Shown here: piece by piece, positions 1 through 64,000 of the stretch
How positions within the stretch are numbered: the first letter of the stretch is position 1
Layout of the letters: every line of letters begins with the position of its first letter
Source of the DNA: Ascidiella aspersa
Lineage: Eukaryota
DNA length: 64,000 nucleotides
Reading direction: 5' to 3'
NCBI GenBank assembly: GCA_963924565.1
Contig: OZ004615.1
Coordinates: 992,001-1,056,000, forward strand
Made by a program: the position numbers and the translations under genes
Notes under the pieces: generated by a model
Told to the model about the DNA's origin: nothing
What the model saw: only the letters and a program-made list of their open reading frames with translations
The model's database searches: none

Positions 1-504
1 AATTGTTTTTTTCTAAATAATATGGACTACCATTATAACCATGGGTCAGATCAGTGCTCGAAAGCATGATATTAGCGCAGGGTGCGAAATACCAGGGTTT
101 ATTAACCGGTAACTTGTTAGATCTGAACCTAGAATCTTAAACTACAATAAAAGTGCAAAGTGTATGATTTTTCTAATGTTTTGACATTACCATGAACAGT
201 ATAAATACATACAAGTAAATTAGTAGGGTCTGTCACTTTAATGTTACATGCAGTTGTAAAACTGAGCCTAATCGGTTTGCAGCACCGTCAGTGAGGTTTC
301 ATATTTTCCGCTTATAAGGTGGTTTGCAGAATCTTAAAGTCAGTGATAAACGTGAACGTGTCATGCGTTCAACAGCAACCAACCGCAAGTAATTTCCGCC
401 CACAAACAATAGTAAGACATTTTTGCTGAGTGGAAAATCTCCAAATAAAGCCCAACTCTAGATCACATGCTTCATAATCAAGCGGCTTACTTGCAAAACG
501 AAAC

Positions 505-595
505 CACTTTCCATTGGCTGTCGTGGTCACGTGGTTTCGGTTTCGGTTGGGATAATTTGCGGTGACGTCATATCCCGGTAGACCACGTGGTTAGA
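505..595. promoter_or_regulatory. Promoter-like motif cluster
   Basis: ATTGG (CCAAT), two CACGTG E-boxes and TGACGTCA (CRE) within 90 bp; CpG-rich. Confidence 0.6.
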
Positions 596-2021
596 TTAGA
601 TTAGAGTCCACAGGGGCTGGTGTGTACTTTTGTGCGTGGGAACCTTGAGTGGGAATCAAGTGGAAAAGTTGCGAGGAATTGTTAAACAGCCACGACTGAA
701 GTAATTTGTTGCCATGTTAGGTTTATAAGTTTTATTGAAATAAAAGTGGTGAAACGTTGTAATAATATCAACGCCCATACGAAAGTAGTAACATTTTGAA
801 CCTTTTGAAACTCTTTATTCGTTTTCAAGATCAATGAATAAACCGATATTTGAAACGTTCACAAAATGCTTTCTACCTCTGTATGGGTTTAATATTTTTA
901 CTACGGCTCATTACAACCTTCAACCACTATGCTCCAAAAATGGTGAAGATTCTTATTCATTAAATCTTTGTCAGGTCAAATCCTTTCGGTAACCTTTTTC
1001 CAGGGGCACCTGTTTATTCAATTCATTGCGTAGTAAATTAAGTCGAAATCGTGGAAATAACTCTTATATGTAAACTGTCAGTGTTTCTCATTCTGTGGCA
1101 GGCCTACATGTAGCAAAAATATCTAATATTACTTCGGCTGCGTTATACTTGTTCTGTCTTTGCCAGATTAATTGATCCAACTAAAATAGGCTATCTTTGT
1201 CGGGAATGAGGTTTTTCAGTTGAATGTTTAGCTTTAAAAGTAAATTGAGCAATGTTTTATCTTTAAACCGTAAGGTATGGCTATTCCAGATACTTTCTGC
1301 CAAAATATCGAATATTGATATGATATATATCGAATGTCGCACATTTCTCATTCTAAGTCAGTGTAACGTAAAAAGAATATCAAAGCGCATACAGAAGTAG
1401 GTTGCATTATGGGCTTAGAATTTTGTATTACGTCTTACTTCAACCTCCAGCCATTATGATTATAACTCTGAACAGTTTAAAAGTCGATTGCTGATTTTGG
1501 TATAAGGGCTCTTGAGCACCACCGCGCGGAAATTTATATTTAACCGATTTGCCAACTTTTGCCAGTCCAAAAATATTTCATCCGCTTCTGGGAGACATAT
1601 TCGGCGACTGTTTTAAATTCTACAAAAATATATTTTAACTGCTTGTGTTTAAAATATTAAAACAGTTGGTAAAAAATATTTAAAAAAAAATTATAAAAAA
1701 ATACAAAAGAAAAAGTAAAAAAGATGATAATACTCACTTAACTGTGAAATACCCGCAATTATTTCTAGTATATATTAAACATTTCAGTTTAAACGGTGAC
1801 ACCTGTCTGTGTTTTAAAGCAAATAGGTTAGGAAATTAAAGTAGGTTACAAACTCGCTGAAAATGTTGAGTCATCTGACGTGCCTGTGGAATGTGATGTG
1901 GATGCTGAGTCATATGACGTATTTCTATAGTCATTATATTCCTGTTTTTCAAACGGACGTGATTTGCTAAAAATGAGGAAGTTTGTTTCCGTTTTGATTC
2001 GACGTACGGAATTTATTTTCG

Positions 2022-2510
2022 CCATTCATTTAAATTTTAATTCCAAATTGAAATAATCTAAACTTAACTCACGATTTTTTATCGGGAAGTATGATTCTGT
2101 GATGACGTATTTCACTCTATGTGCAAAATTATAGAAACTGTTCGAAAAATTGATTGTGAATAATGAATATCAAAGATTCACATTTATTCAACCCTCGCTA
2201 TAAATATTAATGCTTCTAACTTTTAAGCTATATGTGAATTAGCATCATCCAGATATCAAAGCACTTAGTTTTATTTAGTTTGGCCATTCATTTAAATTTT
2301 AATTCCAAATTGAAATAATCTAAACTTAACTCACTATGTTTTACAGCGAAGTATGATTCTGCGATGACGTATTTTACTCTATGTACAAAATTATAGAAAC
2401 TGTTCGAAAAATTGATTGTGAATATTAAAGATTAACATTTATTCAACCCTCGCCATAAATATTTATGCTTCTGAATTAGCATCATCCAGATATCAAAGCA
2501 CTTAGTTTTA
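2022..2510. repeat. Tandem duplication, ~261-bp unit x2
   Basis: GCCATTCATTTAAATTTTAATTCC at 2022 and 2283, colinear throughout. Confidence 0.9.
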
Positions 2511-5080
2511 CTTATATTTGATGTTTAAAAGCCAATTAGGGTTCTATGTTGACTCCTTAAATGAATCGAATAATTTCAATTTAGTCAGTAAAAACATATT
2601 TTGCCGGTTTTCAAAGCCCCTAAAACTGCTGGTAATCCACGAATCGTTTTTAAATAACTCTAACAATTCAAAAAATTACCCCTCCAAAGTCTACACTATC
2701 GGTTCAAATGTGAAAAATTAATGGTAACCCTTATCTTTTGAAAAATATATACATAGGAAAATGAATAATTCGACACTATTACTAAAACAAAATTTAAATA
2801 AAAAAGGTTTTTGTTAGTTCTAAATTTTAAACCTTTTAAACGCGATCTGCATATAATTAACATAAAAAACCGCCTCACGTTCATTTGCCACACATTCGAA
2901 CTGGCCGCCTGTGCTTTTCTACCTTTTGTAAGATTCCTAATACGCCACATCACACACGCACTTCAGGCAAAGTCTCCAATAACTTTGTTGAGTTATTCGT
3001 ATTGATTTGAAATATGGGAACAATTAACCCATTAAAAATATTTCATAAAAAATCTCTGGTATACGATTAAGATGGTGCTGATTTTTCTTTTTAAATTTCA
3101 ACCAAAAATCACAACCAAATAAAAATCAAATCGCAAACTTTGTCCTCCTACCTTTTCTAAGCTTTCTAGGGCATTGCATCAGACACTATGACGTCACAAC
3201 TTGTCCTCAATCTTGGATCGTGATTCCAAAAAGCTACATTTCCTACGTTTGTGCGTCATAATTAAAACGAACGTTAACTTTTGACCTCAAATCAGGAATC
3301 TTGAGCCAAGTCACGGTTATCGATGATTCTGCTCTTTTTCACATGTTTGTTTCAGTGTTGTAATAATTTAATTTAACTTAATGCACTGTTTTCAAATGAC
3401 TTCACTTGATTTAATCTTTCGGGAAAATGACTTTGGCTGAAATTAAGGGTTTACATTCACATTTTTTCGTAAAATTGGGTTATTTAACGTAATTTTTGCA
3501 CATAAACCTTTTTCTTGCTATATATTGCGTTTTTGGTATTTTTTAGTTAAGGTATTGCTCATAATCGGAGGAGTTTAACCTATTTGAAAATCTTAACGCC
3601 ACTTTCCTATATAAAGCAAAAAGTTAATGCTCGTTTAATGTTTGTATATATTTTTACAGTGTTGTATAAAAACAAAATATAGAGAACACGAAGAAATATT
3701 TTGATAAGAAAAGAAAATCACATGTGTGTGTAACATTTGTACGTTAAGATACAACGCTTTACGGGGTTTAAGATAATATGAAACATTATATCTTTGGACA
3801 GCGAACAACTCACAATGAAAAAACAAGTTACAGTTAAATAAAAATTCAGTAAAAATAAAGCAGAATCAGCTGGCAGATAAACAAATGTTGTTTTTGCAAT
3901 ATTTTTTTTAAATTTAATGCTTTAGTTTTTTGTTGGTACATTTAGGTGAAAATGACAAAAACCCGATATGTATTGTCAAATTTGGAAAAAAAAATTAGTC
4001 ATTGGAACTTAATCTAAATGAAAGTCGTAATATAGTGGAATAAGGGGTAAGCGAGTTTAACCAGTAGTTTTAATAAACAGTACATTTAAAAAAAAAAAAT
4101 TGACACAATTAGGCGGTAAAGTTGTTTTAGATCGGCGAAATCACGAAGAACACTAAATAAACATAAATAAACACGAATTACTTGTTGCACTGACAAGCAG
4201 TAATAAAGCAAAAATCTAATAACACTAGTTGGTGTAAAGAATTACAAAATTTAAACCAATGGCTTTTTTTCCAAACAGAAAAATTGTTTTACAATAAACT
4301 GGTATAACTAGAATAAAAATGAATTGCCAAATTTGTCTCAAGTTCTGTTCATGTTAAGATTGTTGGGGATGAAAAACCATTGGGTTAAGTTGTGAAGCAA
4401 TAAATGGCAGCCTCGGTAAAGCTTTAAACGTTTTGAAACTTTTAATCAATAGTTACATAGGAAGTTATTTGATGAAGGTGAACTTCAAAGTTTAAAAATC
4501 ATAATGAAACACTGGGGCAGGTGTTTAAATATAGCAGTGATTCTCAAACTGTGTACCTCTGTACAATGGTGCGCTTAAGGAGTAACTTTTTTGTTATTTT
4601 GTAAAATAACCTATTTTTATTGCGAATAGGAACGGCAAGCATACGAGTTTGCGAGACTTGAATGCACAATATCGATTGAAAAAACTGATAATGTCGAGGC
4701 ATTTACCTGTTACCTTGTCTTTATTAAAGTGTATTAACAACTTATAAAATTGTATTGCAAAAAGTGTGGCGCATGTTTGTTGAATATATCGCTGTGCCTC
4801 GGGCTAAACACAATAAAAAACACTTTTTAATTAAACCAACTAAACATCAGAAAACTGATCATATCAAGGCATTTCCTGTGATGTATTAGAAGCAATTGCC
4901 AAGTCGTAAAGTCATTGTTTCGTAAATAAGTGTGTCGCGTATATTTTTTAAAAATATGTCTTGGTCTAAACAAAATTAGAAACACTGGTTTTAATTGAAT
5001 TTCATATTTAAACATCATCAGTTCCTTAATTCGAATGTATTTATGAGCAAATAAAGCGTTTAGCGTTTGGAACAATGGGA

Positions 5081-5548
5081 TTACGAATCCTCCACAACCC
5101 AAAGATCTGAAGTGTTCTCATCATGATCCGAGAGGACAACTTTGGTCCCATCCACGCTCACAGATCTCTCGGGAACATCATCATTATAGAAGACAGAAGG
5201 AACCAAGAAACCTCCGTCCCTTTGATGGGAGTAAACGTGGAAGAAGATCCTCGGGTCATCCGCGTCCTCATCAACATCCACCGACTCCGGATCTGGAAGG
5301 GAGGACTTGATGAGGCGCAATCTCCCTCCCTCTGTTCCGTGAACAAAGAGACGCCCGCGCTCCGCGTCCTTGGCAAAAATGAATGCGGGGATTCCCCTCT
5401 TGATCGAGCTAAGGCGCCAGTATTTCCAAGGGGATTCCCCGGTGACCAAGCGCAGCTTTGACTCTCCCCCCCAACCGTCGGAACCGTTCCCGTGGAGAAG
5501 GATGTTGCATTCGGCCTCACTGGACACCCCCGACTCGCACGAGCTCGC
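5081..5548 (-). CDS. Last coding exon of an IL-1/beta-trefoil-like protein gene
   Basis: Acceptor ttatatttccAG|GCG (AG at 5550-5549) is phase 0 and in frame with ORF 5081..5527. Reads ASSCESGVSSEAECNILL...DPRIFFHVYS...DLWVVEDS* (155 aa). The exon is clearly GC-richer than its flanks. Family assignment is by motif resemblance only. Confidence 0.75.
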   Translation of the reverse strand, partial: ASSCESGVSSEAECNILLHGNGSDGWGGESKLRLVTGESPWKYWRLSSIKRGIPAFIFAKDAERGRLFVHGTEGGRLRLIKSSLPDPESVDVDEDADDPRIFFHVYSHQRDGGFLVPSVFYNDDVPERSVSVDGTKVVLSDHDENTSDLWVVEDS

Positions 5549-5662
5549 CTGGAAATATAAGTTGTTTAAAGTTTGTCATTTAAAGTTATGGTACACCAAG
5601 AGCTATCGCAGACTCAACGAATTTGCAAGACAATGGTGCAAAGACAGGGTAGAAAAACAATT

Positions 5663-5737
5663 AGCTTGTAGTGAGGTTCGAACTCACGACCTCGGTCATA
5701 CCGGGACCGTCGATCTACAAACCGAGCTACACAGGCT
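5663..5737 (-). pseudogene. tRNA-like element (Thr-like GGT loop) or tRNA-derived SINE head inside the intron
   Basis: Minus strand AGCCTGTGTAGCTCGGTTTGTAGA...CGGTC-CCGGTAT-GACCG...GAGTTCGAACCTCACTACAAGCT has an A box, a B box, a cloverleaf and a T5 downstream. C33 and acceptor mismatches are non-canonical. Confidence 0.6.
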
Positions 5738-6171
5738 CAGAGGGGAGCAAGTCGAGAAACAACCATACGCCAATGCTTACTAGAAACGTAAGCCGTAATG
5801 GTTGGTCAAAAAGCAGCTTCAGAAAGGCTAAATCTCAGTTGTTGACACACATATGTGTGTGCATCTTTCATTGAATTGAAGTTAATTGCTATGAATTGTC
5901 AGACACAACAAAAATATTATGTTGTTGTTGTCGTTGTTCCTACCATTTGCATGACTGTAGTGTATACACTAGTGTTGGAAACAAGTTTTAATTGGATTTT
6001 AAATATTTACTCATTATTTACTAAACAGTCAATTTTCATCTACATTAATCGCCTATTGAAAATTTCTTATCTACAAAATTAAAAAGTGAAGCTGTTTTTT
6101 TTTCGTATTGTCAACCGATGAGACCTACATCCACATCCACACTTAAAATATCGGGTATCTGTCATGGTTAC

Positions 6172-6444
6172 CTGGCAACATGGGACGGTCTCCTCAACCG
6201 CGCAGCTGAAGGTCGATCCCTGGGACATATCTTCCTCCAGAAAGGAACAAAATGCATCCTTGGCTCCATGATCCCGATCCCTGAATCCTCCATAATCTCC
6301 ATCTTTTTCATTTGATGAGGATGAAGATTGAATGCTCATCGCCAAAGAGCAACTGCATAAGGAAATCTGCCTCCTTACGTTGTTATCTTCCTTACTCAAG
6401 GATTCCTGCATCTTTGGAAGATCAGGACTTTTGGAGTCGTTCAT
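6172..6444 (-). CDS. Upstream coding exon of the same gene (acidic/Ser-rich pro-domain-like region)
   Basis: ATG at 6444 (MNDSKS...). Donor CAG|GTAACC at 6172/6171 is phase 0 and joins in frame to 5548. The frame stays open up to a possible acceptor tttatcAG| at 6583, so the exon may start at 6582 with further upstream exons. Confidence 0.7.
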
Positions 6445-9004
6445 TCTTCTTTCAAATGGGGAGGGGTTTGGGGCTGATCTTGTCACTAGCGTCTCACAAA
6501 CGACGCGCGCTGCAAACAATGGTCGATTGTTTAAATCACCATAGAACAATGGCTGTATTCTTTTATTGATTTCTACTTTGACCTGATAAACACGGTTGTG
6601 CCAAAGTTTGTCAAGATTTCAATATTTTTTTCTTTCTATAGTTTCACCTGACTACGCTATTTAGAATTAGACAAATACGGTCATTTACAAAGATTCCTTT
6701 TTTATGAAGGTTACTTTAGGACACAAAAACGAATCTTTAAATAGAGCTTCAAAGGATAAAATTGACCCTATTTTCTCAAGCAAAATGTCTAATAAACATT
6801 TTATATCGAAATTAAAGTTCGTCATTTTATTAAATATAAAGAGATTTACATTTCGCCAAAATGGCATAAAGATCTGCCAAATATAAATTTACTTTATTAT
6901 CTCGAGCAAGTTGCCTATTAAACAATATTATAGTCAGTTTTACGAATTTCTGATAATATCTGATCGGAGCCGATATCAAGTGGTAGTATCGGTATTTGTC
7001 CGATATTTAGGTGATATCGGTGCCAATCCTTAACCACTTAATTTATCGGCTTTTTAGCTATGGTGTGCAATTTGAATATGTTTTTTTTATTACAAAGTTT
7101 GTGCCATTAGCAGGATTATTGCATTTGGCTATAATATAAGTGCGATTGTAGCTTTGATGTCCTTCATTGCTTTGCCTGTGATTTGGTGTTGACAGCTACA
7201 TTACAGCTTTGTTTCAAAGGGCTGCATAATATGTTACTATGATTAAGTGAATTAAGTAATTACAACGAACGCGTTTTAAGGTATGTGTTGCATTTCTATT
7301 CGAGTCTCAAAGAAGACTTTACCACTTTAAAAACGTGGGTACTATCATTTCAACGGCAACCGGGTTTTTATTGCTACTCATCCCCTCTGCAAATGTTAGT
7401 CACATCCTTAGCAAATAATGCGTTGTTTAGCTCTAGCGTCCAAATTATTCAGCTCAGGAAATTGTTTACTACGATGTAATTGATTCCGGTACTTTAGCGC
7501 TAATACAGTTACATGATACTACAGCACAAAGTGTGGGAATCGATCCACAAATGGGGCGTCTATTTGGAAACAACGCTAGTAAGGTTTAAATGAGTTTAGG
7601 CGCCGGTATAACGCTACTAGTTGTTGACATTACACAGTGTTAAATAGAAGAATACTGTTATCACATCGGGCAATTAAAACTGCTTGAAAACATCCAAGCC
7701 ATGTTAACTTTTATGGTCGAATCGCCTACACTTAAAATTCCTAAGTTTGGTATTCCTATAGGGTTTCATTAAAATTAAAAGGTTGTACGAGAGAATGTAT
7801 AGGTTTGCGTGGTAATTTTTTCTATGTTTGTAACGCTTTTGTCCAACAGAGGCTTAAGAAAAGTGCCGAAACATACATGGAGAATATTTACTTTAACCGT
7901 TTGATTTATTCATTTTAATCTAAAACCTTGTGTTTTTCGAACAAAATTGTTGAAAAAATTCTGGCCAACATTGTATATAAAATTAGATATGTACATAGAA
8001 ATTAAAATACTTTGGTACACTATGCACAAGTTCGTATCGAAACGTCTTAATCACGATTATGTTAATCTACTCGACCTTTTTTGAGTTTGAAATTAAAATG
8101 GCCCTGGCAGTTATTTTTTATGTGTTTTGACGTGGTCGCTTCTTTCAGAGTCAACAATCGACTATACATGGGCTTTTTGTAATTTTGAATGGGGTAATTT
8201 GACGACTAAAGGCTAAAACTTTCCCAAATGCAAAGCGTGCAGTGAGGCAGTGTTTGGCAGGCTAGCAGCATTACACAGAACATTACGTTTTTAACTCATG
8301 CTTTAAAGCCTTTCAGTAATTAACCACACAAAAATAACTTCAACAAAAAACGGATGAATATCATTTAACTTTAATTCCTGATTCTTGAACCCCGGAAATT
8401 AAATTTGTTCTAGGCGGCTTATTTTGCTTTTGTTGTAAATTTTATTTAATAAAAATTGCTACATTCTAAACCTTGTTTTTTATTTGAACTTGAACTTGAC
8501 TGATAGCATAAAAATTCTATTAGGCCCAAAACCACATTTCGACAGGCTTCTGGGATCTCTCAAAGTTATACACAAAGTTATGCCCAAACCATAACACGAC
8601 TAATCTATGCAACTGTTTTCAATCATACCTAAAACCACAGTTCTACAGGTCTCTGGATTATCCTAAGGTTATACACAATGTTAGACAACACAAAGCATAA
8701 CACGTTCACACAACTGCTAAAAATATCATTATCCCTGAGAAACTGAAATATGCCGTTGCACAAAGTAGCATTTAAATTAGAACTACAGTTACAACACATA
8801 GGCAATTGGCAAACTAGATTACAATTAGATCACGGGAAGAAACTCGCAAACCAGATTAGAAATCCAAACAACTACATGTTACTTGAACTAATAAATCTAC
8901 ATCTTAACCTGTTGTACGATCAACAAGAGTTATTTAGTTGTTCAATTCTGTCAACATTTACATGCAAACTGCTGCAATAGCAAGCGTTCTGTTGCTAAAC
9001 CAGT

Positions 9005-9190
9005 GAAACAAGGCCGATAGAATCAGTTAAAAACTCCCTGGAGAGAAGTTAAACTCCCGCGTGACATCAAGGCTACACAAAACGGATGAAACTCAATTAG
9101 ACTTAAAAGCTCGGAAAAAAAAACGCTTTCTGAGGGAATTTTTGGATAATGAATTGCGAGAGGTTTAATGCTATCGGCTCGATTTCAATA
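9005..9190 (+). ncRNA. Putative structured RNA unit
   Basis: GGCCGATAG 9012-9020 / CTATCGGCT 9171-9179 enclosing TTAAAC/GTTTAA and CTCGGAAA/TTTCTGAG. Confidence 0.45.
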
Positions 9191-9854
9191 TTTTCCCATT
9201 AAGCTGTCAAACTGTGAATTATTTATCGCTAAAACTTTCTTGTTTGATTGAAAACCTGATCTGGCACATAATAGATGAATTAAGTGTGACAGTTTTACCA
9301 CAAGCAGAATTGCGTATGCATTTTTGCTTACAAACGCAACCCTGCACAATTTTAGGGATTTGGCTAACAAGGTTTAAATGATAAGCAGACAAACGAAATC
9401 TAAAACCTAAAAAAATTAAACAAAATGACACTCAATAATGGACGTTCGCTAAATACGAAATTTGCGTCGTCTTAAATTTTGAGGTTCTCAAAATGTTTGC
9501 CTTAAAAGTATGTCGCGAAAACTTTTGTTACTTTAAACCACCACCTATTTGTACACGCATTGTAATAAAAGTGATCAAATTGACTGAATTGGTTTGACTG
9601 TTAAGCGAATAAACCTATTTGGCAAACCGTATTTTTAAATACGTAGGATAAATATTGAAGCCCATAAAGAAGTATTTTCGATAAAAAAAGACTTATTCTA
9701 AACGTTCAATATGCCACCTACTTCTGTATGGACTTTGATGTTCATTATATCTAGGTCCAACTACAACCTCCACCATTGTCTTGAAATTCAATCAAAACGC
9801 TCAAAATTCTGCCTATATTTGCCTGGGCTTTGAATTTCTTGTCTCGAGAGATTT

Positions 9855-10130
9855 TGTATCGCGAAATGTGGTAACAACCATTTCGTACACCAGTTCAACA
9901 TTGCCTTAAATGGGTAAATTAAAATTATGAAGCCGCTTTATTTTACATTGATTGAGAAGCACTATAATATCAACTCACAGGTTTCAAGGACCTTTCTTAC
10001 CGAGATGGCTGTTTAAAATTAACGACGGCCAGTCTCTAACCGAGGCAATAAATTTACAGCCATAGCAGGTTTATAACATCATGAAAAATACAACACTTGC
10101 CTTGTTTAGAAGTTGAGCAACTGGCAATAA
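9855..10130 (+). ncRNA. Putative structured RNA unit
   Basis: CCAGTT 9890 / AACTGG 10119; ATTGCCT 9900 / AGGCAAT 10043; inner TGGCTGT/ACGGCCA. Confidence 0.45.
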
Positions 10131-10839
10131 ACTGTCTGGCGTGAGAATACTCATAAATAACCAGCGTAACTAAATAAGTATCCTACAGGGTCCTATGTGT
10201 CAACATATACAAAGAATAATATTACAGCAGCAAGGCTTAAACCATTTAAAACACCTACTTTCGGTACAGGTTTCACTAATTCTGCAATGCATTGCGCTTG
10301 CCAAAACAGCCAGTTCCATGCGCACGTTTTCCAAAGAAAAAACGTTTTCCGGAGAAATTTGGACAATTCTAATTTAGTTGTGGTGCCAAAGTTTGTAATG
10401 TAAGTCTGTGGTTCAATGTTTTGCGAGTAAATGTTGCACGCTCTTTAATTTCGTGATTTTTACGTTGCTATTTTATTTTGTTTTGAGGTGTGTGTGGCAC
10501 TTATATGAATGAATTTGCTACTTTAAACGGCCTGTTTAAAGAAGGAGCGTTCCGGCTCAAGACATTCGCAATAAATTTTCTCCGCAAACGAGTAAAGTAT
10601 GCATATTTCAATTATGTGATTGAAACATGAATTGCAAGCCGATTCCTTAATAAAAAAAAATAAATTTTTTAAATGGCCTATATTAAATATTTATCGCAAC
10701 TTAAATTATAAAACGTCTATTTTCTAAAACTACTAAAGTGAACTTTCAAAAAATAAAAAAATTGAAACAAAAATAACTTTTTTACACTGTTTTACATAGC
10801 GCTTTCAATTACCAAGACCCAAATTAAGCATTAAATCAC

Positions 10840-11080
10840 AAGTTGTAAGACCACGTTACGTCTAGATAACGCGTTATATCCGTCGCTTTGACAAGACGGA
10901 ATACCAATAGGAAGAAACTTATAAAACTTCCGTTTCGATTTTACGAAACCTTACAATGTGAGCTTCAGGAAACTTTTCCATGAACTTGTTATGGGCATTT
11001 CAACCACTCTGTATTTGATGGGTTTCCTAATTTTTTTGGTTTTCAATCATTTGAATTTGTTGAAATGACCTGAGTTTTTA
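10840..11080 (+). ncRNA. Putative structured RNA unit
   Basis: TTGTAAG 10843 / CTTACAA 10950 enclosing several hairpins (TCCGTC/GACGGA, GGAAG/CTTCC, GTTTCG/CGAAAC); CATTTCAAC/GTTGAAATG follows. Confidence 0.5.
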
Positions 11081-11799
11081 GTGGGGAATTTTTCATGCAA
11101 TTCCCTACTGATTTGGTCAAATGTACATAGGATCGTACACAAGCCACGAAGTTTTAATTAATATTTCTAGTTTATAAAACTACATTATATCGTTTCTCGT
11201 TGTGAACAGCGCGAAATTTAAAATGATTTACAAAATTTTGGTTATTATTTTCCCAGCAGATTTGCCTCACGCAACATTATACTTGCCCCAGCAAACTAAA
11301 AACATAAACGCGTTATTAAAAAAAGTCTTCATTCTAAACTTAAGATAAAGATGGTATCACAAGCTTAAGACGTTCGGCAAATTATAGCAAAACCTAATAT
11401 TTGCCCAGCAAAACAAAGCATTCAGGAAAACATGCGTTTAACCTCCCACCTTAAAGCCGTAAGCCACAAACGTCGTTAAATTGTCACGAAACCATGCAAT
11501 TTCGTTCATAAAACAAAACATAAACGTGTTATCAAAAATCAGCGTTTAAATCTTCAGCATTACCAGCTTATACCGTCCGTTTCATTTACACAAAACCTTA
11601 TTTGTCCAGCAAAACAATAAAAAGCCTTCATTTAAACCTACCTTGGGGTATCAGTGCAGATCCAGCATCTATTCTTCTTACCGTCTCAGTCATCTTTTTT
11701 TTCTTTGTATATTTTTTTACTGTATATGATTTCAAGTGTTGTTAGTTGTTTTACCAGACGATAACTAGCGTCTTGCTCGCTTCACTTTTGATCAATGAC

Positions 11800-11910
11800 A
11801 GCTGGCTTTGCGCCCGCCACTATTTAACGCGCTTGTGACGTCATATACGTGATTGTGCGCTGGGCGCGAGAACGACTCGCGCGTCCTGTTGTTACGTCAC
11901 AGTCCATAAC
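11800..11910. promoter_or_regulatory. CpG-rich promoter-like patch
   Basis: GTGACGTCA and TTGTTACGTCAC with dense CGCG. Confidence 0.6.
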
Positions 11911-12739
11911 GGAAAGTTGTGTCAAAATTGGGATTTGAAACACGCAAAACGAAAGTTGCTGGCGATTTTGAGTTGGAATAAATTATATTTTTTGGGGGAA
12001 TTACCCTTTCGGGAGTAAGAAAGTGATTTGTTATTAAAATATACGTCATAATAATATACGTCATAATGTGCGGTAATATCGGACCGACGCCAAGTACTCA
12101 TCTAGTCATAGGGTTGTTTCGATTCCGATCCGAAACTATTTAATTCTGCATTTCAGTCGTACTTTACGATCTTGCGCTGCGTTTTCTATCTTTCATCTAC
12201 GCAAATAGTTAATTACCAGTTGAAAGTAACTCGGCGTTTTAACGCTTAAACAAATTTTGACTTAACAGCGTGAAAACAATAGGTTTGCATTTTCAACTGC
12301 ATCTCTGTTTAGTTATGTTGTCCTAGTAATGACGTCATTTTGCATTGGGCCGGACGAACTCTTTGCCCAAAATATCGGGTTTCAAGAAAATACGAATTCT
12401 TGGACATTCCTTGGCAAATTATTGAACAATCTGTAAGCTGTTATATCTAAGGCGTTTGTAAGGTTATTTGCATTAAACAATACATTTACATTACGCTTAT
12501 TTAAATATCTAATTAGGAACTTAATCCCACAAAGTTTTAACCTTTTTGTCGATGGCCATAAGTAGAGACATGGACTTAGGAATTGCATGTTTGTGATAAA
12601 CTAGCAGAAAATGCAAAGGACATTAACCTTATTTAAAGCGGATGCATTTATCGAAGTGTATTTGTGCAAAACGATTCTTATTTGTGTTATTTCTGTAGTT
12701 GGGAAATTTGCTTCTATTTTTGTGTTAGTTGAATTCCCT

Positions 12740-12952
12740 TGTTACCCAGTCGGAAAATTATCCATGTGCCATGCCTGTTTTATCCCCTCGCCTTGCAAGG
12801 GCCAACTACATATGTTCAGTGATAAATCGGTTATGTAAGCACGGAAATTCAACACCGGCAGGTACATGGCCCAGTTATGGCCATAAGGTATAAATATGGT
12901 TGGGCATCCTGTCAAATTACGACTATAAATCTGCAAAACACCATGGGTAAAT
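12740..12952 (+). ncRNA. Putative structured RNA unit
   Basis: TTACCCA 12742 / TGGGTAA 12944 enclosing CCATGTGCC 12762 / GGTACATGG 12861 and GCCCAG/TTGGGC. Confidence 0.5.
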
Positions 12953-26119: not shown

Positions 26120-26288
26120 TTTAATGGTGAAAATAACGGCCCAAATAGACGTTAGAAGCGTCATGCTTTATTTTCAAACGTTTTGGCAATTTCTAATGCC
26201 ATCATCAGTGATTAGAAATTGCCGAAACGTTTGAAAATAAAGCATGTCGCTTTTAACGTCTATTTGGGCCGTTATTTTCACCATTAAA
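26120..26288. repeat. Long inverted repeat (~78-bp arms) derived from a hammerhead-bearing element
   Basis: Near-perfect arms with a 13-nt spacer. Minus strand reads CTGATGA-T-GGCA...TGCC-AAAA-CGTT; the other arm retains GCCGAAACGTT. Confidence 0.85.
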
Positions 26289-27429
26289 CTTATGAACAGA
26301 TCCGTATATAGTGTTCTAAAAAATAATTATTTTGAAATGACTCGGGTTTAAGTCATGGATGACGGATTACTTCTGCAAGTTTATCTTGCAAGATTATTAA
26401 AACTAGTTTGATTAATTTCCATAATATGCTTAAAGCGAGGTTTAAAACAAAGATTTGACTGTCACTTCAAAGTTTACGTGCATCTGTAACTTGCACCGGT
26501 GTTTTTTAACCTTTTAACATCAGGGCGCACTTGTAGACCGCGAAGCATTTTTCAAGGGTAAATTGGTGTTTATCTTACATTGTTTGTAATTTTGTATAAC
26601 ATTGGTAATATTGCAAAGTACTATGTGCTAAATGAGCTAAGCAAGAAAAATCCTTAATATTGTAAAGAAATAAATTCAAATTGTAACACAATAGCACACA
26701 GTTCGGTGGAAAAAAATCTGAATTCTACAAAATATAACTACGTTTATTAAGCTGAATACCCAAGCAATCTAAAAACAGTAATTTGTTTTAAATGCTTTTC
26801 CATCCGCCTGTGACCACGCGTTAAGAACCACAGATATAAGAACTGTGAAACACTTAACCCTACAAACAGGCTTCGTTGGCGAGACAGCAGAGTGTAAATA
26901 AGCAAGGCAGTAGTTGCTCGTTAAGCTTACCTTTCACCACTCCTTGAAACCAACCCTGTCTGAACATTGCGACTTCAAAGCAGCTACAAACTCTTCGACA
27001 GTTGGACGGCTTACAAGCCGCTAAGATCAGGTTGCATGATCTTCACCTGTGCTTTAAGCCTTCCGTGTGCTAATACTGCCTGTTGACCACAAGAATATAG
27101 TGATTTATTGCAACTTTTATAAAACATTGAATGATATTTTTAAATGCCTTGAATAGAGCTATAGAAAGGGTATGAAGGTAAAGTGTTTTAAAATATGATA
27201 TAAAGTTCAACTCTCACCTAGTTAAATCTGTAACCACAATGCTGGTGGAAGGACTATCAATCAATAAAGTAATGTTATTTTATTACGATACGAACCCAAG
27301 GCAGTAGTCGCTTGCGAGAGATGTAAGGGTTTTGTCAATTTAAATCAAACAGATTCTGATTTCTAGGATTTATTTAAAGACTTTTTTAAAATTAAAAAAA
27401 AAGTGAAAGAAGCAAGGAAAGTAGTTAGG

Positions 27430-27850
27430 GAGTGTGTCAACAGAATTGCGTAAAACGAGATAACGAAGCGTGAAATGCAATCCTTATATCGCTGAGCGGG
27501 AAAGATGACGCGTAACTAGCGATGTTCTCGCTAATTGCTACCACCCCAGCTTCAAAGCCTACCCTCCTTCGTTCCCCGGGTGTAATGTGACGTAATAAAG
27601 AACAGCACGCGAGAAGACAAAGGTCTAAACAAACAGCGTCGCGCGGTTGTATGCCGACTCGTCCGTCCATCTTGTCTTGTTGTACAACTCAACACCCGCC
27701 CTATTCACAGCACACTGTTAAGACCGCGTTTAGGTTTCCGGTAAGCCCGGCCTTTCCTGCACGCTCCCTCTATGACGTAACAGTGGTACGCGCGCGCGCT
27801 ACTTATTTATATTTATTCGCGCTCTCTCGCAGCTACCCTCGAGATTTACC
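27430..27850. promoter_or_regulatory. CpG-rich, possibly bidirectional promoter-like region
   Basis: TGACGTAA twice (including ATGACGTAACAGTGG), CGCGCGCGCG and high CpG density. Confidence 0.55.
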
Positions 27851-28199
27851 GCTACAAGTTGTGGTTTAACTAAGATAAAACAATGTCAAAGTCCGCAGTG
27901 AAGTGGCTGCCATTGTTTGAACGTTCCCGTAAAACAATGACCATTGTCAACGTTTGTTAAAAATGATTTATGACACAATACGCATTGTCAATAATGTTTT
28001 AATATCAAACTGCGTTCTAGCGTAGGTGTCATTATTTAAAAGCCTGAATTAAACTGTACAAAATAATCAGAATTGATTAACAGGCTTAGCACGAGTTCCC
28101 GTGTTAAAAGTTTGAATATTTTGTTATATAAAGAAACCTACAGAAATCCGTTTTATTATCAATTATTCGAACAGTTTTTCTTTTGGTGAGTGCTTAGGT

Positions 28200-28514
28200 C
28201 AGGGGTGTCCAACATGAGGCACGCGTGCAAAATGTGGCACGCGAACTAATAAAAAATGACACGCAAGCCAAAAAAATACAGCCAATTGTCAAAAATGCTA
28301 AGTTTGTTATACAGCCAATTGTCATCGTTTATTCACAATACAAAATAGTCCCAGCAATTATCATAACGAACAATTACTTTTGATATTATAACATTATACT
28401 CTTTATATTTTTGTATAAAAGCGCTTTTGATATTAGAAAAAAAAAATAGTTGCTAAACTTTGAAGTTATAAGGTAAAAATTGGCACGCCGGCATGTTTGA
28501 GTTGGATACCCCTG
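28200..28514. mobile_element. hAT-type MITE
   Basis: TIR CAGGGGTGTCCAAC / GTTGGATACCCCTG; perfect 8-bp TSD GCTTAGGT. Confidence 0.93.
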
Positions 28515-28754
28515 GCTTAGGTAATATTCAATTTAAACATTGTAACAAATCTTTTATCGTAGGAGGCATTATTAATAAAATTCTAGTTTTGATTAAACAA
28601 AATGATTTTGGCTTGTAAAACCTTCGAACTAAATCAAATATATTTTAGAATTTTTTATTTACATTTATTAAAATAAAACATTTATTATTATATGTGAAAG
28701 TTTTTTCCTCGAAGATGTGTATTTTCGTTAAGAATCGAGTGATTAAAATAAAGT

Positions 28755-29145
28755 GTAAGTAGCTAACAGGTCTAATTTTCAAACCGGGTGGGTCCTTGCA
28801 ATTTTAAGTGGCAATTTGTAAACTTGACTCATAAAGGTGGCGTTTATTTGGCCAACTGACAAGTTAAACTACTTGAAGTCCAGCACTGGACAACTTGAAC
28901 TTTCTCCCATCTTAGCCGGTGTTTTTTGGGCCGCGTCTGGGCGCCAAAAACTACTTAATCCGTACAATTTGGCCGGTCATTAATCTACTTGACCAGTTAA
29001 AAGCTTGACGGGGATTTAAGGCTACATTTGTTGCCATTTAGGAGAACCTAACGATGAAAAACTAATCCTAAATTGATTAATTAGCGGGATGCGTTTATGG
29101 CAATTGAGGAAAATACAACAAGTTGGTTAGCAATTACTTTTCATC
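28755..29145 (+). ncRNA. Putative structured RNA unit
   Basis: GCTAAC/GTTAGC outer stem, AAGTGGCAA/TTGCCATTT, hairpins GTCCAG/CTGGAC and TTTTTGG/CCAAAAA. Confidence 0.45.
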
Positions 29146-29944
29146 CTGACCACAAAAAGTTAATCTTCGTCGTGTTATTATCACATCCCCCACTTTGAAA
29201 ATAAATAAAGTTGAACTCCAGTGATCGAACTGTCGAAGCCCGTCAATCAAATTTCGACACAAGCGTTTTGACTCTTGGATACAACTAATGCTAAATACAA
29301 AGCCGGTTAGCAAATCTTAAGCATAACAAAGCTTATGTTGGGTGATTAACTCGCTCACTTGGCGTATGATTGTACCCAGAAGAATGTTTAGTTGCTCTTT
29401 TTAACAGAATCGCTCTATAGCAACTTCAAAATACAGTTTTCTTCTCCCCATTGATGTGGTACAATTCAGCAGTAAGTGCTACGTTTACAAATTAGACGAA
29501 AAAAAGCGTGTTGAACTGAATGTTTGTAAAAATACATAGCCCGATTATCGCGGTACAACTTTACAAATGCTTAATAAAACGGTGGTAAATATTCAGCAAT
29601 GGGGTTCAATTGTTGATTTAAAGTTGTAAAATTATGCTTGATCATACGTCAAAAGTCGCGAAATGGTAAGAGACAAAAAGGGTGTCAGACTCTCAAGGCA
29701 TATACCGGCCCATTGTTTAAAACCACTTATTTTTTTACATCAACGAAATGAGTCACAAATGAAATTGCAAAAGCGAAAGACACGGAGAATAAAATACAAT
29801 AACAATACTTTACCTACCCAACCCAAACTCGCACCCTAACCCAAATAATGCCAGCAATACAAACCCCAGGACGAAAATGTGTTGGGATTCTGGACCAGCG
29901 CCCAATCCTTTCAAATGCAGCGTTTAAACTAGTGAAAGCCCTTG

Positions 29945-30260
29945 CAAGTTTGTCGAGATGCTCCTAGATCGTTTGACGAGCGGCTTACCAGCTACGAAAC
30001 TTTCCCTTGTCAAACAAAACCCAGTCTCTGGTGACCTAAATCCTCTCCGCGCGAGCCCGTCACACATGAATGGGCACAGGTATCGGCCTGTTTCCACTTT
30101 AAGCTCGAACCCGAGCAAAATCGCGACGCCCTTATATTGAAATAACACTATAAAAAGCTGCTTGGATTGTTTTGACGTCGTCTCTGGCTGATATCAGCAC
30201 GATAATGGCTCAGCGGAATGTAGACTGCTGCATTTTTCGGGCTCATGTCTCGATTGAAAA
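29945..30260 (+). ncRNA. Putative structured RNA unit
   Basis: TCGAGATG 29953 / TGTCTCGA 30246; GTCAAA/TTTGAC; hairpins GCCCGT/ATGGGC, ACAGG/CCTGT and GCTCG/CGAGC. Confidence 0.55.
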
Positions 30261-30894
30261 CGCTTGGCCTCAAAAACTGGCCACTTTGGGGAAAGCCGGC
30301 TCCAATTTTAAAACCCTTTCTTTGTTGACATATTTACACTCATTGAAGCCAAGAATAGGATGAAATATGTAGAATTCTACCTTTAGGGCCACACTGTTAA
30401 TTGTTCTAAATTAGAAAACATTCAAATTTGTCCAATAATGATGCCCAGAGGTCATTTAGGAGGCATGCTAACCGCCAAAATTTTAGATAAGCTGACCATT
30501 ATTAAAAAAACACTTTATATATTCTGTAGTTCTGTACTGCTGAAGACTTGAAATCGGGTAAAAATCAGCACGCACTTTATAAAGCAGTACAGGTAAGCTG
30601 TTTTAAAAGAGGAAAGGTTTAAAATGTGGCAGAAATATAGGGCTTATGTAGGTAGGTACTAGATTATTCGGCCCTTTTTCTTAAAATATGTTAATTCGGT
30701 AAAATTTGTAAGTGCATTTGTGATAAATAGCGTAAAATAGCGCAATAATTTAGCCGGCTTTTCAAAAGCAGTAGACTTGGCTGTTTGCAGGCAAAAAAAG
30801 GCTAAAAATGTGGCCGAAATGTAGGGCCTGATATAACCGCTTTAACAGCCTAGACAAGGTTTCGAAGAAGCTACGTTTTTAAGGGAAGAAGAAG

Positions 30895-31430
30895 GTAGCT
30901 CGCCGCTGCTGTACAGTTTAAGGAGGCCAAGCAAACGTCTCTCCTTTCTCTCTGGTTGTCGCTGGCAAGTTTGCAGAAGTGTTGGTCGGCGCACGTGAAA
31001 AAATGTAAAACTGCCTCGTCTGGTTGCTCGCTCAGTCGCCGGCGATATGATGGCAAGTCGGGCCAGACTGAATCGTCCGTAGATCGCAGATGAGGTCTGT
31101 TGATAAACGAGCAGCCGTCGCAGCGACTGCTGGACACCGCCGGTGTATTAAGACAGGCGAAAATCAGGACGCTGGTCTAGAATCCTAAATCAGCGTTGAA
31201 ACAATTATTAAATCAACGCACAATATATTGGGGTTAGGTGTGGGTTAGTGTTTGGGTGAGCGTGAGTCAAAGATTGTTATATTTATTTTTTAATAATAAT
31301 AATTGACCTACCAAAACTTAAACGCTAACCTGCACCCTAACCCAAATAATGTTCGTTGAGGTAGGATTCTAGACCAGCGCGAAAATCAGTCGACCAGGAA
31401 GTTAAGTTGGTTACTCGCTGGCGCGCTTTT
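30895..31430 (+). ncRNA. Putative structured RNA unit interrupted by a MITE
   Basis: GGTTGCTCG 31022 / CGAGCAGCC 31108; TGGTCGGC 30983 / GTCGACCA 31389 spans the MITE. Confidence 0.5.
31168..31380. mobile_element. MITE with telomere-like subterminal repeats
   Basis: TIR CGCTGGTCTAGAATCCTA / TAGGATTCTAGACCAGCG, ~9-bp TSD GAAAATCAG, internal GGGTTAGG/CCTAACCC motifs. Confidence 0.9.
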
Positions 31431-31809
31431 AAAATTTGACTCATTATTGTATTGCGCATTGGTAAAATATTGCTAAGCGATGCTGGTTAGTAATAAGCTT
31501 AATACAAATTCCCAATTTTAGCGCAATGCGCATAAACTTCAAAAAAGCAAAGTTGTTTTTTTCAGTAAAAATGTCAGTAAATAAACTTGGTTATTGGCTG
31601 ACGTTTCTTTAAAATTTGCCCTAAATTTTGTTTTAAGCGGCAATGGTTTGGTAAAAGGTGGTTCATTTATGCTTGGTTATGGTTAGTTTAAGCTAATTCT
31701 AATATTTTAGCAGAAATATAGCAAAATAGCCACGGAATTTGTAGATGCACTATCCCTACAGTAACCTACCTATAAATCTTAAACGCTATAAAGTTTATAA
31801 GTTATCCGG

Positions 31810-32150
31810 TGAGCTTTCCTTTTCGGAAATTCCCATTCGCTTTTGGCGCCACCAGAGAAAGTTCAGGTAATTTGTGAATGGAGCCTACAGGAAATGGAGT
31901 CGTGTTTATTCGTTGAGGTAAACTTGCGCTAACGTACAAGACAGCACCGGTCGCATGTTGAAAGCCAGGAAGTTCCACATAGAGAAGACGGCCAATACCT
32001 TGTTCTTTGAGTTTTCTGATCGAATAGCCCCGAGCTACGTCAGTCGTTATACATATTTGCTCACGCCTGAGTTGAATAGCATCGCAGCTGAAAGAATTAC
32101 ACGGCTCTTAGTCAATGTAGAAGGTGTTTTCAGTTCGAGGAAAGTGCTAG
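31810..32150 (+). ncRNA. Putative structured RNA unit
   Basis: GCTTTCCT 31813 / AGGAAAGT 32138; GGAGTCGTGT 31896 / ACACGGCTCT 32099; CCATTCGC/GTGAATGG. Confidence 0.55.
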
Positions 32151-34690
32151 AAGCTGATAGGTAACAGACTTTTCAGTATTTGCAAACTTGGTTGTTACGA
32201 AACAATGACAATTGTCAACTGTAGAAACTTTGGCGATTGTCAGTAAAAGTTTTATATGACAAAGTGTTTAAAGTTACTGTTGTTAAATCGCGAAAAGTTT
32301 TAAACCTTTCTTAATCTTAAAATCTTTGGCCAATAATTTAACTAAAAAAACTACTTGAAACTACTGAAGAGACTGTTTTTTTAGAAGTTGAAACTTATTC
32401 ATGCGTTTGAAAAAGTTTGAAATACGACAGGCGAATTTTAAACCGAAAAGTTGTTCAAGCTAATATCGTGGCGGCCGTTTTTTGAAAGTTTAGAAATATT
32501 GTTCACGGTGCTAAATATCACGATGAAAAGCCTTTTTCTTGATATTATGGAGAAGCTAGGCATTTGCTTATAGAAGAGAAGCTAGGCATTTGCTTATATA
32601 TATTAGGTTAACACACAGTTGCCTGTTATTAGCGTTGTACCTACAGAAAGTGTAAGTTCATCTCGTTTTAATTGGATTAATTAGCTTCTGGTCAACGCAG
32701 TTTGAAGGGAGTCGTACAGCTGCTGTTAGCTTCTAAGTACACACACAAAGCAAAGGCGGCTGCTGTACAATTGTAAAGGCTGGTTTTGTGGGCAGAATTT
32801 ACCTTTGATCGGCTTGTTGAGGCAACGGTTTAAATTTGCAGTCCTTGTCAGTTGTGTGATTGATGTGCTATGGTGCAATGGCTTGGCTCGCGCGGTAAGA
32901 GTTCGATTACCTGAGATTTTCCAGTGAAGTTTCGCCGATTCCGTAATTTGAGCGTAATTCTTGTTTGCTGTACTTTGCCAAATTCCTTGCCGGCATTTGG
33001 CGCGGTGCTAGATTACAGTTTTTTTTATCATTTTTAACTCTAATCTTCCGAGTATGGAGATTAATTGAGCTTTGCTGATCGTGAAGCATTTTAAGCGAGG
33101 CTGCGCTTTTCGTAACTTGATATATTCGAAAAAATGATTAGGTTGTGTGTCGCATTTAGCGAACGTTTCTCTATTATTTTGAAAATAGCCACAATTAGAC
33201 TTACTTGCAAACTAATCAGAGCTTCTTGAAATGGGTAGGCGATAAATACTTTAAAAGATAAATGGTCATAAAATGAAGGAATAAATTTGCGTTCAAGATT
33301 TTACTGGTTGTTAAATGTTTAGCGTTTGACATTTTGTAAACGTTACTCAAAGGTTTGGAATAAAACTAAAGATTGATTTGAAACTTTTTTCTTGAAGTTA
33401 TTTACTTACTTCTGTATAAGCTTTGATTTTTTTTAGTTTAGCCTTGTAGTGGCTTATATTATAAAAATATGAGATTTTTAAATTTTTAAAATCTCTTGAC
33501 GTAACAATGACTGACGTAACAATGGTCATCGCTGTCGATCAAAATCTGTTTGTTTTTTAATTAGCAAGCTTTCGGCCGCTACTAAAAGGTTTATAGGGCG
33601 GTTAATTATTACCTGCAAGCATATGTGGTACGGCGCCATGTAGAATACCCCTTTTTGTCCAGAATATGACGTGTAGAGTTTTAAACGACTAAATCCTTTT
33701 TAATTGGTCCTTGTTGTGCTTGGTGAACCTTTTATGGCCTTCTATCTGCTTAAGGTCGTCGTAAGGTGAATGTTGTAGCGAAAAAGGTGCCATAAAGTGT
33801 TGAAACTGACCCCGATTTAGCAGAAGCCATTTGGTTGTTAAAACGTCCGTGAAAAAAATAATGAACTTACCAATTAAATCCAAGTGTAGAATTACCCATA
33901 AACACTGAAAGTGCAAATTATAGGTCATAGCGCATATAAAAGAACCATTTTTAAACATATTTTTCTTATGTTAAAAAAAAATTAAATACCCTAATAAAAA
34001 AATTCGTTTGAATATTTGAAAAAAAGGGCTTGTTGGAACTTATAAAAATCAAATCTTTTGCTCAAAAAAATTAGGGACTTCAATACTCTATTCCTTTTGG
34101 TTACTCTATTTTCATTGTTATAAACGCATATAAAGGATAAACCAGTTTTGAACCAAATTTTTTTTCTCTTTGCCAAAAACTAGAAAAAAATTAAAATACC
34201 CTAATAAAGAAATTTGTTTCAAGATTTCAAAAAGAAATGTTTTCTAAAATATCGAAGCAGAAAATTTTAGCTCCGAAAATCGGTGAATCGGTGACCTAGT
34301 CTCTTCGTTTGAGGTTTGCATTTAACGATCTCGCGGATTAAAGTTTTCCGACGTCGCCAAAATGTTGTTTCTGGATTCATCGAAGCGTCGCGATGTTTGG
34401 GGCTGAAATAAAAATAAAATACCCCGTTGGCTTACCCCTTTCTATTTTTAGGGACCCCCTGGGGTCTTTTAGTGCCGTGAAACGAATAATAGCCGCATTT
34501 CCGACGTGTTCGCTTAATAATTGATTTTGCCGACTTGGACGAGGCCATATTTACATTGCATGGATGCGTAACCATCAAAACCCAACATCTCCATTTAGAA
34601 GACTCCTCGAGCGGCGTGATGCTTTAAAGCGTTGCCCGTCGGCATTTCTGCTATGCAACGGTTTGGAACTGGGTATGTGGGTAAAGGGGC

Positions 34691-35127
34691 CAGGGGTAAA
34701 TCCAGTGGAGGGGAACATCATGCCCCCGCCAAAAAAATTACATTTTTTTACTCATTTTAAATAAACTTTATGCAATTTTTGCCAACTAAAGCTAAGTTAA
34801 CGCACTTTTTTAGGATTAGGCTGTCCGCCGCATTCAGTAAACGTTTAACTATTATTTGAAAAATAGACAAATTAAGAATTACAACGGTAAAAAAAACAGC
34901 GGTAGTTCCAGGGGGAATCTTGCCCCAAAATATTTTTTTTATTGACACCTTAATACCAATTTTTGCCAAATGTAACTAAATAAACGCATTTTTTGTTTAG
35001 CTTAACTGCATTTTTGCCACCGGTTTGTCAAACAACAGCACGATTTTTAGGTAACTTTAATTATGATGTCACAATTTAAAACAAAATAATTATGCCCTCC
35101 TGAACAAAAATCCCGGATCCACCCCTG
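34691..35127. mobile_element. Non-autonomous DNA transposon (MITE)
   Basis: TIR CAGGGGTAAATCC / GGATCCACCCCTG with an AT-rich interior; the flanks AAAGGGGC / AAAGAGCT match only partly. Confidence 0.75.
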
Positions 35128-36622
35128 AAAGAGCTTGGGGTTTTGGGTCTGATGTGAGCCCCACTAATCCGGGGGTTGTGGGGGGTTGGGAGTAACTTGA
35201 GAGGCCCCACTGTCTCTTGGGCTTGTTTTGAAAACAAGGGGCGGTCGCCCTAAGCCGCAAAACTAAAATAGACCCTGGTACAATAAATTCAAGGCATCTA
35301 TAGGTAAATTGTCTTGCATTGTTTGAAAGTTCCAGTAAAACAATATGCGTTATCCACGTCATAATAGTTGTGATAATGGATTTTGTTTATGATATGTCAC
35401 TGAGTAACCATACAGAACACTGTCAAATTATACATTTTTCAGATAAAAAAATCGGGGAATTTTGTTTTAGCTATAATAGAAAATTGATGCGTTTTCAAAC
35501 GGAACCTAATCTGTATGAGATCGGCTTTTTAACATTTTATCGCAACCTTAAACCTTTTAGCTCCAAAAATATCCCAAATGTCACAATTTTATCTAATAAA
35601 GGAAATGACCCGAATTCTGCGTAAAGATATAAATCGATTTCCCTGTGTTTGCGAGTTTGTTGGCGGCGTATTTTTAGCGACCGCTTTCCGCATTTGAGGC
35701 TCCCTGAAGCGAAAGAAAAGTCGCGTTGACCTTGTTGGGTTTCGCGTCGTCGTTTGTCGAGCTCGCGCGATTCCATTGTTCGGCGTCGCGGGAAATTTTC
35801 GCCTTTTTTCCTCGCGAATACACGCGAAAGTACAACGGTGGCGAGAAAAATCGACAAAGCTGCAGAGAAATAGAATGAAAAAGCCTATACAGAAGTAGGT
35901 AGTATATTGTTAACGTTTCAAATAAATCTTAAGATAATGGCTGGAGGTTGTAGTTAGACGTAGAATGAGTATCAAAGCCCATACAGAAGTAGGAAGCATT
36001 TTGTGAAGGTATAAATAAAGCTCCATTCATTTTCAATATATAATGTATGGGCTTATAATAATCATTCTACCCATAACTACAACCTCCAGACATTATGTTA
36101 CAAAGAAGGTTCCTTATTCGTACGCTTAGTGTATCTGGTTATTAGCTGGCGACAGGGAAACTGAAAAGGTAAACTTCCCGTTCACTTTGTGCTAATTGCT
36201 ATTTTCGTTTCCTGTCCTTAGCCCCAGGGTTAGGCGCGTTTTACTTGCCTCATTACACATTGTGAGTTGCTAGTCGACCAAGCTGCTAGGAACAAGATAA
36301 CGGAGATATTGTGGGAGAAAGAAGATAAGTTGATCATAGTGATATAAGGTGAGATCTTCATAATGTTTTGTTTAACCAAGCTTATCGAGATATTCAATTT
36401 CTTGGGTACAATTTTTGTAACTCGAATGTGGTTTTAGCCGCAAATGGTAAACGATTTTTTGTTGAAGAAACCGAATTTATCATTTAGTTGAGTTAAACAG
36501 GTCATTTTAGTAGACTTGCTATATTTTTTTATTTTAATTTTCAATATTTGAAAATTTAAATATGTCACGACAATTCCGAAAATGAAATTAGATGTAAGGC
36601 GATACTCACCTTTTGATATTAA

Positions 36623-36767
36623 TAATGTAGCTTGACAATGAGTTACCAAGCCAAAAAGGCCGAGTAGATCTACATCATCTAGATTAAGACGTTTCAATAC
36701 GAGCTTGTAAGATGATGTCGATCTTCTCGACCTTTTTGGCTTTGCAATTCATTATCAAGCTACATTA
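36623..36767. repeat. Dispersed repeat family B (inverted copy); other copies ~8025-8095, 49200-49280, 50987-51100, 53865-53958
   Basis: Shared GAAACGTCTTAATCAAGATGATGTCGATCTACTCGACCTTTTTGGCTTTG. Reconstructed consensus begins TTAA-CTGAAGA-T-GATAC-AAGTTC-GTATC-GAAA-CGTC-TTAA. Confidence 0.85.
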
Positions 36768-36924
36768 TAGATCCATGCATAGTCTACCTAATATAGATAA
36801 ATTACGCAAAAATGTACAGAGATACATTGGTATTAGCCGCATACACCAGTCCTTGTTGAGCACTATACCTTAAAAATGGCGTTAAACTGATTATAAAATC
36901 GATTCTATTGAAATTGAACCCGCC

Positions 36925-37282
36925 CTTGGATTGAACAGCCCTATATGGGAAACCATAAACCAAGTCCATGGGAAAACAAGTTATATTTACCCTAGAGGCG
37001 GCTAGGTTCCCCTAGGTAAACTATAAGTTGAGGCCCAGGTGGCCTGTGTAAGCCTGCGGTATAGGCAAGCGTTCAGCTCTATTCAGAAGCGTTGGGATTT
37101 GAATTGGCGCACAACATCAAACTGCTGGGCGGCTTATCCTTCATGGAGGGCTCTTATGAAAGCGCAGTGCTCATAGCTCACTCCGTCCGACATTTTCAAT
37201 CCTGGCTGTTTGCGCTTTGAAATGTCGACTTGGATTTTTACAGACCTACCGCACGAGTTTACTACTTTAGTCCGTTCAACTG
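36925..37282 (+). ncRNA. Putative structured RNA unit
   Basis: TTGAAC/GTTCAA and CCAAGTC/GACTTGG stems; CGACATTT/AAATGTCG and TTTACC/GGTAAA inside. Confidence 0.5.
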
Positions 37283-37554
37283 ACCTTTTGAAATTAAAAT
37301 TTAAATCGATTTTTTTTAGTCGCTTGGTAATGTAAATATAAATTAGTGTAATATGACCACTTAAAGAATTAGCTCAAAATTGTCTGTATGTTATTATTAA
37401 TGCTACTAGCGATTAAACGTTTTAAAATAACGATATTTTTCATTAATTAACCGACCCTCTTTTAAACACTGTATAGTAAAGTACTTATAAACGTAATGTG
37501 CTCCTCAATTGGTGAATGTTTTTGACTTTACAGTTTATAAATATTTTTGTGTGT

Positions 37555-37655
37555 TTAGTGACGTCATCCTACGTCATGAGGATTTTATTGACGATCGTCG
37601 CTCTGGTCCTGTGCTCAGCGAACCGTGTCGCATCTCAGGGAGACGGTAAGTCGGT
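37555..37655 (+). promoter_or_regulatory. Promoter-like patch followed by splice donor
   Basis: GTGACGTCATCCTACGTCA, then a GC-rich stretch ending in ACG|GTAAGT at ~37646. Confidence 0.5.
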
Positions 37656-37959
37656 TTATTTCAACAAATCGTTATTTTGTGCAAATTAAAACCATGTTTT
37701 TGAGCAACTTTAGATACGAATCCAAAATGCAGGGTTTGAAATGTAATTTTAGGGCGTTTTACTCAGAATTTAGAGCTCTGTGCGTGAGTTTAGGATCTAC
37801 GCCAAGTTTAGGGTTCAGCAGAACTTTATTGCAACAAAATAGCGTTTTTTTACCACCACATCCCAAAGATGTTCTTAGACCAAATCATCAACCTAAGGTC
37901 GCGGTTTTGCGTCATCAAAAGCCGCAGGAAAGACAAGGACGTGACGTTTTGGTCGGATT

Positions 37960-38300
37960 TAGCGCCAGGTTGGGTGGGAAAGAGCCACAGTGCTTCCTAT
38001 CCCGAGCAATTACTGCGCCTGTGGGTGCAATTAGTGGCTATGGGGAAAGCGCCGGGCTGTAAGGGCTGGTTGTTTCTTGAGAGTTGCCACTCTGCAATTA
38101 CACGCCTCTCGCGGTTTAATCAAATAGGGATTACAGCTTGTGCTACACAGGCTTGGTGAGTCCTTGTGCTAACCACTTGTCGTTAAACTGTGAAAGTGCT
38201 GTGTCTTGTTTACTCTTTGGATCGAATGCTACTGCCTATGTGGATTGTCTTTCACTTGGTGACAACAACTTGTGCTGTTAAGAGACTGTTTCTAAGGCGG
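37960..38300 (+). ncRNA. Putative structured RNA unit
   Basis: GGGTGGGAA 37972 / TTCCTATCC 37994; GGCTGTAA/TTACAGCT; TTGTCGTTAA..GTGAAAG / CTTTCAC..TTGGTGACAA. Confidence 0.55.
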
Positions 38301-39164
38301 ACGACACACTTTAGCTTTCAACTTACACGGTAATATGATAATTTGTAAATGCTTTATCACAATGAATTTTATTCAGAAGAGTTTTTTCGGTATTTTGTAA
38401 AAGATCGTTTAGGGCGCAATTTTCTAATCTTTGTGTCAATTTTAGCCTTGCTTGGTTTCTAAGGCGTTTTTAAGCTTTACTGAGCGCTAGGCCTTCATTT
38501 AAGCATGCATTTGCTCCTGTTTTACACTAATGCGGTTTAAAATCCCAGTTTCCTGTTGTGTTCTGGTGTTATTGGGAATCCACGCGGCTGTAAATTGAAC
38601 CTTGCTCCCGTGGTTTCGTGGTTTCGATTTGATTTCCCGGGAAAGGTAACGGGAGAACGAGATAAAAATGTAATGTATGGGAAATGTAAACGTTGGTGGA
38701 ATTGAAATAGAAATGTGACCGAATCGTATTGAAGCCCTTCTAAGCTTTTAATACATTTAGATATCTGAATAGCAACACACAGTAAAACCTAAAAAGCAAC
38801 AATACCCCAGAAAAAATCTTTAATACCATATACGTAATAAAAACATCACAGCCCATAAAGAAGTAGATATCATTTTGTGAACGTTCCGAATAACTCTTGA
38901 TTCATTTTCAACACCATAAGAAGGCACTGATTGTAAGTGTATATGAACTACCATAGTATTAAGACCAACGACAGAAAATCCAAATACGCACGTTTTGATA
39001 AAATATACGGAATTATTCATCAGGACAATGAACTTGAAACTGTGTGAATACGAATAGTCTACGGAAACGTTGGTATATTTATAAATAAAGTATTTGCCTG
39101 AAGAACAGTTTTAATTTGAAACAGCACGTATAGGATTTCCCTGTTTAAAGTACTTAGCTACGTA

Positions 39165-39450
39165 ATCCTTGTGGAAGGCAAGGCTTCCTGGTCAAACCGC
39201 CGTATAAGAGCTTCTCGTCAGATAAGCAAGTGCTTCAACCCAGGGCTTTGAAGTGTGGCTTGATCAGGTGCAGGCTCCAATCTACTCTGTGGCTAGCTGA
39301 ACGCGCTTTAGGCCACACACGCACTGCGCAAGTTCACATTTCTACCAGGAATTTTGTTTACCTAAAACAGCAGCCTTCGACCACCGTCTTGACTTGCTGT
39401 TTATGCTTGGGTCCGGTTACTAATTTGAGCGAAAGATTGAAGCAAGGCCT
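39165..39450 (+). ncRNA. Putative structured RNA unit
   Basis: GAAGGC/GCCTTC enclosing CCTGGTCAA 39187 / TTGATCAGG 39260 and TGTGGC/GCCACA. Confidence 0.5.
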
Positions 39451-39451
39451 A

Positions 39452-39600
39452 GAATGAATACCGAAGCATATGCAGAAGTAGGTAGCATTTTAGACGTTTC
39501 GTTTAACTCTTTATTCATTTTCAACAGTTATTCGAAACGTTCAAAATGTTAGCTACATCTGTTTGGGCTTTGATATTCTTACTACGTCTTACTACAACAT
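39452..39600. repeat. Dispersed repeat family A (about 11 copies: ~770-935, 1370-1470, 9655-9775, 19205-19265, 35875-36095, 38835-38912, 44070-44255, 46908-46985, 59320-59485, 63950-64000)
   Basis: Shared AATATCAAAGCCCATACAGAAGTAGGTAGCATTTTG(T)GAACGTTTCGAATAACTC and TACAACCTCCAGCCATTAT, often arranged as internal inversions or tandem partial copies. Confidence 0.9.
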
Positions 39601-41469
39601 TAATGTAAGGCTTTTTGCAGAATCATTGGTTTTGGTTAATGCTGATACAACCCCTTTTCTACGTTTAAACGACCACGAAAACAATTCTTGTGTCAAATGC
39701 GTGTTTTAAACTTTTGGTCAATGACGTCATAATAGCGGCATATGAAAATGGAATTTATATTTTTTCTGGGTAGCAAACACATCAGATTAGGGTCCTTATC
39801 CTTAGTATATTATTTTAAAGTTTGAGTGATTTTTGTTAATGTAAATTTTTCGGCAATTATTAAAAGTAAATTCGCAGAATTATAGTTTTTTGAAGTGTGG
39901 TGCCAAAACGTAATTGCAGACCCTAAGCGTTAACCTGCCCGTAGCTCCCTTGTCACAAACTCTTCTGTATCTTTTCGTATAAATTTGCCCCTTCCTGGCT
40001 AGCCAAGGAACCCTAGATTCGTCCTGTTTTTTTTTGCGAAGTTTGCAAAACATTAGAAGGCTGCTGACGCCTGTAGGAATTGTTGGTTGTCCAAGATCGG
40101 TTTGCGGACAAACTGTGTTTTTTTTTGCTGTTGTTTACCGACAATTTGAAGGCTTTTTAGAGTTGTTGTGATGTGTCGCTTGTGGTTATTTGCACACGGA
40201 AGGTTAAAATTTCGTATTCTTCGGCGATTGACAGAATGCATTCATGGGTAAACACAAATTTTTCCGCTTTTCAATATGATAAAGTTTAGAAAATGTAGAC
40301 GTAGCTTAACTTACAATGATGGTATTTCGGTGTTATTGAAAGAACTTCGACAAAAATGACACAAATGCCTGCGCTTTAATAACATTTTATAGCGTATCAA
40401 ACCACCACATTTGAAAACCTTAAAGTATACCCCCATAAAGTAAAACAAAAAAGCACTGCCCAAAAATAAAAAAAATCACGCTAACACCTCCAAATCGATA
40501 AAGGAAGCCTTGCTATTTAAACAACCTTATAAAATCAATGTCCTAAAAAACTAGAAAAAATTGAAAAACCTGTACATAATCTTATAAAATAAAACAAAAA
40601 GCACCCTTAAAAATAATAAAAAATAACTTTAACACCTCCAAAGCGATAAAGGCATCCTTGCTGTTGATATTTCACCTGTCACCTTATCCTTTAGTGGAGC
40701 GAGGCCTTGGCTAGTTCAAGCCAGGAGTGTGCCACGCGGAAGTGGGCCTCAAAAGGCGACTTCTTGGGTTACCAAAGGTCTGATTCGTGCGCCCTTTTGA
40801 TGTCCTAGCACTGATTGATGGCCCTGACCACTGACCGCCTGTATGGTTCACTTGGAGCGCGAGTTCTGTGCAAAGTTTGAGCCCCTAAAGCCAATAAATA
40901 GATCCGGGGTCGTCACCGTACATTAGCAGTCCACCATTAACTCTATTGTGATTCTGTGTCCGATTTTTGGTCAATTTTTACGGCGATTTGACGCTGAATC
41001 GATGTTTATTGTTTCGCGTCGCGTGGTCGGTTGGAAATTTGTTTTGTGAAAAGTAAAATAAATCGAAAATTAGGATAAATTAAAACAACAAACAACAGTG
41101 TTGTTGAAATCGGTTGAATTTGACATGTTTAGTTAAATTTTAGAAAAAACATGTATTTTTCATTTTATTTGAATTTTAATATTTTTTAAGTTGAACAATG
41201 TTGGAAGGCAAGATTCTGTTTAAAAAAACAGATAATAAACCTAACGTAAGATTATCAGTTATTTAATGAACAACGTTCATTCAGTATCAATTGTTTGTAT
41301 GAATGCCTTGAGGTAACACGAGTAGGTAATTTCACAAAATTTTCAAAAAATTCGCGGCACACTTGACAATCTCTCAAGGCACATAGTTTAAAAATCATTG
41401 GTCGATCGGGAGCAATTACATAAGCGCACCAGAAAATCTTGCCGTTTCTTTAGTTCGATCTTAGCGATT

Positions 41470-41815
41470 TCCCACTGCTAAGCATTCAAGTCTAACGCGG
41501 CTTGATGCCGACCTAGAATCCTAGATGCTCACATTACTCGAGTATAAATGACTGGAGCAAATCTGACCCAGATTCCACGCTGAACGCTAACAGATTGGCT
41601 TAGCAGGTATCACAGCAGCGCGACACACGATTAATTTGCTCTTGGAACCACTGCTAGCGTCTATTGTCCGGTCCATGAGCTTGTTACACAAAACCTCGCA
41701 GCAGCTGCTGGTTGAACTCAGTCTTGTCTTTTGCCAAATGCTTCTTAACTTCGAAGCTTGACTGTCCGTAACTGGAGTCCTTATCACTCGCCGGTGCGAC
41801 TTCAATGAGACAGAT
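41470..41815 (+). ncRNA. Putative structured RNA unit
   Basis: Perfect CTGCTAAGC 41475 / GCTTAGCAG 41598 enclosing TCAAGTC/GGCTTGA and AATCTG/CAGATT. Confidence 0.5.
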
Positions 41816-42094
41816 TACATAGTTTCAACACAATTTTTTTGATGAATATTTCTCCAGTGATTAACATGGGGCCGCAATGAAAGGGGATTATTTAAAGTTA
41901 TGTAGAGCACTGTTATTGTTGACTTTGGCCGTAAAAGTTGGGATTTTTTAACCCGAATTTTTTTAATTGAAAAGTTGAAGTAAACTACGAATCGTAATTT
42001 TTATGGGTAAATAAAACCAAAAAATGCCATAGCAATTTAAAAAAACATCTTTCAAAATAACTTAATATTTGTTAACACGTCAATAGTTTTTTTC

Positions 42095-42230
42095 TTGAAA
42101 ATACATAGTTTAGATCTTAAATTTGAAAATACATAGTTTAGATCTTAAATTTGAAAATACATAGTTTTGATCTTAAATTTGAAAATACATAGTTTTGATC
42201 TTAAATTTAAAAATACATGGTTTTGATCAA
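42095..42230. repeat. 28-bp tandem repeat x4-5
   Basis: TTGAAAATACATAGTTTAGATCTTAAAT repeated. Confidence 0.95.
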
Positions 42231-42359
42231 CCTCAAAACTTAAAAAATCAACACAACAACAATTTAAAAAAAAAAATTGTAAAAACGAGAAGGCCGAACA
42301 ATATTTGTAATCGCTAAAACACTTCACAAGGATTTAAAGGCACAAATTTGCCGACTCTA

Positions 42360-42598
42360 TGTTGCCGAACCGCGCAGGGCAGTCACAGGGCCTTGATCGC
42401 TTAAAGTTGACCCGCGCCGGTAAAATACGACCTTTCAAATTACCCCTGGAGCCACTTCTCATGTCTGACGGCACCTACAGAAATAGCTGTTGGTCCGAAC
42501 CCTTCCAAACGCTTAATTTGTCGAGGGTGCTTCTGCTGAGGACACAGTAGGCCATTTCAAGTTAGCCTGGCTCCTTTTTATCCCGGTTTTCGGCATTT
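42360..42598 (+). ncRNA. Putative structured RNA unit
   Basis: TGCCGAA 42363 / TTCGGCA 42589; GGAGCCA 42448 / TGGCTCC 42568; ACCCT/AGGGT. Confidence 0.55.
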
Positions 42599-43524
42599 TA
42601 GTGTGAAAAACTTGGTTAAAATTATTCTTCTATTAGTTCTTGGCCAATTGATTACATCGTTTTAAAACCACACAAATTCTAATTTGTGTTATATGCCCAT
42701 GTTTTATTTAACTTTATTCTAGCTCATTTGTGTGCCATTTTTTAGGCGAGAAAACAGTTTAAAAGAACCATTTGATTGCTAGGTATTTCACTGCGTTATG
42801 TACTAAGAAAAAGGTTTCAAGAGAAGTTACATTCATCTAATACAAATAGGGCAAAATAATATTTTTGATGCTTCTTGGCCAATTAACTATAGGTTGCTTT
42901 AAACGCAAAAGCTCTGTTTTTTAACCTTTACCGTATAGACTTTGATAAAAATAAAAGGTACGGCTTTTCAAAACGGCCAGAGTTTTACAAAAACCACAAG
43001 AGTGTCAAAAAGAGTGCTTGTCTTTTTACGAAGTGGTCACGTAATCTGCTAAGAGGGACCTATCCAGTTTAAAAATGTCTTGTTTGTTACAAGTTGGAGC
43101 ACACTCGTTGTACTTTAGAAGTAAGGCCAACTTGCCCATTTACTTCTTGCTTTCTTTTCGCTTTGCGCTTGGCGTTCAAAAGCAAACAATTTAGGCTTTT
43201 AGTTCTGGGATGGCATTTCGATTAATTTACCACATTTTCAACAAATTGTGCTTAAGAAATAACGGCGTTCGTTCGTTTTATGTCTGGCCTTTAAGTACAA
43301 CCAGTTTAGCACGAATTTTGGTGATTTTTGCGACAGAAAACGGCGAACTTTAAATAAATGGAGAGTTGATTTTGGTTGCGTGAAACTACTGTAGGTTTTT
43401 TGTCAATTTTGGGAATTACTTGTGCCTTGTACCTTTTGCATAATTTAGCAGAAAAAGTGAGTCGCATTGATTTCTTTGAACTGTATTTTTAGTATAATCC
43501 CATCCCCAGAGCAGAAATCCCACT

Positions 43525-43825
43525 ATAGCAGGGTTAAAAGTTCACAATTCAAGCGACGGGCGGTCCAGTGCGTTTTATCTCACAAGTCAACCCGAAAAGG
43601 CGGAATATCGCCTCTAAAGTCAGACTAAATCCCATACACATGCCTAAACTCTTATGAGAGCGATTAGCGGCGTAAGTTGATATTCTAGGATGAATAGCAC
43701 CAACAATGTCCATCTGTTCTCGACCTAATATCGCATTACAAGTTGAGTCTGTTATCTCGACAACATAAAGCTCTTTATTGCGGCTTTTTAAGTCTGTGTC
43801 TTGTAAAACCACGCCCCCTGCCTTT
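43525..43825 (+). ncRNA. Putative structured RNA unit
   Basis: Nested GCAGGG/CCCTGC, GGGCG/CGCCC, ACAAG/CTTGT, CAGACT/AGTCTG. Confidence 0.5.
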
Positions 43826-43879
43826 TGTTAGTAGGCTTTACACCGATTAGTTTGCGACCTTCTGACACTGACCACTATT

Positions 43880-43920
43880 TACCCCTCGCGCGAGGGTGTC
43901 TCTGCGCATGCGCACTGCGT
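43880..43920. promoter_or_regulatory. NRF1-type site plus CGCG palindrome
   Basis: TGCGCATGCGCA at 43903-43914 and CCCTCGCGCGAGGG just upstream. Confidence 0.55.
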
Positions 43921-45199
43921 TAGGACAACATGTGTTGACGACAAACACCAATAAATCACAGTTGTCAGGTTGTGGGCGACACAGAAGTCCAATAACTGTT
44001 TTATTGGCTTGTCATATATTATAAACAGGGGTTAGTTAGAGTGTACAATTGTTTTTTTACGTATAATGGAACGAAATTAAACGCCCATACAGAAATAGGT
44101 AAAGGTGTACTTGAAACGTTAAACAAAATGCAACATACTTATGTATTGGCTTAGTGTTCATTCTACGTCTAACCACAACCCCCAGCCATTATCTTAGGAT
44201 TTATTTGAAACGTTAAAAATGCTGCCTACTTTTGTGTGGGCTTTGACATTCATCCTAGGATAAGAATATTTTTTAATATTTTTTCAATTGAATCGACTTA
44301 AAGAGGTACCCATGCAATTTGGAGATGTTTTTTTGGGTGCTTTGTGCGCAGAAGATTACATATGTGTCATTATATCTGATGTTAGAAGCACACTTCGAAC
44401 CCCTAAGTACCCAACCAATTTGCCCATACAAAAGCAAAACGGCATGAAGCTACAAAGAGACGGTCTTGTGTGGAATTGATCTATTTATAAACTGTGTATT
44501 TTAGCCGCAGTCACAACACAACAAAATTGGCGCTCAGTTAAAGAGCAGAGTTGCTTTAGTGGAGCAAACGACCTGGTTTAGGACTTGTGTGTGTACTTTG
44601 GGCGAGGTCATGGCTGGATTGATTTACCCACTTCCTCACGCAAATATACAACCACCGGAAACGCATTGCTTATCCATAAGCGGGCCTTTCAACCCCGGAG
44701 AAAATTGTACTTTAATTTTCCTTTTTTTCCGCAAAATTTTATTATTTAATTCTATAACTTTCCTAAAAAATGGTGTTTTTGAAAACAGTTTTCTTTTGCA
44801 GTAAGTGAGTTTTCTTTTTTCTTTTATTATGGCCAATTAAAATCCTTGTCTTTAAAACTTGTTTTAAAATTTTAGCATATTTTTTGCTTTTTTAGGAAAA
44901 AAAGGGTTTGTCACAGACCTAAATACTCAATGTTCAACCGAAAGTGACAAAAAATGATTTCACACACAAAAAAATCCGCTTTTATTGATATATAGTTAAA
45001 GTTTAAGCTGCATTAGTTGCCCGTTGATTTAAAATATCACAATTTTTTAGTTTAATTCTTTATATTTTACTCAAAGGATTTTTTATGCGAGAATGTCTAA
45101 ATAATTTGAAAATTTACGAAAATAAAAAAAGAGACCAAAACGTTTTGGGCGATATTTTAGTCAAACTGACCTTTTTTTGTCGACTTTTTTTTTGTAAAC

Positions 45200-45340
45200 T
45201 TTCGCCTCCCGCCATAAATCTCGCTCGCGCGTCCTCGCCCCTTTCAGCGTCGCGCGTCCGCCATTGTTACGTCACAATTCAACGTCGCGATTTATGGCCT
45301 GTGTTGTTTATGTAAGCTGTGAGCAAAGACGCGCGACTCT
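45200..45340. promoter_or_regulatory. CpG-rich promoter-like patch
   Basis: CCATTGTTACGTCAC within a CGCG-dense stretch. Confidence 0.55.
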
Positions 45341-46104
45341 TCTATTGCTTCTTCTTGTTTGATGATTTACGTTCGACGAGTTTCGAAATGTTTGAGTTGA
45401 TTTTTTTGAGGTTTGTTTTAATTGTTTAAGGCTACTTGGGGATCAGGGTTTACAGCCGAACTTGCGTGCGTTTGTGTGCGTGTGTAGTTTTTAGTTTTTG
45501 CAAAACGATATTGGTTGTAACCGTTTTAAAATAAAATTAAGCAATTATATTTGTAACCTACATTAAAGTTGCGCCTGTGTGTGCGTGCGTGCGCGCGTGT
45601 GCGCTCTCTACAGCTTGTGCGCGAACATCAGTTGGTTCAACCCAATTCCTTACGATCCGTGCCTTGCTTTAGTAACTTAGATTGTAAAACTTTCTTTCTA
45701 TGCAAACAAGGTTTCACATATTTCAATTTTCTTAAAATGACAATGAACCTAAACAGACCTGCTACTGACATTAAAAGTCATTCGAAACTAAATTGTAACA
45801 CAAACCAACGTGTTCTCAAGGTTTTGTTTTATATGTTTTCCAACAGTTGTTAGGTGATCTACATATGAAAGTACTACTGTCGTTTAGAAAGTTGTACCCC
45901 GCCTAACATTCATTTCGAACCGAAAACCTGTTCAAAACGTTGTTTTTCAACATTTGTCCGACAGTTGTTAGGATCTTAGAAGCGAGCTTGCTTTCAGACT
46001 AAATTCAATTCTCCCTTCATTTCGTCGTAAAAACTCTCACCTGAGAGATTATGACGATGTTTTAAGAAGATTAGATTAAAACAAAAAGTCCTAATATGAA
46101 AACA

Positions 46105-46345
46105 TGCTCAGTGTTATCTTTGGAGTTTTCCGATTAGACGCCGGCGTCCAAACAAGTCGCAGCTAACATGGTTATAACGCCACACGCCCCAAAAATCAGC
46201 TTAGCCCTGGTCTAATTGGATTTGGAAGCGCTTGCTTATCGATTCTTGGGTGAAAGCTTTTAGAAAACTCGTCCTAAGATCAGATCACGGTCGAAACTTG
46301 CCTAATGGCGGAACCATGAAGTTGTAGATTGGGAGTGAGTTTTTC
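46105..46345 (+). ncRNA. Putative structured RNA unit
   Basis: 11-bp TCCGATTAGAC 46129 / GTCTAATTGGA 46210; TCTTGGG/CCTAAGA. Confidence 0.5.
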
Positions 46346-47284
46346 GCGTGCATTTATTTATATTAAAAGGCAAAATGTTATCATTTAACACAAACAAAAG
46401 CATGTGGAGTTTTCCGTTCAAAACACTTTATATCTATATTTATCATGTATGTTTTCACAGTTAAAATCAAACATTTAAAATTATTTATTTACTTTTTGTT
46501 TCTAAATTAAGTCAATCTACTTTATATTTCATTTCCCTGATAAGCAACTAACTACCTTTTCCCCAGTTTAACAAAACAAGCGTTTTAATATTTTTTTACA
46601 CAATTATTTTTTTTTCACACAATAGAATACTAAAACTCCATAAAATAAAGCTTGGTAAACAACACTTATACCCTGGGCTATTTCTCAGAAAACTTTGCAG
46701 TTAAACTGTATCGCTGCGTTCAATTAAAACGCTATGAAAACATGTGGTTTTGTTCATTGCTTTTTCCCGTGACTATTGAGCCACTACCAAGAAGTGCTTC
46801 TAAAACAGGCGCTAAACCTCGTTCCGGTGTGTGTGTTGGCGCCCAACGTCTGGCATTGACACCATTGCAATGTTGTGGCCAAAAAAGCGTAACATTAAAA
46901 CATAAAAACGGCTGGAGGTTGTAGTTGGACTAATATCAAAGACCATACAGAAGAAGGAAGCATTTTGTGAACCTTTCGAATATTTGTTAATTTTTAACAT
47001 GCTACTGCTGTATAGGTAGGCTTTAGTAATATCTATTTAAAACAGTGTACCGGTTGTTTAACACTATATTTCTAAGCAAATGTTTTTTTTCGTTTCCTAG
47101 TTTTTTTAAACAAATTTAGTTCGTACTGTGCTTGATAAAAATGAAAAAATCCAAATTCTTATCTAAACTAAACGTTTTTGATATTTCCATAAAAGTAAAT
47201 ATGTCCCCGCATTACGTCACAAAATCCCCGCATTACGTCATAAACTGTACAGCCGCGGTCTAGTATGACGTCATAAGGAATGGT

Positions 47285-47545
47285 TTGTCGTGGCGGCGTG
47301 TTTCAAGTGCACATTTCCGCGTCTGTGTTTGCATAATGGAGCCTGGCGCCCAGATCACGTGACCTCACTTGCTCCTTCGTGGTACACTTGGTCATTGCGA
47401 CCTCGTTCCGACCAAGTGAACTGGAAGTGTCTAGCCTCGGTGAATGTCGAGTCAAAATGATGATTTTGAGCGGATTTTGTGGTTGATGAAAGGCTTCGCT
47501 GGTCAGACGAGGAAACCACTCGTGTGATGCGAAACGTCGCGACGT
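47285..47545 (+). ncRNA. Putative structured RNA unit directly after a CRE cluster
   Basis: GTCGTGGCG/CGTCGCGAC closing stem; CACTTGGTC 47385 / GACCAAGTG 47410; TCAAAAT/ATTTTGA. Confidence 0.55.
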
Positions 47546-48109
47546 TTGTTTTCAAATTGCTTTTTATTTGCTGAATTGATCGGTGTGACTAGACGCACGC
47601 AATATTCATTGGCACTTGACGCCTTATTTTTTGTCTCTCGAAATTTGTTTCCAATTGAAATTAAAATACAGTCATTTAAATTAGAGTTAGCAAAAAAAAA
47701 TATGTTTATTGATAGTTTTAGGAAGCTCTTTGAGGGTTCATTGTAACTTTTTAAAAGATTGCTGTCAAAAATATTTCAAGTCATGTAGATACTGAAATGA
47801 AATAGAACAAAGACATCTTCCAAAAAACATTTTTTGTATTTCAAGCCAAATTTCGTTTGCTAAGCTTTAAAATAGCTCGAAAAAATATGTATAATTTGTT
47901 TCATAAATTTATTCACTTTTTCTTCAACCATTCTTTCAAAAAATGTTTTAAAAATCAACCCGACCCGTGAAATCTAAACAACCTTGCAACTTTACACATT
48001 TAATAAACTTTAAAACATCTTGAAAAAATCCCCCCCCCCCCTATTCTTTCGAAAAATGTTTTCCAAAAAAAATGTTTTAAAAGTCGAACCCGACCCACGA
48101 AGTCTAAAC

Positions 48110-48405
48110 GATCTCGCAGCTCGTCATTCTTCACCGGCTTAAAACCCCCCCAATGTACACAAGTATACACGCAAGACTGCAGCGAAAGTGCTTGGCGCAG
48201 ATACCTTGTTTTGAACTTGGGACGTGCCTAAGACCCAGAGGAGACAAGCCAAGGGAAAGGCAGACTAACTGCTGAGAGATGCGACTTAGATATGCGCAGT
48301 GTTTGTACCTTGACATGCTTTAACTGCGGATGGTGGCCAAGACATTAACTGCCTTTACTTGGGCTCCATTGGGAATTCTATGACGCTGTTAGAACACGTG
48401 ATCTT
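48110..48405 (+). ncRNA. Putative structured RNA unit
   Basis: Nested GTCAT/ATGAC, CCCAATG 48149 / CATTGGG 48367, CAAGTA/TACTTG, CTTGGC/GCCAAG. Confidence 0.55.
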
Positions 48406-48523
48406 GTGTTTGAAGCGTTTTTTTGTGAGTTTGATATTTACAATTTGATTCTGTTTAAAATAAACATGTTGGATCCTTATACTGAAAAAAAGTTCTTCTG
48501 GTACTTTATCCAGTTTGGGTGGC

Positions 48524-48577
48524 TTGTTACATTCCCTGATGAAGACATCCTGCATAGTTAGCCGAAACGTCGTACAA
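48524..48577 (+). ncRNA. Degenerate minimal hammerhead motif
   Basis: CTGATGA-AGAC...TAGCC-GAAA-CGTC followed by AATAAA; stem II damaged. Confidence 0.5.
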
Positions 48578-48863
48578 ACAAATAAATACCAGAAGAACTT
48601 ATTTTCAGTATATATTATGCCTGGTAGCAAAAGCATATTTTATATATATAATCCTTTCTACGAATGACTTTTACATACGCGATAAAAATTGGAAGAAAAA
48701 CAAAAAAATTGTGAAGAAAAACAGATATAAACCCACGTTTTTCAACACATTTGCGTTTTATATAAACTGTATAATCAACCTGTAAATCTTTTTTCCGGTG
48801 CCAATAGTAGTTCAGCTAATGTTTCGACAACAGATAAAATCGCTCTTCTGATTTAAACCAAGT

Positions 48864-48912
48864 TTTAACCGATGTTTCGTCATCAGATAGCAAATGACCT
48901 CATCAGGGTAAA
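48864..48912 (-). ncRNA. Minimal hammerhead motif
   Basis: TTTACC-CTGATGA-G-GTCAT...ATGAC-GAAA-CATC-GGTTAA; stems I and II present. Confidence 0.7.
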
Positions 48913-51137
48913 TTAAACACGTACACATGCGCTGTGCGTCCAAGTAGCAAGGTTATGTTACTTATTGAACACAAAGCGAGCTTCTTAACGTCACTGTGGG
49001 TTGGTTTACTGATTGTAGAGATTAACACGCGAGTAAAGTTCATCGCGGAACGCAGAAAGATAAAAAAAGTGTTAAAACACAAAGCGCCTATTGAACGATT
49101 TTGTAGAAAGTTGCCTGAGAACTTTGGAACACAATACGCGTTTTTTTAGTACTATCTATAAATAATTAAATATACTAAAGCCATGATATTCGATAAAATC
49201 AACATGACGACGTACCGAAACGTCTTAATCAAGTTGATGTCGATTCACTCGACCTTTGGATTTGTAATTCATTCAAGCTGCCCATTAATTATCATTATTA
49301 AAAGTTGAATGTTGGAATTCATTTTCAAGCTACAAGTCATTAGTTGCCCAAGTCAAGTTTCAAATTATTGTCGTAGCAAGCCAGAAGTCATTACCTTCCA
49401 AAAAAAAATGTTAAACTATTCAAATTGGTAAATTTCAGCCATTTCCAGCTAAAGCCAGCTTGGAAGCGGCAATAGTTTGCAAAACATCGCAGTTTTTGTT
49501 GATTCTTGTCGCTTTATTTGCTCGCGACCCACCAACCTCGCTCCTCGTTTTACGACCGAAGTTCTGCATCGGGCGTTTGCTATTGTGACGTCGTCTTCTC
49601 ACCGTTGTGACGCAGGCGGCCTCTGTTAGGAAACAATGAAACAATGAAACGGCGTCGCGCGTTTGTCTCTTGTTGTGTTTGCAAACCGGGGGGTCACAGT
49701 CGGGGTTTTGGGGGGTGATTTTTTATATAAAAGGAAAATCAAACGACCCCAGGAATTCCATTTTTTGTGTCAACATTTTACAGCTGCGATTTTATTTTTT
49801 TGAGTTTCGACTATAGAAAAAAAATAGACTAATTAAAAAGTTTATCAAAAAAACAAGTGAACTGAATCTGCTAATATAAAGATTTTCGATTAAAAAAAAG
49901 TAAATTTACCGACTGTTTTTTTGTGATTAAGTGTAATTTTTTTCCCTTAAAATTATTTTGTAGTTACACCATTTTAATTTTTAACTTAATTTCAAGAGAT
50001 TTTTAAACTTTCTCAGACCCTTTTTGATTTAATAACTTTTTTCGTAACACTTTATGGTTAAACAGTTATAAACCAAACATTTCTCGTTGACTAATTTCAC
50101 TCAATTGTTAAAATTTTTTGCATTAAATAAGTTATTTTTTACATTTGTATATCAAAATAATGAAAAAAAAAATTGTTATAAAAAATGCTTTGTGAAGAAC
50201 AAATATAGGTCTACTCGCCACCCCCTAAAACACGTTGAGTAACCCCAGTCTGGGAATCTCTGTTTCAACAAGCAACACAATGGAGTTTCGGGGAGGGGGG
50301 GGGGGGTAAATGGGGGTAATTGCTTGTAATTGTCCCTTTTAGCGTTGCACCTGGCCCCAGTTAAGAGCCAAGTGCGATTTTATCTCGCTCCAAATTGGGA
50401 GGAGTAGGAAAATAGTGGGAGAAGGAATTTGCTCCTGAGAGGAGTCTCTCATTTTGCTGGGATCTCAGTTGGACAAACTGCGGCCTTGCGAGGTGTTGGG
50501 TGTCAAAATAACGACCGCTCTACAACCTACAATCTACAGCAGACGCCGCACATTTTCTTGCCAACTTAAAATGGTCAAAGTTTCCTAAATCTAAAATAAC
50601 AAATGGTCAACCTAAATAGGTAAAGTGGCTCATACTAAGCTATGTCTAAATTTATGCCCTTTTGAGTTACTCTGGCCATTCTTCTGACATTAAAAAAAAA
50701 ATAATAAATAAACAGAAAGACGGATTGTGGCTTGTTCAGTTTTTTTGACTATTTTACCATTTCCTACCATTTTTTTATTCTCTTGACTATTTTTTTATAA
50801 AATCATCAGAAAAGCGATTTGTGGCTTTTTTGAGCAACTTTAAACATTTTTTGACTATTTTTTTTCATTTTCACGCCTTGGATTAATTTTAAAAATCATA
50901 TTGTTTTAAATGTGGTAGTAAGGTGGAAAGTAGTTTCAAGCTTTATGATTTATAAAAGCTTATGAAATGAATTACCACAGGGTTTGAGTGAATCGATATC
51001 ATCTTCATTAAGACGTTTCGATACAAACTTCTATCATCTTCAAACATCTTTATCAAGATGATGTCGATCTACTCGACCTTTTTGGCTTTGGAATTCACTA
51101 TTTAAAAAATGTTGCTTTATTTATAAAAAACGCTTTT

Positions 51138-51400
51138 CCAGCAACGGTGTCTGGCTGTGTACAATGTAACGTCTACTCTGTTTAAGTTATGAGTCAGTCA
51201 CTTTACCCAATATTTGTTCGGTTTGTTCGGGAAGTCAAGGCGGTTGTTACCAAGGCCGTTCCCTGTCTGAAAAATATCCACTCATCCTTTCGTCGGCTCG
51301 CCTCGCTATTTCTGTCCATGTGGGACCAAAGTAAGCGATTTAAGCCAATAAGTGCGTGACACAAATGTCCGTGTGTGGCCATTCTCCCTGGCTGTTGATA
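51138..51400 (+). ncRNA. Putative structured RNA unit
   Basis: 11-bp G-U-rich TGGCTGTGTAC 51152 / GTGTGTGGCCA 51371; GTCAC/GTGAC; TCGCT/AGCGA. Confidence 0.55.
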
Positions 51401-51974
51401 ATTTATCGACAAATCGACAAAATTTGAGGAACGGTTGAACACAAATTCGCGTGAAGCGCATAATTTTTAATCCTGTTTGGCTAATTTCATAAGAAAATAA
51501 GCGCATACGGTCATCGGTCGTGTTAGGACATTGTGTCAAGGTAGTTATTAAATTGTAGTTGTTTCTAATGTGTTAACAATTCAATTACCATTTGTTTAAA
51601 GGCGTTTGTTGGGTCGGATGCTAAACTCTGTTAAATCAGCTTTAGTGGCCCGTTATAATATTCATTATCTACTTGATTGTAGGGATATCCTATAATATCG
51701 AATCGGCGCCGATACCCGATACCAGGTGCTAGTATCGTTCCTCGATTACTCGTCCGATACTAGGTTGATATCGGTGCAAATCTGTTACTATAAAAAAAGG
51801 TGAAATAACTACTTTAACCAAAGTCATAAAAACACCCAATTGTTAATAAAAATAATAAAATTCAATAAAATTAAAAATTAAAATCGAAAAAACCTATTAA
51901 AACCAAAAATGTAAAATAATATTAATAGAATAATTATTATATATAAGCCTAAAATTGTAGCACCAGTTTTGAAA

Positions 51975-52290
51975 GCACTGTCCTAGAGCAAAGTTTCGCA
52001 TCAGAAGCGACTTTGCGGCCATTATCGGCGATAAGAACTTTTTCACGTTCAGCCTGGGGCTGAGATCTTGTCTCTATCGCGCAAAAAGACAATGGGCCCA
52101 TTGTTACGCGACCGGAAGACGCGAGAAGCCGGATGTTTGGGAGATCATGGTTTTGTTTTGATGTCGGCCGCTTAAAGGGCGTTGAAAGCTCGCCAACTGG
52201 TTTGCCAGGATAATCCCTTTGGCTGTGGCGATAATACTTGAGACAATTGACTGGCGACTTTACATTGACCGACTTACTGGACATCAGAGT
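51975..52290 (+). ncRNA. Putative structured RNA unit
   Basis: TGTCC/GGACA; GCAAAGT 51988 / ACTTTGC 52010; ATTATCG 52021 / CGATAAT 52229; further hairpins inside. Confidence 0.55.
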
Positions 52291-52719
52291 CAAAGGGCAT
52301 TTTTCGGACCTGATTTCGATGTTTTTTGGACGTTTATTGATTCTTTTAGAATTTTTCCATTTTGCGCCCGATTTGGGCCAATTTGATGTGTTTTATACCA
52401 AAATGTGAGGCAAAAAAGTTGTAATTTTTATGATATTTGTAAATGCAATTCAATCTTACCCAATTTTTTTTCTATTTTTACTCAACTCAAGGTGCTAGTT
52501 TCAACGCCTGCTTTTACGATCTTCGATAAACAAATGTCAAAACGAACTCCCTGGGACCGTTGAAAATCTAAAATTCGCGTTGAACAGATGAAAAAACACC
52601 GCCTTGTTTAGATTTCCAGCTTCAGCCTTCGCCGCAACCTTCGCTCTTGTTGTTGTTTCAAGCGATCCGACAAAAGTCGTAAATCGTTGCCTTCCGGGGC
52701 CTTATTCACGCGTTCCCAA

Positions 52720-53050
52720 AACAAACTCACCCCTAAAAGCGGGGGCGGGCCCCAATTGGGGGTGTGGGGGTGCAAAAGGCCCCAACGGGCACGTGGGTCT
52801 AACCCTGCGTTTTGTGCGCCTTTTTAAATGGGTTTAACTTCGCCTTGTTACGCCACAATGGGATCGCGCGTCGATGACGGGATAATGGAGGCATTGTTAC
52901 GCGGCGGAGCGCGATCGCCTCAGACATTACGTCATCTCTTTTAGGGGGGGGGGACTCAAGGTGAGATAGCATCGGAGAGGGGGGGGGCATGTGTGCGGAG
53001 ACAATGAATAAATGATGGGGGATACGCAGTCTGCTCGCTTCTCGTAAAAC
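52720..53050. promoter_or_regulatory. GC/CpG-rich promoter-like region
   Basis: GGGGCGGG, CCAAT, TTGTTACG twice, TTACGTCA and G-runs. Confidence 0.55.
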
Positions 53051-53554
53051 GCGGCTTAAAACACCTTTTGGAGCAAAAAGCAACTTTATAGGCGCAATTT
53101 TCGCGTTATAGCTTTTGCCGTCTGAAAATAATACTTTTTTGCAGCAAAAGGCACCTGTATTAGGTTTAACTTTCCCGTTTTTTGACCAGCCTAAAAAACA
53201 CTTTTTCCAGCAAAAAAGCACCTGTTTTTGGATTAAATTTTCAACTTTTGAAATCTTTTCCAATTTGAAAAGCACCACTTGTTACAATTTTTGTCCCCGC
53301 TTTCCAACTTTTGGTAATTTTCGAAATCGCGGGAATCTAATTTTCAGACTTTGTCGTCTGATTGTGGAAAAGCACTTGTTTCTACAATTAGTTGCCAACT
53401 TTTGCATATTCACTTATAAAAACAACAATATTTTTGTCGCTTTCTTGTTTTTAGCCGTTTTTTATCATTAGCATAGAAAATCTGTTAAGGAGGCAGAAAA
53501 GGGTTAAAAATGGTCTTAAAAACAGTTTATATTGGTTTAAAGCAGGGTTTGAAG

Positions 53555-53815
53555 TCTAATACCCTAGTCTTAACTCTCCAGCAAACAAGTTCTTCACGTC
53601 TTGGAAGTTGTATTACGACGTGGCTCGTCCTTAAACAAACCTCCCGCCCACGATCCGCTTGTAACCTGTGTTTGTTTAGGTGAATGTCAGCGAAGGTTTT
53701 ACACTTTACGTCATGGGTCACAAAACTAAGGCCCACCGGGTTAATTTTGTCGGGCCTTTGCTTATCCAACCAAGTTGATTAAAAATACAGTTGAAATGTT
53801 GTTGGGTGCAGACCA
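53555..53815 (+). ncRNA. Putative structured RNA unit
   Basis: CACGTC/GACGTG; TAAACAAAC 53632 / GTTTGTTTA 53670; AAGGCCC/GGGCCTT. Confidence 0.5.
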
Positions 53816-56800
53816 AATCAAGTTTTAATTTAATTTCAAACTGAACGACAATTTCATTAAGCTCACTACATAATGAATTTCAAAGCCAAAAAGGCCGAGT
53901 AGATAGACTTCATCTTGATAAATAAGTTTCGATACGAACTTGTATCATCTTCAGTTAACGTGGCTGAGAAGTAAATTAAGACATGACTTATAAAATGTGG
54001 AACGCAACTGTTAACATTTTGAGTTTCTACTCGTGGCATTAATTAGCATTTGTTCAAGCTACATTACAGATCCCTGCATAGCTAACTACATTTTTTTGGA
54101 TTTTTTTTTGTGTTTCCTTTCTTTGACAATCATTAACTTAACACCAGACAGAAAAATATCCGCTCTTACAATTACCCGTCCCCTTTATGAAAAAAATTGT
54201 TGGCCCCTCTCTTACGTCAACGCTATCCATTAGAACTCATCTCTCCAACTTAACGTAATTGTTGCGAAACAAACGACGCGCGATATCGCCACTGTGACGT
54301 AAACAAACGCTAAGAATGAAGGGGTTAAGCGTCCGAATCCGAACAAACAAGCAAGAGTAAGGCCCTTTGACTTTCCTGTCTCGTATGAAAAAGTAGCTTG
54401 AGTTATTGTTTGACTTCTTTTGGATCAAGTTTTAGGTCTTAGGTGTGCATAACTCGCTAACTGTTATGCAGTGTCTATTAAAATCCATCAGTAATCACTA
54501 ATTCACTACAAATAGAAATATTTCGTGTTATTTTCGACATATTATAAAAGGCTGCCTTTGAACGCAAAATACCAATAAATAGTATTCTGTATTATATTTG
54601 TTTATTATCTTTAAGTGTGTTTTATTGCAAGTTACTATGAAGGTCTAGTGTTTCTTTATTCACTAATTTGTGTCAGTTATGTTTTTAAAAAGTTGTAAAT
54701 AATATCTAAAAATATTTTTCCGGCGATTTCATAGGGTAAAAAAATTTTGTTTTTTTCAAATACGCAAATTTTCCGGATATCTTTTTTACATTTCGTTTGT
54801 AAATTCCTTACACGCAAAAGTCCACCCTCACCAAATAAAGAGTGCTACATTTGATATGTAACAAGGTGTTAGGCGTTGAACATTGCACTCGAAACACTAG
54901 GATCACTTCAGTGCCGAGTCGCACTTGAACTTGACAAATTGGAAACCTGATATTCCGTTGCAATAAAGTCGCCAATCGCGCGTGCACAAGATCACGAGGC
55001 CTCTGTGACGAAACAGTGGCTTTCGGGCGCTTTTTCGTCGTTTGCAAAACACCCAGGGGCACTTTTTAGCTTTCTAAACGTGAAACTTAAGCCCCTGGTC
55101 TGAAGGGATTGCTCTTACGGCTAAAGTAGCCGATCAGAAATGCGCTTTTTACGCTGTGGGCAGTTTAAGTTGCCAGCAATGTGCAGTTCACGCTGGAACG
55201 AACACTAATCTCTCCAAGCAAGCTTCGGCCTTGTTTTGATTTCTTTGCCTGATTTTATCTCCATGAAAATTGAGCTCTCGTGTCAAGTGAGCTTAAGGAC
55301 TTTGGAAAGGCGAATCGTCGTTAATTTGTATCGATTATAAGTCGAGGATTTTGACTGTCCTTGTGGATTGTGCAACTGTGGCCGACTGAATGACTTTGGT
55401 TTTCCGGCTATCCACAATGCGAATGCATTAAAGCATTCAACCTTAAGGCCAATATAAGCATTTATTTTGTAACTTGCTCTTTTTTCTCCTGAAAGCAATT
55501 CTTTATTCAAAAGTTTTCTAAAATTTAGAAAACAGTATACTGAAATAACGAAAGCGCATAGGTACCCTTATAATGATTATTATGAGAGTTTCTTTTATAA
55601 TTTCCACCATTATATTCCCTAGTAAACAAAAATAAAATAATTCGTCATTAGAAGTTTGGTTTAAATTAAATAAACTGACTATTTTATTGACTAAAAAAGT
55701 TAAAACCCGATTTTTCAAATTTTGTTATGGGTGTTAAACTCGTCAAAATTTTACTGCTTCGTTTTCAAAAAAAAAAAAAAAATCCTCTCCTTGTGTAACT
55801 TGGCTTCTTTCCATCGGCTAAACGCTTTCCCGGCTCCTAATGGCGGAAAAGTAAACTCACTTGCTCGAATTACAAACCAAGCGGGTATTTGAAGCGTCCT
55901 AAACAAACAAAATGCGGCCCCGTTCGACTCCTAACCCCACCACACCCCTTTATAACTGAAAAGGTCGACGTTTTGGCAGAAAATCTGCAACTTGCTTCTA
56001 TGTTTCTGCATTGAGCAAAAAGATCCGAACCTCTAGGCTTAAAACATGGAAAAAAGCGGTGTTATATTACGTTTGTTGGTTTGTATTGTTTTGAAACTGT
56101 GGGGCTTATTTAGGTTTCAAGACCAGTTTTGAACTTTAAGTTTAATAGCACACCACGAAAAATAACATACCGTTTAAAATTTGGGAAAAAGTTAAAAATG
56201 TCAAAAAGGTAAAAATCGAAACTAAATTTTTAGTTGTTTAAATATTACCGCTTACCCACCCGCCAGTGTGAAGGAAATATATAACGGAATACTAATTAAT
56301 ACTAAAGTTAGGTACACTATGCACGAATCTATAATGTAGCATTGTCAAGACTAATAGGTTGAGCAAAACAACATTTTTTTTACTACAACGTTTTGACCAA
56401 AATGTTTATCTAAACGACGTATTTCGCTTTGGCATCTATTTTTAATGTAAACGTTAAACGTTTGTTGTATACTGTTCAATAAAAATGACTCACTTCAGCA
56501 CTGATTTTTACGTTTTCCAATATTACCGTTTACCACAAGTTTGTGTGTGAGAGGAAACCTTTGAAGTTAAAACCGGTTCCGAAAGAAGCCGGGAACTGAA
56601 ACCCGCTTAGTTCGTTTCAAGTAGTTTGTATCACGCACCATTTGCTATAATCCCGGTGATGTTGTCCGCCCTACCTTGCTTCAAGTGTACAGGGGAATGC
56701 TGTGGTAGCGAACTGTGGCTAATCCCGCCGTTCCTACTTCCATTAACCTCACTAGAAGATTCTACTCATGTGTCTTGTGCTTGTCTTTCCTTAAAAAGTA

Positions 56801-57289
56801 ATTTCCTTAAAAAAATTCCTTAAAAAGTGATTTCCTTAAAACGGTTGCTAGGTTATTTTTTGAATTGAAAGTTTGGATCACTTTAAATACCTTTGCCATT
56901 TTTGTCTCGGGCATTTTTATTATATTGAAAACCTTAGACATAATTTGGAAATTTTTTGTGTCGGACAATTTGATTAATTTGAAATCCTCGGAAATTTTTT
57001 GTCTTGAGCATTTTGATTTATTTAGAAACCTTGGACTTTATTTTCTTGAAAACTTTTCTGTTCAGCAAAACTATTAGGTCCTGTTTTGGATACTTTTATT
57101 GTATAAAAGCAAAATTAGTAAGTCGTTTTTTGGCTATTTTATTGTTTTGAATGCGTTGGCCATTTTTGTCTTTCAACCTCGAATTTGCATATCGTGTTTT
57201 GTCTTTGGCCAGTTCCGTTTTTATAGAAACTCTGCTTGGAAAGTCGAGCTTCTTGTTAATTTTTTGCCAACATTTTCATCGTTGTTGTG

Positions 57290-57845
57290 AGCTGGATGCG
57301 ACGGCACTTGCAATGTTTCTCAAACATCACTTAAACTTAAGCTTTGTGCGTCCTTAAAACCCACTCTGTCGCGTCTCCATGCTTTTGCCTTTTAAAAGAG
57401 CCAGGACTTAACCTTCTGTAAATAAACACTGGAAAGCGAAGTTGGCTCGAAAGCCAAAGGCGACTTTAAGGACGCAAAAACTGAAGCAGACTGATTTATA
57501 TCGAGCCTGGAGACTGGTTCAAGTGATTTCAGCACCCATTTGAATAAGCTTTGTTGTTAAAAGCCTGAGGTTCAAAGCCAAGCGCTCGAATTCTTCAGCA
57601 GTCGGCTAAATCTTCCCAATCGCTCAAACTCTCGCCGTACCTCCGTCTAGGCCTGTCGTAACACGCCCAGGCACCCTGGGTTCCGCACGTCTTTGTAGCA
57701 CCTCGCACAGCGCATTTTTGTCGGAGTTTCGCCACCCACGCTAGATGCTAGATCTCGTTTAAGCTTATTCTTACAGCAGCGTTGCGAAACTTATTAAGGC
57801 AAAACTTTCCTTCCGTGTCTTGTGAGTGCGTGGGTTACCAGCTGA
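57290..57845 (+). ncRNA. Putative structured RNA unit (largest, ~555 nt)
   Basis: AGCTGG 57290 / CCAGCT 57838; GCACTTGCA 57304 / TGTGAGTGC 57821; CTTAAAC/GTTTAAG; perfect 12-bp TGCGTCCTTAAA 57347 / TTTAAGGACGCA 57465. Confidence 0.6.
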
Positions 57846-59559
57846 TTTTGACAAACTTACACCATTGCTTGCGATGTATTTTACTGATAAGTGTTTGTTA
57901 CTGATTTTATTGATAAGTGTGTTGTTATCGTTGATAACTGCGGCTTCAAAACTGGAACATTTGCAATGTACACTTGTGAATTTACTTAAGTAGTTCGTTT
58001 ACATTGTTTTGAAGTCAGTTGTGTTTAAATGTCTTAGTTTCTTTTGGCCGCGAGAAAAATGACTGTTTTGGCAACCATTTAAAAAACAAATTCTGATTTG
58101 GGAAGAAAAACAAAGTATGGCGTGATAAATTGGTTGTCAAACGTCCATTAAAAATTCACATTAATCGAAATATTGACAAGCGATTTGCCTTCAAGTTGTC
58201 AAGATATCATCTCAGACGCAATATTTGTCAAAGTTACCCTAAAAAACGCCAAATTAATCACAGCTTTGGAACAACTGTTAAAGCGAATTATACGCTTGAA
58301 ACTGTGATATTGAGTTGGTGAGATGCTAGTCTATTGCTGGCGCAGACATCGGTAAACAATGTTCAGCCCACGGGTCCTTGGTTTGTTTTGTAGGATGTAA
58401 ACAAACAGGACGTGCCTTTAAGAACACGAAACGCTTTTGGAACTTATTTCGCTGTTTGCTGTGGATTCCCTGAATTTTACAACCATAGTTTTGGGAAACT
58501 GGTAGTTTAAGAGGAATTTTATTTGCAAATATTAACGTTTAGTGGTCCAACTGTTGCTTGTTGCGCTCATTGTAGTTTTAAATGTTTCCTAATCAATTTG
58601 TCAAATCCAGTACATTACAAGTTAATTTGTTTTGATAAAAACATAGGTGCTCAAAATTTAAACAACTTGAAACTTAGGAAAAAAATATTTTCCAAAAAGT
58701 GTTTTAAAACTTGGTGATTTCAGCCATTTTTTTGTTATGTTCTAATGCCTAAACATTCCAAAAGAAGGTGGCGCCCAACAACCCCAATATCTTCAAAAAC
58801 GAGCACCACTCAACAGCAATATAAGTTCTGGTGCGTCTTCAGCCAACAAACATCAACCGCGCCTAAGCAGCAAAGGTCAGGGGCGGTAAAAGGCGAAAAA
58901 GATCTGCGCGTTGAGACTCTTAGACCAGGGTTTGGCTTCACTTGAGGGTTCCGTGGTTTTGAATTAAGCTCTCCTCACTTTTTCGCCTTTCGCTGCTTTC
59001 TGCAGAGCCGCTGCAAAACGAAACCTCGCGATAAGAAAAAGGTGTTTTGTTACGCGCTACGAGCAACCCCCCCCCCTTTTGTGTTAGGCTTGTGGTGATA
59101 TTGAATCACGGCTGCCAAGTGCGCCCTAGAGCTCTAAAACACATACGACTGCGAAAATGCAGCTGCAAATGTCTGCAAAAGACGTTTACTTTCCCGCTTT
59201 ACTAAAATTGTGCTGCGTTGCTGGAAATTGGATGCTAAGAGTTGAAATGTTCAGTTTTGTTGTGGCTTAACCTCGGTCACAATATAGTTTTCTGTTGTTC
59301 TTGAATGATTTTCAAAATGAGTAAAGATTGATATGAAACGTTCACAAAATGCTGGTAACTTCTGCATTGGATTTAGTGTATTAATTCTACTTCAACTACA
59401 ACCTCCAACCATTATCATAAGAATTATTCGAAACGTTTACAAAATGCTACCTACTTTTGTATGGGCTTTGATATTCATTCTACGTGTGTGTATTACATTA
59501 AAAAAAGCCCTAACGAACAATGTTTTTACCGTTATTTTCGGGCACCTTTGGACTGTAAA

Positions 59560-59830
59560 GCGACGGCAAGCCGCTGATGGAAAAAACGCCTGAAATAGAT
59601 TCGATAAAAGCCGCTGAAACGGCGTCTCTAAATTCCGTCGGCTGCGCTGGCTTCTTCAGCATAACCGCAAGTCGGCTTCCTCGAAACAAGAGCTGCTCCT
59701 TCTCCTATCTTCTCCTCGTTTCTCTCACTCCTCTCGCTCCCAGACATCGATTTCCTGTCGGCGGGCGATGGGTGGCGCTAGAGCGCGCTTGTTACGTCAC
59801 GGAAGTCGGTCGGAGATGTTTCTGACCAGC
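59560..59830. promoter_or_regulatory. CpG-rich promoter-like region
   Basis: TTGTTACGTCACGGAAGT (CRE-like plus ETS-like), pyrimidine tract and high CpG. Confidence 0.55.
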
Positions 59831-60982
59831 TCCAAATATGGAGTAAAGGCTTGGAATTAAAATTGGCTAAAATTGACGGTTTTTAAGGCGATATGGGTTG
59901 TGAAACTGAGGTTAATTGGTAAAACTACACATGGTTCGCTGTTCATTGCATTAATTACGAAAAGAAATGTTTGGTTAAATATTGAAATCTTCATAGTTTT
60001 ATTAACGTATGCTTCTGCATAGGAAGTACAGATGGGATAATCACTTTTTAAATTGTAGGCTAAAAAATTGATGTAGCTTTATTAATTGAGATTATCTTTT
60101 CATATTGAGAAGTCGTTTAATTTGTGGAATACAGCTACTACGGATACTTGTAGTTTATTTTTGAGTGATTTCAGTTGAATTCCGTACATTGAATTGAATT
60201 TCATTAACTTGCTTGACTTATTCATTTAATTCATTGTGGATGTTATTTGGTCACGTCAGTCGCATTTTCAACATGCATTTGTTTTAAAGTTACAATTGCT
60301 TGAACATCCATGTCGCAATAAATCGTTTCCTTTAACCAGAAATTGCGAAACTACCTGAACGATTGGCCAAAGGTATGAAAAAGCCTGAAAAACAGGGTGG
60401 AAAAGAAATTTTTAAAAACATAAAGTATGCAACTCGCGTTTTTTCATCTTAAGCAATTCAAAAAAGGCTAAGGTGTAAATAAGCAAATCTTTCAAACAAA
60501 TACCGAAATAGGTGGATTTTACGACGCATAAACACCCCTTTTATCTACTTCCCACCCTAATTTCCAAATGATTTTGAAGTTTATAAGTGTCTAAGCTAGT
60601 CCGACGTGTCTAAATTACTTGTAACCATTGAACCCGGACTTTTTCATTTATTTTAATTTTCCTCTGGTTTCAATTATTCAAAAGCGGCCAAAAGGGCGTC
60701 GTGGTGCTTCGGGAACTTCTAGCTCATCACTTATTCACTACGCTTTTTGTGAATGTTCTTTCGGGAAACGCCCAAATACTGGAGGTTGTGGGTTAACTGC
60801 GTGACCGCTTGGCTTGTGTAAATGACAACTTCAACTAAAATGTCGTTTGTTGTGTCTTGGAGTAATTTCTCCCACCTTGTCTTTCGTTAATTTACAGCCT
60901 CTGTGACATTTATGCGATAAGTTTGTAAAAGTACGTTTTCGTGAAATATACCTAATCCGTGCATAGTTTTATGGTTTTAAAC

Positions 60983-61245
60983 CAAGGGTGGGCAATTATT
61001 TTTAAAAGGTGCCACATGAGAAACATGTTCGTGAGGGCCGAGTTAAACAGGTTGAGAAATACACATAATAGAAAGTTATCCTTTTAAACGAAAGCTGTAA
61101 TTATCCTTGTCTTGGCAAGCTGGTAAAGCAGGAATGGCTGGAAAAAAAATCTAATTTGTTCAATAACATATTTATTCTAAAACCAATGTATCTTCAAGAA
61201 GTTTTTATAGAAAATAAGCGGCGGGTCATAATTTGCCCAGGTCTG
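60983..61245. mobile_element. hAT-type MITE
   Basis: CAAGGGTGGGCAA / TTGCCCAGGTCTG ends; TSD TTTTAAAC/TGTTAAAC (7 of 8). Confidence 0.8.
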
Positions 61246-63004
61246 TGTTAAACCGTACCTTTGCAAGCAGGTTGCATACTTCATGCACAGCCATGTGTAT
61301 CACGGGTCAAGTCAGTTCTCACTTTTAGCGCCACATTTAGAGGCCGACTTTTTGGCTTTTTTGACCTTTTTTGGCCAAGTCGGCCGAAATGTTTTTAAAA
61401 TATCCCTCTGCAAGCTAAGATTGTCCGATACGTAATTTCCGATCCGGTAATGTCGGACAACGTTATCTGGGTTGTCTAGTTGGACTCGATTGTGTAAAGT
61501 TCGGCTAAAAAAAGGTCTTAAATTTGGTGCCGGCTTTTATTTAAACGGCCTGAAAACCTGGCCAACTTAAACCTCGCCAAAAATGCGATTTCTTTGCTTT
61601 GTGGAACCGCTTATTTGCATATATCTTGTTCTGCAGAGTTTTCTGGTTTTATTTGGCAACCGCATGATTTCAGAAAGTGTGTGCTCAGCGTATATATTAG
61701 AAAAATGGGAACGATTTTTTTTGAAAAAAAAGACAAACAAGAACACTTTTTGTGATTAATTTTGTAAATGTAAATTGTAGAGCTGTAACTTTAATAGCAA
61801 GGTTGTGATTGTTGGAAAGGACCCTAGACTATTATTTGAAATTGGAAAAATCCTGTACAACTAACTGTATTTAGTGCTTTTTTTAAAAGTAGGAAGGTAA
61901 TAATGAGAGTATGCGAGTATATAAAATTTTGACTAGGCTAAATGATTTTCGAAGGGTATTCGGGTATATATTGGAGGATATATAAGTTCATGATTTAGCA
62001 AAAGTAGCAATACTTCATCGTCTGGGATTGTCATTTCTTGTTGGATCCGCCCAAAACGTCCTCCTATCCCCCAAACATTGCACGAACCCCCCAAATATCT
62101 TTCACCCGCTGTAGTTGCTATTCATCATAGTATAGCTTTATTTGTGCGTTGCATAATTGCGCCCGTCGTACATTATGCAACTAGCTGCTGTTAACTTAAA
62201 ACAACTAACTCTAAAGCCTATAGCAGGTGTGCCTTGCTTTATCTTAAACCCGCTGTAGTTATAAATAAACTTTGCATGCCCCTAAAGTGCTTTTAACGTA
62301 GTTTTCGGCATTTACTGCATCTCTAGCAATATTTATATCTACTAGCAACGCATTTGTTTAACTTATTTTCCCTTTAACAATGTAACACAGACCCGAAAGA
62401 GAACTTTCGACTATTTGGTGAGAAAACAAGTAATTACTGAAGTCCTTCTTACAATCTGTGTGATTCTAATTCATTGTTTTGTGTTTTCTTTTCTTGTCCT
62501 TTCCCAATTTTTTCCAACTTGTCCCCTCTTTGTGCTTTCCCTTCTTAATAAAAAAATTAAAAACATTTAACACTATAACTCAACAAATTTGCGTCTAACT
62601 TTTTCACCTTTATCGTACATTTGTTAAAAATGAAAACAAATTAATTATTTCCGATGTAATTGTCTTGAATGTCATTTCATTTGCATTTCGCTTTCATCAT
62701 AACTCGAAACATGCTTTGCATATTCGGGTATTCCCCATAATTTCAAATAACACCAACTGACAAATAATTAAAAAAATCTTTCCTTTTTCAATTCGCTTGC
62801 TTTTGCTGCTTCTGCACCCCCAAAAACCCATTTTACCCCCCTACCGCTTGGTGATGCATGCCCCTGCTGCTGCTGACGTAACAATGGAAAAAAACAATCG
62901 AACGAAAAGTAGACGGCTCACCCCTGGTTACCGACCCCTCAACCCTCCCCCCAGGTCCAGAAGGTGGGGGGTTTGTGCCCCCCCGGGCCGATTGTTACGT
63001 GGAG

Positions 63005-63215
63005 GTTTGTCTGATGGAGTACAAGCGATCAGTGGACAGCGATTCCCCGGTCCATGTTCGATGCCACGCTCTCAGTCGCTTAGAGCTTTGCATGAAGTCG
63101 TCTGTGCCCGAATACTGCGCCGACATCGACAGCCGCTACATTTTAATTGACGGAAAGCGAGCTCAGTCGGTGGCGGCTTTTGCCTGCGCCGATGCAGCCG
63201 CGTCATCAGGTCATT
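63005..63215 (+). ncRNA. Putative structured RNA unit
   Basis: CTGATGG/TCATCAG closing stem; AAGCGAT/GTCGCTT; AGCCGCTA/TGGCGGCT. Confidence 0.45.
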
Positions 63216-64000
63216 TGCACGCACGACACACTCGATGTTGTACCTGTGTGTGTGTTTTTGGGGATTTTCTTAGTTTTTAAAATCCAAGTTTTGAATTTTT
63301 TGTACAAAACTGCTGTTTTTTTAATTTTTTTTATTTTGGTGCTAAATTTAGCAACTCTTTTTAGATATATATTTTTTTAACTTGATACTTTTTATATTTT
63401 TTCGGCCTATAGTTCTCACTTAATGTCCGAAATAGCTTCATTTTTTATCTACATTTTTTATATTTGTGTTAGTTATTAGTCTACTTTAAAATTATTTTTG
63501 TTCTTTTTTTTGCTTTTTTAGCCTAGTTTCAAACTTTTTGTCCCAAACAGCTGTTATTTTGTTGTTATTTAGTTGCTTGTGTGTGTGCAATTTGTGTGCT
63601 GCATCCATTAGCGACTGCAAAGTCGTTCGTTTGCCTTTTCAATTTGAACCAAAACACTTGCATGCTGTCCCGCGTGTGACCTCACAATGGGCCGTTGTAA
63701 TTCGTCACAAAGCGCCCTGGTTATCATTCCCACACATATACAGGCTTGTAATCTCCAGTTGTGTTGTCGCAATACGATCTCGCGCTCATCACACCTACAC
63801 ATCCCACCTAAGGCCTCTGTGACTTGATAGGAATGTGGTAAACGCTTTGTTATAAAGCGGAAATCGTTCTCAGGTTACGTCTGGTACCGCTTACCACCGT
63901 CCCCTCCCATGTGTAAGTTATGTGGGAAAATGTAAACCAGGTTATGACTTGGAATGAATATAAAAGCCTATACAGATGTAGTTTGTATTTTCTGGACATT

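Follow-up and report, generated by a model that had tools for sequence, protein, structure and literature searches.

Within the window, a 64,000-nucleotide stretch lying on contig C9 of the Ascidiella aspersa assembly, we identified a spliced gene for a 246-residue protein. It belongs to a real, previously unnamed family with a predicted beta-trefoil domain and two members in this one ascidian. We regard it as the leading candidate of this analysis for the tunicate IL-1 overlooked by a recent survey, and we lean towards reading it as a divergent member of the IL-1 superfamily that has no PDZ domain and probably acts as an alarmin-like mediator released on damage or infection. Invertebrate IL-1 homologs were first described in 2025-26, and the available text of that survey, which used PDZ and F/LES as filters, reports none in three tunicate genomes (PMC13736523). 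Since the family described here contains neither PDZ nor F/LES, such a survey would miss the focal gene. The same text describes IL-1anc as a PDZ domain plus a trefoil, with a largely conserved [F/L]ES motif, three to five exons and two conserved central introns, linked to ESD, GCC2 and an IL-1R (PMC13736523). Linkage to EIF2A or TRAF3, macrosynteny and induction on immune challenge also characterise IL-1anc. IL-1-like activity in tunicates has been reported without a gene, as far as the available part of PMC9020223 goes, and the titles in its reference list date the tunicate IL-1 reports to 1989-1997. By title and abstract, no description of a tunicate IL-1 gene was found in the full-text literature, a scope outside which most subscription journals lie.

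The features of the gene, in window positions, are:

6445..6509 (-): upstream part of the second exon, preceded by the acceptor AG at 6511-6510; probably UTR with an open frame (X3 contig and sequence)
6172..6444 (-): coding exon for a 91-residue, Ser-rich and moderately acidic N-terminal region (putative pro-region); its start is not signal-peptide-like, and it has no Pfam match
6361..6375 (-): RRQIS, a basic kinase-type motif
5549..6171 (-): phase-0 GT-AG intron separating the pro-region from the domain (model and X3 contig)
5081..5548 (-): single coding exon for the 155-residue C-terminal domain, a predicted beta-trefoil, together with the stop codon
5243..5257 (-): DPRIF, residues 189-193, the D-x-R-[FILV]-[FW] motif that would open strand 8
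5195..5212 (-): GFLVPS, putative strand 9, in place of the [F/L]ES motif
4700..5080 (-): 3' UTR (X3 contig; candidate polyA signals)

The reading frame runs from the ATG at 6444 to a GT donor after 6172, continues behind the AG acceptor before 5548 and ends at the stop codon at 5083-5081. This 246-residue model with its phase-0 splice had been proposed in a preliminary description of the sequence and holds, and the motifs quoted there are present in the translation. Among four runs compared with the window, the exact 6172-5548 splice, named there as a check, was found in a 1644-nt contig from X3, a public run whose type is not on record. The contig aligns as two ungapped segments (window 6511-6171, record 86-426; window 5547-4700, record 427-1274) that meet at the 6172/5548 joint with a one-base ambiguity, and contigs from X1 read through both splice sites unspliced. 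As the exon search of the genome (308 Mb assembly, 75 contigs) matched only this single copy, the spliced X3 contig is best read as RNA-derived. The focal gene is real and spliced. At its 5' end the X3 contig carries 85 further, unplaced bases, which indicates that an upstream exon exists; this exon was sought, and its position was not found. At the other end the contig continues for 370 unplaced bases past 4700. Between the acceptor (exon start 6509) and the ATG at 6444 no stop codon interrupts the frame, and a coding extension upstream of this ATG is possible. In raw RNA reads from X5 (6% of the run), the last exon was covered less than 2x and the preceding one not at all.

A HMMER search of 1.84 billion representatives returned eight matches, of which four are real relatives: unnamed proteins with 32-46% identity and E-values of 1e-15 to 1e-7. 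The remaining matches, P0005-P0008, were dropped, being bacterial-type repeat proteins of which only short stretches align. With one metagenome paralog as the query, a tandem paralog was uncovered in the same orientation, some 11 kb past the focal stop (C9:984,196-986,078). It encodes 252 residues in three coding exons, both introns are in phase 0, and an in-frame stop lies 17 codons ahead of its ATG. A metagenome scan yielded seven loci, which represent three intronless paralogs of one eukaryote with dN/dS values of 0.41-0.49 over the domain; no convincing synteny between these loci and the focal region was found. Together, the focal protein, the tandem paralog and the four unnamed homologs make six distinct members. 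In all six, a variable N-terminal region (73-155 residues) is followed by a C-terminal domain of about 150 residues, and the protein ends at, or a few residues past, the last strand of the domain. A search of 5.8 billion proteins gave nothing with the single exon as query and, with the profile, only the four proteins already in the set; it contained no relatives of 439-2000 residues, for which it is a weak test. Named, prokaryotic or viral relatives were not found in protein, GTDB and viral-contig searches. Horizontal transfer was discarded as an origin, the sole GTDB match lying off-frame inside another gene and the viral contigs giving none. There was no match in Pfam, including PF00340, FGF, ricin-B and PDZ, and nothing relevant in PDB sequences, searched with single sequences and four profiles.

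The N-terminal region had been described as acidic and Ser-rich. Serine is indeed abundant (19%), while the acidity is only moderate (D+E 18%, K+R 10%). FCSFLEED, previously pointed out as a pro-IL-1 motif, is not conserved in the relatives, and the suggested caspase cleavage finds no support; no Asp site is common to the six pro-regions. The N-terminal regions have no Pfam match to PDZ. Four of the six contain [RK]Q.S, and similar R-Q-x-S motifs were noticed by eye at the N-termini of several ambulacrarian IL-1anc proteins in the available part of PMC13736523. Judged by hydropathy only, five members have no signal-like start; P0002 begins with a hydrophobic stretch (2.05), but its start position is uncertain.

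Structure prediction makes it very probable that the domain is a beta-trefoil. The two AlphaFold models of the focal protein (pLDDT 35 and 43) were uninformative, and searches with the better one gave nothing significant. The trefoil prediction comes from the ESM Atlas model of the homolog P0003, which has a whole-protein pLDDT of 0.59. For its residues 120-271 the top two feature matches are unnamed clusters (0.95 and 0.94), and the named ones are all trefoil families, namely RicinB_lectin_2, I66, CDtoxinA and AbfB (0.93-0.94). Structure matches reach TM 0.67-0.74 over 124-136 residues, mostly to bacterial clusters containing ricin-B or AbfB; an IL-18 cluster (TM 0.67/0.71) stands in row 9 of 10 among the matches listed, below the ricin-B-type ones. 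The Atlas model of P0001 is poor and contains no trefoil, and no internal three-fold repeat is detectable in the sequence. The earlier view that the precursor is leaderless and carries a beta-trefoil at its C-terminus is thus supported by the observed splice, the predicted P0003 fold and the stop ahead of the paralog's ATG. The trefoil fold does not name the family.

The main IL-1-specific evidence is the D-x-R-[FILV]-[FW] motif, which is short, was chosen post hoc and allows a motif comparison rather than a profile comparison. It occurs in 6/6 members, 54-60 residues from the C-terminus, and in shuffled versions of the focal domain it falls within that zone at a rate of 0.4%. In Table S2 of PMC13736523, parts 2-5 hold 71 invertebrate rows, 57 of which are readable where the motif would lie; judged by eye, the motif is present in 27 of these 57 IL-1anc rows, directly before the strand that precedes the FES strand. 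It is found in 3/3 amphioxus and 0/5 cnidarian sequences of the table, and it was not seen in any of the 21 vertebrate rows of part 5, which include incomplete ones. The amphioxus NDGRVFF is one position apart from the NDPRVFF of two homologs, with a proline equally far upstream. Among this genome's ricin-B exons the motif is absent (0/10) and Q.[WF] is the rule (9/10), while QxW occurs in none of the six family members. On these sequence comparisons the motif favours IL-1 over a lectin or an FGF, short of proof. The proposed IL-1/IL-18/FGF-type protein therefore stands in so far as the strand-8 motif points to IL-1, but several published IL-1anc hallmarks are missing.

In place of [FL]ES, which occurs in 0/6 members, all six have G[FY][LI]xP. 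The FES C-terminal pattern cited earlier is thus absent, as is the FES-PG-WF signature given in the available part of PMC12108812. The trefoil is encoded on one exon in the focal gene and on two in the tandem paralog, and it is intronless in the three metagenome paralogs; no three-to-five-exon trefoil with conserved introns was found. ESD lies on C3 and the focal gene on C9, and so the two are unlinked. Since PDZ, FES, the intron layout and the ESD linkage are all lacking, we do not file the protein as IL-1anc. PDZ-less IL-1anc members and FES variants do exist, for instance FQP in two octocoral rows of the available tables of PMC13736523, and these absences therefore lower the probability that the protein is IL-1anc more than the probability that it is IL-1-derived and IL-1-like in its working. 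According to the same source, in the part available, only SpurIL-1.3 was cleaved.

The gene had also been described as antisense to a structured array. However, no array overlapping it was found: the 31 hairpin matches are dispersed across the window, and the sole structured element on the gene is a high-copy, tRNA-derived repeat in its intron (about 5650-5870). Recognised neighbours within about 100 kb on either side, among 10 neighbouring ORFs scanned against Pfam, are a kinase, a PIGO/PIGG gene, sugar transporters and a collagen with an endostatin domain. Upstream of the tandem paralog, at distances of 1.0-4.6 kb, are three NF-kB-like sites, compared with 16 distinct ones over 200 kb of flanking sequence. 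No such site was found upstream of the focal gene; the sites near the paralog may serve as no more than a lead. In the mitochondrial COX1 and CYTB genes, AGA/AGG stand at positions recognised as conserved glycines, which corresponds to the ascidian code. A GH6 domain in the genome scores above the Pfam cut-off; among animals, GH6 is a tunicate cellulose-synthase trait. The mitochondrial code and the GH6 domain together identify the animal as an ascidian.

If the protein is an IL-1-superfamily mediator, a leaderless precursor would be made in the cytosol, where its variable N-terminal region could be phosphoregulated. Its exit from the cell might be through lysis or some other non-classical pathway, closer to IL-1alpha or IL-33 than to IL-1beta, and it might then signal through a putative TIR/MyD88-coupled receptor. 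A non-classical exit is likelier than a caspase-1/gasdermin route, because the genome search found no gasdermin and no conserved caspase Asp was found; ascidians are reported to be without gasdermin in the available part of PMC10155998. The genome contains TLR-like and MyD88-like TIR loci as well as SEFIR loci, as classed by eye. The 29 TIR_2 matches comprise 23 with flanks read, 4 TLR-like loci and 2 cluster copies that were skipped; by eye, the loci are TLR-like, SEFIR, death-domain-TIR or cytosolic, plus one that is MyD88-like. An Ig-TM-TIR receptor was not recognised in the flanks read by eye, in a search that was exon-wise and covered the best candidates only, and a search with Ig_6 gave nothing above the cut-off. 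An IL1R8-like BLAST match in Ciona is reported in the available part of PMC8226699.

Several other readings have to be weighed against a divergent IL-1-superfamily mediator. The domain could be a degenerate R-type trefoil of the ricin-B/AbfB kind, in a cytosolic lectin or protease inhibitor whose IL-1-like motif is convergent. The best named Atlas matches are clusters of RicinB_lectin_2, AbfB, I66 and CDtoxinA, five of the six members end in L-x-x-H...D-x-W, with a spacing that presumably resembles an R-type repeat, and the confinement of the domain to one exon would be in keeping with a retrogene or a transferred gene. Nevertheless, we consider this unlikely: QxW is absent from all six members, there is no ricin-B Pfam match or detectable internal three-fold repeat, the family profile scores at best 0.5 bits against the genome's own ricin-B exons, and relatives in bacteria, archaea or viruses were not found. 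The rank of the Atlas matches may in part reflect the dominance of large bacterial clusters in that resource. An orphan leaderless FGF-like protein or another animal trefoil (fascin, MIR), unrelated to immunity, is very unlikely. Leaderless FGFs with N-terminal extensions exist, and the fold alone cannot separate trefoil families, but neither Pfam, PDB sequences nor the Atlas rows listed gave an FGF, fascin or MIR match. That the domain is no trefoil at all seems highly improbable; three of the four models (two AlphaFold, one Atlas) lack the fold, but all three are of low confidence, whereas the best one, the P0003 domain, has matches in several trefoil families, spanning 124-136 residues, in the feature as well as the structure comparison.

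The protein could also derive from IL-1 and yet no longer be a receptor ligand. It might then act inside the cell or in the nucleus, or have become an orphan once its receptor was lost. The loss of the FES motif, the basic kinase-type motifs in the N-terminal region and the failure to find an Ig-TIR receptor and gasdermin would agree with this. However, the genome search was exon-wise and confined to best candidates, so that it does not demonstrate absence, an IL1R8-like BLAST match has been reported in Ciona, and fast evolution together with lineage-specific duplication would fit a cytokine. On balance we regard the loss of ligand function as improbable.

Tunicates are the sister group of vertebrates, and a divergent tunicate member of the IL-1 superfamily would fill the reported gap. 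A concrete gene family makes testable whether tunicates retained IL-1, how a leaderless cytokine leaves the cell in a lineage reported to be without gasdermin, and when the PDZ-less design originated; the family profile can be used to seek relatives in Ciona, Styela and Botryllus. More speculatively, and with little probability in our view, the family might be the tunicate branch of IL-1 behind the 'IL-1' activity reported since 1989. The PDZ-less design of vertebrate IL-1alpha, IL-1beta and IL-18, a pro-region joined to a trefoil, would then have been present in the tunicate-vertebrate ancestor, and the protein would act without gasdermin and possibly without a classical Ig-TIR receptor.

Among known systems, the R-type trefoils (ricin-B, AbfB, I66) share the fold, are the top Atlas matches and likewise have a Trp in the last strand. 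Unlike them, the family has no QxW repeats, three-fold sequence repeat or Pfam match, and it has a pro-region architecture. With vertebrate IL-1alpha, IL-1beta, IL-18 and IL-33 (PF00340) it shares a probably leaderless precursor of about 250 residues with a variable pro-region and a C-terminal trefoil of about 150 residues. In contrast to these, it has no PF00340 match, no FES-PG-WF and no conserved caspase site, and gasdermin was not found in the genome. Compared with IL-1anc, as far as the available part of PMC13736523 describes it, the family lacks PDZ, has L-x-P-S for [F/L]ES, encodes its domain on one or two exons instead of three to five, is not linked to ESD and comes from a lineage in which none was found. 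Like IL-1anc, of which the amphioxus BfloIL-1, BlanIL-1 and BbelIL-1 in that text are nearest, it combines a C-terminal predicted trefoil with no evident signal peptide and tandem duplication, and it shares D-x-R-[VIF]-F before strand 8 and a Pro-led loop of similar length.

The focal gene has a tandem paralog on the same contig (C9). The features on this contig are as follows.

C9:984196-986078 (L032:2196-4078), minus strand: the tandem paralog, whose three coding exons encode 252 aa
C9 about 959.5-963.2 kb (L029:7484-L030:1176): LTR-retrotransposon-like element with long open frames
Window 5387-5397 and 5430-5440: identical pair of NF-kB-like palindromic 10-mers within the focal coding exon
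Window 5650-5870, 6590-6700 and 6950-7005: high-copy repeats
Window 15716-15861: perfect tandem repeat, 41-bp unit, 3.6 copies
Window 62761-63280, plus strand: open frames, each about 130 aa long and rich in GC

In the paralog, one phase-0 intron interrupts the domain and DERIF occupies the motif site, which reads DPRIF in the focal gene. The paralog agrees with the metagenome homologs in its N-terminal KFQPY, and it has three NF-kB-like sites upstream. The 64-kb window contains only three NF-kB-like palindromic 10-mer sites, and the pair in the focal coding exon makes up two of them. Two tandem sugar-transporter genes flank the LTR-retrotransposon-like element.

In the metagenome-derived eukaryote (L002-L008), the coding regions of all three homologs are intronless and each is located on a separate contig. 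These copies may therefore have originated by retroposition.

Within the window, the repeat at 5650-5870 is a tRNA-derived SINE-like element, which ARAGORN called as tRNA-Thr, and the 41-bp units form strong hairpins when folded. A search for long ORFs between 7000 and 62000 (about 55 kb) revealed none that was recognisable; short GC-rich islands are numerous in this stretch from about 27 kb on. The GC-rich region at 62761-63280 is probably an exon of some further gene, and a Pfam scan of one of its open frames gave no match.

Elsewhere in the Ascidiella aspersa assembly (G000), the following loci were noted.

C4:7.86-7.92 Mb (L044-L048, L091-L095): five clustered TIR_2 genes, upstream exons death-domain-like as judged by eye
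C5:6.5-7.6 Mb and 15.4 Mb, C4:2.37 and 13.86 Mb: several TLR-like loci that are nearly identical to one another, and two long SEFIR/IL-17R-like genes, each consisting of a single exon

The TIR_2 cluster represents an apparent lineage-specific adaptor expansion. Two TLRs are known in Ciona, a number exceeded by the TLR-like loci of this genome.
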